Of a DNA stretch of 64,000 nucleotides, positions 1 through 64,000 are shown piece by piece. Numbering within the stretch: the first letter of the stretch is position 1; each line of letters starts with the position of its first letter. The notes below the pieces were generated by a model. That model did not search any database and was not told the DNA's origin. It saw only the letters and a list, made by a program, of their open reading frames with translations. A program made the position numbers and the translations under genes. The DNA lies in contig JBHLOC010000020.1 of assembly GCA_048940925.1 (NCBI GenBank), positions 21,777-85,776 on the forward strand, read 5' to 3'. The stretch comes from Promethearchaeota archaeon (GTDB taxonomy: Archaea > Asgardarchaeota > Lokiarchaeia > Sigyniarchaeales > SOKP01).

Positions 1-991
1 GTTCATTAATTTTACTCCTACGACATTCAATTTCACAATCATGAAAACATATTCTTCCAAGAACTGAAGGAAAAGGTGTTTTCTCGCGGATAACCGCAGC
101 TGCTTCTGCATACTTTTTTTCCGATATTAATCTAATATACCGCGGAACATCAATACCTAACGGGCATGCATTTTTACAAGGGACAAGTAGTTTTTCTCGT
201 TCCGACCATAAGATATTCTTATCTGTAAGTGCTCCAGTAGGGCAAACTTCAATACAAGCACCACAAAACTTACATCCAGATTCTTTAAGTGTTGGTTCAA
301 TACTCCCAACAATAGTCTCTCCATTAGAATAAACAAACCCTAATGCTCCCACACCACGTAAATCATTACACATTCTTACACATCGGGTACATCCAATACA
401 CAACTCATAGTTACGTATAAAAAGAGGTTCATCTTCAAGAATTGGACGCCCTTGGGGTCTATAACGAGGAATGTCCTCTCGAATTCCAATATATTCAGCA
501 ACTTTTTGTAATTCACATCGTCCTAAAATTGGACAACATCTCTCTTCTGCAGGAACATTTGGAGAGCATGGTTCACGACTACATCCCTCTCGTTGAGCAC
601 ACATTAAACATGCATGTGGATGATTTGAAAGAATATCAGTTAACCTCTCTCGACGTAGATCTTGTATCAATGGAGTATCAGTTAAAATTACCATATTTTC
701 TTCAGCTAGAGTACTACAAGATGTAATAACTTCCTCAATTCCTTCTATTTTTACAATACAAAGTTGACATCCCTCATGTTCTTGAGATGATTTGTTTAAA
801 TTATTATTTTTAATTAGGGTATTTCCTCGGAAGATGTATTCTATTGGTTTCATTCCTACCAACGGAGGTAGATCTGGGTGAGCACAAATAGCAGGGATGT
901 ATATACCAGCATTAAGGGAAGCTTCTAAAATTGTAGTCCCTTGGAATGTTTCAATCGTAGTTCCATTAATAGTTATTGTTATTTTTTCCAT
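1..991 (-). CDS. bzdV: BzdV-like NAD(P)H:ferredoxin oxidoreductase (2Fe-2S + 4Fe-4S + GltD-like), C-terminus runs off the window edge
   Basis: Absent from the ORF track because it has no stop in the window. Hand translation from ATG 991: MEKITITINGTTIETFQGTTILEASLNAGIYIPAICAHPDL...GCQLCIV...HPHACLMCAQREGC...CIGCTRCVRMC...CKFCGACIEVCPTGAL...VPCKNACPLGIDVPRYI. Directly follows bzdM. Confidence 0.8.
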   Translation of the reverse strand, partial: MEKITITINGTTIETFQGTTILEASLNAGIYIPAICAHPDLPPLVGMKPIEYIFRGNTLIKNNNLNKSSQEHEGCQLCIVKIEGIEEVITSCSTLAEENMVILTDTPLIQDLRRERLTDILSNHPHACLMCAQREGCSREPCSPNVPAEERCCPILGRCELQKVAEYIGIREDIPRYRPQGRPILEDEPLFIRNYELCIGCTRCVRMCNDLRGVGALGFVYSNGETIVGSIEPTLKESGCKFCGACIEVCPTGALTDKNILWSEREKLLVPCKNACPLGIDVPRYIRLISEKKYAEAAAVIREKTPFPSVLGRICFHDCEIECRRSKINE

Positions 992-1112
992 AGTTGACAC
1001 TCTCGAAAAAAAATTAACCATACCATTAATTTCTTATTATAAAAAAATAAGATTAAGCGAAGTAAAAATATGATAGAATTCCCACCCAACTTGTATTAAA
1101 GCACAATTTTTG

Positions 1113-1400
1113 CTACCAGGAATGACTTATAGCATTAGCATCGCAAGCTTGGACGCAAGGCAACTCTCTTACTCCGCTAACAGGTTTACAAGGAGCACAT
1201 GAATATTTTATTTTTTTACGGTGTTCTTCATTAACAATAGCTACTAAATCTTCTTCTAGTGGATCTAACTCATTTTCAGCCATTTCGAGAACACCCTCAG
1301 GACAAGCTTCAGTACATTTCCCACATGAATTACATCGATCAGTATCTATAGTGATAAAATATTCTCCTGAACCATCTTTATAACCATAGTTTGCTTTCAT
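1113..1400 (-). CDS. bzdM: Benzoyl-CoA reductase-associated ferredoxin
   Basis: MKANYGYKDGSGEYFITIDTDRCNSCGKCTEACP...CAPCKP...PCVQAC. ATG 1400 preferred over the track start at 1412. Confidence 0.85.
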   Translation of the reverse strand: MKANYGYKDGSGEYFITIDTDRCNSCGKCTEACPEGVLEMAENELDPLEEDLVAIVNEEHRKKIKYSCAPCKPVSGVRELPCVQACDANAISHSW

Positions 1401-1404
1401 TTTT

Positions 1405-2292
1405 TTAGGCACTCTTTCGTTGTTTTTCTACTAACGCTTTAGCAAATAATGCAGCACCAATAGCTCCTGCAAGCTGAGGATCAATTGTTGATTCTGGGGT
1501 TTTTATTTTTAACTCATCTTCAATTCTTTTTACTACACCAATATTTTTAGCAATTCCGCCTGTTATTGCAAATTTTTCTTCTATACCTAACCTTAATAGA
1601 AGTGTAACTACACGATGTGCCATCGCTGCGCAATATGCTGCTAAGACTTTTTCTTTCGGCCAACCTTCCCTAAGTAGTGCAACAGCTTCAGATTTAGCAA
1701 ATACCACGCATGTGCTACTTACCGGTTCTGGTTCTTCTTCTATTTGTAATGACATTTTTCCTACATCATTAATGTGTACTTGGAGTAAATCCGCAAATAC
1801 TTCCATTCCTCTTCCAGTTCCAGCGGCACATTTATCATTCATAAGAAATGATTGAACTTTTCCTCTCTGGTCGCAGCGGATTGCTTTACAATCTTGACCT
1901 CCCATATCCAATACCGTTCTTATCTCAGGACCATAAATAAAGTTAGCGCCTCGAGCATGACAGGCAATTTCTGTAATAGCTCGATTTGCGAATGGAACAT
2001 TCACCCGTCCGTAACCAGTTCCAACAACATATTCAATTTTATCTAAAGTTAACCCTGTACCTTCAAGAGCCCAATCCATAGCATTATTTGCACTATCTGG
2101 ACTATTACTTCCAGTTCTCATACTGCTATAACAATAAATCTCTCCATCTACCATTATTACCGCTTGAGTGCTGACTGATCCTACATCAACTCCTGCTGAT
2201 ATGATGTTCCCATTTTCCCATTTCAAGTCAGGATTTGTATAACGGGATTCAGTCCATCTCCAATATTCCTTATCTGATTCTGTGTTTGACAT
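1405..2292 (-). CDS. bzdQ: Benzoyl-CoA reductase (bzd-type) ATPase subunit Q
   Basis: EYWRW N-terminus, GVDVGSVS, TGYGR, DMGGQD, MNDKCAAGTG (ASKHA activator). ATG 2292 follows a GGAG SD. Confidence 0.9.
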   Translation of the reverse strand: MSNTESDKEYWRWTESRYTNPDLKWENGNIISAGVDVGSVSTQAVIMVDGEIYCYSSMRTGSNSPDSANNAMDWALEGTGLTLDKIEYVVGTGYGRVNVPFANRAITEIACHARGANFIYGPEIRTVLDMGGQDCKAIRCDQRGKVQSFLMNDKCAAGTGRGMEVFADLLQVHINDVGKMSLQIEEEPEPVSSTCVVFAKSEAVALLREGWPKEKVLAAYCAAMAHRVVTLLLRLGIEEKFAITGGIAKNIGVVKRIEDELKIKTPESTIDPQLAGAIGAALFAKALVEKQRKSA

Positions 2293-2296
2293 ATTT

Positions 2297-3082
2297 TCAA
2301 TCTCCAATTTTTTCTATTGCAATAAGAGCTGCTCCTAAAGCACTAACATATTCTGGGGCAATTACTTCTTTTGGTACTAGAAGATCAAATCCGAGATTTC
2401 TCTCCATCGAATCTATAAAACCAATATTATTCGCGACTCCACCTATTAAAGCAACCTTCTGTTCAATACCTATTTGTCGAACCATACTTGTATTTCTATC
2501 TGCTATAGCGTCATGAACAGCTCGGATTATATCTTCTTTAAGAGTTTTTTGATGGATCAATGAAACAACTTCTGATTCTGCAAAAATTGTGCATTGTGCA
2601 TTCATTGGAATTTGCTTAGTTGCTTTTAAAGAAAGATCTCCCATAGTTGTAATATCTACCTCTAAAGCCCTTGCCATTGCTTCTATAAATGCACCCGCTC
2701 CTGCAGCACATTTTTCATTTATCCCAAAATCTTTAACCTTTCCTTGGTCATCAATTCTTAAAACTCGTCCTTCTTCTGCTCCTATATCAATCACAGTACG
2801 CGCAGAGGGGAAAATAAAGTGAGTTCCCTTGGCATTGGCAGTAACAGTAGTTACACTATCGTTTGCGAAGGAGATTGCTTCTATCCCTGCCCCAGTTGCA
2901 ATAATATATTTAATTTCAGCACGTTTAACTCCTGCTCTTTCAAGAGCATTATTTAATGCTTGTTTTGCTGCCTCATCCTGATCAAAACCACTTAAAACAG
3001 AAGTAGTAGAGAGGATACTATCATCTTTTAAAATTACAACTTTAGTGTTTTTGCTGCCACAGTCAATTCCAGCTGTTATTAT
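2297..3082 (-). CDS. bzdP: Benzoyl-CoA reductase (bzd-type) ATPase subunit P, probable ATA start
   Basis: Frame stays open 96 codons upstream of the track start (2794): IITAGIDCGSKNTKVVIL...ATGAG...DIGAEE...NEKCAAGAG. An in-frame TGA lies just upstream; no ATG/GTG/TTG start is available. Confidence 0.85.
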   Translation of the reverse strand: MITAGIDCGSKNTKVVILKDDSILSTTSVLSGFDQDEAAKQALNNALERAGVKRAEIKYIIATGAGIEAISFANDSVTTVTANAKGTHFIFPSARTVIDIGAEEGRVLRIDDQGKVKDFGINEKCAAGAGAFIEAMARALEVDITTMGDLSLKATKQIPMNAQCTIFAESEVVSLIHQKTLKEDIIRAVHDAIADRNTSMVRQIGIEQKVALIGGVANNIGFIDSMERNLGFDLLVPKEVIAPEYVSALGAALIAIEKIGD

Positions 3083-3155
3083 ATTAAATCACTTTTTTTT
3101 TTAATTTTATTTAATATTAATTATTTAACTTTATCATATGATAACTGTAAAAATA

Positions 3156-4469
3156 TTATCTATATATCTTCTCTATTCCAAGAGATTCCATAAATATGTC
3201 TATACGTTTCATAGTTCGGGGAAGATCAAATTCTCTTTCATCTCCCATATTTCCTTCAAAAGGCATTACTGGGAAACCAGCTTTTTGAATAGCTAAACGA
3301 TTTTCTGCAATTCCAAGGCTTAATCCTTCACACCCTCTATTAAAATGCAATAAAACTCCATCTAACTTCCATTCACGAGCTATTCGGATCATCATATCGG
3401 ATTTAAGCTTTGGGTGATAAAAATGTTGCCATTCTGGTTTACTCAAATTCCATTCCGCAAGAGCTCGTAATGCCTCATCCCTATTAGATATTTCAATGTC
3501 AGGAATAGATCTTGGACCCCAAGTTCCATCTTGTTTTTCTTCCCATAAACCAATGAGACTAAATGTATAAAGACTTCCTATTGAAACGCAACCGTATTGT
3601 TCTAAATAGCGAAATACTCTTAAAAATGCCCAAGGAGGTTGTGTATCTGTCATAACACGACATTGTTCATTGCCAACAGCCGCTATTCCTCGATCAACTC
3701 TGTCTTTTATTTCTGGATATAATTCTTTTTCATAAAAATCAGCCGTCCATTGAGCAGACTTCTTCAATGTGCCTAGAACATATAGAGAATACATAGATTT
3801 TTCATCAATAGGAGCAGGTATTGTTTTATTAAGATTGCAGATTGCTGACCAAAAATGACAAGTACGAAATTCATTATAAACAGCTTTGATTAAGAGTTCA
3901 TCATCATAATCTCTCCCTGTAATTTCTTCAAGCCACTTGATCCCATCATGCATTTGTTTCACAACATAATTAATCTTATGATCCGTTAATTCTTCATAAG
4001 GACCTACGCTCACATCAATGCTAAATAATGGAATCCCCCCTTCAAGGTCGCTTGCTACTTGATACCATTTAGCATGAGAACAGCAAATATGATCCTGCCA
4101 CATAAAATCAGGTTTAGGGAATTCCTCTGAGAACTGTGGCCATGCATACTTGTTAAGGATGGCAGAACCCCAATAATTACGCATATAAGAACATAAATCT
4201 CGTGCATACCCTTTTGCTTCGGTTGCTTCATGACATTCTTGTGCAAATTTATTATTAAATGCAATCGTCGCTCCATATGGTTCGCCAGTCAATGAATATA
4301 CATCTTCTCCCAACCCTGCAGGAATTGCATCAAAAGACCAAGCACCTCCTGCCCAACGAATTCCCCCTTTTTCATGAGCTTTTGCATAATCTTCATAATA
4401 TCTTTCTCTCAATTTTTTTGCTTTATTCCAACATTTCAAGGCTTCTGTTGGATATTTAGTTTTTTCCAT
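3156..4469 (-). CDS. bzdO: Benzoyl-CoA reductase (bzd-type) subunit O
   Basis: [61 protein letters not shown]. Confidence 0.92.
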
Positions 4470-4480
4470 TTTTATCCCTC

Positions 4481-5602
4481 TTAAAAAAGATCCTCTTCTC
4501 GTAATATTTCAAGAAATGCTTCTACACGTGTTTTAAACTGACCAATTGGTACAGTAACATCAAACTCAAGGAATATAGTTGGGATACCATTATCCTCTAA
4601 AGTTTGTTTAATAATAGGAATATCTAATTCATGCGGATCACAAAATTTTTGTTGAATTAGAATCGCACCTTGCACATCATATTCTTTCGCCATTTTAACA
4701 ATATGATCAAGTCTTGTTCTTTGAGGCCAATCTTTACTTGGGCATGGTACACGTTTAACATACCGTTCTGAAATTGCTGCAAGTAAATCTTTATTCACAT
4801 TTACTTCTCTATCAAAATAACGAGTACCAGTACAATGATCATCAGTCACAAATCTTGCTCCTAAATTTTCGACCATAGATATAAATTCAGTATCATCATC
4901 CTCAGAACCTATAATCATAAGGCGTTCACCAGAATTATTTATATTTCTTGAGGGCAGTTTCTGTAAAAGTGATTCCAATTCTCTATTATGGTCCTCTTTG
5001 TCAGTCATTTGGGCAGATACTACCATTGTCATTGCTTCCAGACCAGTGAGAGGTGGATTAGGCTTTTTTCTTAGCTTATATACTTCTTGCATAAGTCGTC
5101 GATTAGTATTCATTATCTTAATTCCTCTCTTGAGGTCTTCATCAGTAATTGGTCGACCGATCCAGTCTTCAATTGCTTTTTTAAATTGTTTCAGCTCTTC
5201 TGTTAAATAAGGAATTGCATGAGGACTCTGAACATGCATAGGATGCGGTAAATAATATTTAAAATCTACAGGGATATGTAAATCCCAGCTTGTAAAAGCT
5301 TGCCTAATATGGAGACAACTTTGAGCAATCATTATCCCATCTAAATAATCAAATCTCCCTTTTAGACCCTGTGCTAAGCAATCACGGCAAAAAGGACAAA
5401 ACATAGCAAAAATATGTGGTTCTGACACATCCTGTGGTTCATGACTACCTAAAATCCTTACTGGAAGTATATTTGCAGCATATAAGATCTCTTCTGGAAC
5501 ATATGTGCAAAAATAGCCTATTACCTTTCCCCCAGTTCGTTCTTTCCACTTTTTAGCGTATTCATGACGATTTTCATACCAATCTTTAAATTGTTCAAAC
5601 AT
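4481..5602 (-). CDS. bzdN: Benzoyl-CoA reductase (bzd-type) subunit N
   Basis: [61 protein letters not shown]. Confidence 0.92.
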
Positions 5603-5703
5603 ACGTAGTACCTTCCTTTATATAGATTTTATTCAAATATCCGCTTATTTCATGGTTTTTTGGCAAGTTAAATAGATAAAATTATTAAATTTAATTAAAG
5701 TTT

Positions 5704-6750
5704 TTATTTTTGACACAATATAAGGATTCGAATTCCCTCACCACGGCGCATAACATCAAAAGCTTCATTAATTTCTGAAAGTGGGAATTTATGAGTAATT
5801 AGTGGTTTAAGCTGAAGTGACCCATTCTTCACTAATTCTATAATATGTGGATAATCTACTGGACGACAACCAAGGCTTCCCATTATCTCCATTTCTCGAT
5901 ACATTACACGACCAATATCGAAACCATCCCAACGTTTGGGTGAATATCCCACAGCAACTAAACGACCTCCAGTTCTTAAACTATCGAAAGCTTGCTTCAT
6001 TGTTACAGGATTTCCAATTGCTTCAAATGCTATATCTGCTCCACCTCCTGTTATTTTCCGGATAGCTCCAACGACTTCTCTTTCGTCCATATCTTTTGCT
6101 AAAATAGTTTCTACCGCTCCAATTTGCTTAGCAATCTCCAACTTTTTAGGGACAATATCAACAGCAATAGGCAACCCTCCTGCTACCTTTATATTTTGAA
6201 CCACATTTAAACCAATTCCTCCACATCCAATAACGACTGTCCAGTCACCAGGTCTTACTTGACCTCGATTTTTTACTGCATGGTATGGTGTTGAAACCGC
6301 ATCTGAAATAATACAACTTTCTTCTAATGGTAATTCAGTTGGAAGATGAACAACATCTTTAATGGGAACTTTAATTAGTTCTGCAAATCCTCCATCAACA
6401 TTATTACCAAGCATAATTTGATTAGTACAAATATTTTCACGACCTGTTCTACAATTAAAACAATATCCACAAGAGAACACAGCGGGAATAATAACATGGT
6501 CACCTTCTTTGAAATTGGTTACATCTTCGCTTATCTCTTTAATACATCCTGATATTTCATGACCTAAAATAAGAGGTGGTTCTTTAAAAGTGGGTACACC
6601 ATGCTCTAGGTAACCAAAATCTGTGTGACATAGACCACATGCCTCTATCTCTACTACAACCTGACCTAATTCACCAGAAATATTTGGTGAGGGATAATCA
6701 TCTACCAAAATTAAAGGTTCCTTAACCTTTTCAAAAATGGCGGCTTTCAT
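5704..6750 (-). CDS. had: 6-hydroxycyclohex-1-ene-1-carbonyl-CoA dehydrogenase (Zn-dependent MDR)
   Basis: CGLCHTD, GHE, CGYCFNC..C, DAVSTPYHAV, GCGGIG; position in the BCR operon. Confidence 0.8.
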   Translation of the reverse strand: MKAAIFEKVKEPLILVDDYPSPNISGELGQVVVEIEACGLCHTDFGYLEHGVPTFKEPPLILGHEISGCIKEISEDVTNFKEGDHVIIPAVFSCGYCFNCRTGRENICTNQIMLGNNVDGGFAELIKVPIKDVVHLPTELPLEESCIISDAVSTPYHAVKNRGQVRPGDWTVVIGCGGIGLNVVQNIKVAGGLPIAVDIVPKKLEIAKQIGAVETILAKDMDEREVVGAIRKITGGGADIAFEAIGNPVTMKQAFDSLRTGGRLVAVGYSPKRWDGFDIGRVMYREMEIMGSLGCRPVDYPHIIELVKNGSLQLKPLITHKFPLSEINEAFDVMRRGEGIRILILCQK

Positions 6751-6818
6751 ATTTACTTCCTACAATTTGCTTTATTTTTATTATAATTTAAACCTAATTC
6801 TTATTAAATTTAAGAAAG

Positions 6819-7586
6819 TTAACGATTCTGCCAATTGGGTGATCGTTTCTCTAAGAATGCTTGTAATCCTTCATTCGCATCATATGTTGACATTAATTCT
6901 TTGAGATAAAACTCTTCAACTTTATCTAATTGAGCTTCAAAATTGAATCCTAATGCTATATTGAATGCTTTCTTAGAATAATGCAAGATTATGGTGCTCA
7001 AATCATTAAATGATTCAATAAATTTAGCAAACTCTTGCTCATATGATTCATGTGGGAATAAATGATTAGAAATTCCAAGTCTATGAGCCTCATTAGCATC
7101 AATTACTTCTCCCAACATAATAAGTTCAAAAGCTTTTTTATTTCCAATAATTTTAGGAAAAGCCAATACAGCAATAGGTGGGAATACACCTACTTTTATT
7201 TCGGGTTGCCCAAATTTTGCTTTATCTGAGGTGAATATAATATCACAGAATATAGCAATTTCACAACCTCCTCCAAGTGCTGCTCCTTTAATACTTGCAA
7301 TGGTTGGACATTTTAGTTTGTTAAGCCTTCTAAAAATTCCATGGAATTCCTTAATCATTTTGGGAGCTTTATCACCTATATGATCACCAATATCAACTCC
7401 CGCTGAAAATGCTTTTCCATTATGATCAAAAATAACTGCTTTTAACGATCGATCTTCTAGAAAACCTTCAAGAGCTTTATTAATTTGTTCCATCATTCTA
7501 ATTGTTAGAATATTCAATGGACCATTGTTAAAAATTATTTTCCCGATGTTATTGGATATTTCTACTACAATTAATTCATCTTCCGT
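6819..7586 (-). CDS. dch: Cyclohexa-1,5-diene-1-carbonyl-CoA hydratase (crotonase), probable ACG start
   Basis: FSAGVDIGDH, LGGGCE, GQPEIKVGVFPP, DANEGLQAFLEKRSPNW. Frame extends 23 codons upstream of the track TTG (EDELIVVEISNNIGKIIFNNGPLNIL) to an ACG 7 nt after GGGTGA. Confidence 0.8.
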   Translation of the reverse strand, partial: TEDELIVVEISNNIGKIIFNNGPLNILTIRMMEQINKALEGFLEDRSLKAVIFDHNGKAFSAGVDIGDHIGDKAPKMIKEFHGIFRRLNKLKCPTIASIKGAALGGGCEIAIFCDIIFTSDKAKFGQPEIKVGVFPPIAVLAFPKIIGNKKAFELIMLGEVIDANEAHRLGISNHLFPHESYEQEFAKFIESFNDLSTIILHYSKKAFNIALGFNFEAQLDKVEEFYLKELMSTYDANEGLQAFLEKRSPNWQNR

Positions 7587-7660
7587 TTCTTTTTCACCCT
7601 TTTTGGCTAATTTTTACTTTTAATCTACTAATATCATTAATTTGAAAAAAAATATTAGAT

Positions 7661-8617
7661 TTATAGTTTAGTTCCACAATTTCCACAAAACTTGAAATCT
7701 GAAGGTATATTTTTTGCTTGACATGAAGGGCATGACACTGAAGGTGGTCCCCATAAAAATTCAGGATGAGGACTTTCTCTTACACCTCTATAATTTGGAG
7801 GACGCTTTTCTACAAATGCAGACATTCCTTCTAAAGGCTCCCAAGAAGCGTAATGAATCGATAACCAATCTTTTGCATGTCCAATTGTTTGATGCCAAAC
7901 AAGATCCTTCCAGAAATTAACCTGCTGTTTTGTGTATCTCATACATTCTGGAAATTTATCAATAAGTTTCTGACAATACTTATCTATTTCATCATCTATT
8001 TCAGAGTATGGTACTACAGAATTTACCAAACCCCATTCTAATGCTTTCTGTGCTGATATTGGTTCACACAAATATAAAATTTCTCTTGCTCGACGATCGC
8101 CAACGATAATAGGTAACCACTGAGTAGCACCACCACAAGCAACAGATCCAACTCTCGTTCCTACTTGTTGAATAGTGGCATGTTCGGCAGCTACAGCTAG
8201 ATCACAGGCCATTTGCCATTCATTACCTCCACCTGCCACTATACCATTAATTCTTGCTAGAGTAGGTTTCCCAATATTACGGAATACATCATGAGCTTCT
8301 TGGAAAATACTCATCCATTTCCAATATTCAGCGGGTTGAATAGTAAATCTTTCTCTATACTCTTTTACATCACCCCCCGTACAAAAAGCTTTGTCTCCTG
8401 CTCCTGTTAAGATAATAACTGCAACTTTATTATCCCAAGCAGCATCATGAAAAGCTTCAATCATTTCCATTAATGTAAGAGTTGAATAAGCATTATAGAC
8501 TTCTGGACGATTAATAGTAACTTTTGCTTTCCAATCGTTTTTTTCATAAATTATTTCTTTAAAATCGAATTCATTTGGATCTTTAGGTTTAAAATTTGGT
8601 TCTTGTGTATAAGTCAT
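7661..8617 (-). CDS. oah: 6-oxocyclohex-1-ene-1-carbonyl-CoA hydrolase (ring-opening) with C-terminal zinc ribbon
   Basis: NRPEVYNAY, GDKAFCTGGDVKEY, GGGNE, GSVACGGATQWLP, C-terminal CPSC..FCGNCG; first gene of the BCR operon. Confidence 0.78.
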   Translation of the reverse strand: MTYTQEPNFKPKDPNEFDFKEIIYEKNDWKAKVTINRPEVYNAYSTLTLMEMIEAFHDAAWDNKVAVIILTGAGDKAFCTGGDVKEYRERFTIQPAEYWKWMSIFQEAHDVFRNIGKPTLARINGIVAGGGNEWQMACDLAVAAEHATIQQVGTRVGSVACGGATQWLPIIVGDRRAREILYLCEPISAQKALEWGLVNSVVPYSEIDDEIDKYCQKLIDKFPECMRYTKQQVNFWKDLVWHQTIGHAKDWLSIHYASWEPLEGMSAFVEKRPPNYRGVRESPHPEFLWGPPSVSCPSCQAKNIPSDFKFCGNCGTKL

Positions 8618-8720
8618 TACTACCACTTCAATACTTAATTTTTTTGATTTCTTTTATTTTTATTATTATTCTTAGATAGTTTTACAAATTCATTTAAAAT
8701 TTGTTAATAGAAAACGTTTT

Positions 8721-8738
8721 GTGGGAATAAAATACCAC
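8721..8738. promoter_or_regulatory. Operator-like palindrome GTGGG-N8-ACCAC in the divergent intergenic region upstream of oah
   Basis: One mismatch to the TGGG-N8-CCCA motif also seen at 9723 and 16987. Confidence 0.45.
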
Positions 8739-8846
8739 TAAAAGCACAATTTAGATAGAATATTAAAAGGAGTAATATTTAAACCAAACATAATGATTAT
8801 ACTTATTGTAGATTCTAATAAAAATTGTTAATGAGAAAGATTAATA

Positions 8847-9128
8847 GTGGTTTCAGATAAAGAAAAAAATATAAATAAAAATGAACTAGACATTCCACAT
8901 AGAGGTAAAAACTGGGAGAGAGGATTCACCATAGAAGAACATAGAGTAAAAGAATATGTCGAATTGTATGAATCAATCGGATATGAAACACGAGTTGAAC
9001 CCGCAACTCCTGATGAGATTGAAGGGTGTCAAGCATGTTTTAAAGCTGAATTTGATAATTTAAGAACTATTTACATTAGAAGAAAAGAAAATAAGAATAA
9101 TGAAATGAATTTAAACGAATTATTATAA
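8847..9128 (+). CDS. Small hypothetical protein (WERxF...VELYESIGYE...CxxC)
   Basis: 93-aa ORF, plausible composition, divergent from the BCR operon. Confidence 0.7.
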   Translation: MVSDKEKNINKNELDIPHRGKNWERGFTIEEHRVKEYVELYESIGYETRVEPATPDEIEGCQACFKAEFDNLRTIYIRRKENKNNEMNLNELL

Positions 9129-9216
9129 TGGATTATTATCCTGTTTAAAACAAATAATTTTTTGAAGAAATTGCTTTTCATCAATATTTTTATCTCTATT
9201 TTCATTAACTAAATTT

Positions 9217-9657
9217 ATGTCAAGACTAGAACCTGTTAAATTTGAAGATTTTAAAGAGGGTGATTCTGCTTCATTCTCAAAAACCATAACTGAGGCAGAT
9301 GTAACATTGTTTGCTGGAATTTCTGGAGATTTCAACCCTTTACATATTAATGAAGAATTTGCGAAAACTCAGATGTTTGGGAAACGTGTTGTTCATGGAG
9401 CATTTAGTTCTGCGTTAATTTCAGCAGTGCTCGGAGCTCATTTGTTTGGTCCAGGAGCCCTCTATGCTTCTCAAAAAGTTGTATTCAAGAAACCTGTCTT
9501 TATTGGAGATACAGTGACCGCCGTGGCAACAATCTCAAAAAAATATACTAAAGAGGGTAGGAGTGGAACATTGCAATTTCTTGATGTTGAGACCAAGGTA
9601 TATAATCAAAAGAATGAAATAGTTACTGATGGAGAAGCACAGGTAATTGTAATGTAA
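9217..9657 (+). CDS. MaoC-family (R)-specific enoyl-CoA hydratase
   Basis: FAGISGDFNPLH, VVHG, FKKPVFIGD. Confidence 0.9.
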   Translation: MSRLEPVKFEDFKEGDSASFSKTITEADVTLFAGISGDFNPLHINEEFAKTQMFGKRVVHGAFSSALISAVLGAHLFGPGALYASQKVVFKKPVFIGDTVTAVATISKKYTKEGRSGTLQFLDVETKVYNQKNEIVTDGEAQVIVM

Positions 9658-9722
9658 ACTTATCTTTTTTTCAATTCATTTATATTTTCCTATTTTTTTT
9701 TAATTATTTATCCTTTACCATA

Positions 9723-9738
9723 TGGGAAATTTTACCCA
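9723..9738. promoter_or_regulatory. Operator-like palindrome TGGGAAATTTTACCCA upstream of the CoA ligase operon
   Basis: Its reverse complement ATGTGGGTAAAATTTCCCAT matches 16984 ATGTGGGTCAAAATTCCCAT at 18/20 positions. Confidence 0.55.
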
Positions 9739-9910
9739 CATTTAATTACGATGTTTAGCTAACCTTTGAGCTGTTTTAGGAGTGACTGGTACAAGGTAAA
9801 CATTATAAAAAGAAAGATATATTAATTAATATGATATTTTAAAATCAAATTAATTTTTGTTTAGAAATCGTTCAGAGTTATTAATAAAATGAATAAAGGA
9901 GAATAAATTA

Positions 9911-11476
9911 ATGTCATGGCTTAATATTGGTGAAATTGTCAGGGTTAATGCTCATAAATATCCAAATAAACTTGCTTTGAAAGATGCTAAACGTCAGCTA
10001 ACATTTAAACAATTAGATGAAAGAACCAATAAACTTGCGAATGGAATTCTTAAAAGTGGTATAAATAAAGGAGATAAGGTAGCAATCTTATCTAACAATT
10101 CAATTGAATTTATGGAACTCTACGTCGCCGCTGCTAAGGGAGGGTTTATTACCGTCCCAATAAGCTTTCGCTTGCATCCAGATGATGTTTTTTATATAAT
10201 TAAGAACTCAGATGCGAAGATATTAATCGTAGAATCCCGATTCCGTGAATTTACTGAAAAATCATGGAAAAACGCAAAAGAAAGAGGAGTAGACAGAGTT
10301 GAACTTATATTAATCTCTGACGAGCCTCGTGATGGCTGGAAGAACTATGAAGATATTATAGAAGAGGGTAAAAATACTTATCCATCCATTGAAATAAAGA
10401 CAGAAGACACATGGATAATCCTTTATACATCAGGGACTACAGGGAAACCAAAAGGGGTGATACGCTCCCATCGTTCTTATATTGCTTTTTTTTTAATTAA
10501 TGAAGTAGAATTCTCTTTTACTCCTCAAGATTATGGAATGATTTTGATGCCACTCTCTCATGTAAATTCCACATTCTATTCTTTTGTTTTTACTTACATT
10601 GGAGCACCAGTTTATATACATATTGAGTATAAATTTAATCCAGAAGAGATTTTAAAAATAATTGATCAAGAGAAGATAACCTTTACTTCGATGATACCTA
10701 CTCATTATAATCTGATATTAAGTCTTCCTGAAGAGAATAAAAAAAAATACGATTTAAGTTCTATGCGAGCTCTTTTAACCTCTTCAGCTCCTGCAACTAA
10801 ACAAATGAAACTAGATGTAATGGATCTTTTTAAACAAGCTCAACTCTTTGAAGCTTATGGTTCAACTGAAGCAGGCCTTGTCACAATCCTCAGACCTGAA
10901 GATCAAATGAATAAGTTAGGCTCCATTGGAAAAGAATGTATTGGAACTGATATAATTCAAATATTGGATGAACAAGGAAATCCAGTATCTGTAGGAGAAG
11001 TTGGTGAATTATATTCCCGCGGACCACAAATGTTTGGTGAGTATTACAAATTACCAGAAAAAACAAGAGAATCTTTCAATGGTGAATTTTTTAGCGCAGG
11101 TGATATGGCTAAAAAAGATGAAGATGGATTTTATTACCTTGTAGATAGGAAGGCTAATATGATTATTACAGGTGGAGAACATGTTTTTCCCTCCGAAGTT
11201 GAAAAAATTATTGTGTCACATCCACACGTTATTGAATGTGCTGTAATTGGTCTACAAGATTATAAATGGGGGGAGGAAGTGACTGCTGTTTGTGTTTTAA
11301 AGGAAGAAGTGGCATCTTCAGATGAATTCACCAAAGAAATCCGACAATTTTGCGAAAACAAATTAGCACGATTTAAGATCCCGAAAAAGGTCTTATGTAT
11401 TGATCCTGAAGAGATGCCAAGGACGGGTTCAGGTAAAGTAATTCATCGAATATTAAGAGAACGATTTAATGAATAG
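9911..11476 (+). CDS. Acyl/aryl-CoA ligase (AMP-forming)
   Basis: YTSGTTGKPKG, YGSTEAG, SAGD, PRTGSGKV. Confidence 0.92.
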   Translation: MSWLNIGEIVRVNAHKYPNKLALKDAKRQLTFKQLDERTNKLANGILKSGINKGDKVAILSNNSIEFMELYVAAAKGGFITVPISFRLHPDDVFYIIKNSDAKILIVESRFREFTEKSWKNAKERGVDRVELILISDEPRDGWKNYEDIIEEGKNTYPSIEIKTEDTWIILYTSGTTGKPKGVIRSHRSYIAFFLINEVEFSFTPQDYGMILMPLSHVNSTFYSFVFTYIGAPVYIHIEYKFNPEEILKIIDQEKITFTSMIPTHYNLILSLPEENKKKYDLSSMRALLTSSAPATKQMKLDVMDLFKQAQLFEAYGSTEAGLVTILRPEDQMNKLGSIGKECIGTDIIQILDEQGNPVSVGEVGELYSRGPQMFGEYYKLPEKTRESFNGEFFSAGDMAKKDEDGFYYLVDRKANMIITGGEHVFPSEVEKIIVSHPHVIECAVIGLQDYKWGEEVTAVCVLKEEVASSDEFTKEIRQFCENKLARFKIPKKVLCIDPEEMPRTGSGKVIHRILRERFNE

Positions 11477-11540
11477 AATAATAATAATTAAATAATTTTT
11501 TAAAAAGAGTAATTGGGAATTAAATAAGGATGTAAAACTA

Positions 11541-12749
11541 ATGTCTTTTAAAAATGCCTATATACCATATGGTCAATACTGGAGTACACCTTTTAGTAGG
11601 TGGCAGGGAAGTTTCCAAAATCTCCATGCTATTAAATTTGCAGCAGAAATCACAACAAAATTTTTAAGCAGTAGAGATATATCACCTAAAGAATTTGATG
11701 AAGTTATATTGGGTATTACTATACCGCAACTCAATTGTTTCTATGGAGGACCTTGGTTAGCGAGTATGATCGGAGCTAAACACACTACAGGACCTATGAT
11801 CAGTCAAGCTTGCGCTACTGGAACCAATACTGTCTCAATTGCTGCACAAAATATAGAAACAGGAATAAATAAAAATGTTCTTGTCATATGTGCAGACCGA
11901 TGTTCTAATGGACCTCATTTAGCATACCCAAATCCTCAAGCACCCGGTAGCACCTTAGATTCAGAAAATTGGGTATGGGATAATTTTGGATATGACCCTT
12001 ATGCCAAAAATGCTATGATTGAGACAGCTGAAAATGTAGTTAAAGAAGTAGGGATCTCAAGAAAAGATCAAGATGATTTAACTATGCTACGTTACAATCA
12101 ATATCAAGATGCTTTAAAAGATAATAGATCTTTTCAAAAAAGATACATGATAAGTCCAATTGAAGTTAAGGATCGTTCAGGTCGAAAAGTATTAGCTACT
12201 GTAGAAGGAGATGAAGGGATTTATCCAACTACAATGGAAGGACTTTTAAAACTAAAACCTGTTCTTCCAGAAGGCACAGTTACTTATGGAACACAAACAC
12301 ATCCCGCAGATGCTAACTGTGGTGTTATAGTAACTACAAAACAGAAAGCTGAACAATTAAAGAAAAGGGAAGATGTCGAGGTGAGAATTGTGTCTTATGG
12401 TGCACATAAAACTAAGAAAGGATACATGGCCATGGCAATTGTTCCTGCAGCTAAAAAAGCGTTAGATAGAGCAGAGATCTCTATAGCAGATGTATCAGTA
12501 ATTAAAACACATAATCCTTTTGCTGTGAATGATATATATTTCTGTAAGGAAATGGATGTCGATTGGAAAAATATGAACAATTATGGGAGTTCCCTTATTT
12601 TTGGTCATCCCCAAGCGCCTACAATGTTGAGAATAATAATAGAATTGATAGAAGAATTGGTATTAAAAGGAGGAGGATATGGGTTAGCAGACGGTTGTGC
12701 CGCTGGGGATACAGCCGCAGCTTTAATCTTGGAAGTAAAAATAGATTGA
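11541..12749 (+). CDS. Thiolase with atypical motifs (possible 3-oxopimeloyl-CoA thiolase)
   Basis: SQACATG, HNPFAVND, FGHPQAPT, CAAGD; N-terminal YWSTPFSRWQGS. Confidence 0.8.
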   Translation: MSFKNAYIPYGQYWSTPFSRWQGSFQNLHAIKFAAEITTKFLSSRDISPKEFDEVILGITIPQLNCFYGGPWLASMIGAKHTTGPMISQACATGTNTVSIAAQNIETGINKNVLVICADRCSNGPHLAYPNPQAPGSTLDSENWVWDNFGYDPYAKNAMIETAENVVKEVGISRKDQDDLTMLRYNQYQDALKDNRSFQKRYMISPIEVKDRSGRKVLATVEGDEGIYPTTMEGLLKLKPVLPEGTVTYGTQTHPADANCGVIVTTKQKAEQLKKREDVEVRIVSYGAHKTKKGYMAMAIVPAAKKALDRAEISIADVSVIKTHNPFAVNDIYFCKEMDVDWKNMNNYGSSLIFGHPQAPTMLRIIIELIEELVLKGGGYGLADGCAAGDTAAALILEVKID

Positions 12750-12788
12750 AATACTCAAAATTATGATTAAAATTTAACTAAAATTAAG

Positions 12789-14024
12789 GTGTCTTTGATG
12801 CGAAGAAAAGAAATAGCAGCGACTAAAGAATTAAAACAAATAATGACTGATTATTATTATGAGTTAGATGACGCTTCTAAGAGTTATGATAAAAAAATCG
12901 CATGGTGCTCAAGTGTTGGACCTGCTGAAATCTTAAGAAGCCTAGGATTTCAAGTTTATTTTCCGGAGAACCATAGCGCAATGTTAGGATCAACTAGAAT
13001 GGCAACTGATTTAATACCATACGCTAATGCAATAGGTTATTCGCCTGAAATCTGTTCATATCTTACTGCTGATATAGGGGCATATCTAAAAAAAGTTACA
13101 CCATTATCACGGGCTTATCCTGGTATTAATTCTATACCAAAACCTGATGTGCTGGTATTTAATACAAATCAATGTAGAGAGGTTCAAGACTGGTTCCGAT
13201 GGTTTTCTGAGGAATATAAAGTTCCTTTATTGGGTATCTATACACCTAGGACAATAGACGAGGTCACTGATTCAGTTATTACATTTATAGCAGAGCAGAT
13301 GGAGGAGCTTGTTAAATCCTTAGAACAGATATCAAGAGCTAGATTTGATATAAATGATCTTAAAAGGGTCGTTTCACTCTCACGTAAATGCTCTGATCTT
13401 TGGAAAGAGGTGTTAGATACAGCTGCAAACACACCTTCACCAATAACATTCTTTGATGGCACCGTCCATATGGGTCCTGCCGTGGTTTTGAGAGGAACCC
13501 AACAAGCAGTGGATTATTATAAAACTTTACTGTCAGAATTAAAAGAGAGAGTAAAAAATCACGAGGGTGCTATAGATGATGAACGATATAGAATTTATTG
13601 GGAAGGAATGCCTATATGGGGTCGACTTAGACACTATTCTGAGTTGTTTGCGAGCCTCAAAGTTTGTGTCGTGGCCTCCACCTATTGCAATAGTTGGATT
13701 TTTACTGCTTTTGACAATAAAGATCCTTTTAAAAGCATGGCAAAAGCGTATACTAACCTATTTATAGTACGTTCAGATGAATATAAAGAGGAATATCTCA
13801 AGAACATGGTAGAATTCTTTAAAGTTGATGGAATTTTGTTTCATGATGCAAAAACTTGTCCACATAATACAAATGCTCGCTATGGAATGCCACAAAGACT
13901 TGAAATAAAAGCAGGAGTGCCAAATTTGATTATAAACGGGGATTTAAATGATTTAAGATGTCTTTCTGATGAGCAATCAAGAACAAGTATAGAAGCCTTT
14001 ATTGAACAGTTAGAGGAAGGTTAA
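12789..14024 (+). CDS. 2-hydroxyacyl-CoA dehydratase (HgdAB/FldBC family) subunit
   Basis: YFPENH, ICSY, NQC, HDAKTC, GDLND, IEAFIEQL. Confidence 0.85.
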   Translation: MSLMRRKEIAATKELKQIMTDYYYELDDASKSYDKKIAWCSSVGPAEILRSLGFQVYFPENHSAMLGSTRMATDLIPYANAIGYSPEICSYLTADIGAYLKKVTPLSRAYPGINSIPKPDVLVFNTNQCREVQDWFRWFSEEYKVPLLGIYTPRTIDEVTDSVITFIAEQMEELVKSLEQISRARFDINDLKRVVSLSRKCSDLWKEVLDTAANTPSPITFFDGTVHMGPAVVLRGTQQAVDYYKTLLSELKERVKNHEGAIDDERYRIYWEGMPIWGRLRHYSELFASLKVCVVASTYCNSWIFTAFDNKDPFKSMAKAYTNLFIVRSDEYKEEYLKNMVEFFKVDGILFHDAKTCPHNTNARYGMPQRLEIKAGVPNLIINGDLNDLRCLSDEQSRTSIEAFIEQLEEG

Positions 14025-14158
14025 TATTAATAGAGAAATTCAAGAATGGAAATAATCTAGAATAATTTTTTAAAGAATTACATATAAAAATTGTTGTATA
14101 TCAAAATAAAATTATGGTAGAAAATACTAATAAATATCCTATATGAGAAAGAGAGAAA

Positions 14159-14626
14159 ATGCCTAATATAAAAGCAATTGAAATAAAGAACTATATTGGT
14201 AAAAAATTTGTTACAAGATGGTATCAAGTAACCCAAGAAGCTATAAATAAATTTGCTGATCTCACAAAAGATCACCAATATATTCATATTAACCCTGAAA
14301 GAGCAGAAGGATCAATTTATGGTCAAACTGTTGCTCATGGATTCTTTGTGCTATCTATGTTAGGCTTTTTTACATTACAAAATGGTGACAGAGATTTAAT
14401 GCAATTTTATATAACAGATGCAAAAGCAATAATTAATTATGGATTTGACAAAATTAGGTTTATATCTGCTGTTCCAGTTGGATCTCATATTCGTGATGTT
14501 TCTTATATTTCAAAAGTGGAGTTAGTTGAAAGAGGTATGAAATTTATCTCACACCATACAATTGAAATCAAAGGACAAACCCAACCGGCGGTTGTCGCAG
14601 ATTGGATTAATTTGCTTATTTTATAA
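14159..14626 (+). CDS. MaoC/NodN-like dehydratase
   Basis: FADLTKDHQYIH, TVAHGF, NYGFDKIRF. Confidence 0.88.
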   Translation: MPNIKAIEIKNYIGKKFVTRWYQVTQEAINKFADLTKDHQYIHINPERAEGSIYGQTVAHGFFVLSMLGFFTLQNGDRDLMQFYITDAKAIINYGFDKIRFISAVPVGSHIRDVSYISKVELVERGMKFISHHTIEIKGQTQPAVVADWINLLIL

Positions 14627-14637
14627 AATTTTTTTCT

Positions 14638-14919
14638 TTAACCCCCAATAAGGGGAGGAGATATAACAATTATATCCCCCTCTTTTAATTTAGTATTCAA
14701 TTCTTCTAAAAATAAGTAGTTTCTTCCATTTACTAGAATGACTACATGGCTCTCTAGTTTTCCTTGAGAATTAACAAAATTTTTTCTTAATTTTTTTCCA
14801 TGTTTTTCCATAAATTGATCAATTACATCACTTAATTTATTCACATCTGAATAATCGATCTGTGTTAATCCCACATCGGTTGAAAATATTGTCATCAATT
14901 TAAGGGTGACATTTACCAT
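14638..14919 (-). CDS. MoaD/ThiS/SAMP ubiquitin-like protein
   Basis: ILVNGRN and C-terminal PPLIGG; near AOR. Confidence 0.88.
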   Translation of the reverse strand: MVNVTLKLMTIFSTDVGLTQIDYSDVNKLSDVIDQFMEKHGKKLRKNFVNSQGKLESHVVILVNGRNYLFLEELNTKLKEGDIIVISPPLIGG

Positions 14920-15058
14920 TAAATCACTAATATTATGATTTTGTTAAAAATCTTATCCAATAGAATTATAAAGGTTAATAACAAGGTTAAAAACATTTTA
15001 TTCTATTCTAAAAATAATAGATTAATTAGTTAATATGTAAATCACCTTTTAAAATCAT

Positions 15059-16609
15059 TTGACATCTATGAATTCTAAAGATAGAATTACTGAACAATTG
15101 AAACAGATTGTAAAAAAAGATAGAATTTTAACAGATTTAGAAGACCGTTATGTATATTCTTTTGAAAAAATTTTCCTTGATAGATTTATAATAGAACCAG
15201 ACATTATTATTAGAGTCTCTTCATTGAAGGAAGAAAATGAAATAAAAAGATTTATCGAAAAAGAAGATGCTATTTTAATTGAAAGGGGTAAAACTTTAAC
15301 ACACCTTGAAAACAAATCTCTCAAGAATTTAGTCTTATTAGATAATATCGAGATTCCTACACTTAAAAATTGCATCGATAACATTGGAAAAGATGATGGA
15401 ATTATTACAAAATTCGACAAATTTGATATTAAAGGCTATGGAACTTATAGAAATATTGCTTTGGCAGTACAAAACTTATTTTTCGGAAAGACTCTAAATA
15501 AGTGCCAACAATGCATCACCTGTACTGGTTATTGTACAATATCACACTCTTTTGGTGGGATTGAAACTTGGTCTTCAAAGGGAAGATTACTCATAGCTCG
15601 AGGAATAATGAAAGGAGATTTAACCTTTTCAGACAAGATTATTAATATTTTATATACGTGTACAACATGTGGACTTTGTTTTGCCCAATGTTTTGATGAT
15701 TTAGAATTTCATGAAGCGATACTCTATCTGAGACATAAAATAGCTGAAAACAATTTGGTTCCACAGATTTTTCACACTACAGCTGACAACATTTTTGAAC
15801 ATGGGAATCCGGGAGCTATACCTATAAACCGTCGCCTTTCAAGAGTAAAGAATATATCTAAATTAAGTTTACCAGATAAATCTGATAATTTATGTTGGTT
15901 AGGGTGTACAGTTGTAACTCGAACTCCAAAAATAGCTGACGCTTTTCTCAATATTTTAAACCGAACTAATACTGAAATCACGATGCTTGGAAAAGAGGAA
16001 GGATGTTGTGGTTACGTTTTAATATCATCAGGATTATGGGAAGAAGCTAAAAAAGTTGCTAATGATGTGATTAGAAGAGTTGAAAAAACCAAAGCTAAAA
16101 CTTTAATAACACCTTGTTCAGGTTGCTATTACACCTTCAAACACCTTTATCCTGAAATTCTTAATATTGATATGCCATGCGAGATATTTCACTCCTCTCA
16201 ATTTCTTGAAAATATAGTAAAGCATCAAAAAATAAGGCTTAAACCTCTGAATCTAAATGTTACATACCATGATCCCTGTTCTCTTGGAAGACATAGTAAA
16301 GTTTACGATCCTCCACGCAATGTATTGAAAGCAATACCTAATCTTAACCTTATTGAAATGCCACTGAATAGGAATTGCTCTCGATGTTGCGGAGGTGGAG
16401 GTGGACTTTGGACATTTAATAATAATGTAAGTTTAGAAACAACTCAAACAAAACTAAAAGAAGATTTGATCCCTTTAAATGTTAATATTTTAACAACCGC
16501 ATGCCCACAATGCCAACTAAACTTCCGGTTCGCTTCTCATATGAAAAATTTTCCTAGCAATTTCTTAAAAATATATGATATTATTGAATTATTTGAATCA
16601 GCGATGTAG
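15059..16609 (+). CDS. GlpC/HdrD-like Fe-S oxidoreductase (two CCG domains) with a truncated GlcD-like N-terminus
   Basis: CTTCGLC...C, CCG, HDPCSLGR, CCGGGGG, TACPQC. Confidence 0.85.
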   Translation: MTSMNSKDRITEQLKQIVKKDRILTDLEDRYVYSFEKIFLDRFIIEPDIIIRVSSLKEENEIKRFIEKEDAILIERGKTLTHLENKSLKNLVLLDNIEIPTLKNCIDNIGKDDGIITKFDKFDIKGYGTYRNIALAVQNLFFGKTLNKCQQCITCTGYCTISHSFGGIETWSSKGRLLIARGIMKGDLTFSDKIINILYTCTTCGLCFAQCFDDLEFHEAILYLRHKIAENNLVPQIFHTTADNIFEHGNPGAIPINRRLSRVKNISKLSLPDKSDNLCWLGCTVVTRTPKIADAFLNILNRTNTEITMLGKEEGCCGYVLISSGLWEEAKKVANDVIRRVEKTKAKTLITPCSGCYYTFKHLYPEILNIDMPCEIFHSSQFLENIVKHQKIRLKPLNLNVTYHDPCSLGRHSKVYDPPRNVLKAIPNLNLIEMPLNRNCSRCCGGGGGLWTFNNNVSLETTQTKLKEDLIPLNVNILTTACPQCQLNFRFASHMKNFPSNFLKIYDIIELFESAM

Positions 16610-16621
16610 ATTGAAAAATAA

Positions 16622-16780
16622 TTATTGTTTTGCCAAACCTCGAATTTTAGGTTGACCTGGCCATGGCCATGAGATTCTATATTTAATTTTACAGTTAGGA
16701 CATGTAGCCTCTTTTACATTTGGTTGGATTGAGAAACGTTCTAAACAATTTAAACATCTACATCGAGAAGTTTCACTCAT
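16622..16780 (-). CDS. 52-aa zinc-ribbon protein (below the ORF-track cutoff)
   Basis: MSETSRCRCLNCLERFSIQPNVKEATCPNCKIKYRISWPWPGQPKIRGLAKQ*; two CxxC pairs. Confidence 0.75.
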   Translation of the reverse strand: MSETSRCRCLNCLERFSIQPNVKEATCPNCKIKYRISWPWPGQPKIRGLAKQ

Positions 16781-16986
16781 ATCTGAATCACATCTTTCTT
16801 TAAAATGTTAGGTTTGATATTACTAGATATAATCTATTGCAAAAATCTAATTTAATTGAATTAATTATTAATTTTCGTTGAAATATTTAAATCTAATGGA
16901 AGATTCAAATAACAAGTAAATTAATCTAAGTGTACAGCGATTATTATTAAAAATTTACCTTCTAAATTCAAATTCTGTAGTAGATG

Positions 16987-17002
16987 TGGGTCAAAATTCC
17001 CA
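16987..17002. promoter_or_regulatory. Operator-like palindrome TGGGTCAAAATTCCCA upstream of aor
   Basis: TGGG-N8-CCCA, near-identical to the 9723 site. Confidence 0.55.
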
Positions 17003-17064
17003 TCGCGTTAAAATAATTAATGATTCTGTACTTAATAAAGTTAATGAAATAAAGGTGGTAAATT

Positions 17065-18954
17065 ATAGTTTGGGATAAAAAAATTGCTTTTATTGACTTA
17101 TCTACAAGAGAGATAACCAAAAAGGAGATCCCAAAATCAATCCGAAAGCAGTTTTTAGGTGGTAGAGGCATAGATATGTATCTTTTATATAATTATTTAT
17201 CACCTGAGATTGATCCTTTAAGCCCTGAAAATTTGTTATTAATAGGAGCTGGATTGCTTACTGGAATCCCCGCACTTGGGAGCGGAAGATGTGATATTGC
17301 AGCAAAATCACCTATAACCGGTGCAATTGGTGACTCTAATATTGGAGGTTTCTTTGCACCTGAAATGAGGATGGCGGGATTTGACCATTTGATGATAACT
17401 GGAAAAGCTGAAAAGCCTGTATATCTTTGGGTACATGATGGTGAAATTGAAATTCTAGATGCCAGCTATCTTTGGGGAAAAGATACGTTTCGAACACAAA
17501 CTTTAATAAGATCAGATCATGGAGATGAAGAAATCAAATCTTTGGTAATAGGTAATGCAGGTGAAAATCTTGTTCGATTTGCTAACGTAAGAACAGGTAT
17601 GAAAAACTCTGCAGGAAGAACTGGGATGGGCTGTGTTATGGGATCAAAGAATTTAAAGGCAATAGCTGCTCGTGGGACGATGGACATAAAATATGACCAT
17701 CCAGAACAATTATTAGAGTATTGTAAAGAAATGATCGATATGGTCATGAAAAATCGTTATTCAAGAGCAGCATCAAAATGGGGCACACTCGTGATTTATA
17801 GCACTACAAATACTACAGGGTTGATTCGAACGAGAAATTTTCAGTTAAATCAGCTGGATCAAGGTTGGGATATTGAACCCGAAGAAATGGATAAGTATAC
17901 AATTGGGATGTCTGGTTGTTATGGTTGTCCAGTGAGCTGTCGTCATCGTTATACATTAAAAAAAGGTACCTTTGCCCCTATTTTTGCAGAAGGACCTGAA
18001 TATACTTCGCTTGGAGCATTTGGAACAATGGTAGATTGTAAAAAGATGGAGACCGTTCTCGTAGCAAACCATCTTGTGAACAAATATGGCTTAGACACAT
18101 TAGAAACTGGAGGATTAATTGCTTGGGCAATGGAGCTTTATGAAAAAGGAATAATAACAGAAAAAGTGACAGATGGGTTAAAACTTGAATGGGGCAATGA
18201 AGAAGTTGTTTTTGATCTAATTCAAAAAATTGCTCAAAGGGAAGGTTTTGGAAATTTACTAGCTGATGGATTTAGAAGAGCAATAGATAAGATAGGAGAA
18301 AAGTCTAAATACTATGCCATTGAAGTAAAAGGTATGAGTAACTTACACTCAGATGAACGACCTACACCTAGTTTAGCATTAAATATTGCTACCTCAACAA
18401 GAGGGGCCGATCATTTGAGAGGTCGGCCAGCTATAGATCTTTATGGATTGCCAGAAGATTTTTTAGAAGAGATATATGGTGGTCCTATGTCGTCAGATTA
18501 TAGGTCCTATTTTGGAAAGCCAAGGATGGTTTGGTGGCAAGAACTCTTATATGCAGTTACAGATTCACTAGGAACTTGCAAGTTTCAAACAGTTTTTTTA
18601 GCTGTACATGCTCCAAAATGGGAAGAATTTTCAAAACTTATCAATTTAGCTACTGGAATGCAATTTTCAAACTCTCAACTTATGGATATTGGGGAAAGAA
18701 TATACACAATAGAAAGAATGTTTAACAATAGGGAGGGATTTTCACGAAAAGATGATACTCTACCTGAACGCTACTTTAAGGAAGCAACTCCTATAGGGCT
18801 TCCAAGAGTGAAGGGGATAAAAATCGATAAAGAAAAATTTGAAAATATGCTAGATGAGTATTATACTTTACACGGGTGGAATAATAATGGAGTTCCCACC
18901 ACAGAAACTCTTCAGAAACTTGGAATTGAAAAAGAACAAACTCATATTATTTAA
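17065..18954 (+). CDS. aor: Tungsten aldehyde:ferredoxin oxidoreductase family protein, probable ATA start
   Basis: Upstream extension IVWDKKIAFIDLSTREITKKEIPKSIRKQFLGGRG; KSPITG, GRTGMGCVMGSKNLKA, CYGCPVSC, GPEY, STRGADH. Confidence 0.88.
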   Translation: MVWDKKIAFIDLSTREITKKEIPKSIRKQFLGGRGIDMYLLYNYLSPEIDPLSPENLLLIGAGLLTGIPALGSGRCDIAAKSPITGAIGDSNIGGFFAPEMRMAGFDHLMITGKAEKPVYLWVHDGEIEILDASYLWGKDTFRTQTLIRSDHGDEEIKSLVIGNAGENLVRFANVRTGMKNSAGRTGMGCVMGSKNLKAIAARGTMDIKYDHPEQLLEYCKEMIDMVMKNRYSRAASKWGTLVIYSTTNTTGLIRTRNFQLNQLDQGWDIEPEEMDKYTIGMSGCYGCPVSCRHRYTLKKGTFAPIFAEGPEYTSLGAFGTMVDCKKMETVLVANHLVNKYGLDTLETGGLIAWAMELYEKGIITEKVTDGLKLEWGNEEVVFDLIQKIAQREGFGNLLADGFRRAIDKIGEKSKYYAIEVKGMSNLHSDERPTPSLALNIATSTRGADHLRGRPAIDLYGLPEDFLEEIYGGPMSSDYRSYFGKPRMVWWQELLYAVTDSLGTCKFQTVFLAVHAPKWEEFSKLINLATGMQFSNSQLMDIGERIYTIERMFNNREGFSRKDDTLPERYFKEATPIGLPRVKGIKIDKEKFENMLDEYYTLHGWNNNGVPTTETLQKLGIEKEQTHII

Positions 18955-18970
18955 AGACGAGGTGTGTGAG

Positions 18971-19459
18971 ATGCAGAAAATTTTGTTTGTTGATCCAGAA
19001 AAATGTACAGGATGCAGGCTCTGTGAGATTGCTTGCTCTCTACATCATGAAAACGTATGTAATCCTTCTCAGGCAAGAATTCATATTGTAAAATGGGAAA
19101 ATTCTGGACTTTATATTCCAATGATTTGTCAGCAATGTGACACTCCCATTTGTGAGACAGTTTGCCCTATGCGTGCTATAACCAGAGATGAGGAATCAGG
19201 AGCCCTAATAATTGATGATGATTTGTGTGTAGGTTGTAAACTATGTGTGATGTTTTGTCCACTCGGTGGCGTAGGAATAGGTAAAAACAAGCAAATATTG
19301 AAATGCAACCTTTGTGATGGTGATCCTCTTTGTGTGAAATATTGTATTCCTGGTGCCCTACAATTTATAGATGGAAATACTATAAATCTAAGGAAAAGAA
19401 GAATAGCTGCGGAAAAATTTTCAGATTTAATGAAAAAAATGTTAGATGTATCAATATAA
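18971..19459 (+). CDS. 4x[4Fe-4S] electron-transfer subunit (DmsB/HycB-like) of AOR
   Basis: CTGCRLCEIAC, CQQCDTPICETVCP, CVGCKLCVMFCP, KCNLC. ATG 18971 follows GAGGTG. Confidence 0.88.
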   Translation: MQKILFVDPEKCTGCRLCEIACSLHHENVCNPSQARIHIVKWENSGLYIPMICQQCDTPICETVCPMRAITRDEESGALIIDDDLCVGCKLCVMFCPLGGVGIGKNKQILKCNLCDGDPLCVKYCIPGALQFIDGNTINLRKRRIAAEKFSDLMKKMLDVSI

Positions 19460-19491
19460 AAGATTACATGAAATTTTAGAGAGGATTAAAT

Positions 19492-20436
19492 TTGACAGAA
19501 AAATTCAGATTTGGTATAGTTGGGGTAGGACCAACTGGAGGAATTTTAGCAGCTCATCTAGCCAAAGCAGACCATGATGTTATTCTCGTTGACATAAATA
19601 AAAGTCATATGGATGAGATAAAAAAAAATGGTCTCATCATAACTAATTTTCGAGAATTCAAAACAAAATTCCCTAAAAAAAATATTTGTTATTCTATAAA
19701 TGAACTTCAAAATAAAGAAGTAAATACAATATTTATTGCTGTTAAAGCATTTCTCCTCATGGACATCTTACCACAAATTAAAAAAGTTGTGAAACCTAAT
19801 ACTACTATAATTAGTCTACAGAATGGTTTTGATACGGAAGAAGTCATTGCAGAGTTTTTTGGAAAAGAAAATACTATGCGTATTGTAGTTAATTATGCAG
19901 GATATTTAGAATTTCCCGGAATTATAAGTATGTCATTTTTCAACAGTCCCAATTATTTAGGTATATTGACACCTATCGCTGAAGAAAAAGCTAAAAAATT
20001 GGCAGAAATCATTACTAATGCAGGATTAGAAACGGTCTTTACTTCAGAGATCAAAAAATATGAATGGGCAAAATGCATTCTTAACACGATAAGTCCTATA
20101 TGTGTTACTACCGGTACTACCATAAAACAGGCATTAGAATTCAAAGATACTAGGAATCTGTGTAGAGAAATATTGCGTGAAGGAATAGAAGTTGCGAGAT
20201 CACATGGTATCGATTTTGAGCCTGAATTTTTAGAGTCTTGCATGAGTTATTTAGATAAGGCAGGACATCATAAAGTTTCTATGCAAGCAGATATAAATAA
20301 AGGAAATCCGACAGAAATAGAATTTCTCAATGGAAAGTTAGTAGAATATGGAAAAATGGAAGGAATTCCAACACCATATAACAAAATATTTGTTTCCTTA
20401 ATTAGAGCCTGTGAATTGCCTCCTGTTAATCGTTAA
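19492..20436 (+). CDS. panE: Ketopantoate reductase / 2-ketoacid reductase family
   Basis: GVGPTGG, AVKA, SLQNG, WAKCILN, SMQADINKGNPTEIEFLNG. Confidence 0.8.
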   Translation: MTEKFRFGIVGVGPTGGILAAHLAKADHDVILVDINKSHMDEIKKNGLIITNFREFKTKFPKKNICYSINELQNKEVNTIFIAVKAFLLMDILPQIKKVVKPNTTIISLQNGFDTEEVIAEFFGKENTMRIVVNYAGYLEFPGIISMSFFNSPNYLGILTPIAEEKAKKLAEIITNAGLETVFTSEIKKYEWAKCILNTISPICVTTGTTIKQALEFKDTRNLCREILREGIEVARSHGIDFEPEFLESCMSYLDKAGHHKVSMQADINKGNPTEIEFLNGKLVEYGKMEGIPTPYNKIFVSLIRACELPPVNR

Positions 20437-20465
20437 TCAATTTATATTTTAATTACAGTTAAATT

Positions 20466-21251
20466 ATGTCTAATGATCTATTTTTTGTAGGTATTGATGT
20501 TGGAACCTCATATGTAAAATCTCTTGTTATTAATAAAATTAAAGAGGTTGTCAGTTTTCATGTTAAGCGTACCGGTATTTCTATTGAGGAATCAAGCAAA
20601 ATTGCTTTTAAGGAAGCCATTTCGAAAGTTTCGTTATCTAAGAGCCAGATAAATCATATTACAGCTACGGGATTTGGAAAAAATAAGATTTCTTTTGCAG
20701 ATACTACCAAAACTGAAATAATATGTCATGCAAAGGGAGCATATCATTACTTTCCTAGGAGGATTACAGTTATTGATATAGGAGGTCAAGATACAAAAGT
20801 TATTAAGCTTGATGAGGAAGGAAAAATAACTAGGTTTAAGATGAATAGAAAATGTGCTGCTGGAACTGGTGTATTTATTGAGGAAATTGCAAATCGACTT
20901 GACATACCATTGAATGAGATGAATACCTTAGCGATTAAATCTACAAAGAATACCCCACTTGCAAGTTTTTGTACAGTTTTTGCAAAAACAGAAATTCTTA
21001 CACGTATAAAAGAAGGAGAAAAAGCTGAAGATTTAGTTAAAAGTGCATTTGAATCCGTAATAAGGAGAGTAATTGAGATGATAGAATTAGAAGGTACAAT
21101 AGTTGTTACTGGTGGAGTTATAGCTCATAATAGCATTATTGGAGAGATCTTGAAAAGAGAAATAGGTACTGATGTTTTAATTCCACCAAACCCGCAATTA
21201 ATAGGAGCTCTTGGAGCAGCATTATTTGCAATAGAAAAAAATTTCAAATAG
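20466..21251 (+). CDS. 2-hydroxyacyl-CoA dehydratase activator (HgdC/FldI-like ATPase)
   Basis: GIDVGT, TGFG, DIGGQD, MNRKCAAGTG, CTVFA. Confidence 0.88.
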   Translation: MSNDLFFVGIDVGTSYVKSLVINKIKEVVSFHVKRTGISIEESSKIAFKEAISKVSLSKSQINHITATGFGKNKISFADTTKTEIICHAKGAYHYFPRRITVIDIGGQDTKVIKLDEEGKITRFKMNRKCAAGTGVFIEEIANRLDIPLNEMNTLAIKSTKNTPLASFCTVFAKTEILTRIKEGEKAEDLVKSAFESVIRRVIEMIELEGTIVVTGGVIAHNSIIGEILKREIGTDVLIPPNPQLIGALGAALFAIEKNFK

Positions 21252-21408
21252 TAATTCTCTTAACATTATTAAGTAACGTTTTAACTGGTTTTAAATTTGA
21301 AATTTTATTAAGGAATCCTCAAATCAAATTTATATAGTTGAATTAACCATTTTAGGTTACAGATCAAGTCATTGATCATTTTTACAAAAACTAATTAGAA
21401 GATAAAAA

Positions 21409-24400
21409 ATGATGAACTCTAAATTTAATAAAAAGAAACTTATTTCGTTTTTAGCAATCCTAACATTAGTTTTACTGGGAGTTTTCAACTTAAATTTAGG
21501 ATACGCTATTCAATGGGAAGGAGATGGAGCAACTTTTGAACCTGATGTTGAACACCCCACTCAATATGGCGTGTTTATCCCCGAACCAAATATATATGCT
21601 ACCATGTATGTAGATGCATCAAATCAAGGTCGATATGCAATGATGAATTGGCTTGGAGGAGAACTCGATTCAGAACTTGTAGATTATCCCGGCAAGGATA
21701 TTTCACATTTATATCCTTGGTATTTCGATAGCTACGTAAGAGACACAACAACAGATAATGATTATCTCGATCCTTGGGATGTTAATTGGATAAATGTGAC
21801 TGCACTTAATCCTCAGAACAACACACTTTCACCCTATACTCTTAATTCTGTTTTTGATTATTATGTGATGACTGAAGGAAATTCTCTCAATGTTCCAGTA
21901 CATAGTTCTTTCCCCATGCAAATTGATCTTGTACTAAATAGTAAAGGTCCTAAAATCTTAAAGTTTGATTGGTTAACTGATGATCCTACAATTGATCCTC
22001 TAGATGATATAGCATTAGTATCTCCATCAGGTAAGTTAGTAGATTCACAATTAGGATTAGTTGAAGCACCAGGTTTATTCGCTACTTTTGAAGTTTTTAA
22101 CTTTCTTGCTTTTGTAGCTCATCAAAGGGGAACTTATAGACTATTAATAAATGCAGCTTATGCTGAACCTATGAGTTTAGCTTTAGAATTTTTAAAAACC
22201 CCTATAACCAATTTACCGTTGAATACTTTAAGATTTGGAGGGAATGGAGATGATAACCCTAGTATACAAGATCTTTGGGATATAAAATGGCAGAATGATT
22301 GGTTTAGGATCAATGGTAAGAAAGGGGATATGTTTAGATTAGATATTGGAATAGATTATACAGATATATATCCACAGGTCAATTTTTGGGCTCCTTGTGC
22401 GAATGGATATGTAAATTATGAACCTATAGCTCCAATTCCAGGAATATATGATGTTTATTTTCCTGCTACTGGACCATTATATGTCTCATTCATCGACGAA
22501 ACAGTTCAAGAGATTTATAGATATTCATTATATCTTAGTGAATTTGAAACTTTGGACTATAATATTGGAGATAATTTGACTACTATAAGAGTTGACAGAG
22601 ACCAGAGAAAAGCAATAGAATTTGATATCGAAGAGGATTCCTTTGTCGAATTTAACTATACGCTATTCCCTCAACCGTTAGGTAATCCTACAATCTATGC
22701 ACCAGGAGGAAATTATTACTTTCTTTATGAAAATTCGAAAAGACTTGAGTGTGTTAATGTTTTTGGTCCTATTGAAACAAAACCCTTAAGTGATGAAACA
22801 TTTTATTACTATTACTTACCTGCTGGAACATATAAAGCTTTTATTGCTAACACAAATGTGAATTATGATGGTGTTGTCCAAATAAGCTCAAAATACGTAG
22901 AGGAAGGAAATGGTACAATTCCAATTAATTATTTAACTTATCCAGATACAAATCCTTCTCAATTCCTTACAGTTGAATTCGATCCACATGAATATTATAA
23001 TGGTATTCATGAAGGCAAATATGTCTATTTAAATATTACAGAACCTGGTCAATATATACTAAATACGACAATATATACTGCAGATAATTTAGCAGGTACA
23101 CCACTGTCAGCGGATCCAGCTGCTGTAGTCGTGTATAATTCAAGTGCTCCTTTTGGTGGCTCATACCATGATTGGACAGAAGAAGCTTTAGATCCTTCAA
23201 AATCATTTCCAGCATTTTCTAATGATACGGCAGGAGAACAAACAGATGATATTCTTTTCATAGCATACTCACAAAAATGGCACGATATGGAATTTAATTT
23301 TTCACAAGTAGGAATAAGAGAAAATGTTAATTTAGATCTAAGCTTTTTTACTTATGATGGCACTGACTTTACAAGCGATGTTAGTGAAACATTAGATACT
23401 ACAACTGAGTTTACGTCTGATGGCACTATTGTGCTAAATTTATTAGATCCTCAATACTTAAGTTGGATACCTGGAGCAGATTTTGATTTACCTGGTATAA
23501 AAGAAGATGACTATTATTGGCTAGCTATTCAATTAACATCAACTACTGATTTTAGTCAACTACCTTATATTCAATTATTAAAATTATCAAATATTACTTT
23601 ACAAGGAGATGTAAACTTTGCACTTATAAGAGATAGTGGGTATGAATACGGTGATTACTGGAACCCCACTATAGAAACAGAACCTACTGATCTCTTAATA
23701 AATCAAGAAGCTACAAATTTATATGATTCTAGTGAAACATTAATATTCGAAACCTCATCTCCATATACCATAGGCTTTGAAGAAGGTGTCTATAAATTAT
23801 TAATCATTCCATATGGATGGGGTGGTGTCGAACCAATTAAAATAAAATTTGCAGTTGAAAACTATTGGTCTTATAGGCATCAGGAAAATTATAACATTAC
23901 TGCTGAACCGAATCTATATCTGCATCAAATTAATAATTATACTGCTGGAGCCTATGGACAAGGAAATACACCCGTATACAACTATTCTGGAACTTATACT
24001 TTTAATAGTACAGAAACGATACTACCTAGTTTCTTAGGAAGTAATGGTTATTTTGTATTGGAATGTTTTGGTGATATTTACAAATGGACTCAATTAGTTG
24101 TTGCAACTAACAATGTATCGCAATATGAACTTTATATAATGCAAGATCTTCCGTGGGTTACTAATACTGGCCCACATGACTTAGAAGTAGAGAGTAGATA
24201 TTCTGTACCACCAACACCTATTAATACTACTAATGAATTTGGTGTACTTTCTGATCATTTCTATTTAATCTTTGAATTTCAACCTACATTCTTGGATGAG
24301 ATAGTGACTTTCAGGATCGATTTAACTCAATATAATACTACTATATTAACTACAAGTGTACCTATTGCATCATACAAGCCCCCTCTTAATATGGCACTTG

Positions 24401-24498
24401 TCTTGGGATTAGCTATTGGTATTCCTGTTGCCGCAGGAATAATTGTTATGATTTATGTCCTTAAAAAGCGAGGAAAAATCTTATCAAAAACCCCTTAA
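21409..24498 (+). CDS. Large secreted/cell-surface protein with C-terminal membrane anchor
   Basis: N-terminal signal peptide, acidic beta-rich body with many NxS/T sequons, C-terminal TM helix followed by KKRGK. Confidence 0.85.
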   Translation: MMNSKFNKKKLISFLAILTLVLLGVFNLNLGYAIQWEGDGATFEPDVEHPTQYGVFIPEPNIYATMYVDASNQGRYAMMNWLGGELDSELVDYPGKDISHLYPWYFDSYVRDTTTDNDYLDPWDVNWINVTALNPQNNTLSPYTLNSVFDYYVMTEGNSLNVPVHSSFPMQIDLVLNSKGPKILKFDWLTDDPTIDPLDDIALVSPSGKLVDSQLGLVEAPGLFATFEVFNFLAFVAHQRGTYRLLINAAYAEPMSLALEFLKTPITNLPLNTLRFGGNGDDNPSIQDLWDIKWQNDWFRINGKKGDMFRLDIGIDYTDIYPQVNFWAPCANGYVNYEPIAPIPGIYDVYFPATGPLYVSFIDETVQEIYRYSLYLSEFETLDYNIGDNLTTIRVDRDQRKAIEFDIEEDSFVEFNYTLFPQPLGNPTIYAPGGNYYFLYENSKRLECVNVFGPIETKPLSDETFYYYYLPAGTYKAFIANTNVNYDGVVQISSKYVEEGNGTIPINYLTYPDTNPSQFLTVEFDPHEYYNGIHEGKYVYLNITEPGQYILNTTIYTADNLAGTPLSADPAAVVVYNSSAPFGGSYHDWTEEALDPSKSFPAFSNDTAGEQTDDILFIAYSQKWHDMEFNFSQVGIRENVNLDLSFFTYDGTDFTSDVSETLDTTTEFTSDGTIVLNLLDPQYLSWIPGADFDLPGIKEDDYYWLAIQLTSTTDFSQLPYIQLLKLSNITLQGDVNFALIRDSGYEYGDYWNPTIETEPTDLLINQEATNLYDSSETLIFETSSPYTIGFEEGVYKLLIIPYGWGGVEPIKIKFAVENYWSYRHQENYNITAEPNLYLHQINNYTAGAYGQGNTPVYNYSGTYTFNSTETILPSFLGSNGYFVLECFGDIYKWTQLVVATNNVSQYELYIMQDLPWVTNTGPHDLEVESRYSVPPTPINTTNEFGVLSDHFYLIFEFQPTFLDEIVTFRIDLTQYNTTILTTSVPIASYKPPLNMALVLGLAIGIPVAAGIIVMIYVLKKRGKILSKTP

Positions 24499-25051
24499 AA
24501 TCAATTATTTAATTATCTTTTTTTTTCTTAAATCTTTTATATATATCATAATTTAACCTTCATTATTTATATACTATTTTGAAACCCATCAAATTTTTTC
24601 GTCATAATTTAAAGTTTGATACCTTTTTTTATATTCAAGATTACGATTTTACCAGTATGGAAAATCTAGCTTTAAACTTTAAAATTTTAATTGTTCTGGG
24701 GTTTTAATTCTAATTTGAATCTTATTAACTTCTTAATAAAATTGTAAATTGTTTTTATTAAAAGTAAGTTGATCAAGACTTTGTTATAGAATTGGGATAA
24801 TAATTTTTAAAAAAAATGATTTTTTTCCTATATTTTTGAAGAAAAATTTTTTTGCGCAGTTAAATTTATGAGCTCTTTTAGCTTTTATTTGTAAACTAAG
24901 GATGTATGAGAGAAATGTAAAATCTATAAATACACATTAGTAGCATACCAATACAATTCACATAATAATGGAACAGAACGTTCATAAGATTGACGAAACA
25001 TTTATTAAGATAGGAAAAAATATATATATTTAGAAAAAAATTTTTTTTTCT

Positions 25052-25123
25052 AGTAGTGGAATGTTTGTTTTTAGGCCATAATTTATTCCTCCACGAATAA
25101 AACTAAAAATTCATTCCATTACT
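25052..25123. ncRNA. Candidate structured small RNA / cis element (three stacked stems)
   Basis: 25052-63 pairs with 25112-23, 25068-74 with 25103-09, 25082-88 with 25095-101; loop CUCCAC; TATA-like run upstream and poly-T downstream. Confidence 0.35.
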
Positions 25124-25227
25124 TTTTTCTTTTTTTAATTATGTTTTTAAATTTATAAATTGTGAAATTTAAATTTTATTTAATTAATTATTATTAATAA
25201 TGAATAAAAAAGGAATTGTTTTAATTG

Positions 25228-26430
25228 CTAATAATCTTCAGATTTTACTTTTTTTAACTCCTCAATTAAAGCAGGTATAATCTCATGAAGATCTCCAATA
25301 ATACCATAGTGAGCCACCTTAAAAATAGGAGCATTAGGATCTTTGTTGATTGCTACGATTATTTTTGAATTTTGCATACCCACTACATGTTGAATAGCCC
25401 CTGAAATTCCACATGCGATATATAATTTTGGAGACACGGCTTTACCAGTTTGACCTACTTGTCTTTCTTGAGGTATCCAATTTAATTCAACAGTAACTCT
25501 TGAACCCGCTAATTCCGCTCCTAATAGATCCGCTAATTCTTCAATAAGTTTAAATTTTTCTTTAGATCCAACACCCCTTCCACCTGCTACAATGATTTCG
25601 GCATCTTCAAGGTTAATAGGAATCTTTTTTTTATCAATAATTTTTACAATTTTCGAAACAGCATCTTTTTTTTCGAATGTATAATCAATTTTAGTTATAT
25701 TACTCTTTCTTCTTAATTTTTCAGCTGTTTTGAATATACCAGGTCTTACTGTAGCCATTTGAGGTCTATTGTAAGGTGTACGAATCGTGGCTAAAATATT
25801 TCCACCATAAGTTGGACGTGTCTGTAAGAGATTTCTAGTTTTCAGATCAATATCCAAACCGGTACAGTCTGCTGTTAGACCAGCATTGAGTCTTTTTGCA
25901 ACTCTTGGTGCAAAATCTCTTCCTGTGGGAGTAGCTCCTATTAATACTATTTCTGGTTTTTTCTCAAGAATTAGTTGTGTTAATACTTTTGTGTATAAAT
26001 CAGAATAATAATTTTTTAATATTGACGATTTGACATAAATTATCTCATCTGTTCCATACTGAGAAAACTCTTCTAATTGCTCATCAAATTTATCTCCTAA
26101 AATGATAAGAGACAAATCGACTTCTAATAAATCTGCTAATTCTTTTCCTTTACTTAATAATTGGAAAGCTACAGGATGAATTTTATTTTTATAATGTTCA
26201 GCAATAACCCAAATACCCTCATATTGCGAAAAGTCAACTTTTTCTCCTTTTATTTCTTTCCTTTCTAAAATAATTGCGTCAACAGGACAAGCTTCAACAC
26301 AAGCTCCACACAAATTGCACTTTTCATTAAACACCGCTTTATTGTCAACTATCTCAATTCCCCCATATGGGCAATGATCTAAACAGGTAGCACAACCAGT
26401 ACAAAGTTCATCATCAATAACAATACTCAT
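25228..26430 (-). CDS. etfA: Electron transfer flavoprotein alpha subunit with N-terminal 2x[4Fe-4S] domain
   Basis: CTGCATCLDHCP, CNLCGACVEACP, GLTADCT, QVGQTG, GISGAIQH. Confidence 0.93.
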   Translation of the reverse strand: MSIVIDDELCTGCATCLDHCPYGGIEIVDNKAVFNEKCNLCGACVEACPVDAIILERKEIKGEKVDFSQYEGIWVIAEHYKNKIHPVAFQLLSKGKELADLLEVDLSLIILGDKFDEQLEEFSQYGTDEIIYVKSSILKNYYSDLYTKVLTQLILEKKPEIVLIGATPTGRDFAPRVAKRLNAGLTADCTGLDIDLKTRNLLQTRPTYGGNILATIRTPYNRPQMATVRPGIFKTAEKLRRKSNITKIDYTFEKKDAVSKIVKIIDKKKIPINLEDAEIIVAGGRGVGSKEKFKLIEELADLLGAELAGSRVTVELNWIPQERQVGQTGKAVSPKLYIACGISGAIQHVVGMQNSKIIVAINKDPNAPIFKVAHYGIIGDLHEIIPALIEELKKVKSEDY

Positions 26431-26444
26431 CTATTTTGTTCCTC

Positions 26445-27263
26445 TTAAAGTATCTTATCTTTTTTTAAATTCAAACATAATTCTTTAGATACTTCTTCTG
26501 GGGTTCCCTTTAAAATAATATGATCACCTTTTCTTTCTGGAATAAAAATTTTCCATACCTCAGTCATTGAACCATTTAAACCAATTTTAGTCTTATCGGC
26601 ATCTAGCTCCTCAGCATTTAAATAAATAACTTTTTTCTTTTGATAAGCATGAACAATTCCAGATGAAGTAGGAGATCGTGGTTTATTAATCTCTTTTAAT
26701 ACAGAAATTAAGGCGGGTAATTCCGTTTCAATTATCACTACCTCTTCTGTTCTGAAAGTCCTTTCAACACTTATTTTACTTCCTTTCAATGTAAATCTTT
26801 GTACATAAGTTATTTGGGGAATCTCTAACTCTTCTGCTAATTCTGGTGCTACTTGGGCAGTATTTCCATCAATCGCTTCAGTTCCGCAAATAACAAGATA
26901 TCTTTCCAACTTTTTTTTCTCTTTTAGCACTTTTTTAATAGCAAGTGCAAGAGTATAAGATGTCGCTAAGGTATCTGCTCCCGCAAAAGAAGGGTCTGTT
27001 AATAAAAAAGCTTTATCTACTCCCATTGCTAATGCTTCTCTTAATGCTTCTTCAGCTTGAGGAGGACCCATGCTTATAGCTATCACATCAGCACTGTGGT
27101 GTTCTTTTATTGATAGAGCGAGCTCAATAGCATGTTTATCATAGGGATTTATAATTGAAGGAATTCCCTCTCTCACTAGAGTATTAGTAATTGGATCAAT
27201 CCTTACTTCTGATACTCCCGGTACTTGTTTGATACAGACAAATATTGTAAGTATTTTTTCCAT
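26445..27263 (-). CDS. etfB: Electron transfer flavoprotein beta subunit
   Basis: CIKQVP, INPYD, SMGP, FAGADTLATS, DGNTAQV. Confidence 0.93.
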   Translation of the reverse strand: MEKILTIFVCIKQVPGVSEVRIDPITNTLVREGIPSIINPYDKHAIELALSIKEHHSADVIAISMGPPQAEEALREALAMGVDKAFLLTDPSFAGADTLATSYTLALAIKKVLKEKKKLERYLVICGTEAIDGNTAQVAPELAEELEIPQITYVQRFTLKGSKISVERTFRTEEVVIIETELPALISVLKEINKPRSPTSSGIVHAYQKKKVIYLNAEELDADKTKIGLNGSMTEVWKIFIPERKGDHIILKGTPEEVSKELCLNLKKDKIL

Positions 27264-28420
27264 TACTGAAATCCTTTACGTAATAATTGATTTGCTATTA
27301 CTAATCTTTGAATTTCTGAAGTTCCTTCATAAATTTCACCCATCTTAGCATCACGGAAGTATCGTTCAACGGGATATGCTTTCATTAGACCATAACCTCC
27401 ATGTATTTGGCAGGCATCATGAGCAGCTTGCATTGCTGCTTCTGATGCAACGAGTTTTGCCATGGAGCTAGTTAATCCGTAATCAATACCTTTATCGCAT
27501 AAATATGCTGCTTTATAAGTTAATAACCTCGCAGACTCAACAGCACAAGCCATATTAGATATCATCCATTGTATTCCTTGAAATCTTCCTATGGGACGCC
27601 CAAACTGGACACGTTCATTAGCATATCTCACTGAAGCTTCTAATGCAGCTTGACCAAGACCAACACATTGTGCAGCAATAGAAATTCTTCCAAAATCTAA
27701 AATTTGCATTGTTAATCTAAATCCATCTCCAATTTTACCTAGAATATTTTCCTGAGGAATTCGAACATCTTGAAATACCAGTTCAGAAGTATTTGATGCT
27801 CGTACTCCTAACTTATCTTCTTTTACTCCCACAGAATAACCTGGTGTGTCAGAATCAACAATAAAGATTGTTAATTCTTTTCTTGTTTCTTTCTCACCAG
27901 TTTTAGCTACTACAAGTAGAGTGTTTGCTATACCTCCATTTGTAGCAAAGATTTTACTACCATTTAAAATCCATTCATCTCCATCTTTTTCGGCATTTAG
28001 TTGAACACCTGCTGCATCTGAACCTGCATTTGCTTCAGTTAAACAAAAAGCTCCAATTTTATTACCTTTAGCTAGATCAATTAGAAATTGTTGCTTTTGG
28101 TCCTCAGTTCCAAATTTATAGATTGGGTATGCACACACGCTACAATGAACTCCTGTTGTAATTGACCATGATGCATCAACTCTCCCTATTTCTTCAGTTA
28201 CTACACAAAAACTGATAGTGTCATCATGAAGACCTGCACCACCATACTCTTCAGGTATACATGTGCCAAAATAATTCATTTCTTTCATTTTTTGAAAAAC
28301 TTCCTGATCCAATTTTTGCTTCTGATCACTTTCTTCAGCTACGGGTGCAATATACTCCTCAGCAAACTCCCGCGTTATTTTTCTTAACATTTTTTGTTGT
28401 TCATTTAAAGAAAAATCCAT
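27263..28420 (-). CDS. Acyl-CoA dehydrogenase (Bcd-like)
   Basis: FCLTEANAGSDA, LNGSKIFATNG, QIHGGYG, IYEGTSEIQR. Confidence 0.93.
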   Translation of the reverse strand: MDFSLNEQQKMLRKITREFAEEYIAPVAEESDQKQKLDQEVFQKMKEMNYFGTCIPEEYGGAGLHDDTISFCVVTEEIGRVDASWSITTGVHCSVCAYPIYKFGTEDQKQQFLIDLAKGNKIGAFCLTEANAGSDAAGVQLNAEKDGDEWILNGSKIFATNGGIANTLLVVAKTGEKETRKELTIFIVDSDTPGYSVGVKEDKLGVRASNTSELVFQDVRIPQENILGKIGDGFRLTMQILDFGRISIAAQCVGLGQAALEASVRYANERVQFGRPIGRFQGIQWMISNMACAVESARLLTYKAAYLCDKGIDYGLTSSMAKLVASEAAMQAAHDACQIHGGYGLMKAYPVERYFRDAKMGEIYEGTSEIQRLVIANQLLRKGFQ

Positions 28421-28663
28421 GATTTATCAATTCTCCAATTATTTTTATTTATGTTTTAAAATTAAACTAATGAAATTAACTATTTTAAAAGAATGGCTAT
28501 AATTATATTTTATTACTTGAGTATGGTTCACAGGAGATATCAACCATTTTCTACTTTTTTTATTACTCATACTTTCAAAATTCTTAATCTTTTATTATTA
28601 TTTAAAAAAATATGAGGTTTTAAAATATGTGAATTTAAATCTATTGTATGAATTAATTAAATT

Positions 28664-29476
28664 ATGAAAAGTGATAAGAATCATTTCAAATTATCAGAAC
28701 ATAAACCATATTTATATGTTATCAAGGAAAATATTTCTCTTGTTCATCCCGTTTATACAAATGATCCTCTGAACATATATTTACTTTTAGGATCTCATTC
28801 TGCTCTTTTGCTCGATACAGGATGTGGATTGCATCCATTAAAACCTATTGTAGATAATTTGATAAATAAGAGAAAGCTGTTAGTTTTTAATACTCATTAT
28901 CATTGGGATCATCCGCTGGGTAATGTAGAATTTGAAGAGGTATATATTCATGAAAATGAAGTGGATCTCGTTTCGAAACCTTATGATGTTTCATATTTTA
29001 AAGATTCTCCTAATGAAATTATAAAGATATATGCAGAACACAATTTTTTAATTCCTCCAGCAAAAACCATTAAATCATTAAAAGATGGAGATGTTTTTGA
29101 TTTAGGAGATATTGAAGTAAAAATAATACACTGTCCTGGACATTCTCCTGGTTCTATATGTTTGTTAACAAATACAGGTGAACTTTTTACAAGTGATGTT
29201 GCTTATTATGGAGATCAATTTCTACCAAAAAAAGAAAATTTCCCTATAGTTCTAAACTCGCTCTCTAAATTAATAGAATTATGTAAAACACGAAAACTTG
29301 AAATTTATCCTTCACATAGACAATTTCCGTGTGATAAGAGTTTATTGAAAGATCTTTATAAAGGTATTCAAAACATAGAGAATTTATGGGAAACTAAAAA
29401 GTCATTTGACTTTTTTGAAGCATGGCAAATTGATGATCCAAATGGTAAGTTTAGATATTTTGTGTCAAAAACATAA
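28664..29476 (+). CDS. MBL-fold metallo-hydrolase
   Basis: THYHWDH, PGHSPGS. Confidence 0.85.
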   Translation: MKSDKNHFKLSEHKPYLYVIKENISLVHPVYTNDPLNIYLLLGSHSALLLDTGCGLHPLKPIVDNLINKRKLLVFNTHYHWDHPLGNVEFEEVYIHENEVDLVSKPYDVSYFKDSPNEIIKIYAEHNFLIPPAKTIKSLKDGDVFDLGDIEVKIIHCPGHSPGSICLLTNTGELFTSDVAYYGDQFLPKKENFPIVLNSLSKLIELCKTRKLEIYPSHRQFPCDKSLLKDLYKGIQNIENLWETKKSFDFFEAWQIDDPNGKFRYFVSKT

Positions 29477-29537
29477 AAAATTTTATGTTGAATATATCTC
29501 ATAAATCTTTTTAGTTATTTTAATTTAGATATAAAAA

Positions 29538-31313
29538 ATGAAATTAAAAGAATATTTAAAATCTTTAAAACGGAAGCTAAAACACAAATTTAGGGGATTT
29601 AGCGATGAAAAAGTTGAGACTAAAAACCTTCTCTTTCTCGAAAAAATAGTAATATTAATCATTATCTTAGTTTTTGCACTTCTCGTTTTAGAAATTAATA
29701 AAAATCTTAGTTATAAAAGGTATGAAAGAATTGAATTTAAATCGGCAGGAGCAACACTCTACGCAAATTTATATTATCCTACTAGAACCTTATCTTTTCA
29801 AGAAAAGAAGCCATTAATTATTTATTGTCACGGAATCGGAAGTAAACGAGACTTCGATCTAAGAATACCTATAGAATTTACCAAACGTGGTTTTTATATA
29901 GTAGCTTTGGATTATCAAGGGCATGGTGAAAGTGGAGGAACTATTAATAATATTGCTAAATCTACTAATATACCCGCTCTTGCGCAAGATTGTTCTAGAT
30001 TATTAGATAAACTAAAAACATTATCATTTTTCTCAAATGTTAATGAATCTCAAATTGGTCTAATCGGTCATTCTCTTGGCGGTATGGTTGTACTTATGAA
30101 TCAAGCTTTGAACCCAGCATTTAAGGTTACTGTTGCTTGGGCGCCTCTTGTTGATTTCACCCCACCTCGATTTGGTCTTAAATGGCAAGGATATGAACAA
30201 TATATACCCATTAATTTATTAAATGAAACTAATAGTGAGAATCTATTAATAATAATGCATGTGAAGGATGAGGTCTTAGATTATCAAAAAAATGCTTTAA
30301 AAGCAAAAGAATTGACAAACTGCACAGTTGTTAATATAACAGCACCACTACTAGGAGGCGGACACCAACTTTTCTCGAATAAAGTTCTTATTAATTCGAT
30401 AAATTGGTTTGAATTAAATTTTTTTAATTCGACTACGATTAATGGTCCAATACACATTACTTACTTTTGGAATTATGTCCTAATTATTTTAAACCTAGTT
30501 TTACTAATATCAATAATTTTTCTTCTGATATCATATTCAGCTAAATTTTTTCAATTAAATTCTGGATTTAATGATAAGACTACTGAGAATACTAAGAAAA
30601 TATCTATAAAAATGAAAAAAATAGGTAAAATTGTATTAATTCTATTCTCTTCAACAATTTTCATAATAAATTGGTTTTTGTTCAGTTTTTTTTATGGACT
30701 AATTGGAATTTTTTATGCATCTTTGGTCTTTAGTGGCCTTTTCTTATTTATCAAATTTCTTGCATATATTATACGTCTTAAAGGTCAAAAAATTAAATTT
30801 AGTAAAAAAGAATTAAAAAAAGTTATGAAAGATGAATTCAATATTAGTGTACTAGTTTATACATCAATTTGTGCTTGGTATTTTATTTTAATCTATTTAC
30901 TTTTCTCATTCTCTTATCCATTTGCTTTTTTTTGGCCTTCTAATATAGCTAATATTGTAATTACACTAGCTATTTTTCCAATTTATTTTTCCATAGAAAT
31001 TCTATTTAGAAAAATATTATACCCTCTTTTGAATTTTATAAAATCTGAGAAAAATAAAGCCAAAATAATCTTCATTTCAGCTTTAGTAATTTATACACTT
31101 TTAATGGTTTTAGCTAGGAGTTACTCATATTTACCTTCTGTTTTATTTACTTTTGGTATTTTTTTATTAGTAACAGTTGCAAATACCATCATATATGAAA
31201 ATACAAAACGTTTTAGTGCAGTTTTAGTAAGTTCATTTTTTATAATTCAATTATTTTTTTCTGCTGTAATCTCTAATGTAATTGGGATTGGTGCTTTTTC
31301 CCATTTGTTCTAA
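29538..31313 (+). CDS. Membrane-bound alpha/beta hydrolase with multi-TM C-terminus
   Basis: CHG, DYQGHGES, GHSLGG nucleophile elbow. Confidence 0.82.
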   Translation: MKLKEYLKSLKRKLKHKFRGFSDEKVETKNLLFLEKIVILIIILVFALLVLEINKNLSYKRYERIEFKSAGATLYANLYYPTRTLSFQEKKPLIIYCHGIGSKRDFDLRIPIEFTKRGFYIVALDYQGHGESGGTINNIAKSTNIPALAQDCSRLLDKLKTLSFFSNVNESQIGLIGHSLGGMVVLMNQALNPAFKVTVAWAPLVDFTPPRFGLKWQGYEQYIPINLLNETNSENLLIIMHVKDEVLDYQKNALKAKELTNCTVVNITAPLLGGGHQLFSNKVLINSINWFELNFFNSTTINGPIHITYFWNYVLIILNLVLLISIIFLLISYSAKFFQLNSGFNDKTTENTKKISIKMKKIGKIVLILFSSTIFIINWFLFSFFYGLIGIFYASLVFSGLFLFIKFLAYIIRLKGQKIKFSKKELKKVMKDEFNISVLVYTSICAWYFILIYLLFSFSYPFAFFWPSNIANIVITLAIFPIYFSIEILFRKILYPLLNFIKSEKNKAKIIFISALVIYTLLMVLARSYSYLPSVLFTFGIFLLVTVANTIIYENTKRFSAVLVSSFFIIQLFFSAVISNVIGIGAFSHLF

Positions 31314-31575
31314 ACTACTTTTCCATCTTATATGCTCTCTTTAAGGACGAAAAATATGAGCTTAATGTGAGTATGTCCAAGGATTAATAGATGCTGATCT
31401 CGAAAAAGGTTCAAACTTAATATGTGGAAATAACGTGAAGGTAATTTTATATGGCCCACGATATTAGATAATGGCATTGCAAATATGAGAATTGTATAGG
31501 AAGAACCATTTGGACTTGTTAATACTTACAAATATGTTAAAATATAATCCTTCATATTCCATACTTTGATTAAAA

Positions 31576-32412
31576 ATGAGTAAAAAAATACGGCTTTATA
31601 CTGATATTCTTATTGATGGTTTGAAATTCCCCGAAAGTCCACGCTGGCATAATGATAAATTGTGGTTTTCTGATATGGATCAACATAAGGTTATGACCAC
31701 TGATATGAATGGAAATCTGGAAGTTGTGGTGGAAACACCTCATAGAGTCTCAGGTTTAGGGTTTCTTCCTGATGACAAGCTTTTAATAGTATCAATGGAA
31801 GATAATCGATTACTAAAATTGGATCCTGAGGGTCTTACGGAAGTAGCTGATATGAATAGCTTTAATCCAATTTTATCAAATGATATGGTCGTTGATAGAT
31901 TAGGAAGAGCATACGTAGGAAATTTTGGATTTGATTATTTCAATAATGCGACATTTCTTCCAACATTTGTATTACTAGTACTCCCAGATGGAACCATTAA
32001 AAAAGTAGCGGATGATATGGCCTGTCCAAATGGCGCGGTAATAACTCCAGATAATAAAACATTAATTATAGCAGAAACCTTTTCTACGCGAATAAGTGCT
32101 TTTGACATTCAAAAAAATGGATCACTTTCAAATCGTAGAATTTGGGCCGATTTTAAATCCGTAGCTCCCGATGGAATTTGTCTTGATAATCAAGGAGGTA
32201 TATGGGCTGCAGCTCCTGGACGTCATAGAGTTGTCAGAGTATTGAAAGGTGGAGAAATTACTCATATCGTAAAAGTTGAACATGATGCATATGCGTGCAT
32301 GCTAGGAGGACCAAATTTAACAACACTTTTTGTAGCAACGTCAGCTTATTCACGAGATAAAGGACGTATTGAAATTGTAGAAGTAGAATACCTTAAAGCG
32401 GGAATACCTTAA
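31576..32412 (+). CDS. SMP-30/gluconolactonase family
   Basis: FPESPRWH, NDMVVD, PNG, PDGICLD. Confidence 0.88.
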   Translation: MSKKIRLYTDILIDGLKFPESPRWHNDKLWFSDMDQHKVMTTDMNGNLEVVVETPHRVSGLGFLPDDKLLIVSMEDNRLLKLDPEGLTEVADMNSFNPILSNDMVVDRLGRAYVGNFGFDYFNNATFLPTFVLLVLPDGTIKKVADDMACPNGAVITPDNKTLIIAETFSTRISAFDIQKNGSLSNRRIWADFKSVAPDGICLDNQGGIWAAAPGRHRVVRVLKGGEITHIVKVEHDAYACMLGGPNLTTLFVATSAYSRDKGRIEIVEVEYLKAGIP

Positions 32413-32587
32413 CTAAATTTCTCTTAAATGAAATTACATACTATTTTATTTTTTTTTATAGTTAAAAGATGTATAAATTGAAATCATATTCTTCATGCAT
32501 TTTTAATTAAAATTTTTTAGTTTCAAAAATTTACTTTAAATTAGATGAATAAATAACTTTAATAGTTAAATAATCGAGAGTTAAACT

Positions 32588-34295
32588 ATGTTTGATAAAG
32601 ACTATTTAGAGAAAATAAAATCAGAAAAAGAAAAATGGAAAGAAATATATTCCAGATCAAGAGAAAGAGATGTAAAATTTGTCACAGACTCTGAAATCCC
32701 TGTCAAACCAATCTTTACTCCTTTAGATATAAAAGATAAAGACTATTTAGGTGATATTAATTTTCCTGGAGTACCCCCTTACACAAGGGGTGTTTATCCA
32801 AGCATGTATAGAGGGAGACTTTGGACTATGAGGTTATTCTCGGGACATGGAAAAAGTATTTCAATTTAGAAATACTTCTGTATCGCCCGAGGAAACTAAT
32901 AAAAGGTGGAAATTACTATATGAAAATGGAGAAACAGGATTTAGTGCTGCTGTAGATGCATTAACATTTAATGGAATTGATCCAACTAATCCCGACGGAG
33001 CCCCAGAAGTTGGAACTTCGGGTGTGCCTTTGTATTGCATTGATAGTCTATTTGCCCTTACAGAAGATATTCCAATAGACAAAGTAAGTGTGGCTTTAGT
33101 TGTTGAACCATTTACAACTGCACCTGTATGTTCAATGTATTTTAATATGGCAAAAATTCGCGGATATGACATCAGTAAATTAATTGGAACAACCCAAAAC
33201 GATATTTTAACTATGACCGTAGGATTTATTCCCTATAAGAACTGTCCACCTAATCATTTACTTAGATTAGCTTGTGATTTTATAGAATGGACCGTAGCAC
33301 AAAAAAATGTTCCCCTATGGCATCCAATAAATTTCACAGGATACAATTATAGAGAAGGTGGCATTGATGCAGTACAAGAATTAGGTTTTGTCTTTGCAAG
33401 CGCATGTTCGCATATCGATAATTTACTTCAGAGAGGTTGGAATATTGATGACTTTGTTGGTCGACTTGCTTTTCACCTAGCTGCACACAAAGACTTTTTT
33501 GAGGAAATTGCTAAGTTTAGAGCTGCTAGGAGAATATGGTATAAATTAATGAAGGACAAATATGAATCAAAGGATCCAAAAAACCAAGGTTTTCGATTTC
33601 ATGTGCAAACTGCAGGATCTTCTTTAACAGCACAATCTCCTAAGATAAATATTGTAAGAACAGCAATTCAAGCATTAGAAGCTAATTTGGGTGGATGTCA
33701 ATCCTTACATACTAATTCTTATGATGAAGCTATTTGTTTACCGTCAGAAGAAGCAGCATTATTAGCTTTAAGGACTCAACAAGTAATATCAGATGAAACA
33801 AGGATCCACAATACAATAGATCCTTTAGCAGGATCATACTTCATTGAATGGCTAACTGATGAAATAGAAGAAAGAGTATGGAAATATATTGATAAAATTC
33901 AACAAGTTGGCACAATTGATAAAGCGCTTTCTTCAGGATTTTTATATAAGGAAATGAGAGATGCTTTTCAAAAAAGAAGAAAGCGTATTGAAAATGGGGA
34001 TGAAATTATGCTTGGTGTGAATAAATATCCTGTCGCTTATGATACTGTTACTGATGTATTTAGAACAAATAAAGAAGCAATAGAAATAGAAGTTCGACGA
34101 ATTGAAAAACTAAAAGAACGAAGAGATAACGCAAAATTAGAAAGAATTTTAGATACAATGCGAAATATTTGCGAAAAGGAAGAAAATGTTATGCCTATCG
34201 TAATGGAAGCAACCAAAGAAGGAGCCACTGTTGGCGAAGTATGTGATATATATAGAGAAATTTGGGGTACTTGGGATCCTCCATTAGCTATCTAA
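32588..34295 (+). CDS. B12-dependent acyl-CoA mutase large subunit, two exons (32588-32852 + 32884-34295), 558 aa after splicing
   Basis: FPGVPPYTRGVYPSMYRGRLWTMRLFSGHG|TPEETN...GTTQNDIL...GYNYREGG...FEEIAKFRAARRIW...FHVQTAG...SLHTNSYDEA. The two track ORFs join in frame after removing 31 nt. Confidence 0.85.
32853..32883 (+). other. Candidate bulge-helix-bulge (tRNA-type) intron in mRNA, 31 nt
   Basis: Intron stem AAGUAUUUC/GAAAUACUU, 3-nt bulge AAA, 4-bp helix AUGG/CUGU, 3-nt bulge AUC, exon stem C/G plus UUCUCGGG/CCCGAGGA. Confidence 0.8.
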
Positions 34296-34312
34296 TCACA
34301 GAGGTGTTAATT

Positions 34313-34711
34313 GTGAGTGAGAATAAGATAAGAGTTCTGATGTCTAAACCGGGTATTGATGGACATTGGCGAGGAGGCATAGTAGTGTCAAGAGCTATAA
34401 GAGATGCAGGTATGGAACTCATTTTTGGAGGATTTCAAAATGTCCAGCAAATTGTAGAGTCTGCTATACAAGAAGATGTTGATGTTATAGGATTAAGTAT
34501 TCACTCTGGAGCTCATTTTGCCTATACCCAACAAATTATCGACTTATTGAAGGAACGCGGAGTACTTGATAATATTATGATACTTGTGGGGGGAGTAATA
34601 CCTGCAAAAGACTTTTCTAAATTAAAAGAGATGGGTGTTGCCAATGTGTATGGACCAGGGAGTATAACTTCAGATATTGTTGAATTTATTCAAACACACG
34701 TAAAAAAATAA
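34313..34711 (+). CDS. Acyl-CoA mutase cobalamin-binding small subunit
   Basis: KPGIDGHWRG, QEDVDVIGLSIHSGAH, GGVIP. GTG 34313 follows GAGGTG. Confidence 0.9.
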   Translation: MSENKIRVLMSKPGIDGHWRGGIVVSRAIRDAGMELIFGGFQNVQQIVESAIQEDVDVIGLSIHSGAHFAYTQQIIDLLKERGVLDNIMILVGGVIPAKDFSKLKEMGVANVYGPGSITSDIVEFIQTHVKK

Positions 34712-34779
34712 AAATACTATGTAATATTTTTTTCATTAAATTATAATTTAACAGCTATTCCTCTGGGGAATGGATTTCA

Positions 34780-35754
34780 TTGAAAATTGGACAAGATATT
34801 GACATTTTGATTAACAACTTCAAAAAAAAGGATAAAATTGCCTTAGCAAAATTAATTACTATCATTGAAAATGAACCTGAAAGAGCACATGAAATCTTTA
34901 AGCATTTTGAAAATATAAAGCATGATTCTTATATTGTGGGAATCACAGGTTCACCAGGTGTCGGAAAGAGTACTCTAACTGGAGTGATATGTAAAAAATT
35001 ACTAGCAGATGGAAAATCAATTGGCATAATTTGTGTCGATCCTACATCACCTTTTAGTGGGGGCGCATTTTTAGGAGATAGGGTTCGGATGACGGATATT
35101 TCACTTCACCCCAAAGTATTCATGCGTAGCCTTGCTTCAAGAGGATATAAAGGAGGAATTTCGAGAGCTGTTTTTGATATAAGTTTATTGTATGAAGCTT
35201 ATGGCATGGATATTATAATTATTGAAACTGTTGGGGTAGGCCAAGCTGAATTTGACATCTATAACCTTGCATATACAGTTGTAGTCGTCTTAGTGCCTGG
35301 GTATGGTGATGCAATTCAAATGCAAAAAGCGGGAATAATAGAAATTGGAGACATTTATGATATTAACAAAAAAGATTTAGGAGGAGAAGACGTCGCAGCT
35401 CACGTAGACTTGATGTTGGATGATTCTACCTTTCAAAGTGGATGGAGACCACCAGTATTAATGACTGATGCAATTTCAGGCGAGGGGATTGAGGAATTAG
35501 TTCAAAATATATGGGAACATAAAGAACATCTTGAACTTTCAGAATTAATAAATGAGAAAAAGAAAAATAGATTCTCATATAAGATAAAAGAATTAATTTA
35601 TTCAAAAATTGAAAAATTAATTTCAGAGAATTTCATTAATGAATCTGAAATTAATGAAATTGTGAAGCATGCTGTTGATGATGGAAAATTTAAAATCTAT
35701 CAGACAATTCATAACAAATTTGAAGATGTGAATTTCGAAATTAAAAAAAAATAA
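34780..35754 (+). CDS. meaB: Mutase-associated GTPase chaperone MeaB/ArgK
   Basis: GITGSPGVGKST, VDPTSPFSGGAFLGDRVRM, ETVGVGQ. Confidence 0.92.
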   Translation: MKIGQDIDILINNFKKKDKIALAKLITIIENEPERAHEIFKHFENIKHDSYIVGITGSPGVGKSTLTGVICKKLLADGKSIGIICVDPTSPFSGGAFLGDRVRMTDISLHPKVFMRSLASRGYKGGISRAVFDISLLYEAYGMDIIIIETVGVGQAEFDIYNLAYTVVVVLVPGYGDAIQMQKAGIIEIGDIYDINKKDLGGEDVAAHVDLMLDDSTFQSGWRPPVLMTDAISGEGIEELVQNIWEHKEHLELSELINEKKKNRFSYKIKELIYSKIEKLISENFINESEINEIVKHAVDDGKFKIYQTIHNKFEDVNFEIKKK

Positions 35755-35875
35755 AAGAACCTTTATAGAAAAAAAATCTATTTTCTTTCTGAAAGTCTAA
35801 TTTAAATTGATTAAAGTTTAATATTCTTTATTATTTTAAAAGACAAAAAATTTAGAAAATCATATTAAACTGATT

Positions 35876-36694
35876 TTGATGCCAATACTAGGTATAGATT
35901 ATGAAAAATGCAATAATTGTCAAATGTGCTATTATGCATGTCCAAGATATTTCAGACGTGATAAAGGACTAAATAAAATTATATTTGAAGATCCTAATAA
36001 TCTCTGTGATTCATGTGGGCGCTGTGTAGCGATGTGTAAATCGGATGCGATTATTTATGAAAATTTTGGAGAGTTATTGACGTTTAAGGAGGTTCAAGAT
36101 CCAAGTAAACTAATCTCATATGACACCATGTATAAATTCATGAGTGCAAAAAGATCGATAAGAAGGTATAAAAAGAAAAAGGTTCCTAAAATAATATTAC
36201 AAAAAGTTTTAAACTCTATGAAGTATGCTCCGACAGGGGCTAATATTCGAACCTTAGGATGCACAATAATTTCAGATGATGATAAAATTAAAAAACTATC
36301 AGAAGTTGTTATGGACGCTATAATCGCATCAAGTAATCCTCGATATAGTGAAAATTTTAAAAGAGCAAAAGAACGTGGAATAGATACAATATTTTATAAT
36401 GCACCTCATGTAATGATTATACACTCAAATAATCCCGGGGATGCTATGAACTCTACTATAGCTTTAACATATGGGATGCTAAGCGCTCAAACTTTAGGGT
36501 TAGGAACATGTTGGATTGGATTAGCCCATGGCGTTCTAGCGTCGAATAAAGAAGCACGCGAGAAAATTGCAGGTGTTCACGGTAATATTTGGGGTGTTAT
36601 AATTATTGGGTATCCTGCACAAATTTATTATCGAGTACCACCGCGTCCAGATATAAAAACCAATGGATTGGATGAACTAACATACATTCATTGA
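35876..36694 (+). CDS. Nitroreductase family protein with N-terminal 2x[4Fe-4S] domain
   Basis: CNNCQMCYYACP, CDSCGRCVAMC, RSIRRY, APTGAN, LGLGTCWIG. Confidence 0.88.
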   Translation: MMPILGIDYEKCNNCQMCYYACPRYFRRDKGLNKIIFEDPNNLCDSCGRCVAMCKSDAIIYENFGELLTFKEVQDPSKLISYDTMYKFMSAKRSIRRYKKKKVPKIILQKVLNSMKYAPTGANIRTLGCTIISDDDKIKKLSEVVMDAIIASSNPRYSENFKRAKERGIDTIFYNAPHVMIIHSNNPGDAMNSTIALTYGMLSAQTLGLGTCWIGLAHGVLASNKEAREKIAGVHGNIWGVIIIGYPAQIYYRVPPRPDIKTNGLDELTYIH

Positions 36695-36721
36695 ACCCCT
36701 TTACAAGAGGATAAGAAAATA

Positions 36722-37075
36722 ATGGTTGAATTCTGCCCAAAATGTGGAAATTTGTTAAGGAAAAAGCCTTGTCCCTGTGGATATAGTGATAATGAATCCA
36801 CGCCCGAGAGTAAGTCCCTGAATTATATTTGGTCTCCTCCTGCCCCCAATATCATATATTGTAAATTAACAGCAACATCATTAGAGAAACTCAAGTTAAT
36901 GTTAAATAAAGGTTTGTATCCAGAAAAATTGAGAGAAATTAAAGAAAAACTAAGAAATCGTCTTTATTCATGCAATGATTGTGTATATTATTATGGGGAA
37001 ATATCTCTTTGCAAATTAAAAAATAAATATTTAAGAAGAGATTCAATTTGTAAGACTTTTGAACCGTTTGAATAA
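36722..37075 (+). CDS. Cys-rich hypothetical protein (zinc ribbon)
   Basis: FCPKCGN...CPCG and CNDC...C...C. Confidence 0.65.
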   Translation: MVEFCPKCGNLLRKKPCPCGYSDNESTPESKSLNYIWSPPAPNIIYCKLTATSLEKLKLMLNKGLYPEKLREIKEKLRNRLYSCNDCVYYYGEISLCKLKNKYLRRDSICKTFEPFE

Positions 37076-37164
37076 TTTTTGTTCGAAAAGTGGACCTTAA
37101 ACCTTTATAAACAGAATTGTTTCTTATTCTGTAAATAAAGCAACTAATTAAAAAATAAAAAGGA

Positions 37165-37764
37165 ATGAAGCAAAATAAGAAAAAAGTAAAGATTAAAAAC
37201 CTAAAAACTGATATTAACAACTTTTTAACAACAATTATATCATTTATGATTCCAATCTTTCAATATATTCCATGTGCTTCAATTTGGTTTGGTATTATGA
37301 GTCTTCCTTTAATTACATATTTTACTTATTTTTTAAGTAATCCTCAAATGATAAGATATGATTTTCAATTCTTTTCAAGTTATGGATTACCATGGAGTAT
37401 TATATCAATATTAGGAGGATTAATGTTTATCTCTTCATTAATATATCAGTTAATTCATCGAAAAGAACTCATAAAAAAGGGACCATATAAGTATGTAAGG
37501 CATCCTCAATATCTAGGGATAATTATTATGACTCTTGGATTAACAATGATTTCTCTAAATACTTCACCTGTTTTTCCATTTCTAAATGAATTCACTAATA
37601 ATCATTCCCTCTTAGTATTAATATGGTTTATTGAAGTAATTGCTTATGTTATATTAGCTAAAATAGAAGATTTTGCCTTAAAAGCTAAATATGGTGATGA
37701 ATTTTTAGATTATATAAAAAATGTACCATTTTTGTTTCCATCTATAAAATTAAAGAGAAATTAA
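37165..37764 (+). CDS. ICMT/PEMT-family membrane methyltransferase-like protein
   Basis: LIKKGPYKYVRHPQYLG, KYGDEFLDY..VP. Confidence 0.8.
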   Translation: MKQNKKKVKIKNLKTDINNFLTTIISFMIPIFQYIPCASIWFGIMSLPLITYFTYFLSNPQMIRYDFQFFSSYGLPWSIISILGGLMFISSLIYQLIHRKELIKKGPYKYVRHPQYLGIIIMTLGLTMISLNTSPVFPFLNEFTNNHSLLVLIWFIEVIAYVILAKIEDFALKAKYGDEFLDYIKNVPFLFPSIKLKRN

Positions 37765-37771
37765 ATTAGCA

Positions 37772-38485
37772 ATGAAGAATGAGTTTCTTAGAAAAATCAA
37801 TTACTTTTATGTGTTAAAATCCTTATTAATAATTTTTTCTTTAATTTTATTACTAGTTATATTAGTTCAGATAATTGATTTATATGAAGAACCTACTTTT
37901 TCTAGAAGAACAAACATTGAATCAATTATCTTTTTTCTTTTAATTACAACGATTTTATTAATATCCACATTAACTGCACTTACATTAAAAGAATATAGAA
38001 GTTATATTTCAAGAAAAAGTCATATTCAAAAAGGAAATTCCTATTTAGATATAACTGATATTTTTGAAAATGAAAACCGTTTAAATATAATAAATCAAAT
38101 TCTGAGGAATCCAGGCATACATCATAATGAATTACTACGAAACTGTGATTTACAAAAAGGACAATTGCAATGGCATTTAGAGGTTCTATTAAAATATAAT
38201 ATTATTAAAAAGGAGAAATATGGGCAGTATACAATTTATTTTCCAATTACAACATCATTTGATGCAGAGGATTATTTAGAAAATCTATTAGCAAAATCTA
38301 AAACAACTTCACAAATTCTAACTATTATTAAAGAAAACCCAGGTATTAATTCTTCTGAAATATCTCGAATTCTGAATCTTTCTCGTAATACAATAAAATA
38401 TCATATTGATAAATTATTAAAGGATAAGAGGGTATCTTTAATTAAAAAAGGTCGTAAAATAGAATTACATCCCATTTTGAATTGA
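37772..38485 (+). CDS. Membrane-anchored tandem winged-helix transcriptional regulator
   Basis: Two TM helices, then NPGIHHNEL...LQWHL and NPGINSSEI...IKYHI. Confidence 0.8.
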   Translation: MKNEFLRKINYFYVLKSLLIIFSLILLLVILVQIIDLYEEPTFSRRTNIESIIFFLLITTILLISTLTALTLKEYRSYISRKSHIQKGNSYLDITDIFENENRLNIINQILRNPGIHHNELLRNCDLQKGQLQWHLEVLLKYNIIKKEKYGQYTIYFPITTSFDAEDYLENLLAKSKTTSQILTIIKENPGINSSEISRILNLSRNTIKYHIDKLLKDKRVSLIKKGRKIELHPILN

Positions 38486-38523
38486 TTTGTAAATCTATTT
38501 TTGGTAATTAAATTTAACTTTGA

Positions 38524-38655
38524 CTGAGAGATATATTAATGGAAAACTTAGGAATTTAAACACTTATTATTGAATTTGATGTAGGAAGTGATAGAGCAAC
38601 CTCTATTAAGAATATGAAAGAAAAGATAATTATGTTTACTCAAACTGCACTCTAA
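38524..38655 (+). pseudogene. Remnant of a 2-hydroxyacyl-CoA dehydratase/BCR-family C-terminus
   Basis: LRDILMENLGI*TLIIEFDVGSDRATSIKNMKEKIIMFTQTAL; compare BzdN here, [15 protein letters not shown]. Confidence 0.5.
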
Positions 38656-38702
38656 ACAATTCAAAAGAGTAAAAATAGAAAATCAAAAGTAGGTTTTATT
38701 TC

Positions 38703-39734
38703 TTATTTTATCATAGCATGACTCTTTTTGATTACAATTTCTGCTTTTTTTATTATTCTTTCAATTATGTCGTTGACATCATCAATACTATCAATAATTC
38801 CAATTGATTGACCAAGTAATACTGCTCCCGTTTCGATATCGCCTTCATATACTCTATCATAAGCGCCTAAATCATGTACTCGTTGCTCAGGAGTTACAGA
38901 TCGTTCATATTCTAACATCTCCTCTTTGCTGCTTGGTGCTGGATGTTCTAAAGCATATTTATTTTTGTATAAACGAATAGGGCCAAATGCTCCTGTGTAA
39001 AGTCCTGTATCTTGTGGTTTACCTGGGGGTACTAAAGCTTTATATTTCTCATGAAATTCACTCTGTTTTGAGGCTATAAATCGAGAACCCATGGCTATTG
39101 CTCCTGCTCCTAATGATAAAGCTGCTGCTAGACCTTCACCAGTTGCAAAGCCACCACATGCTATCTTAGGTAAATCAGGAAATGCATTATTAATTTGCTG
39201 GAGTAAAACGAGTGTAGTAACTCTCTCAAAAGATTGATGACCACCTCCTTCAGTACCAGTAACTACTAATCCATCCACTCCTGAGTCTATGCATTTTTGG
39301 GCTAACCAAACGGCTGGGGCTACATGAAAGTGTTTAACTTCCGAATTTTTTCGTAATTCTTGGAATGATTTAGATTCTGGAAGTAATTTTGAAGTCCCTG
39401 CTGAAGTTAGCCAATACTTACATTGATCACGCATTTTAGGATTATTCATGACCATTCTAGGTAAAAACCTAACCATTTGTCTTACTCCTCGATTATTACG
39501 GGAGGTAAGGATATTCAATCCAAAGGGCTTATCAGTATGTTCGACCATATATTCTAAGCTTTTCTTATGTTCATCAACAGGATCCGTACCCACAATATTA
39601 ACATTTGATAATACACCCAAACCACCCGCTTCGCTAACAGCAAGAGCCAGCTCACGTGTGAAAAAAGGACCCATGGGGGCACTAAAAATTGGATGCTTTA
39701 ATCCAAACATCCTTGTTATATTTGTTTCTATCAT
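38703..39734 (-). CDS. Nitronate monooxygenase / FabK-like flavin enoyl reductase
   Basis: APMG, AVSEAGGLG, GTEGGGH, GGFATG, MGSRF, GQSIG. Confidence 0.85.
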   Translation of the reverse strand: MIETNITRMFGLKHPIFSAPMGPFFTRELALAVSEAGGLGVLSNVNIVGTDPVDEHKKSLEYMVEHTDKPFGLNILTSRNNRGVRQMVRFLPRMVMNNPKMRDQCKYWLTSAGTSKLLPESKSFQELRKNSEVKHFHVAPAVWLAQKCIDSGVDGLVVTGTEGGGHQSFERVTTLVLLQQINNAFPDLPKIACGGFATGEGLAAALSLGAGAIAMGSRFIASKQSEFHEKYKALVPPGKPQDTGLYTGAFGPIRLYKNKYALEHPAPSSKEEMLEYERSVTPEQRVHDLGAYDRVYEGDIETGAVLLGQSIGIIDSIDDVNDIIERIIKKAEIVIKKSHAMIK

Positions 39735-39880
39735 TTTCTTAATCACCTTTATTTAAATAAATTTGTAGAGTTTTTATGTTTTTTTAAAAATTAAAAAAAT
39801 GAAAATTATTTAATTTCTATTATCTAATAAATTTAATATTAAAGATTTCAAAATAATATATTTTAAAAGGTGAAAATATA

Positions 39881-41356
39881 ATGAACAATAGTGAAATTTT
39901 GTCCGAACTAACTAAAATTGTCGGAGATCGAAATGTATCTGATGAACCAGAAATACAATTCTTATATCATTATGATTTTATAACTGCAGAACCGGAAGGA
40001 CAATGTGATATTGCGATTATGCCAGAAGAGGCTGAAGAGGTTCAGGAAATCATAAAAATTGCGAATAAACATAAAATCCCTGTTGTTCCATGGGTTTCAG
40101 GGATTAATTTTGGTTCGATTGCCACACCTAGAAAAGGAGGTATTGTTGTAGATTTGCGACGCATGAATCGCGTGCTTGAAGTAAATGAAGATGATATGTA
40201 CGCCGTAATTGAGGGTGGAACGACATGGGCCGATCTAAAAGGATATCTTGATAAACATCATCCAAATTTGAGGGCAGGAGTGACTTTTTCACCTCCAGGA
40301 ACAGGTGTAGTTCCTTCTTGTTTATGCTATGGAATGTTTGATCTTGGGATGATAGGGGGAACTGGAGCAGAATTTCTTAATGGATTAGAAGCTGTGTTAG
40401 GTTCTGGAGAATTAGTTAGAGTAGGATCTTGTAGTATTTCAAATAAATGGTATGGTCGACAACCATTACCAGATCTAGCAGGTTTGTTTATTGGATGGGA
40501 GGGCACTACTGGGATAGTAACCAAAGCAGCTGTAAAATTATGGCCTAAATTACCATATAGAGAAGACTTCGCAATTTTGGCCCAAACTGTTGATCAAGGA
40601 GTTACCTTATTTCAAAAACTTTCGAAAGCAGGATTAGGTATTGTTGATTTAGTTTTTCTAAACATGGGATGGTGTCAAGCAATTCAAGGATTTGATGAGA
40701 AAAGTGTAGCTGTGGATCCAATAGAACTAGGTTTACCCGATTTCATTGGCTTAATTACAACGCAAGCTTATACAGAAGAACAACATAAAGCCCAATGTAA
40801 TGCAATAAAAGTAATAAGTATTGAATTCGATATTGAACCCACCACTGCAAAGGGTTTTTTAGAGTCATTTCCAAGTGATATGAGAGGTGGTTTTTTAGAT
40901 ATATTTCCTGATTATGGAGGTTATACACCTTTTCAAGCATGGGGTTGCTGGAATTTCGCTCGTGGTGGCGGTGGTGAATGGATTGGATCCTATTGTTCAA
41001 TAAGTGATATCGCAAGATATTATAATATAGCAAGAGAAATAACTCTTAAATACAATAAACCACCTCAATTTTATAGCAGAATTATGTTTGGTGGTCATTA
41101 TTGCGTTGCTCGGGCAAATTTATGTTTTAATAAAAACGATCCAGAAGATATCAAAAAAGCAAGAATTATTTTAAAAGAAATTTTTGACGCTGTTCACAAA
41201 CTAGATGGAGTTATCATGTATAAGCCCCCAATGTGGGTGGTTGAAAGCCATAAAAGCAAAACATTACCTGCTACAACTGAATTAATTAAAAAAATAAAAA
41301 AATTACTTGATCCTAATAATATAATGAATCCAGGACAAGGAATTGAGGGAGATTAA
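39881..41356 (+). CDS. FAD-binding oxidoreductase (GlcD/VAO family)
   Basis: GGIVVDLRRMNRVLE, GWEGTTGIVT, LDPNNIMNPG. Confidence 0.88.
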   Translation: MNNSEILSELTKIVGDRNVSDEPEIQFLYHYDFITAEPEGQCDIAIMPEEAEEVQEIIKIANKHKIPVVPWVSGINFGSIATPRKGGIVVDLRRMNRVLEVNEDDMYAVIEGGTTWADLKGYLDKHHPNLRAGVTFSPPGTGVVPSCLCYGMFDLGMIGGTGAEFLNGLEAVLGSGELVRVGSCSISNKWYGRQPLPDLAGLFIGWEGTTGIVTKAAVKLWPKLPYREDFAILAQTVDQGVTLFQKLSKAGLGIVDLVFLNMGWCQAIQGFDEKSVAVDPIELGLPDFIGLITTQAYTEEQHKAQCNAIKVISIEFDIEPTTAKGFLESFPSDMRGGFLDIFPDYGGYTPFQAWGCWNFARGGGGEWIGSYCSISDIARYYNIAREITLKYNKPPQFYSRIMFGGHYCVARANLCFNKNDPEDIKKARIILKEIFDAVHKLDGVIMYKPPMWVVESHKSKTLPATTELIKKIKKLLDPNNIMNPGQGIEGD

Positions 41357-41357
41357 T

Positions 41358-42608
41358 ATGTTTGATGAAAAAAATATTATTTATTTAAATGATAAAGGCA
41401 TTTCTAAACTAACGCATATCCCAGATCAGCAAATTCTTGAAAGAAATAAAGATTTAGAATATTATAGTGAAATTTTATACCAATGTGGGAAATGTGGTAC
41501 CTGTAGAACTGCTTATCATAAAGAAGAATGGCCTCGTGTGTGTCCCTCTGGAGATTTTGGAAATTTTGAAGCATATTATCTTGGTGGAAAGAATCTTCTT
41601 ACTTGGGCTATCATGACGGATCGCCTTAAATGGACTGAGAACTTAGCAAATATATTTTATCAATGTTCAGTATGCTTAGCATGCACCCAGCAATGTCAGA
41701 TCCCTGAAATTCATTACTTCGCTGGAGAATGGTTGATGGCAATGAGAGAACAAGCAGTTCAAAAAGGATTAGGTCCAATGTCAGAACAAAGGAGATATTC
41801 TGAACATGTTTTATCAGAATATAACCCTTATATGGAAAAACATATAGATCGCAAAAACTGGTTAACACCAAATATAAAACAAAATCAAAGCGCAAAGTTG
41901 GCTTATTTCGTTGGATGTACTACAAGTTATAGAGAACAAGATATAGCTAAAGCTACAGCTGAAATATTAAATTCACTTAAGGTCGATTTTAAAATACTAA
42001 AAGAAGAACATTGTTGTGGATCTCCAGTGTATATGACAGGACAAACAGAAAAGGCAAAATGTATCGCCGAAACAAATTTAGCGATTTTTAAAGACGAAGG
42101 TATTGAAAAGATTATAACTTCTTGTGCTGGATGCTACCGAACATTAAAAGAGACATACCCTAAGAAATTTGGAATTGAACATGGAATCGAAGTAGTGCAC
42201 CTACCTGAATTTTTATTACAACAAATTAATAATGGTAAAATTAAGTTTACTAATGAAGTTAACATGAAAATAACTTATCATGATCCTTGTCATATAGGGC
42301 GTCATATGGGAATTTATGAACAACCAAGAGAGGTATTACTGAAAATCCCTGGAATAGAATTAATAGAAATGCCAAGAAATAGACATAATGCGTGGTGCTG
42401 TGGATCAGGTGGGGGTGTGAGATCAGCATTTAAAGATTTATCTAGTTTCGCTGCAAATGAAAGAATTGAGGAAGCAAAAGAAATAGATAGTAATGCAATT
42501 GTATCGTGTTGTCCTTTCTGTTTAAACCAATTTAAAGCTAATATAAATAACAATGAGATTCAAGCATATGATCTTTCTGAGCTAGTAAGTAAAGCAATAA
42601 AAAAGTAA
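41358..42608 (+). CDS. GlpC/HdrD-like Fe-S protein (CCG domains)
   Basis: CGKCGTC, CSVCLACTQQC, HCCG, YHDPCHIGR, CCGSGGG. Confidence 0.88.
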   Translation: MFDEKNIIYLNDKGISKLTHIPDQQILERNKDLEYYSEILYQCGKCGTCRTAYHKEEWPRVCPSGDFGNFEAYYLGGKNLLTWAIMTDRLKWTENLANIFYQCSVCLACTQQCQIPEIHYFAGEWLMAMREQAVQKGLGPMSEQRRYSEHVLSEYNPYMEKHIDRKNWLTPNIKQNQSAKLAYFVGCTTSYREQDIAKATAEILNSLKVDFKILKEEHCCGSPVYMTGQTEKAKCIAETNLAIFKDEGIEKIITSCAGCYRTLKETYPKKFGIEHGIEVVHLPEFLLQQINNGKIKFTNEVNMKITYHDPCHIGRHMGIYEQPREVLLKIPGIELIEMPRNRHNAWCCGSGGGVRSAFKDLSSFAANERIEEAKEIDSNAIVSCCPFCLNQFKANINNNEIQAYDLSELVSKAIKK

Positions 42609-42652
42609 ACTATTTTTTATTTATTCTTATTACTTTCTTTATAACAAAAAAT

Positions 42653-43444
42653 ATGACTTCTATGAGAATTGATATATTTAAACAAGTCCTCAATAATTTC
42701 AGGAAATTCATTATATCAGAATCTGAAAAAGGAAAAAATCTAATTGTTTATGAAAAAAAATCCAACCCCGTTGAATATTTTGAAGAGTTAGATATTCAGG
42801 TTAAATTAGGTAAATACAAAGATATCATTCTTCAAGAAGAAACCAGTCTTGAACTTGGTGGTATTAAAAAGAAATCTTTTTCATTAATTTATCCCTTCTC
42901 TAATTCCGATTTTAGTAAATATATTAGAAGTGATAATATCACCTTAGTTGGACCAGAAATCAATGAAATTTATGAGCAAACCATTGATTTTGGATTGATA
43001 ATCCTAATTGGGTGTAAAGATTCCAATGAAAGTAATTGGAATTCTCTAAGGCAATTTAATTTCATTTCTAATGGAATACAGGGCTTTATGATAAGAACAA
43101 TCCCCAGAAAATTTTGGTGTAGAATAAGTGAAGAGGTTATAAAGAAATTTACTTTTGAATTTCTAGGAAATGCAATTTTATACTTATATGAAGAGAAATT
43201 TAAGAACTTAATTGAATCGATGGAGATCATTTTTATCAATTCTGATCCAGATTTAATAGATGAGGCTATTAAAATTACATCTGAAATTACATCATCGATA
43301 AATGAGAAATGGTTAAAAAAAATCGAAGAATGGAAAAAAAGAATCGATTGTGAATATGACTGGGGATGTGAAATATGTCCTTATCAAGAAGAATGCTATG
43401 AAATTAAACAGGTATTGGTAGAGAGAGAAAAAATTGAAAAATAG
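42653..43444 (+). CDS. Short CdhC/acetyl-CoA synthase beta-like domain protein with C-terminal Cys cluster
   Basis: EETSLELGG, ITLVGPEI, GFMIR..WCRIS, C-terminal CEYDWGCEICPYQEEC. Confidence 0.55.
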   Translation: MTSMRIDIFKQVLNNFRKFIISESEKGKNLIVYEKKSNPVEYFEELDIQVKLGKYKDIILQEETSLELGGIKKKSFSLIYPFSNSDFSKYIRSDNITLVGPEINEIYEQTIDFGLIILIGCKDSNESNWNSLRQFNFISNGIQGFMIRTIPRKFWCRISEEVIKKFTFEFLGNAILYLYEEKFKNLIESMEIIFINSDPDLIDEAIKITSEITSSINEKWLKKIEEWKKRIDCEYDWGCEICPYQEECYEIKQVLVEREKIEK

Positions 43445-44207
43445 AATTGTTATTGCAGTAGTTGGAAAAGGAGGAACTGGAAAAACGGTTGTAACAACCC
43501 TTTTAGCAAAAATCATTATTAGTAAATATAATTATAAACTGCTTTTATTTGATGCTGATCCTACCCATCCACACTTGAGCACTATGGTTAATCTTATTCC
43601 AACAAAAAGCATTGAGAATATTAGAACTAAAGTAATAGATAAAACATTTACAAAGGAAAAATCTATCAAAACTTTAGCAGAAAACATTGATTTTGATGTT
43701 TATAATGCTCTTGCTGAAACAAAAGATTTTAGTTTATTTTATATTGGGCAACCAGAAGGACCTGGTTGTTTCTGTCCCTCAAATGCTCTTTTACGCAAAG
43801 TTATTGAATCAATCTCTAAAGATTTCGATATAGTCTTGATAGATTGTGAAGCGGGTCTTGAACAAATAAACAGAATGGTTATAGAATCAGTAGATATACT
43901 ATTAATTGTTTCAGATATTTCTATTAGGAGTTTAGAAACAGCAAATACAATACGTAAAAGTGCTAAGAAATTTACAAAATATAAGAAATTAGGAGTTATC
44001 TTAAATAGAGTTAGAGGAAATATTGATTCTATTTTAAAAAAACTTGAAGAATTTAATTTGCCTCTCTTAGCTAAAATTCCAGAAGATGAGAATATTGTTG
44101 AATTTGATTCACAAGGTTTACCACTAATTGATATCCCTGAAAATTCGCTAAGTCTAGTATCTATCGACAAATTAGTTGAAACAATTTTGGATGATGGAAT
44201 AGAATAA
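43434..44207 (+). CDS. cooC: CooC/AcsF-like nickel-insertion ATPase
   Basis: GKGGTGKT, DADP, GPGCFCP, DCEAGLE. Confidence 0.85.
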   Translation: MKNRIVIAVVGKGGTGKTVVTTLLAKIIISKYNYKLLLFDADPTHPHLSTMVNLIPTKSIENIRTKVIDKTFTKEKSIKTLAENIDFDVYNALAETKDFSLFYIGQPEGPGCFCPSNALLRKVIESISKDFDIVLIDCEAGLEQINRMVIESVDILLIVSDISIRSLETANTIRKSAKKFTKYKKLGVILNRVRGNIDSILKKLEEFNLPLLAKIPEDENIVEFDSQGLPLIDIPENSLSLVSIDKLVETILDDGIE

Positions 44208-44273
44208 TAATTAGTAAACTTGAAAAATATTACTTTTAAATAGAGAGATATCTAATACAATAGTATTAAAAAT

Positions 44274-44639
44274 TTGGAGTTAAATACAATGGTAGATCTA
44301 CAAAAAGCAAATAAAATATTTGGAATTATCTGGGTGGTTATTTTAGTATTTTTATGGATTTCCTTTCCTTTCTATCCAGGTGACATATTTTTCTGGATGT
44401 GGTTGGCAATAATTTGGACTATAATTGGCGGAGTCATAGGAACAATATTTTTCATGAGTGAAAGTAAAAAAAATGTAAAAATAATTGGAATTATTTGGGC
44501 AGTTATCTTAGTACTTCTTTGGATATTTTTTCCTTTCTTTCCGGGTAAAATATTAGTCTGGCTGTGGGTTGCAATAATCTGGAGTATAATTGGCTGTATC
44601 TTAGCTATAGCTCTTCTTATCATCAAAAGAATAAAATAA
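44274..44639 (+). CDS. Small 4-TM membrane protein built from a 55-aa internal duplication
   Basis: KIFGIIWVVILVFLWISFPFYPG vs KIIGIIWAVILVLLWIFFPFFPG. Confidence 0.75.
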   Translation: MELNTMVDLQKANKIFGIIWVVILVFLWISFPFYPGDIFFWMWLAIIWTIIGGVIGTIFFMSESKKNVKIIGIIWAVILVLLWIFFPFFPGKILVWLWVAIIWSIIGCILAIALLIIKRIK

Positions 44640-44820
44640 GTGAAAAATTGCCTTTTTTTCTTTTTAATTACTTTTTTTTGAATCTTTTCTTTTATAATAT
44701 GAATCAAATAAATTCTTTTAAATAATTAATTTCAAGAAACACACACATTATTATCGCTTTTGAACATTAAAATTTAAAGAGAAACTTTTAGACTCAATTC
44801 ATGGCTACTTGATTATATTA

Positions 44821-46344
44821 TTAATCTTGTTTTAAAATCCTATTTACTACATCTCTTGCTCCCATTGCTGTTCCTGTTACTCCACCACCTGATTCACTAT
44901 AGGCTCCTATATACCATAATCCTTCTATCGGTGTTTTATGAGGTGGATTATTTTCTCCTAAAACAGGAGCAGTTCCCCCAAAACTATGACGAATAACATT
45001 AATTCGCTTCTTGAAGTCATCAGGTGTCATAATGACTTTAGTTTCTGCTCCTTCATATAATCCGGGGATTATCTTTTCTGCCTCCATAATTAACTTATCA
45101 GCAAATTCCTCCTTTCTGCTCTCCCATGATCCCTCTTTTAATTTATGAGGTCCAATTGTATAAATTGTGACTGCATGTTTCCCAGGGGGAGCCATATCTG
45201 GAGAATGCATTGAAGGAATGTATATTAAAAAACCTTCAGCACCTTCATGATAATATCCTTCTCTCATTTTATTAATTGCCCCTTCAATATCATAGGTGAA
45301 ATAATAATAACACAATGCTGCTCTTTGGGAAGGTGTGGGATCAAAATTAATACCTAAATGCACCATAAAAACAGATTCCATTAATTTCTTTCTTTCAATG
45401 TTTATAATAAAATCATCTGGTAAATGTTCCTTTCCTACTAAATTAAAAAATGTATTGAACATTCCTCCACTGGCTAAGATTAAATCAGAGTTCACTATAT
45501 CTCCATTTTCAAGTTTTACTCCTTTTACTTTCTTATCTTCAATGATTATCTTTTGTACCTTACTATTGGTTAGAATGGTCCCACCATGTTTGGTAATAAA
45601 ATTTGCTAAGGTTTTGACTAATTCTCCACATCCATTCTTTATATAATGATATACTGGTAATTTACCCCCTTTAATTCTTATTGGAATTCTTTTATCAAAA
45701 GCGGACTCAACATTAGTAAATGGTACCCCTAATCCAAAAAATTCACTAGGTTTTACGACCATATCGGCTAAAATTCCTAAATATACTGCTTTTAATTTTT
45801 GATCTTTAAAGAAATAATCAGTTATCTGAGAAGCGCTCCAATCCTTATATTTTCTAATTTTTAGAAGTTTAAGTAATAGTTTCAGTTTAATCCCTATAGC
45901 TTTCAATCCTTTAACAAATGGAAGTTGATTTCCTAGACAGGCAATTAACATCATGTGATCATAAAATTTATAATATCTATCCAATCCCTCACTTTCTTCG
46001 GGAAATAATTTTTTAAAATAGTCACGTCTCCAATATGGTCCTTCATATTTCTCGGGTCTCCACACTTGGAAATCAGGAAATGACTGACCGCGGTCTTCTT
46101 TAATAATCTCAATTTTATCATAAATTCCAAGCTCGGTTAATATTTTACCAAACTTTTCATAAGGAGCAAAACCTTCAAGCAGAAGTGGACCAATATCCCA
46201 TGAATATCCATCTTGATGTATTGTTGCTGTGACTCCTCCTATTTCAGAAAATTGTTCGTAAATAATAACTTCATATCCTTTACGAACAAGATATGCGCCA
46301 GCAGTTAAACCTGCGATTCCTGATCCTATTATAATAGTTTTCAT
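44821..46344 (-). CDS. Phytoene desaturase/CrtI-like FAD oxidoreductase
   Basis: IIGSGIAGL, PSMHSPDMAPPGKH, TPIEGLW. Confidence 0.82.
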   Translation of the reverse strand: MKTIIIGSGIAGLTAGAYLVRKGYEVIIYEQFSEIGGVTATIHQDGYSWDIGPLLLEGFAPYEKFGKILTELGIYDKIEIIKEDRGQSFPDFQVWRPEKYEGPYWRRDYFKKLFPEESEGLDRYYKFYDHMMLIACLGNQLPFVKGLKAIGIKLKLLLKLLKIRKYKDWSASQITDYFFKDQKLKAVYLGILADMVVKPSEFFGLGVPFTNVESAFDKRIPIRIKGGKLPVYHYIKNGCGELVKTLANFITKHGGTILTNSKVQKIIIEDKKVKGVKLENGDIVNSDLILASGGMFNTFFNLVGKEHLPDDFIINIERKKLMESVFMVHLGINFDPTPSQRAALCYYYFTYDIEGAINKMREGYYHEGAEGFLIYIPSMHSPDMAPPGKHAVTIYTIGPHKLKEGSWESRKEEFADKLIMEAEKIIPGLYEGAETKVIMTPDDFKKRINVIRHSFGGTAPVLGENNPPHKTPIEGLWYIGAYSESGGGVTGTAMGARDVVNRILKQD

Positions 46345-46476
46345 AATTTGAATTCGTCCAAATTTCTAAATTTTAAGTATTTTATTAATTGTAAATGTTA
46401 AGTAGTTAAAAAATTTGTATATAAATAGTTGATTTGAGTATAACATTTAAGAAAAAGAGTTTTTATACCATTGTTT

Positions 46477-47361
46477 TTAGTTATTAACTAATAATTTTGG
46501 AAATTTGTTTTGCTTTGCTAGTTCTTTTTGAATTATATCATCTAATAACTCTTCTCGCTCTTTTCCTGAAAGCACTTCTAATTTTCTTATATTTAATGGA
46601 TCTACTTTTTCTCTTAATAATTTTATTTCTTTTGTCTTAGGAGGGATTGTTTCTTTTATTTCTTCTGAAACAACAAGTTCAAACCCAGTTGAGTTTTTAA
46701 CTGTTTCAATATCTACTCCTGGGTGAATAGAAGCTAGTCTCATTCTCTTTGTAGTGTCCTCAAAATCTAGATAAGCAAGATTTGTTATAACACATTGAGG
46801 CCCTGCTCCTCCGCATATTGAAAGCTTTCCATCGGGAAATCCTACTCCAGATATAAAATCAAGTTTATCGGACGAAACAAATGTTCGTGTATCGTGTCGT
46901 GGTGTATAAAGGAAGGACCCACGAGCATAGAACATACTAAAATCAAGGATTCCTGCTGCTCCTGGAAGTCTAATTTTAGGTTTATTCCAATCCCCAATAC
47001 ATATATTATTTGTATTTCCATACTGGTCAATCTGAGCAGGACGAAAAAATTCAATAGTAGTTAGTTTATCAGAAGGAAGATATTCAAGCGTACATTCTAC
47101 ACTGTCCTGAAAACGATATGCTCTTGCCGTATTCATCTCAAGATATAGCAAACTAACCTGACGAGGTTCTAATACAAATATATTTCCCATAATGTAATGA
47201 TAAACTGCATTAGGGGCATTAGTTACTTTTGCTAATGTAAAAGCTGCCCATACCATTGGTGTCGCCACGCCAACGATCATCACATCATCATTTCTAACCT
47301 CTCTCGCCATTAATACAGTCATTATTTCATCTATGGTATAATCTTTCGAATAATCACTCAT
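46477..47361 (-). CDS. Family I CoA-transferase beta subunit (GctB-like)
   Basis: AQIDQYGNTN, RLPGAAG, GPQCVIT, HPGV. Confidence 0.85.
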   Translation of the reverse strand: MSDYSKDYTIDEIMTVLMAREVRNDDVMIVGVATPMVWAAFTLAKVTNAPNAVYHYIMGNIFVLEPRQVSLLYLEMNTARAYRFQDSVECTLEYLPSDKLTTIEFFRPAQIDQYGNTNNICIGDWNKPKIRLPGAAGILDFSMFYARGSFLYTPRHDTRTFVSSDKLDFISGVGFPDGKLSICGGAGPQCVITNLAYLDFEDTTKRMRLASIHPGVDIETVKNSTGFELVVSEEIKETIPPKTKEIKLLREKVDPLNIRKLEVLSGKEREELLDDIIQKELAKQNKFPKLLVNN

Positions 47362-47659
47362 TTTACGTCCCTCTTCATTTTTAGTTATAAGAATATTATG
47401 TATTTTTATTGTGTTAAATTATTTAGTTTTAAGAATTTTTAAAATTAATAAATTCTTATAATCCTGAAAATTAACTTTCATATTAAAATATAAAGAAATT
47501 ATAATCTTTATATACCTAAAAATCAATTTCATTATATTTTATTAATTGAAGGATAGAAATAGAAATCTTAGATAATTAATTTAATTGAGAACAGTATTAA
47601 AAAAAATGTGAATAAAAAAGAAGCATTTCTTTCTTTCAATTTCTTAAATTATTTAAAAA

Positions 47660-49486
47660 TTAAGATGTTGCCTTCGCATCATATGTGTTTTTTTGAGATT
47701 TTACACTCTCCCATTCTTTTATAAGGATGAATTTTTGAATAAATTCATTTGCGTTTTTTGGTAACTCATTTTTAAATTCAATGTATCGTGGAACCATAAA
47801 ATAGGCAAGATTTTGCATTAAAAAGTCATAAAATTCTTTAGGAGTAATTTTTGCTCCTTTTTTAATTTCAGCACATATTTTTAATTCTTTTTCAGAGGAA
47901 TTTTTATTATTAACTTCAAAAACAGCACTTCTAACTATGAGTGGATGAGAATTTGCGACTATTTCAACATCTATTGCAAAGAATCTCTGTCTTCCTCTAG
48001 TAATCATATCTGATTTTCTTCCTAAATAGTAAATGAAACCTTCATAATCCGAATACCCAAAATCACCTGTGTAAACCCATCTTTCTTTTGCCTTCCTTGT
48101 TATTGTTTCTTTTTTTAAGTTATAATATTCAAGTTCGAAAGGTAGTCTCAGTCTTGCACATATTTCACCCAGATGATCCCGTCCTGGGAGTATTTCATTT
48201 CCTTCTGAATCAACTATTTTAATCTCAAATCCTCGCGCTGGTTTTCCTATGGATCCTAGCTTTCCTCCTATCGAACCCTTAGTATTAATAGTAAGTCCAA
48301 TACCCTCAACTAAAGACCACATTTCGATAATTTCTGCCCCAAATCTTCTTTCAAAGGTTTCCCATACTTCTTTTAAGGCACCAGCACCAAAAGCATATTT
48401 AATTGAATGATTTCTATCTGTTTCTTTTGGTGGTTGATTTACTAACGCTGTTAAATGTGCGCCATAATAACAAAAACAATTAGGTTTATAAAGATTTATA
48501 TCATTCCAAAAAGTTGTAACATCAAAATCTTCCGCTATTATTATCGATCCATCAAAATATATTACGGGTATTATTACATAATATCTTACAAATCCTTGAA
48601 ATAATGGTAAGGGACAATAGAATTTGATAATTTCACTATTAAGTCCTAAAACTTCCCATTCTTTTCCTACACTTATTCCTGATAAAGTATAATAATTCCT
48701 ATACAAAACTCCTTTGGGTTTACCAGTAGTTCCTGATGTATATGAGATCTCAAGAGGATTAAAATTCTTTATATTAAATTTAGGGTTTTCATAATTTTCT
48801 GAGAAGAGCTCTTTAAAATCGACAATTTTTTCATCGAATTTGTAATTCTCTGGTGCATTTCGGATAAATACTTTTTTTATTTTATTTAAATTCTCATTAA
48901 TCTCTTCAAAATTAGTATAATATTTATAATCAATTATTAAAATCTCAGTATCACTGTTTTTCAAAACAAATTTTAATAAATCTTTTTTTAACAAATAACT
49001 AGTCGGAACAAAAACACAACTTGCTTTTGCTACACCAAACCAACAAAAAAGAGATTCTGGACAATTAGGAAATATCAAAGAAATTTTAGGATTATTTAGT
49101 TGTAATTCTTTATTCAATTTTAAAATAGCATTTGCAATTTGATTTGAAATTTTATTTACATCTTGATATGAATAGACTTTATCTTGATAATAGATAAATG
49201 GTTTTTCTTTATTCAATAATGCTTTACTTTCTATTATCTTCGGGATAGTAGCATCATCAATACTATATACTTTTGTGAGTTCACTTAAATTGTAGATCTT
49301 ACGGATTTCTAAGTGCTCTCCTATTAAATCTATCAAAACTTCTTCTTTATCTCTAAAAGGAAAACCATAATCTTTGGAAATCTTACTTGGAATATAAATC
49401 CAAAAACTTTCATATCTGCGATTGCCTGCTTTTCTTTTTAAAATTCTTCCTTTTCCTGTTTTCATTGTATCTCTTTTCAATTCCAT
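47660..49486 (-). CDS. AbrB-like N-terminal domain fused to a CaiC-like CoA-ligase domain
   Basis: N-terminal FWIYIPSKISKDYGFPF..EEVLIDL; YTSGTTGKPKG, YTGD; A10 motif altered to PKNANEFIQK. Confidence 0.75.
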   Translation of the reverse strand: MELKRDTMKTGKGRILKRKAGNRRYESFWIYIPSKISKDYGFPFRDKEEVLIDLIGEHLEIRKIYNLSELTKVYSIDDATIPKIIESKALLNKEKPFIYYQDKVYSYQDVNKISNQIANAILKLNKELQLNNPKISLIFPNCPESLFCWFGVAKASCVFVPTSYLLKKDLLKFVLKNSDTEILIIDYKYYTNFEEINENLNKIKKVFIRNAPENYKFDEKIVDFKELFSENYENPKFNIKNFNPLEISYTSGTTGKPKGVLYRNYYTLSGISVGKEWEVLGLNSEIIKFYCPLPLFQGFVRYYVIIPVIYFDGSIIIAEDFDVTTFWNDINLYKPNCFCYYGAHLTALVNQPPKETDRNHSIKYAFGAGALKEVWETFERRFGAEIIEMWSLVEGIGLTINTKGSIGGKLGSIGKPARGFEIKIVDSEGNEILPGRDHLGEICARLRLPFELEYYNLKKETITRKAKERWVYTGDFGYSDYEGFIYYLGRKSDMITRGRQRFFAIDVEIVANSHPLIVRSAVFEVNNKNSSEKELKICAEIKKGAKITPKEFYDFLMQNLAYFMVPRYIEFKNELPKNANEFIQKFILIKEWESVKSQKNTYDAKATS

Positions 49487-49553
49487 TTATACTATTGTAT
49501 ATAAATACCACCTAAAGTAAAAAATATATCATTAATTTATTATTTTTAACATC

Positions 49554-51557
49554 TCATTTTAAAGGTAATTCATTATACTCTTTTCTTATATTAGGAAATT
49601 TATCGAGATCATAATGTGGAAAATAAAGAGAAAGAGTATATTCCTTTTGAAATAGTGGTGATGATGCTATTTCACGATATCTTATCTTATGGGCGATTTT
49701 ATTCGCTAGAGTTCTCTGCTCAATATCTCTTATAAATAATTGTGCCCCAACTCCTGCTGAATTCCCTATTTGGAAAATGCTCTCTTGATTAACTTCAGGG
49801 AATAAACCAATAAAAGCAGCATTTTCTTTATTAATGTAAGTTCCAAAACCTCCTGCTAAGAGAATTTGTTCCAGATCATTTTGTCTTTTATTTTCCATTT
49901 TAAGTAATAAATTAGCTGCAGATAAGAATGCTCCTTTTGCTAATTGAAGTTGGTTAATATCCTTTTGGGAAATTGTAATTTCGTCGATATTATTTTTAGT
50001 ACTTATTTGAGAGATTCCATTATCCCATTCTTTATTAAATATAATGTAATGGTAACCATCTTCTTTTTTCACTACTCTTCGGTGATTGATTACCTCTAAT
50101 GATTTACTATTGAATTTTCCCGCACGAGTAATAATCTTTGATTTCAGCATTTCGGCTACAATATCAATAAGTCCCGAACCACACAATCCAAGTGGGTTTC
50201 TGTTTCCTATTACACGTATAGAAGGTTCTAATGTTTCTTTCTCTATTTTAACTGATTCTATTGCACCTTCACAAGCTCGCATACCATGTGAAATATGAGC
50301 ACCTTCTAAAGCTGAACCTGCAGCGCATGAGCCCGCAACAAGACCTTCATTATTTCCCAATACAAGTTCTCCATTAGTCCCAATATCAATTAGTAGAGAA
50401 TATTTTTTGAAGGAATTGATTTTAGATGATATAATACATCCAATTGTGTCTGTTCCTACATAACCTGCAACCACAGGAGGAGAATATATATTTACATTTG
50501 GATTGCATTTTATACCAAGATTATCGGCGCTTAAATTGATTGGGGCTTTAAATACAGGGGTGTAAGGTGAAACAGCTAAAAATTCAGAGGGTAACCCAAA
50601 AAACATGTGATGCATTGCAGTATTACCTACAATAGAAATGTCTCTAACCTCTGAAATAGATATATTTGCCTTATTACAACATTCCTCGAGTAAATTATTA
50701 ACTGCATTAACTAATAATTCTTTAGCTTTATCTAATGCATTATTTTTTACAATATATGTAATTCTTGAAATAATATCCTCACCAATTGAAACCTGAGGAT
50801 TTAGCATGGCAGATATAGCTGCAATTTCACCTGTTGTTAAATAAAGAAGATATCCAACAATAGTAGTAGTTCCTATATCAACTGCTAAGCCAAACATCTT
50901 GTCAGTAACATTCCCAGCATCAATATCATAGAGAACCCATGATTCTTCCAATGAGTGCTTTCTGAAAAATGCAGTTATTTTACCATTTTGTTTTCTGATA
51001 ATTTGAGGTAGCCTTTTTATTACTTTATAAAGAGAATCATTTAAATATGCTAATGTGCGACTTTTAAATATTTCAAAGTTATCTCTTTTTTCTATTATAG
51101 CATCTCTTAAACGAGATAAATCGTCCCTTGGATTGGTTAAATCTGCATCCTGGAGTTCATATGTTTGGGAAGCTATAACTGGCTGAATTTTGCTTATGTC
51201 CTTTATTCCAAGGGATTCTAAATCTGCCTCGACTAGAATAATAGGTGATTTTAAAATTAATGAATCAGTAAGATATGTTCTTACATCTCCTAAAATCCTT
51301 GTTTGACATGCCAACCTGTAGCCTTCTATTATTTTTTCATTGCCTAAAGTTTTAATTTCTTTTTCTGTTGGTTCTGAAATTTTAGGATTAGAATCTAAAA
51401 TTTGAATGATACACTTTCCACATGTCCCTTTACCTCCACAAAATGCACCTATTGGAAAATTTAGTGCTAAAATTGCTTCATAAACTGATAAATTTTTATC
51501 CACACTTAATCGTTTTGAAATTGGCTCTAAAATGAGAGTACATCTTTTTTTCTCTAT
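49554..51557 (-). CDS. RACo/RamA-like ASKHA corrinoid reactivating ATPase with N-terminal 2Fe-2S domain, probable ATA start
   Basis: CGGKGTCGKC, RLACQ, DIGTTT, DIGTNGE, GLCGSG, LAGGFG. Frame extends 18 codons upstream of the track GTG to an ATA after GGGGTG. Confidence 0.88.
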   Translation of the reverse strand: MEKKRCTLILEPISKRLSVDKNLSVYEAILALNFPIGAFCGGKGTCGKCIIQILDSNPKISEPTEKEIKTLGNEKIIEGYRLACQTRILGDVRTYLTDSLILKSPIILVEADLESLGIKDISKIQPVIASQTYELQDADLTNPRDDLSRLRDAIIEKRDNFEIFKSRTLAYLNDSLYKVIKRLPQIIRKQNGKITAFFRKHSLEESWVLYDIDAGNVTDKMFGLAVDIGTTTIVGYLLYLTTGEIAAISAMLNPQVSIGEDIISRITYIVKNNALDKAKELLVNAVNNLLEECCNKANISISEVRDISIVGNTAMHHMFFGLPSEFLAVSPYTPVFKAPINLSADNLGIKCNPNVNIYSPPVVAGYVGTDTIGCIISSKINSFKKYSLLIDIGTNGELVLGNNEGLVAGSCAAGSALEGAHISHGMRACEGAIESVKIEKETLEPSIRVIGNRNPLGLCGSGLIDIVAEMLKSKIITRAGKFNSKSLEVINHRRVVKKEDGYHYIIFNKEWDNGISQISTKNNIDEITISQKDINQLQLAKGAFLSAANLLLKMENKRQNDLEQILLAGGFGTYINKENAAFIGLFPEVNQESIFQIGNSAGVGAQLFIRDIEQRTLANKIAHKIRYREIASSPLFQKEYTLSLYFPHYDLDKFPNIRKEYNELPLK

Positions 51558-51660
51558 GTTAATGCACCCCGTGGATTGACATCTCTTCTCAATTTAGATA
51601 CATTTTCATTTTTAAAATAATTAAAAAAACTAATAAAAATAAGACATATATAAAATTATT

Positions 51661-52323
51661 CTAACTTCTTAACCACTCTTCGATAATATCAACACCTTTT
51701 AAAGCATCTATGGCATAAGCATCTGCATTGGTTTCTTCTGCGATTTCTGGTGTTACAGCAGCACCCCCTAAAATCACTTTTACTTTATTTTTTAATTCTT
51801 CCTTTTTTAATAAATACATTACTTCTTTAATTCTGGGTTCTGCTGAAGAAAGAAGAAAAGATATGCCAATAACTTTAACATCTGGTAAATAAGCAAATTC
51901 TTCAAATTTTTTAGGTTCTACATCTACACCAAGATCGATAACATCCATACCATACGATTTCATTATAATACTTGCAATATTTTTACCCAAACTATGAATA
52001 TCTCCTTTTATAGTCCCAATAACGACTTTTCCAGAGTAATTCTGAGATTTAGCAACCTTTTTCTGCGTATTTTCATCAGGAGATATGATCTCTCCTTCTA
52101 GAGCTTCTGCTGCTAATATCAGTCCCATTTCTCCTGATTCTTCTAATCCAATTAAAACACCTTTTTTAATTATATCAACTATAGAGACACCCATGTCTAT
52201 AGCTTCCTTTATTGCTTCTTTCATTGAAAAAAAATCAAGAATATTAACTGCTTCTATAATATTATTAATATAAAATTCATCACTTCTCGTTTTACTTTCA
52301 TATTCTAGGCTTATGTTTTTCAT
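51661..52323 (-). CDS. Methyltransferase-type corrinoid protein (MtaC-like)
   Basis: GDIHSLGKNI, DLGVDV, LGGA, YAIDA. Confidence 0.88.
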   Translation of the reverse strand: MKNISLEYESKTRSDEFYINNIIEAVNILDFFSMKEAIKEAIDMGVSIVDIIKKGVLIGLEESGEMGLILAAEALEGEIISPDENTQKKVAKSQNYSGKVVIGTIKGDIHSLGKNIASIIMKSYGMDVIDLGVDVEPKKFEEFAYLPDVKVIGISFLLSSAEPRIKEVMYLLKKEELKNKVKVILGGAAVTPEIAEETNADAYAIDALKGVDIIEEWLRS

Positions 52324-52364
52324 TGTATAGGCTTACCTCTCATAATTTCTTATGCTATATTTAA

Positions 52365-53150
52365 TTAAACTATTAAAACAATACCATGCCAAACAACGAA
52401 TGGTACTGATTCTTGGGGATGTTCAGGATTAATTACATATGGTGCCTTTTCACCAACTTTAACTGCTGTAGCAAAACTATCCACTCCGCATGCTTCTAAT
52501 GCTGGTCGAGCTCTTAAATATTGCCGACACATTTGATTATCGAGAACAGGGCATACTGGTATCTTTTTTTGTTGCATTAATTCTTTAAAATATTCTGGAG
52601 AAAAAAGTCCGCAACCAACACAGGGTCCGCCTTTAAATCCCATAGCAAGGTAATATCCCATATATGTTGCTTCTGCTTCTATCATTGAGACCATTTGATT
52701 TAATAAAAGTACATCTCCTTGAACACCTAAAAGAATGCTAGGAAAAACATGATTTTTTATAGGTGGATAAAATGAGATGAAAATTGCATGTTTATAACTA
52801 TTTACAATTTCTGTCATCTCTTCAGCAGTTGGAGAATGTGGAGGACAATTTAAACTCGTACCGTAACCAAAACATATAGGTATTTGACATTTCCACCGTA
52901 CACGTGGATCTATTACAATTTTATCTGTTGTTATTAATTTTGCATGACCACTAGCTTTAATTTTTGATTTTGTAATAACATGATTAATAATTTCATTAGC
53001 TTTATCAAGGAGCTCATTAATAACTTTTTCATCATGCTCAAATTTTATTGGAGAAGGTGGTCTCTCTTGTGTTTTTGGTAATAATCTCCGCCATCTGAAG
53101 GATATTTTAGACCATTCTTTCTCAATTTCAGGAATTTGTTTCTGCGACAT
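52365..53150 (-). CDS. DUF2284-like metal-binding protein
   Basis: DPRVRWKC...YG...CPPH, GPCVGC, RPALEACGVD. Confidence 0.78.
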   Translation of the reverse strand: MSQKQIPEIEKEWSKISFRWRRLLPKTQERPPSPIKFEHDEKVINELLDKANEIINHVITKSKIKASGHAKLITTDKIVIDPRVRWKCQIPICFGYGTSLNCPPHSPTAEEMTEIVNSYKHAIFISFYPPIKNHVFPSILLGVQGDVLLLNQMVSMIEAEATYMGYYLAMGFKGGPCVGCGLFSPEYFKELMQQKKIPVCPVLDNQMCRQYLRARPALEACGVDSFATAVKVGEKAPYVINPEHPQESVPFVVWHGIVLIV

Positions 53151-53383
53151 AAGATTTTCAACTTATTCAGTTCTTTATTTACTTAAATATTCATCTATTT
53201 ATTAAAAAAAAATTTTTATTTACTGTAGTAAAATATAAACTACGTAATAAAAATCTTAAGTAATTATATACTTTTGATTATTTATAAAGCTAGTCAATTT
53301 TTCACTATCCTAAAATTAAATTCAGGTAGTAAATAATCTATTATTCCCTCAAGGCTAAAAATCAAATATAAAGCTTTATTATT

Positions 53384-54166
53384 TTATGAAATCCAATCTT
53401 TAATTGCTACTTTAACTGATCGACGCATTTCTTTAGAAAAATCTGCTACTAACTTTCCGAAATAGAACTTTTGTCCTAGATTCTTAGCTTGGTTTACATT
53501 GAATCTTCTCTTTACATTTTGAAACATTGCGATAAAGTCTTGCTTAGATAGTCGGTGGTATTTATTGACAAAATGTATAAACTTTTGAGAAAATCGTGGA
53601 GTCAACGGTAATTTTTCTTTATTCCCTTTTGGATATCCAAAACAGAGCATTGCTATAGGAAATACCCATCGAGTGAGATTCAACATTTCACGAAGGATTT
53701 CAATATTCTCCATAATATCAGCAATATAACACGATCCGATACCTAAAGCCTCAGCTGTTATAACAGCATTTTGTGCGGCAATTAATGCGTCACAACAAGC
53801 AAGTAACAAATCAGCTTCTTGAGGGGTCTCAAATTTTTCATTAAGCTCATGACAAATTTCTTTTGTTTTACAAATTTTAAAATAATCCCACCATCGTTGC
53901 ATATCCGCAAGAAAAATCAACACTAAAGGTGCTTTAGATATATGGGGCTGATTATCACATAATATTGCTAATTTGTCTTTCTTAGTTTGATCACTTACTT
54001 GAATAATTGAATAAAACATCATATTACCAGCAGTAGGAGCTCTCATTGCTCCGTGTATAATCGTATTAATTTCTTCTTGTGTAAGTGATTTTGGATTATA
54101 GGCTCGAATTGTTCTTCTATTATTAATTAATTCTATCGTTTCATTATACTGATTAGAATTGCTCAT
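53384..54166 (-). CDS. Nitroreductase (NfrA-like flavin reductase)
   Basis: RRTIRAY, APTAGN, DALIAAQN, LGIGSCYI, FGYP. Confidence 0.85.
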   Translation of the reverse strand: MSNSNQYNETIELINNRRTIRAYNPKSLTQEEINTIIHGAMRAPTAGNMMFYSIIQVSDQTKKDKLAILCDNQPHISKAPLVLIFLADMQRWWDYFKICKTKEICHELNEKFETPQEADLLLACCDALIAAQNAVITAEALGIGSCYIADIMENIEILREMLNLTRWVFPIAMLCFGYPKGNKEKLPLTPRFSQKFIHFVNKYHRLSKQDFIAMFQNVKRRFNVNQAKNLGQKFYFGKLVADFSKEMRRSVKVAIKDWIS

Positions 54167-54361
54167 TCAAACACACCATTTACTCTTATTATTATTAAAT
54201 ATTTCAAATAGTTTTTTCCTACCGCTTCCTCAAAAGATTCAGCGAAAATTTTATTCATTAGATATAAAAGATTTAAGATCTTATAAAAATTCAATCTTTC
54301 AATAATCCTCATTAGTTGGGATTTATTAAAGATCTAAATAAAAACCTATAAAAAAATTATT

Positions 54362-54973
54362 ATGTACATCCTTTGTTTTGATTTAGAAGGAGTTTTTACT
54401 CCTGAAGTATGGATTGCGGTAAGTAATTCTACTGGAATTGAGGAACTTAAATTAACTACTAGAGATATCTCTAATTATGATGCTCTTATGAAAAATCGAA
54501 TCGAAATATTAAAAAATAATAAAGTTACACTAAAAGATATTCAAGAAATTATCTCAAATATGGATCTATTGTCAGGCGCAAAAGAATTTCTAGATTATAT
54601 TCGACCTATTGCTCAATTAGTTATAGTTACCGATAGCTTTATCGAATTTGTTATGCCATTTATGAAAAAATTAGGTTTTCCAATTTGTTTTTGTCATAAT
54701 CTTGTAATTAATAAAGAAGGAATGATTTCTAATTATCAAATTCGTATTAAAGAAATGAAGAAGCTAACAGTTTTAGCTCTTAAAAGTCTTAACTATGACG
54801 TAATTGCAGCAGGTGATTCATACAACGATATATCAATGTTATTAGAAGCAAAATATGGCATACTATTCAGACCACCTAAAAATGTAAGTGATGAATTTCC
54901 GCAATTTCCTGTAGTCAATGAATATTCTGAATTAAAAAAAATGATTACTAATTATTTAGGCTTGTCTGATTAG
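54362..54973 (+). CDS. thrH: Phosphoserine phosphatase / homoserine phosphotransferase
   Basis: CFDLEGVFTPEVWI, LTTRD, AAGDSYNDISML, GILFRPP. Confidence 0.9.
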   Translation: MYILCFDLEGVFTPEVWIAVSNSTGIEELKLTTRDISNYDALMKNRIEILKNNKVTLKDIQEIISNMDLLSGAKEFLDYIRPIAQLVIVTDSFIEFVMPFMKKLGFPICFCHNLVINKEGMISNYQIRIKEMKKLTVLALKSLNYDVIAAGDSYNDISMLLEAKYGILFRPPKNVSDEFPQFPVVNEYSELKKMITNYLGLSD

Positions 54974-54988
54974 ATTATAATTAGAGTT

Positions 54989-56347
54989 TTAATTACTAAA
55001 TTCTTTTAATAAAAAATCCTTAAAGTCTTGGTAATTTCTAATGTCAATCAGATTAGGAAACTCTTTTTTTTCCCAAATCATTTTCAGTGAATTTGGCATA
55101 TCTGGAGTAATTTTAATTAGTGATATTATTTCATCCGGAAATTTTGATGGGTGTGCAGTCTCAAATGTTATTGATTTGATATTTTTATTCTCTGGATAAT
55201 TATTACGATAAATCTTAAGAGCAGCCCATCCTACAGCTCCATGTGGTTCAATAATTTTTCTCTGTTTTTCATAAAAATTAACAATATTATCTTTAGTGAC
55301 TTCATCAGTTATAGAATATGAAACGATATCTTTTCGAAGTTGTTCCATATTTGGTATTTTATAAACATTTCCGCTTTGGTCTATTTGACCTCCATAAAGA
55401 TCAAATATTCTCGCTAAATTTGAAGGATGTCCAACATTCATGGCGTTAGATATGCACATTTTTGATGGTTCCACCTTTTTATAAACTCCCGTTTCTAAAA
55501 ATGTTGGAAATTCGTCATTTTCATTAACTGCTGAAATAAAACACTTTATAGGAAGTCCCATTTTTTTAGCAATCAAACCTCCAGTAAGATTCCCAAAATT
55601 GCCTGAAGGGACAGAAAATAGTACTTCTTCTCCCTTCTCTTCAACAATACGAGAATAACTCCAAAAATAATAAAGTGCTTGAGGTAATAATCGTCCAAAA
55701 TTTATAGAATTTGCAGAAGATAAATAGAGATTTTTCAATTCTTTATCTGCAAAAGCAGTTTTTACTAAGGTTTGACAATCATCAAATTTGCCATTTATTC
55801 CAATAGCTATTACATTTCGCCCTAATGTTGTCATCTGTTTTCTTTGTAAATCACTTATTTCATCTTTAGGGTATAAGACCACAACTTTAATTCTAGGCAT
55901 ATCGTAAAAAGCATGAGCAACAGCACCGCCTGTATCCCCTGAAGTTGCTGTTAATATAATTAAACTTCTATTTTCTATTTCAAGAAAATAATCCATTATT
56001 CTAGCAAGCATTCTTGCGCCAAAATCTTTGAAACTACACGTAGGACCTCGATCCAAATAACAAATGTAATCATTATTTACAATCCTTTCAATAGGAATAC
56101 TAAAATTTAGGGCGTTATCTATGATTTGTTTTAGTTTTTCTCCAGGTATATCATTTCCAATGAATTTTGAAATTAAAATTAAGGAGATTTTTTTAAAATC
56201 CATATTTTTAAAAGAATTTAGAGTCTCTTCTGTTATTTTTGGGATTTCATTTAACATATATAATCCATGATCTAAAGCTTGACCTTGTAAAATTGCAGTT
56301 TTGAAATCTACTTCTTCTGAACTATAATTTGTAGAGTGAAATTTCAT
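54989..56347 (-). CDS. thrC: Threonine synthase
   Basis: GPTCSFKDFG, ATSGDTG, SANSINFGRL, VPSGNFGN, TAHPSKF. Confidence 0.93.
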   Translation of the reverse strand: MKFHSTNYSSEEVDFKTAILQGQALDHGLYMLNEIPKITEETLNSFKNMDFKKISLILISKFIGNDIPGEKLKQIIDNALNFSIPIERIVNNDYICYLDRGPTCSFKDFGARMLARIMDYFLEIENRSLIILTATSGDTGGAVAHAFYDMPRIKVVVLYPKDEISDLQRKQMTTLGRNVIAIGINGKFDDCQTLVKTAFADKELKNLYLSSANSINFGRLLPQALYYFWSYSRIVEEKGEEVLFSVPSGNFGNLTGGLIAKKMGLPIKCFISAVNENDEFPTFLETGVYKKVEPSKMCISNAMNVGHPSNLARIFDLYGGQIDQSGNVYKIPNMEQLRKDIVSYSITDEVTKDNIVNFYEKQRKIIEPHGAVGWAALKIYRNNYPENKNIKSITFETAHPSKFPDEIISLIKITPDMPNSLKMIWEKKEFPNLIDIRNYQDFKDFLLKEFSN

Positions 56348-56375
56348 TTAACATGCTACATTTACTTAATTATTA

Positions 56376-57395
56376 TTAATTATTGCTTAATTTCGTTCTT
56401 TCTTTAATGATATCTAGGAAATCGTTAAAAATCGCAGACGCTGCTTCAAAACCTCCTGCCCCTTTTCCCATTAAAATTATAGATCCTGCATGCCTAGTCT
56501 GAAGTTTTATGAGATTTAATGTACCACTAATATTCAAAGGTGAATCATCCTTAACCAACCTTGGTTCTACAATTAATTCACTATCTTCCGCAATTGCTAG
56601 ATGTTTTATTACATACCCATCTGTTTTTGCTAATTCAAGAGCCTGTGGTGTAATTTTAGTAATCCCTTCAATTTTTACATCTTCAATTGTTTTTGACCAA
56701 TCAAGTAGTTCATTTGCAAGGATTACTAATTTCCCTGCCGTATCAAAACCATCAACATCTAAACTTGGATCTGCTTCCGCATAACCTAATTCCTGTGCTT
56801 CTTTTAATGCTACTTCAAAAGGAATTCCTTCAGTTGCCATTCGATTTAGAATATAGTTATTTGTTCCATTAAGTATTGCCTCAATACGAGTAATCTTATT
56901 CCCTACCAAATTTCTTTTTATAGATAAAGCAGGGACACAACTAGCAACTGTTGCTTCATATTTCACAAAGCAGTTCATTTTTTTAGCTAAATCTTTAATG
57001 CTTTTATAATGTAAAAAAAAGGGGGCTTTATTTGCCGAGATAACATCGATATTATTACTTAAAGCTTCAATAATATGTGTTAATGCGGGTTCTCCAGTTT
57101 TTGGATTTGTAGGAGTCGTTTCTATACAGAGATCTGTATCTAATTTAGAAATTGTATCTTTTGCTTGCATACCTTTTAACCAAAATTTGTTTTCTCTAAA
57201 ATTAGTACTCTCGATTAAAAGCTCTTCTAAATCTATTCCATTTTTATTAACTAATGCCCCATCGTGTTCGAAAATTGCAATTAATTTAAAATCACAATTA
57301 TAAATTTCTCTAAGAAGATTCTTTTTTTCTTTTAATAATTGTAAAAAACATGTCCCTACATTACCCTTACCGATTAAACAAATTTTTATTTCCAT
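56376..57395 (-). CDS. hom: Homoserine dehydrogenase
   Basis: GKGNVG, SANK, YEATV, LNGT, GYAEADPSLDVDG, GKGAG. Confidence 0.92.
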   Translation of the reverse strand: MEIKICLIGKGNVGTCFLQLLKEKKNLLREIYNCDFKLIAIFEHDGALVNKNGIDLEELLIESTNFRENKFWLKGMQAKDTISKLDTDLCIETTPTNPKTGEPALTHIIEALSNNIDVISANKAPFFLHYKSIKDLAKKMNCFVKYEATVASCVPALSIKRNLVGNKITRIEAILNGTNNYILNRMATEGIPFEVALKEAQELGYAEADPSLDVDGFDTAGKLVILANELLDWSKTIEDVKIEGITKITPQALELAKTDGYVIKHLAIAEDSELIVEPRLVKDDSPLNISGTLNLIKLQTRHAGSIILMGKGAGGFEAASAIFNDFLDIIKERTKLSNN

Positions 57396-57417
57396 ACCAA
57401 CACACAGCTTTACCTTA

Positions 57418-57909
57418 TTATGATCGTATCAAGAATAGATTTTTCTCTTTGCAAATTTTTTCAATTTCATGAATTAATTCGAATTTTGTCATAGATTCAG
57501 GGAATTCTACTTTCATTTTTACATTGCTTATTTCTTCAAACTCAGTAAATTTTGCTTGTAATTCTCGAATTTTAATATTTTTAGCATCTAAACGTTTAAT
57601 TGTGTCTGTTATATCTGTGTCGAAAACATGACCAGAGAGGATAAATGTAATCGTCTTATTTTTGGAATCTATAGAAATTCTAATGATTTCTATATCCTTT
57701 TTAATTAATTCTTTTTGAATATTATTAATTGAAACATCAATAAGCTCTTCACTTATATCAAACCAGACGGTTACAGGTATCATATTATTTATTTTTTTAT
57801 CGTGGTTGTGTAATATCCCATAAATATTTCCCCCATTTCGAGATATGGGCTTAATCATTTCTATTAAACTTCCCGGAATATCTGGTAATTTGGCTTCTAA
57901 ATATATCAT
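57418..57909 (-). CDS. Tandem ACT-domain protein (putative regulatory subunit of Hom)
   Basis: LPDIPGSL...GGNIYGILH, GHVFDT; adjacent to hom. Confidence 0.78.
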   Translation of the reverse strand: MIYLEAKLPDIPGSLIEMIKPISRNGGNIYGILHNHDKKINNMIPVTVWFDISEELIDVSINNIQKELIKKDIEIIRISIDSKNKTITFILSGHVFDTDITDTIKRLDAKNIKIRELQAKFTEFEEISNVKMKVEFPESMTKFELIHEIEKICKEKNLFLIRS

Positions 57910-58113
57910 TTTAAATATAACTTCTAATATACATCTAAAATTTATCTAATATTCGAGGTGATAAATCAAAAATTAACTCTTTTACGATTAGTTCATCAAT
58001 GTACACATTTTAATTTTACTACCATCAACGCAAAATTGAAAATTGGTAATATAAAGCATTAATTATTTTGGAGCTTGATTAAAAAAAAGTTAATAGAAAT
58101 AATAAAAAAAAAA

Positions 58114-59859
58114 TTATTGATAATTATTTATATCTTCTAACACTTTCGAGACAAAATCTTTCACAGTAACGCCTAGTTCCACTTTTCCATTTCGATTTCT
58201 TACAGCAATGGTTTCTGATTCGAGTTCTTTATCTCCTACTGATATCATATAAGGGATTTTTTGTATTTGAGCATTTCTTATTTTATATTCTATTCTTTTC
58301 GAAGTTAAATCAACATCAGCCCTGATTTTTTTTTCAAGTAATTTATCCTTTATTTTATTTGCATATTCAAGGTTCCTATCGATAATAGGAATTATAACAG
58401 CTTGAATTGGACTTAACCAGATTGGTAATTTCCCTGCATAATGTTCAATTAAAATAGCCAAAAATCTGTCTACTGCTCCATATATAACCCGATGTATCAT
58501 CACTGGCACTTTTTTATCACCATCCTCGCCTATATAAGTAATACCAAACCTTTTTGGAAGATTAAAATCCACTTGAATGGTTGCTAGTTGCCACATACGC
58601 CCTATTGCATCTTTCACATCAACATCAATTTTAGGGCCATAAAACGCACCTTCTCCTTTTTTTATATTATATTTAATTTGTAGTTTTTCTAAAGCTTTAA
58701 TTAAAGAATTGGTGGCGTAATTCCAAATATTTTCGTTTCCTATTGCTTTAATAGGTTTGGTGCTTAAATTGTAGACCCATTCTTCAAATCCAAAAGTTTT
58801 ATAGAAAAAATCAATCATCTTTATTACATTTATTATCTCATCGACTAATTGGAGTGGCATCATGAAAATATGGGCATCATCTTGGGTAAATCCCCTAGCA
58901 CGTAATAATCCATGAAGTGCACCCGACATCTCATAACGATAAACAGTTCCATATTCAGCAAATCTTACGGGTAATTCTCTATAAGAATAAGATCTACGAT
59001 TGAATATCATCATATGACCCGGACAATTCATAGGTTTCACATACCATTTTTCTCCCTTAATCTCAATAGGAAACATATTTTCTGAGTAATATTGAACATG
59101 TCCACTATTAATCCATACTTGTTCTCTATACATATGTGGAGTTTTAATTATTTGATATCCCGCTTTTCTATGGTGTTCTCTCCAAAAATCTTCGAGTACC
59201 TCCCAGATTATAGTACCTTTTGGGTAATAGAGTGGCATTCCAGGACCATTTTCTTCAGCAGTACTAAATAAATCTAATTTAATTCCTAATTTTCTGTGAT
59301 CCCTTTTTTCAGCTTCAGCCTGTATTTGTAGATATGCTTTTAAATCTTTACTACTAAAGAAAGCAACTCCATATATTCTTTGTAGAAGATCACGTTTAGG
59401 ATTTCCCTTCCAAAAAACAGCTGAAGTGTTCAATAGCTTTATCGCTTTAATTTTTTCAGTAGAATGAATATGAGGTCCCTTGCAAAGATCTTTAAACCCA
59501 TTCTCTCCTAAAGAATAAAAAGTAACAATTTCATCATCAATGTCATTTAATATTTCGACTTTAAATTTGTTTTTTTGAACTTCTTTATAGTATTGGATCG
59601 CATCAGATTTTCTTAATTTTTCTTGTATGAATCGGATGTTTTGGTTAATAAATTCATGCATTTTGTCTTCAATTAGTCTTAAATCAAGTTCAGTAAATGG
59701 TTTTTCTATATGAAAATCATAATAAAAACCAACAGGATCGATAGCTGGACCAATAGTGGGTTTAGCATCTGAAAATAGTTCTAAAATAGAAGCAGCCATA
59801 ATGTGAGCAGCACTATGATTTAAAGTACGAAGATTATCGTTTGGCAAATCAACTAACAA
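58114..59859 (-). CDS. thrS: Threonyl-tRNA synthetase, bacterial type (editing domain present, TGS domain absent)
   Basis: HSAAH, GFYYDF, DLCKGPH, RDHRKLG, KPMNCPGH, FTQDDAH, GAFYGPKID. TTG 59859 follows GGGTGA (track start 59874). Confidence 0.95.
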   Translation of the reverse strand: MLVDLPNDNLRTLNHSAAHIMAASILELFSDAKPTIGPAIDPVGFYYDFHIEKPFTELDLRLIEDKMHEFINQNIRFIQEKLRKSDAIQYYKEVQKNKFKVEILNDIDDEIVTFYSLGENGFKDLCKGPHIHSTEKIKAIKLLNTSAVFWKGNPKRDLLQRIYGVAFFSSKDLKAYLQIQAEAEKRDHRKLGIKLDLFSTAEENGPGMPLYYPKGTIIWEVLEDFWREHHRKAGYQIIKTPHMYREQVWINSGHVQYYSENMFPIEIKGEKWYVKPMNCPGHMMIFNRRSYSYRELPVRFAEYGTVYRYEMSGALHGLLRARGFTQDDAHIFMMPLQLVDEIINVIKMIDFFYKTFGFEEWVYNLSTKPIKAIGNENIWNYATNSLIKALEKLQIKYNIKKGEGAFYGPKIDVDVKDAIGRMWQLATIQVDFNLPKRFGITYIGEDGDKKVPVMIHRVIYGAVDRFLAILIEHYAGKLPIWLSPIQAVIIPIIDRNLEYANKIKDKLLEKKIRADVDLTSKRIEYKIRNAQIQKIPYMISVGDKELESETIAVRNRNGKVELGVTVKDFVSKVLEDINNYQ

Positions 59860-60121
59860 CGATAAATCACCCAAACTAAGTAATTAAGAATTATGAGAGA
59901 AACTAAACAGCTATAATGAAATATTGGTAAAGAAAAAGACTTATCTCTTTGTTTCGTATTCACCTAGCATTTTGATCAAGTAATATTAATTCAAACTCTA
60001 TAAAAAATTTTCCTACTTGATTAAGTTAAAAATTTTATATTGACTCTAACTACTTTAAATGTGAAATAATTAAGTATTTTTTATTATTCAATTGGTTACT
60101 TTAACCAATAAATTTAATAAA

Positions 60122-60982
60122 TTACAGTAAAATTCTTAAAATCATCTGAGCTCCACCAGAATTATCTAAATATTCCGCATGAGACGCTACATCAATAAAT
60201 CTCTTTTTATATTCATTGAAATTCATTTTAAGATACTCTTGAATATGTAGAGCATCAAATGTATAGTGATTGAAACATGAAGTGGGATGAGCTCCGAAAG
60301 GATTCTTAACGACAGCCACAGTTGTTTGCATAGGTAATTGTGCTTTCCCAGGTAAATATCTTATATCTTCAGTTTCCACTAATTTTTCACATGTTATAAT
60401 CGTTTTCTTAGCTGTTTTTGCCATATCAGCATCCATCCATACTGCTCCAGTAATATTACCATTTCCGTATTCATCAGCATATGGAACATGTAGAATAGAC
60501 ACATCTAAATCTATCTTAGGCACCGCCATTACCTGAGTTCCAGAACCAAGCGGATCATCGATTTGTTTGATATCATTTCTTACTTTTGGCATATCAGTTC
60601 CGATTATGCCCTTTAAAGGCATGAATGGTACTTTCAAGTAAGATGCTCTCAAACCTAAAGCAATAGTAGCTTCGCTTTCTTCTGATATATGAATAGAACC
60701 TGATTCTACAGCTTTTCTATAATGTGGTGCCATACCAAAAATTTCCATTCCTACAAAACAACTTCTTACTTCTGAGATACATCCCCCTGCTATAAGCAAA
60801 TCAACCTCAATTCCCCCAACAAACGTACACAGTGATAAATTTTTCTTACCTTGTCTGATAATTTCTCTACACGCACTCATTGGTTTTCTCCAGAAAGAAA
60901 GTCCTCCTATTCCAACTAAATCACCATCTTGAACATATGTTGAAATCGCTTCATCAATAGTCATCAATTTGCTATTGTTCAA
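60122..60982 (-). CDS. Family I CoA-transferase alpha subunit (GctA-like)
   Basis: MTIDEAI..YVQDGD, DLLIAGG, FVGME, PFMP..GTD, ADEYGN, GAHPTSC. Confidence 0.87.
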   Translation of the reverse strand: MNNSKLMTIDEAISTYVQDGDLVGIGGLSFWRKPMSACREIIRQGKKNLSLCTFVGGIEVDLLIAGGCISEVRSCFVGMEIFGMAPHYRKAVESGSIHISEESEATIALGLRASYLKVPFMPLKGIIGTDMPKVRNDIKQIDDPLGSGTQVMAVPKIDLDVSILHVPYADEYGNGNITGAVWMDADMAKTAKKTIITCEKLVETEDIRYLPGKAQLPMQTTVAVVKNPFGAHPTSCFNHYTFDALHIQEYLKMNFNEYKKRFIDVASHAEYLDNSGGAQMILRILL

Positions 60983-61327
60983 ATGAGATCTCCTTATTAG
61001 ATTAAATTTACTTTAAAAGAGTTTATTTTGATACTTAGGATTTATAATTGTTAGTCAAATTAAAATTAATACCATCTGACATTACTAATGTATGTAAGAA
61101 AATGGTCAACTAAATTAGGCATTAAAGATAGAGTAGAAGTAGTCTTTCGTATGATTGAATAAAAAATTTCTTAATTTTTCTTTTTTTTTTATAATTTACA
61201 CATTATTAGATTCCCAATTTTGAGAACTAAATTTGAAAGACTTTTAATTAAAAATTATAAATACTTAAAAAAATAAATAAAAATTAAAAACTTTAAATAA
61301 AAAAAATCTAATGTTTGGAGATTAAAG

Positions 61328-63046
61328 ATGACTTTTCCTGAATTTAGTACACATTATCCACTACTCCTAACTACTTTTATGAAACGACCTGTAAAAGTTT
61401 ATCCAAATGAGATAGGCGTCGTGTACCGAAACCATGTCACAGGTGAGTATTTTCGCTTTACGTGGTTAGAGTGGTATAAGCGAACATGTCGTCTGGCAAA
61501 TGCTTTAAAAACTTTAGGTATAAAGCCTGGGAAACCTGGTGAACCTGGAGATAGGGTTGCTACAATGGCACTTAACACACACAGACACTTAGAGCTTTAT
61601 TATGCGGTTCCTTGCAGTGGAGCAACGCTTCACCCAATTAATGTACGACTTTCTCCAGATCATATATTATATACAATTAATCATGCAGAGGATACAATCA
61701 TCTTTTTTGATGACTTACTTCTACCTTTAGTACAATTACTTTATGACAAAATAAAAGATACCGTTAAAAAATTTGTGTATATGTCAGATAAACCAGGACT
61801 ACCTGATACTAAAATAGAAAATCTCTATGAGTATGAAGAGTTGATTAAAGCGGAATCTGATGAATTTGAGTGGCCTTATTTGCATGAAGATACCTATGCT
61901 ACTCTTTGTTATACCACCGGAACAACTGGACTTCCAAAAGGTGCGATGTTTACTCATAGAGCTCTTTATTTGCTTACCTTACATTATATGTCAATAGCGA
62001 GCTTCTCTAACGATCCTACCTATACTCATCTTGGCGAGAATGGTAATTATTTGATGCTCACACCTCTATTTCATATTCATGGTTGGGGTGCACCTTTTAT
62101 CACCGTATTTTTAAGTGTGAAGCTTGTACTCCCTGGGTTCTTCACAGTTGAAGGTTTTTGTGAATTAGTTCAAACTGAGAAAGTGGCATCTACTTCTGTG
62201 GTTCCAACGATTCTAGCTTTGCTTTTAGAATATAAAGATCTTGATAAATATGATTTGAGTAGTCTTGTACAGGTAGGTGTGGGAGGTGGAGCATTACCAT
62301 TAGGATTAAAAACTAAGATCGAGAAAAAAATTCCTGGAATTACAGCCTCCTCCGGATATGGAATGACAGAGACCGCACCAACTACAATTGGATCTTTTAT
62401 TAAGAAATATATGAGAGACTGGCCAAAAGAAAAATTAGATGAAGTTCGAGTAAAAACAGGTCTAGCTCTTCCTGGACTTGAGGTAGAAGTTGTTGATGAG
62501 AACGGAAATCCAATCCCCCATGATAATAATACTATTGGAGAAATAGTTATTCGGGGTCCATGGGTAATGGAAAAATATTATAAGAATCCTGAAAAAACTG
62601 ATGAAGTATGGTATGATGGATGGTTTCATACAGGGGATGTAGCTAAAATTGATGAAGAAGATTTTATAATTATTGCAGATAGGATGTCAGATATCATCAG
62701 GAGTGGAGCAGAAATGGTTCCTACGGTACTCCTTGAGAATCTGGCTGCTATGGCAGAATTTGTGCTTGAAGCCACTGTTGTGGGAGTTCCAGATGAAGTA
62801 TGGGGAGAAAAAGCTCTTGCTATAATGAAACTTGTACCTAATAGTGATAAGAGTGAAGAGGATCTAATTGAATTTCTCAAATCAGAAGGTGTTGATAAAG
62901 GCAAGATTACTAAATGGATGCTCCCCAAACTGGTAGCTATAGTTGATGAAATTCCAAAAACTAGTGTAGGAAAGTTTGATAAAAGGACTATTAAGAAGAA
63001 CCTAGATACATTCTTAGCCAAGGCTAAAGACATGAAAAAGAGTTAA
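61328..63046 (+). CDS. Medium/long-chain fatty acyl-CoA ligase (AlkK/DmdB-like)
   Basis: YTTGTTGLPKG, PLFHIHGWG, GYGMTET, HTGD, PKTSVGKFDK. Confidence 0.92.
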   Translation: MTFPEFSTHYPLLLTTFMKRPVKVYPNEIGVVYRNHVTGEYFRFTWLEWYKRTCRLANALKTLGIKPGKPGEPGDRVATMALNTHRHLELYYAVPCSGATLHPINVRLSPDHILYTINHAEDTIIFFDDLLLPLVQLLYDKIKDTVKKFVYMSDKPGLPDTKIENLYEYEELIKAESDEFEWPYLHEDTYATLCYTTGTTGLPKGAMFTHRALYLLTLHYMSIASFSNDPTYTHLGENGNYLMLTPLFHIHGWGAPFITVFLSVKLVLPGFFTVEGFCELVQTEKVASTSVVPTILALLLEYKDLDKYDLSSLVQVGVGGGALPLGLKTKIEKKIPGITASSGYGMTETAPTTIGSFIKKYMRDWPKEKLDEVRVKTGLALPGLEVEVVDENGNPIPHDNNTIGEIVIRGPWVMEKYYKNPEKTDEVWYDGWFHTGDVAKIDEEDFIIIADRMSDIIRSGAEMVPTVLLENLAAMAEFVLEATVVGVPDEVWGEKALAIMKLVPNSDKSEEDLIEFLKSEGVDKGKITKWMLPKLVAIVDEIPKTSVGKFDKRTIKKNLDTFLAKAKDMKKS

Positions 63047-63410
63047 AAAAAAGAATTAAATTATCTAAAATTTTTTTTTCTATTTCTGAAAAGCTGTTAA
63101 TTACTTTTTCAATTAAAAATATCAATTTCCTGTTTTCATAATTTTACAAGGCTTAAAATAAGATTTTACTATTTCTTCAAGAACATAATAAAACTTTTTT
63201 AGTTCATAAAATTTTTCATAACCTTTAATTTGATAGCTAGATCTACCTTAAAGATGGTTATAAGGTGTTCATGAGCCGAACCTTTATCTTCTTAATTTGT
63301 TAATTTAAAAAAAGAAATATGAAAAATTATCATTTAAAAATTTTAAATACCATAGCATTTAAATTAAAATAAAAACCAAAGAAAATATAACTATTATTTG
63401 GAGATCAAAA

Positions 63411-64000
63411 ATGATTAATAAAACTTATCCTGAATTTAGTTCCCACTATCCACTACTGCTCACTACTTTTATGAAACGACCAGTGAGAGTGTATCCAAAT
63501 GAGATAGGCGTCGTATATCGAAACCATATTACAGGTGAGTACTTTCGCTTTACATGGTTGGAGTGGTATAAACGAACATGTCGTTTGGCAAACGCTTTAA
63601 GAACTTTAGATATAAAACCTGGAAAACCTGGTGAACCTGGAGATAGGGTTGCAACTATGGCACTTAACAACCATAGACATTTGGAGATTTATTATGCAGC
63701 ACCTTGTAGTGGAGCTTTGTTACATCCAATTAATATAAGGCTTTCACCAGAGCATATCATCTATACTATAAACCATGCAGAGGATAAAGTCATCTTTTTT
63801 GATGATTTACTTCTTCCCCTTGTTGAAGGTATCTATGATAAGATAAAAGACACTGTTAAGATGTTCGTTTATATGTCTGATAAACCAGGATTACCTGTTA
63901 CTAGGATAGAAAATCTCTATGAATATGAAGAGTTGATTAAAGCGGAATCTGATGAATATGAATGGCCTCATTTGAGTGAAGATAATTATGCAACTTTATG
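63411..64000 (+). CDS. Tandem paralog of the 61328 CoA ligase, truncated by the window end
   Basis: MINKTYPEFSSHYPLLLTTFMKRPVRVYPNEIGVVYRNHITGEYFRFTWLEWYKRTCRLANAL...; nearly identical to the upstream gene. Confidence 0.9.
   Translation, partial: MINKTYPEFSSHYPLLLTTFMKRPVRVYPNEIGVVYRNHITGEYFRFTWLEWYKRTCRLANALRTLDIKPGKPGEPGDRVATMALNNHRHLEIYYAAPCSGALLHPINIRLSPEHIIYTINHAEDKVIFFDDLLLPLVEGIYDKIKDTVKMFVYMSDKPGLPVTRIENLYEYEELIKAESDEYEWPHLSEDNYATL

What the first reader, a model, noticed from the sequence alone, without database searches (positions are those of the whole stretch)
32838..32893. Candidate bulge-helix-bulge intron inside a protein-coding gene (B12 acyl-CoA mutase)
Seen: the mutase is split into ORFs 32588-32869 and 32847-34295 at the motif WTMRxxxGxG-(T/S)xEETN. 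The intervening RNA folds as follows. Exon stem: UUCUCGGG/CCCGAGGA plus C32846-G32885. Central 4-bp helix: AUGG(32847-50)/CUGU(32878-81), i.e. A-U, U.G, G.U, G-C. Two 3-nt bulges: AAA(32851-53) and AUC(32882-84). Intron stem: perfect 9 bp, AAGUAUUUC/GAAAUACUU, with a 6-nt loop that carries the premature UAG. Established: archaeal EndA cuts each bulge after its second nt and RtcB ligates. Applying that rule removes exactly 32853-32883 (31 nt), giving GGA-ACG-CCC-GAG = FSGHGTPEETN and a 558-aa protein. The structure, the frame and the protein motif agree independently. Archaeal mRNA BHB introns are known mainly from crenarchaeal cbf5; I know of none in a metabolic mutase of an Asgard-like archaeon. 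Inference: splicing could act as an on/off switch, loosely analogous to non-spliceosomal, frame-changing XBP1/HAC1 splicing.
Basis: partly seen in the sequence, partly recalled or inferred. Interest (0 to 1): 0.95.

Follow-up and report, generated by a model that had tools for sequence, protein, structure and literature searches.

The report
tRNA-type mini-intron in Asgard mutase gene
A 31-base insert shaped exactly like a tRNA intron splits the B12-dependent acyl-CoA mutase gene of a Loki-type Asgard archaeon; comparison with relatives indicates that the mRNA is cut and rejoined by the tRNA-splicing enzymes, which papers document inside only one archaeal coding gene (cbf5), although no spliced RNA could be examined here.

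Summary
The mutase large-subunit gene is broken at 32853-32883 by a 31-nt insert that folds as a canonical hBHBh' motif (z -5.8). Cutting by the BHB rule gives ...LFSGHG-T-PEETNKRW..., which is what 557/558-aa intron-less orthologues (about 91% identical) read.

- **Not an artefact or pseudogene.** The insert occurs in more than 20 independent contigs and 9 genomes. Every complete allele is intact after splicing, and dN/dS is 0.03-0.07.
- **Structure is conserved, sequence is not.** A second 30-nt intron with an unrelated stem sits at the same site. A third, 32-nt relaxed BHB lies 8 nt downstream in another genus. In the fitted alignment 99% of cells pair.
- **Exon codons differ.** Intron-bearing alleles use rare GC-rich synonymous codons that build the outer helix.
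- **The machinery is present.** The genome encodes two EndA paralogues and RtcB.
- **Patchy distribution.** About 9 of 135 family genomes carry an intron. The carriers are not one clade, and they share an identical flank of about 60 nt, which suggests spread by recombination.

My scan found three more 30-nt BHB introns in this genome, and earlier notes of this scan list others here and in other archaea. No RNA evidence was obtainable, and the "on/off switch" idea is unsupported.

The parts
32588..32852 (+). Exon 1 of the acyl-CoA mutase large subunit (88 codons plus the first base of the split Thr codon)
   Evidence: ORF. Pfam MM_CoA_mutase profile 2-56. dN/dS 0-0.29 between intron-bearing alleles.
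32853..32883 (+). 31-nt BHB intron (type A). It carries the stop UAG at 32867-69 that ends the unspliced frame.
   Evidence: The same insert is present in relatives. 558-aa orthologues lack it.
32884..34295 (+). Exon 2 of the mutase (last two bases of the Thr codon through the stop codon)
   Evidence: Pfam profile 57-512. Full-length ORF after splicing. dN/dS 0.04-0.05.
32837..32846 (+). 5' arm of the outer exon-exon helix (32837-44, A32845 unpaired, C32846)
   Evidence: Fold. One G-C to A-U compensatory change in L012. GC-rich synonymous codons occur only in intron-bearing alleles.
32847..32850 (+). Central 4-bp helix, 5' strand (AUGG, from the His-Gly codons)
   Evidence: Pairs with 32878-81. 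Three of the four pairs vary on one side and stay paired.
32851..32853 (+). Bulge 1 (AAA). Predicted 5' cut after 32852.
   Evidence: The first two bases are invariant (exon). The third varies A/G/U among alleles.
32854..32877 (+). Intron hairpin: 9-bp stem (32854-62 with 32869-77) and 6-nt loop (32863-68)
   Evidence: Seven of nine pairs differ on both sides between type A and type B, and 100% of cells pair.
32878..32881 (+). Central helix, 3' strand (CUGU)
32882..32884 (+). Bulge 2 (AUC). Predicted 3' cut after 32883.
   Evidence: The first two bases vary (AU/AC/AA). The third, C, is exon and invariant.
32885..32893 (+). 3' arm of the outer exon-exon helix
32806..32897 (+). Tract that is identical among type A alleles from different clades of the gene tree. 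It covers about 48 nt of exon 1, the intron and about 13 nt of exon 2, and looks like a co-conversion tract.
   Evidence: 100% identity in the tract against about 80% background, but only 80-86% to each allele's intron-less sister. AU test.
34262..34711 (+). B12-binding small subunit of the mutase (operon partner)
   Evidence: Pfam B12-binding.
34780..35754 (+). MeaB-type G-protein chaperone (operon partner)
   Evidence: Pfam MeaB, E 8e-76.

Best explanation
The 31 nt at 32853-32883 are a bulge-helix-bulge (tRNA-type) intron inside the coding sequence of the acyl-CoA mutase large subunit.

**Proposed mechanism**
1. In the pre-mRNA, the codons for F-S-G and P-E-E pair to form the outer helix.
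2. The His-Gly codons pair with the 3' end of the intron to form the 4-bp central helix.
3. The intron core forms a 9-bp hairpin.
4. The host splicing endonuclease (two EndA paralogues, probably an (alpha-beta)2 enzyme) cuts after the second base of each 3-nt bulge.
5. RtcB joins the exons, creating a hybrid ACG (Thr) codon. The result is a 558-aa mutase reading ...GHG-T-PEETN....
6. The intron is presumably released as a 31-nt circle.

**Shown:** structure, conservation and covariation, exact restoration of the orthologous protein, functional constraint on both exons, and presence of the enzymes.

**Inferred:** that cleavage and ligation occur, and that splicing is constitutive.

The intron is a presence/absence polymorphism within one Lokiarchaeia-type family. 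It appears to have moved between alleles by homologous recombination together with about 60 nt of flanking exon.
For: 1. **Canonical hBHBh' geometry.** z -5.8. It is stable in a long context in seven alleles.
2. **Exact junction.** Pfam profile positions 56 and 57 abut across the insert. Intron-less 557/558-aa orthologues about 91% identical read LFSGHGTPEETNKRW, exactly the predicted junction.
3. **Independent assemblies.** The same insert occurs in 6 JGI/Logan contigs, an NCBI MAG, 5 GTDB genomes and 8 metagenome contigs, and in 7 of 135 family genomes by covariance model.
4. **Two intron types at one site.** Type A is 31 nt and type B is 30 nt. Type B has an unrelated stem sequence and in-frame TAA TAA. 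Both fold identically and both splice to GGA-ACG-CCN.
5. **Pair counts.** 99.1% of cells pair and 8 pairs change on both sides. Slid controls give 38-56%.
6. **A third intron.** A 32-nt relaxed BHB lies 8 nt downstream in the same gene of another genus.
7. **Intact alleles under selection.** All complete intron alleles give a full ORF after splicing. dN/dS is 0.03-0.07, the same as for intron-less pairs.
8. **Codon choice.** Intron alleles use TTC-TCG...A|CG-CCC-GAG where 30 intron-less alleles mostly use TTT-TCA...ACT-CCT-GAA. At the TCN/CCN pair, 9 of 30 intron-less alleles mismatch against 0 of 12 intron alleles.
9. **No alternative start.** Type B alleles have no start codon for exon 2 until 54 codons downstream.
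10. **Machinery.** Two EndA paralogues and RtcB. 22 of 34 aragorn tRNAs carry introns.
11. **Other genes in the genome.** Three more genes carry 30-nt inserts of the same architecture that split Pfam domains.
Against: - No RNA evidence.
- The central helix in the window has two G.U pairs, and A32845 is unpaired in the outer helix.
- The pair-count alignment was fitted to the structure by the covariance model. The type A / type B contrast is essentially one evolutionary event, so the covariation counts overstate independence.
- Part of the exon-exon complementarity is inherent to F-S-G / P-E-E codons, and a weaker form also exists in intron-less alleles.
- The genome has at least one other mutase-family match, so loss of this copy might be tolerated.
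Confidence: 0.85

Rival explanations
1. Split gene. The insert is never removed, and the enzyme is assembled from a 93-aa N-terminal peptide and a 482-aa protein started at AUG 32847.
For: In type A alleles, an ATG inside CAT-GGA happens to be in frame with exon 2 through the 31-nt insert. Gene callers therefore report a 482-aa ORF in the window and in relatives.
Against: - Type B (30 nt) alleles have the same gene under the same constraint. The ATG opens only an 8-codon ORF there, and the next in-frame start lies 54 codons downstream, past conserved motifs.
- The 482-aa ORF would begin with 12 intron-derived residues replacing the conserved junction.
- The break lies inside a conserved motif with no loss of profile positions.
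- The hairpin and its flanks are conserved as RNA structure. G.U changes occur that would be A-C mismatches on the other strand.
Confidence: 0.05
2. Inactivated gene. A small selfish or accidental insertion has killed the mutase, and another mutase paralogue tolerates the loss.
For: The unspliced frame stops at 32867-69. The genome has a further mutase-family match. The insert is absent from most relatives.
Against: - dN/dS is 0.03-0.07 for pairs in which both members carry the insert, at dS 0.4-2.0. That equals the values for intron-less pairs.
- No second lesion occurs in any complete allele.
- The B12 subunit and MeaB downstream are intact.
- The insert itself is conserved with pair-preserving changes.
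Confidence: 0.04
3. Regulated switch. The intron is real, but its removal is conditional and controls mutase expression, as in XBP1/HAC1.
For: Only the general analogy. The unspliced mRNA gives a truncated product.
Against: - No sensor or regulatory feature was found.
- Most close relatives express the same operon without any intron.
- Introns of the same architecture sit in unrelated genes, including a translation GTPase. That argues for a general, constitutive process.
Confidence: 0.08
4. Recoding. Ribosomes frameshift or hop over the insert, as in T4 gene 60 bypassing.
For: A stable hairpin lies close to a Gly GGA codon, with a stop inside it.
Against: - There is no matching landing codon in the correct register. 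The only downstream GGA (32891-93) is out of frame.
- Type B is 30 nt with two in-frame stops, so no frameshift can rescue it.
- The third intron lies at another position.
- The geometry is precisely that of a BHB, which bypassing does not need.
Confidence: 0.01
5. Assembly or sequencing artefact.
For: None beyond the fact that the genome is a 90-contig draft with 8% estimated contamination.
Against: Identical or near-identical inserts occur in more than 20 contigs from independent projects and assemblers.
Confidence: 0.01

Closest known systems
BHB intron in the cbf5 (pseudouridine synthase) pre-mRNA of Crenarchaeota (Watanabe 2002; Yokobori 2009, PMC2738675)
   Same: A short BHB intron inside an archaeal protein-coding sequence, removed by the tRNA-splicing endonuclease and ligase. 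It is needed to restore the ORF. It has been gained and lost among related lineages.
   Different: - Different gene (a metabolic B12 mutase) and different phylum (Asgard/Promethearchaeota, a mesophilic 30% GC genome).
- Splicing of cbf5 was shown experimentally; here it is inferred.
- Several genes per genome are affected here.
- Three intron forms lie at two positions within 8 nt.
- Carriers share an identical flanking tract despite not forming one clade.
Archaeal pre-tRNA introns with the canonical hBHBh' motif (Marck and Grosjean 2003; reviewed in PMC4090602)
   Same: Identical geometry: two 3-nt bulges, a 4-bp helix and flanking helices, with cuts after the second bulge base. After splicing, the exon hairpin has a 7-nt loop with the junction at the equivalent of position 37/38. 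The host is rich in tRNA introns (Asgard tRNA introns in PMC11291895 and bioRxiv 10.64898/2026.10.13.758758).
   Different: The host RNA is an mRNA, not a tRNA. The outer helix is built from codons, so it is constrained by the protein sequence and tuned through synonymous sites.
BHB element in the 5' UTR of Haloferax volcanii HVO_1309 mRNA (PMC7714728)
   Same: An mRNA substrate of archaeal EndA outside tRNA and rRNA.
   Different: It lies in the untranslated leader, not in the coding sequence, so no reading frame has to be restored.
IRE1/RtcB splicing of XBP1 and HAC1 mRNA in eukaryotes
   Same: Non-spliceosomal, protein-catalysed removal of a short, frame-changing intron from an mRNA, with RtcB-type ligation in metazoa.
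   Different: The endonuclease (IRE1) and the stem-loop recognition motifs are different. That system is a regulated stress response. No regulation is evident here.

Membership tests
Archaeal BHB (EndA/RtcB-spliced) intron | [quoted passage not shown] | tested here: met
   Bulges 32851-53 and 32882-84 around helix 32847-50/32878-81. The same holds in 12 or more alleles and in the type B intron.
Archaeal BHB (EndA/RtcB-spliced) intron | Flanking helices h (exon-exon) and h' (intron) | tested here: met
   8+1 bp outer helix and 9-bp inner helix. 98.9% and 100% of cells pair.
Archaeal BHB (EndA/RtcB-spliced) intron | Cuts at the symmetric bulge positions yield a functional product | tested here: met
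   The junction GGA-ACG-CCC gives the orthologous sequence with no gap. 30-nt and 31-nt introns give the same junction.
Archaeal BHB (EndA/RtcB-spliced) intron | Host encodes the splicing endonuclease and an RNA ligase | tested here: met
   Two tRNA_int_endo hits (102 and 70 bits). RtcB at 556 bits.
Archaeal BHB (EndA/RtcB-spliced) intron | Structure, not sequence, is conserved among homologues | tested here: met
   8 pairs with changes on both sides, and slid controls at 38-56% paired. Caveat: the alignment was fitted to the model, and types A and B represent few events.
Archaeal BHB (EndA/RtcB-spliced) intron | Spliced RNA and excised (circular) intron exist in vivo, or the RNA is cleaved by EndA in vitro | not testable with these tools
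cbf5-intron lineage (homologous intron) | Located in cbf5 at the conserved crenarchaeal site | tested here: not met
   The host gene is MM_CoA_mutase. This is an analogous intron, not a homologous one.
Pseudogene | Relaxed constraint and accumulation of further lesions | tested here: not met
   dN/dS 0.03-0.07. All complete alleles are intact after splicing.
Programmed frameshift / translational bypass | Slippery site, or matched take-off and landing codons in register | tested here: not met
   No in-register landing codon. The 30-nt form with in-frame stops cannot be rescued by a frameshift.
Repetitive mobile element (MITE-like) | Multiple sequence-similar copies in the genome | tested here: not met
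   blastn-short finds only the locus itself, plus chance matches of 20 nt or less. The covariance model hits once per genome.

The most novel reading that the evidence does not exclude
The mutase intron is one member of a dynamic population of stereotyped 30-32-nt BHB mini-introns in the protein-coding genes of Lokiarchaeia-type Asgard archaea.
- These introns colonise codon-built hairpin loops that mimic anticodon loops. In this gene there are three intron forms at two positions within 8 nt.
- They spread between species by recombination that co-converts about 60 nt of flanking exon.
- They then select GC-rich synonymous codons that stabilise the outer helix.

If so, the closest archaeal relatives of eukaryotes routinely splice mRNAs with the tRNA machinery. 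They must then cope with translation of unspliced messages.
Probability: 0.4. Interest if true: 0.85.

Novelty: new member of a known kind. Interest (0 to 1): 0.7.

Why it matters
In the papers searched, protein-catalysed BHB splicing inside an archaeal coding sequence is documented only for cbf5 of Crenarchaeota. PMC7714728 says so explicitly.

This case adds four things:
- a well-supported example in a metabolic gene of an Asgard archaeon;
- evidence that several genes of the same genome are affected;
- an unusually clean natural experiment: intron-bearing and intron-less alleles at about 90% identity, two unrelated introns at one site, a third nearby, and a co-conversion-like tract;
- a way to make intron gain, loss and spread testable.

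It also has a practical side. Gene callers split such genes (93 + 482 aa here) or truncate them. Asgard proteomes and metabolic reconstructions are therefore systematically mis-annotated at these loci.

Tried and rejected
- **RNA evidence.** The diagnostic spliced junction could therefore not be searched in RNA-derived contigs.
- **Plain MAFFT alignment of types A and B.** It misaligned the stems. I used a covariance-model alignment instead, which leans towards the structure.
- **First covariance-model alignment.** It mixed in reverse-strand hits and was discarded.
- **Repeated-element idea.** No other copies were found.
- **Extended conserved helix as the cause of the identical upstream tract.** The pairing partners of that tract differ between alleles.
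- **Relaxed genome-wide BHB scan.** It gave 736 ORF-joining candidates, mostly chance hairpins and gene junctions in this 30% GC genome. Only those with the 4-bp helix / 9-bp stem / 30-31-nt architecture and a recognisable split domain were accepted.
- One Pfam call had wrong coordinates and was corrected.
- **Readings rejected.** Frameshift or bypass, split gene, pseudogene and assembly artefact were considered and rejected (see rivals).

Full report
**1. The observation**

The sequence is as described.
- ORFs 32588-32869 (93 aa) and 32847-34295 (482 aa) overlap by 23 nt in different frames.
- They hit Pfam MM_CoA_mutase at profile positions 2-56 and 57-512. The gene is therefore interrupted without losing a single profile position.
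- Downstream lie a B12-binding small subunit and a MeaB chaperone, so this is an ordinary acyl-CoA mutase operon.
- The RNA 32830-32900 folds at -24.8 kcal/mol. Shuffles give -10.7 +/- 2.4 (z -5.8, none of 200 as good).
- The fold has the 8-bp outer helix, the 9-bp inner helix and the central helix between two 3-nt internal-loop strands.
- The geometry is that of a pre-tRNA. On each strand the order is flanking helix, 4-nt central strand, 3-nt bulge, other helix.
- Cutting after the second bulge base removes 32853-32883 (31 nt) and makes GGA-ACG-CCC.

**2. The junction is the orthologous sequence**

- A protein search with exon 2 found many 557/558-aa orthologues at about 91% identity, labelled Promethearchaeota and other Asgard MAGs. 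It also found two 482-aa forms.
- The full-length proteins read ...LFSGHGTPEETNKRW..., exactly the predicted spliced product.
- The spliced window gene is 558 aa.

**3. The insert is real DNA and recurs**

- The 482-aa forms sit on JGI and Logan contigs (six loci were fetched) and on an NCBI MAG. All have the same 93 + 482 split.
- A degenerate exon pattern with a variable gap found 5 GTDB genomes and 8 metagenome contigs with an insert at this site.
- A covariance model built from the element hits once per genome in 7 of 135 genomes of the family, in three genera.
- Two further carriers appeared in the protein scan. Most relatives are intron-less.

**4. Structure is conserved, sequence is not**

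- There are two intron types at the same site.
  - Type A is 31 nt with a 6-nt loop.
  - Type B is 30 nt with a 5-nt loop and a completely different 9-bp stem. It has two in-frame TAA codons, so it does not shift the frame at all.
  - Both fold as hBHBh' and both splice to GGA-ACG-CCN.
- Within type A, the few variable positions keep pairs: A-U to G.U, G-C to G.U, and U.G to U-A.
- One type B allele has a G-C to A-U double change in the exon helix, through synonymous TCA/CCT.
- On a model-guided alignment of 10 distinct sequences, 99.1% of cells pair and 8 pairs change on both sides. Slid controls pair 38-56%.
- Caveats: the alignment is fitted to the structure, and types A and B represent few events.
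- In a genome of another genus the gene is uninterrupted at this site. It carries a 32-nt insert 8 nt downstream, between the two Glu codons. That insert has a perfect 4-bp central helix, an AAA bulge and a 10-bp stem, but a weak outer helix. Its removal again restores P-E-E-T-N.

**5. The gene is functional in carriers**

- Every complete intron-bearing allele gives an uninterrupted full-length ORF after splicing.
- dN/dS between carriers is 0.03-0.07 at dS 0.4-2.0, the same as between intron-less alleles. Both exons are constrained.
- This rules out a pseudogene.
- The split-gene reading fails on type B. The ATG inside CAT-GGA opens only 8 codons there, and the next in-frame start is 54 codons downstream.
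- Frameshifting or bypassing cannot serve a 30-nt insert with in-frame stops.

**6. Exon codons are tuned to the intron**

- Thirty intron-less alleles mostly use TTT-TCA-GGN-CAY-GGN-ACT-CCT-GAA.
- All carriers use TTC-TCG(A)-GGA/T-CAT-GGA-A|CG-CCC(T)-GAG (one has GAA).
- These are GC-rich codons in a 29.6% GC genome.
- The changes turn U-A and A-U pairs of an intrinsic F-S-G / P-E-E codon complementarity into C-G and G-C. They also add the C-G pair next to bulge 2.
- At the TCN/CCN pair, 9 of 30 intron-less alleles mismatch against none of the carriers.

**7. Distribution and spread**

- On a tree of the exons (site region removed), type A carriers fall in at least four places, each next to intron-less alleles.
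- Holding the carriers together costs 511 log-likelihood units (AU p 2e-11).
- Type A carriers from different clades are nevertheless 100% identical over about 48 nt upstream and about 13 nt downstream of the splice site, and 28-31 of 31 in the intron. Background identity is about 80%.
- The same tract is only 80-86% identical to each carrier's intron-less sister, against about 90% elsewhere.
- The upstream tract has no conserved pairing partner.
- The simplest reading is that the intron with a short exon flank moved between alleles by homologous recombination.
- Ancestral presence with many precise losses, plus unusual constraint on the tract, is not excluded.

**8. Machinery and genomic context**

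- The genome is 4.8 Mb in 90 contigs. It encodes two EndA-family proteins and RtcB.
- aragorn finds introns in 22 of 34 tRNAs.
- A 2026 preprint reports two EndA paralogues, consistent with (alpha-beta)2, in 44 of 60 Asgard genomes. It describes heavy tRNA intron loads but does not mention mRNA introns.
- My own scan for BHB motifs whose removal joins two long ORFs recovered the mutase and three further 30-nt introns of the same architecture (4-bp helix, 3-nt bulges, 9-bp stem, 5-nt loop):
  - in an AIRS/PurM-like gene;
  - in an EF-2/EF-G-family GTPase;
  - in an AMP/thymidine-phosphorylase-family gene.
- For two of the three, each half matches the expected part of a Pfam family. For the AIRS-like gene only exon 2 gave a match.
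- Earlier notes of this scan list still others in this genome (aIF2-gamma, an E1-like enzyme, an FeS protein and others) and in other archaea. One was reported with an RNA-derived contig lacking the intron. I did not re-test those.

**9. What is known**

In the library searched, BHB introns inside archaeal coding sequences are documented only for crenarchaeal cbf5. A 5'-UTR element is known in Haloferax. Nothing was found on Asgard mRNA introns.

**10. Verdict**

- Splicing itself was not observed because RNA data could not be reached.
- The regulatory-switch idea is unsupported.
- In kind, this is a new member of the cbf5-type class.
- Its value lies in the host lineage, in the number of affected genes, and in the clear signs of intron turnover at this locus.

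Noticed in passing
G000 contig C30:66095-66124 (+); L053:1596-1625: A 30-nt canonical hBHBh' insert (bulges AAA/AUC, 9-bp stem, MFE -24.9) interrupts an AIR-synthase-related (PurM/HypE-like) gene. Exon 2 starts at AIRS profile position 43.
   Followed up: partly
G000 contig C32:27895-27924 (-); L055: A 30-nt BHB insert splits an EF-2/EF-G-family GTPase between ...MTDSD and DEEQERGITI. The halves match GTP_EFTU profile 3-35 and 49-187.
   Followed up: partly
G000 contig C64:13177-13206 (-); L056: A 30-nt BHB insert splits an AMP/thymidine-phosphorylase-family gene inside ...DKHS-T-GGVPGNK.... Glycos_trans_3N lies upstream and Glycos_transf_3 downstream.
   Followed up: partly
L067:460-540 (-) (G269:C35, another genus of the family): The orthologous mutase is intron-less at the GHG|TP site. 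It has a different 32-nt relaxed BHB insert 8 nt downstream, between the two Glu codons. This is a third intron form in the same motif.
   Followed up: partly
window 32837-32893 compared with L023-L052: Even intron-less alleles can form a weaker hairpin from the F-S-G and P-E-E codons (mostly U-A/A-U pairs). The intron therefore sits in the loop of a pre-existing codon hairpin, which may be a preferred landing site.
   Followed up: partly
whole genome G000: aragorn finds only 34 tRNAs, 22 of them with introns. The low number suggests that many tRNA genes are too interrupted to be recognised.
   Followed up: no
L003-L008 about 1839-2553 (upstream of the mutase in relatives): A HEPN / nucleotidyltransferase (MNT-type) gene pair lies upstream of the mutase in several relatives. 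In the window a different gene (31576-32412) occupies that place.
   Followed up: no
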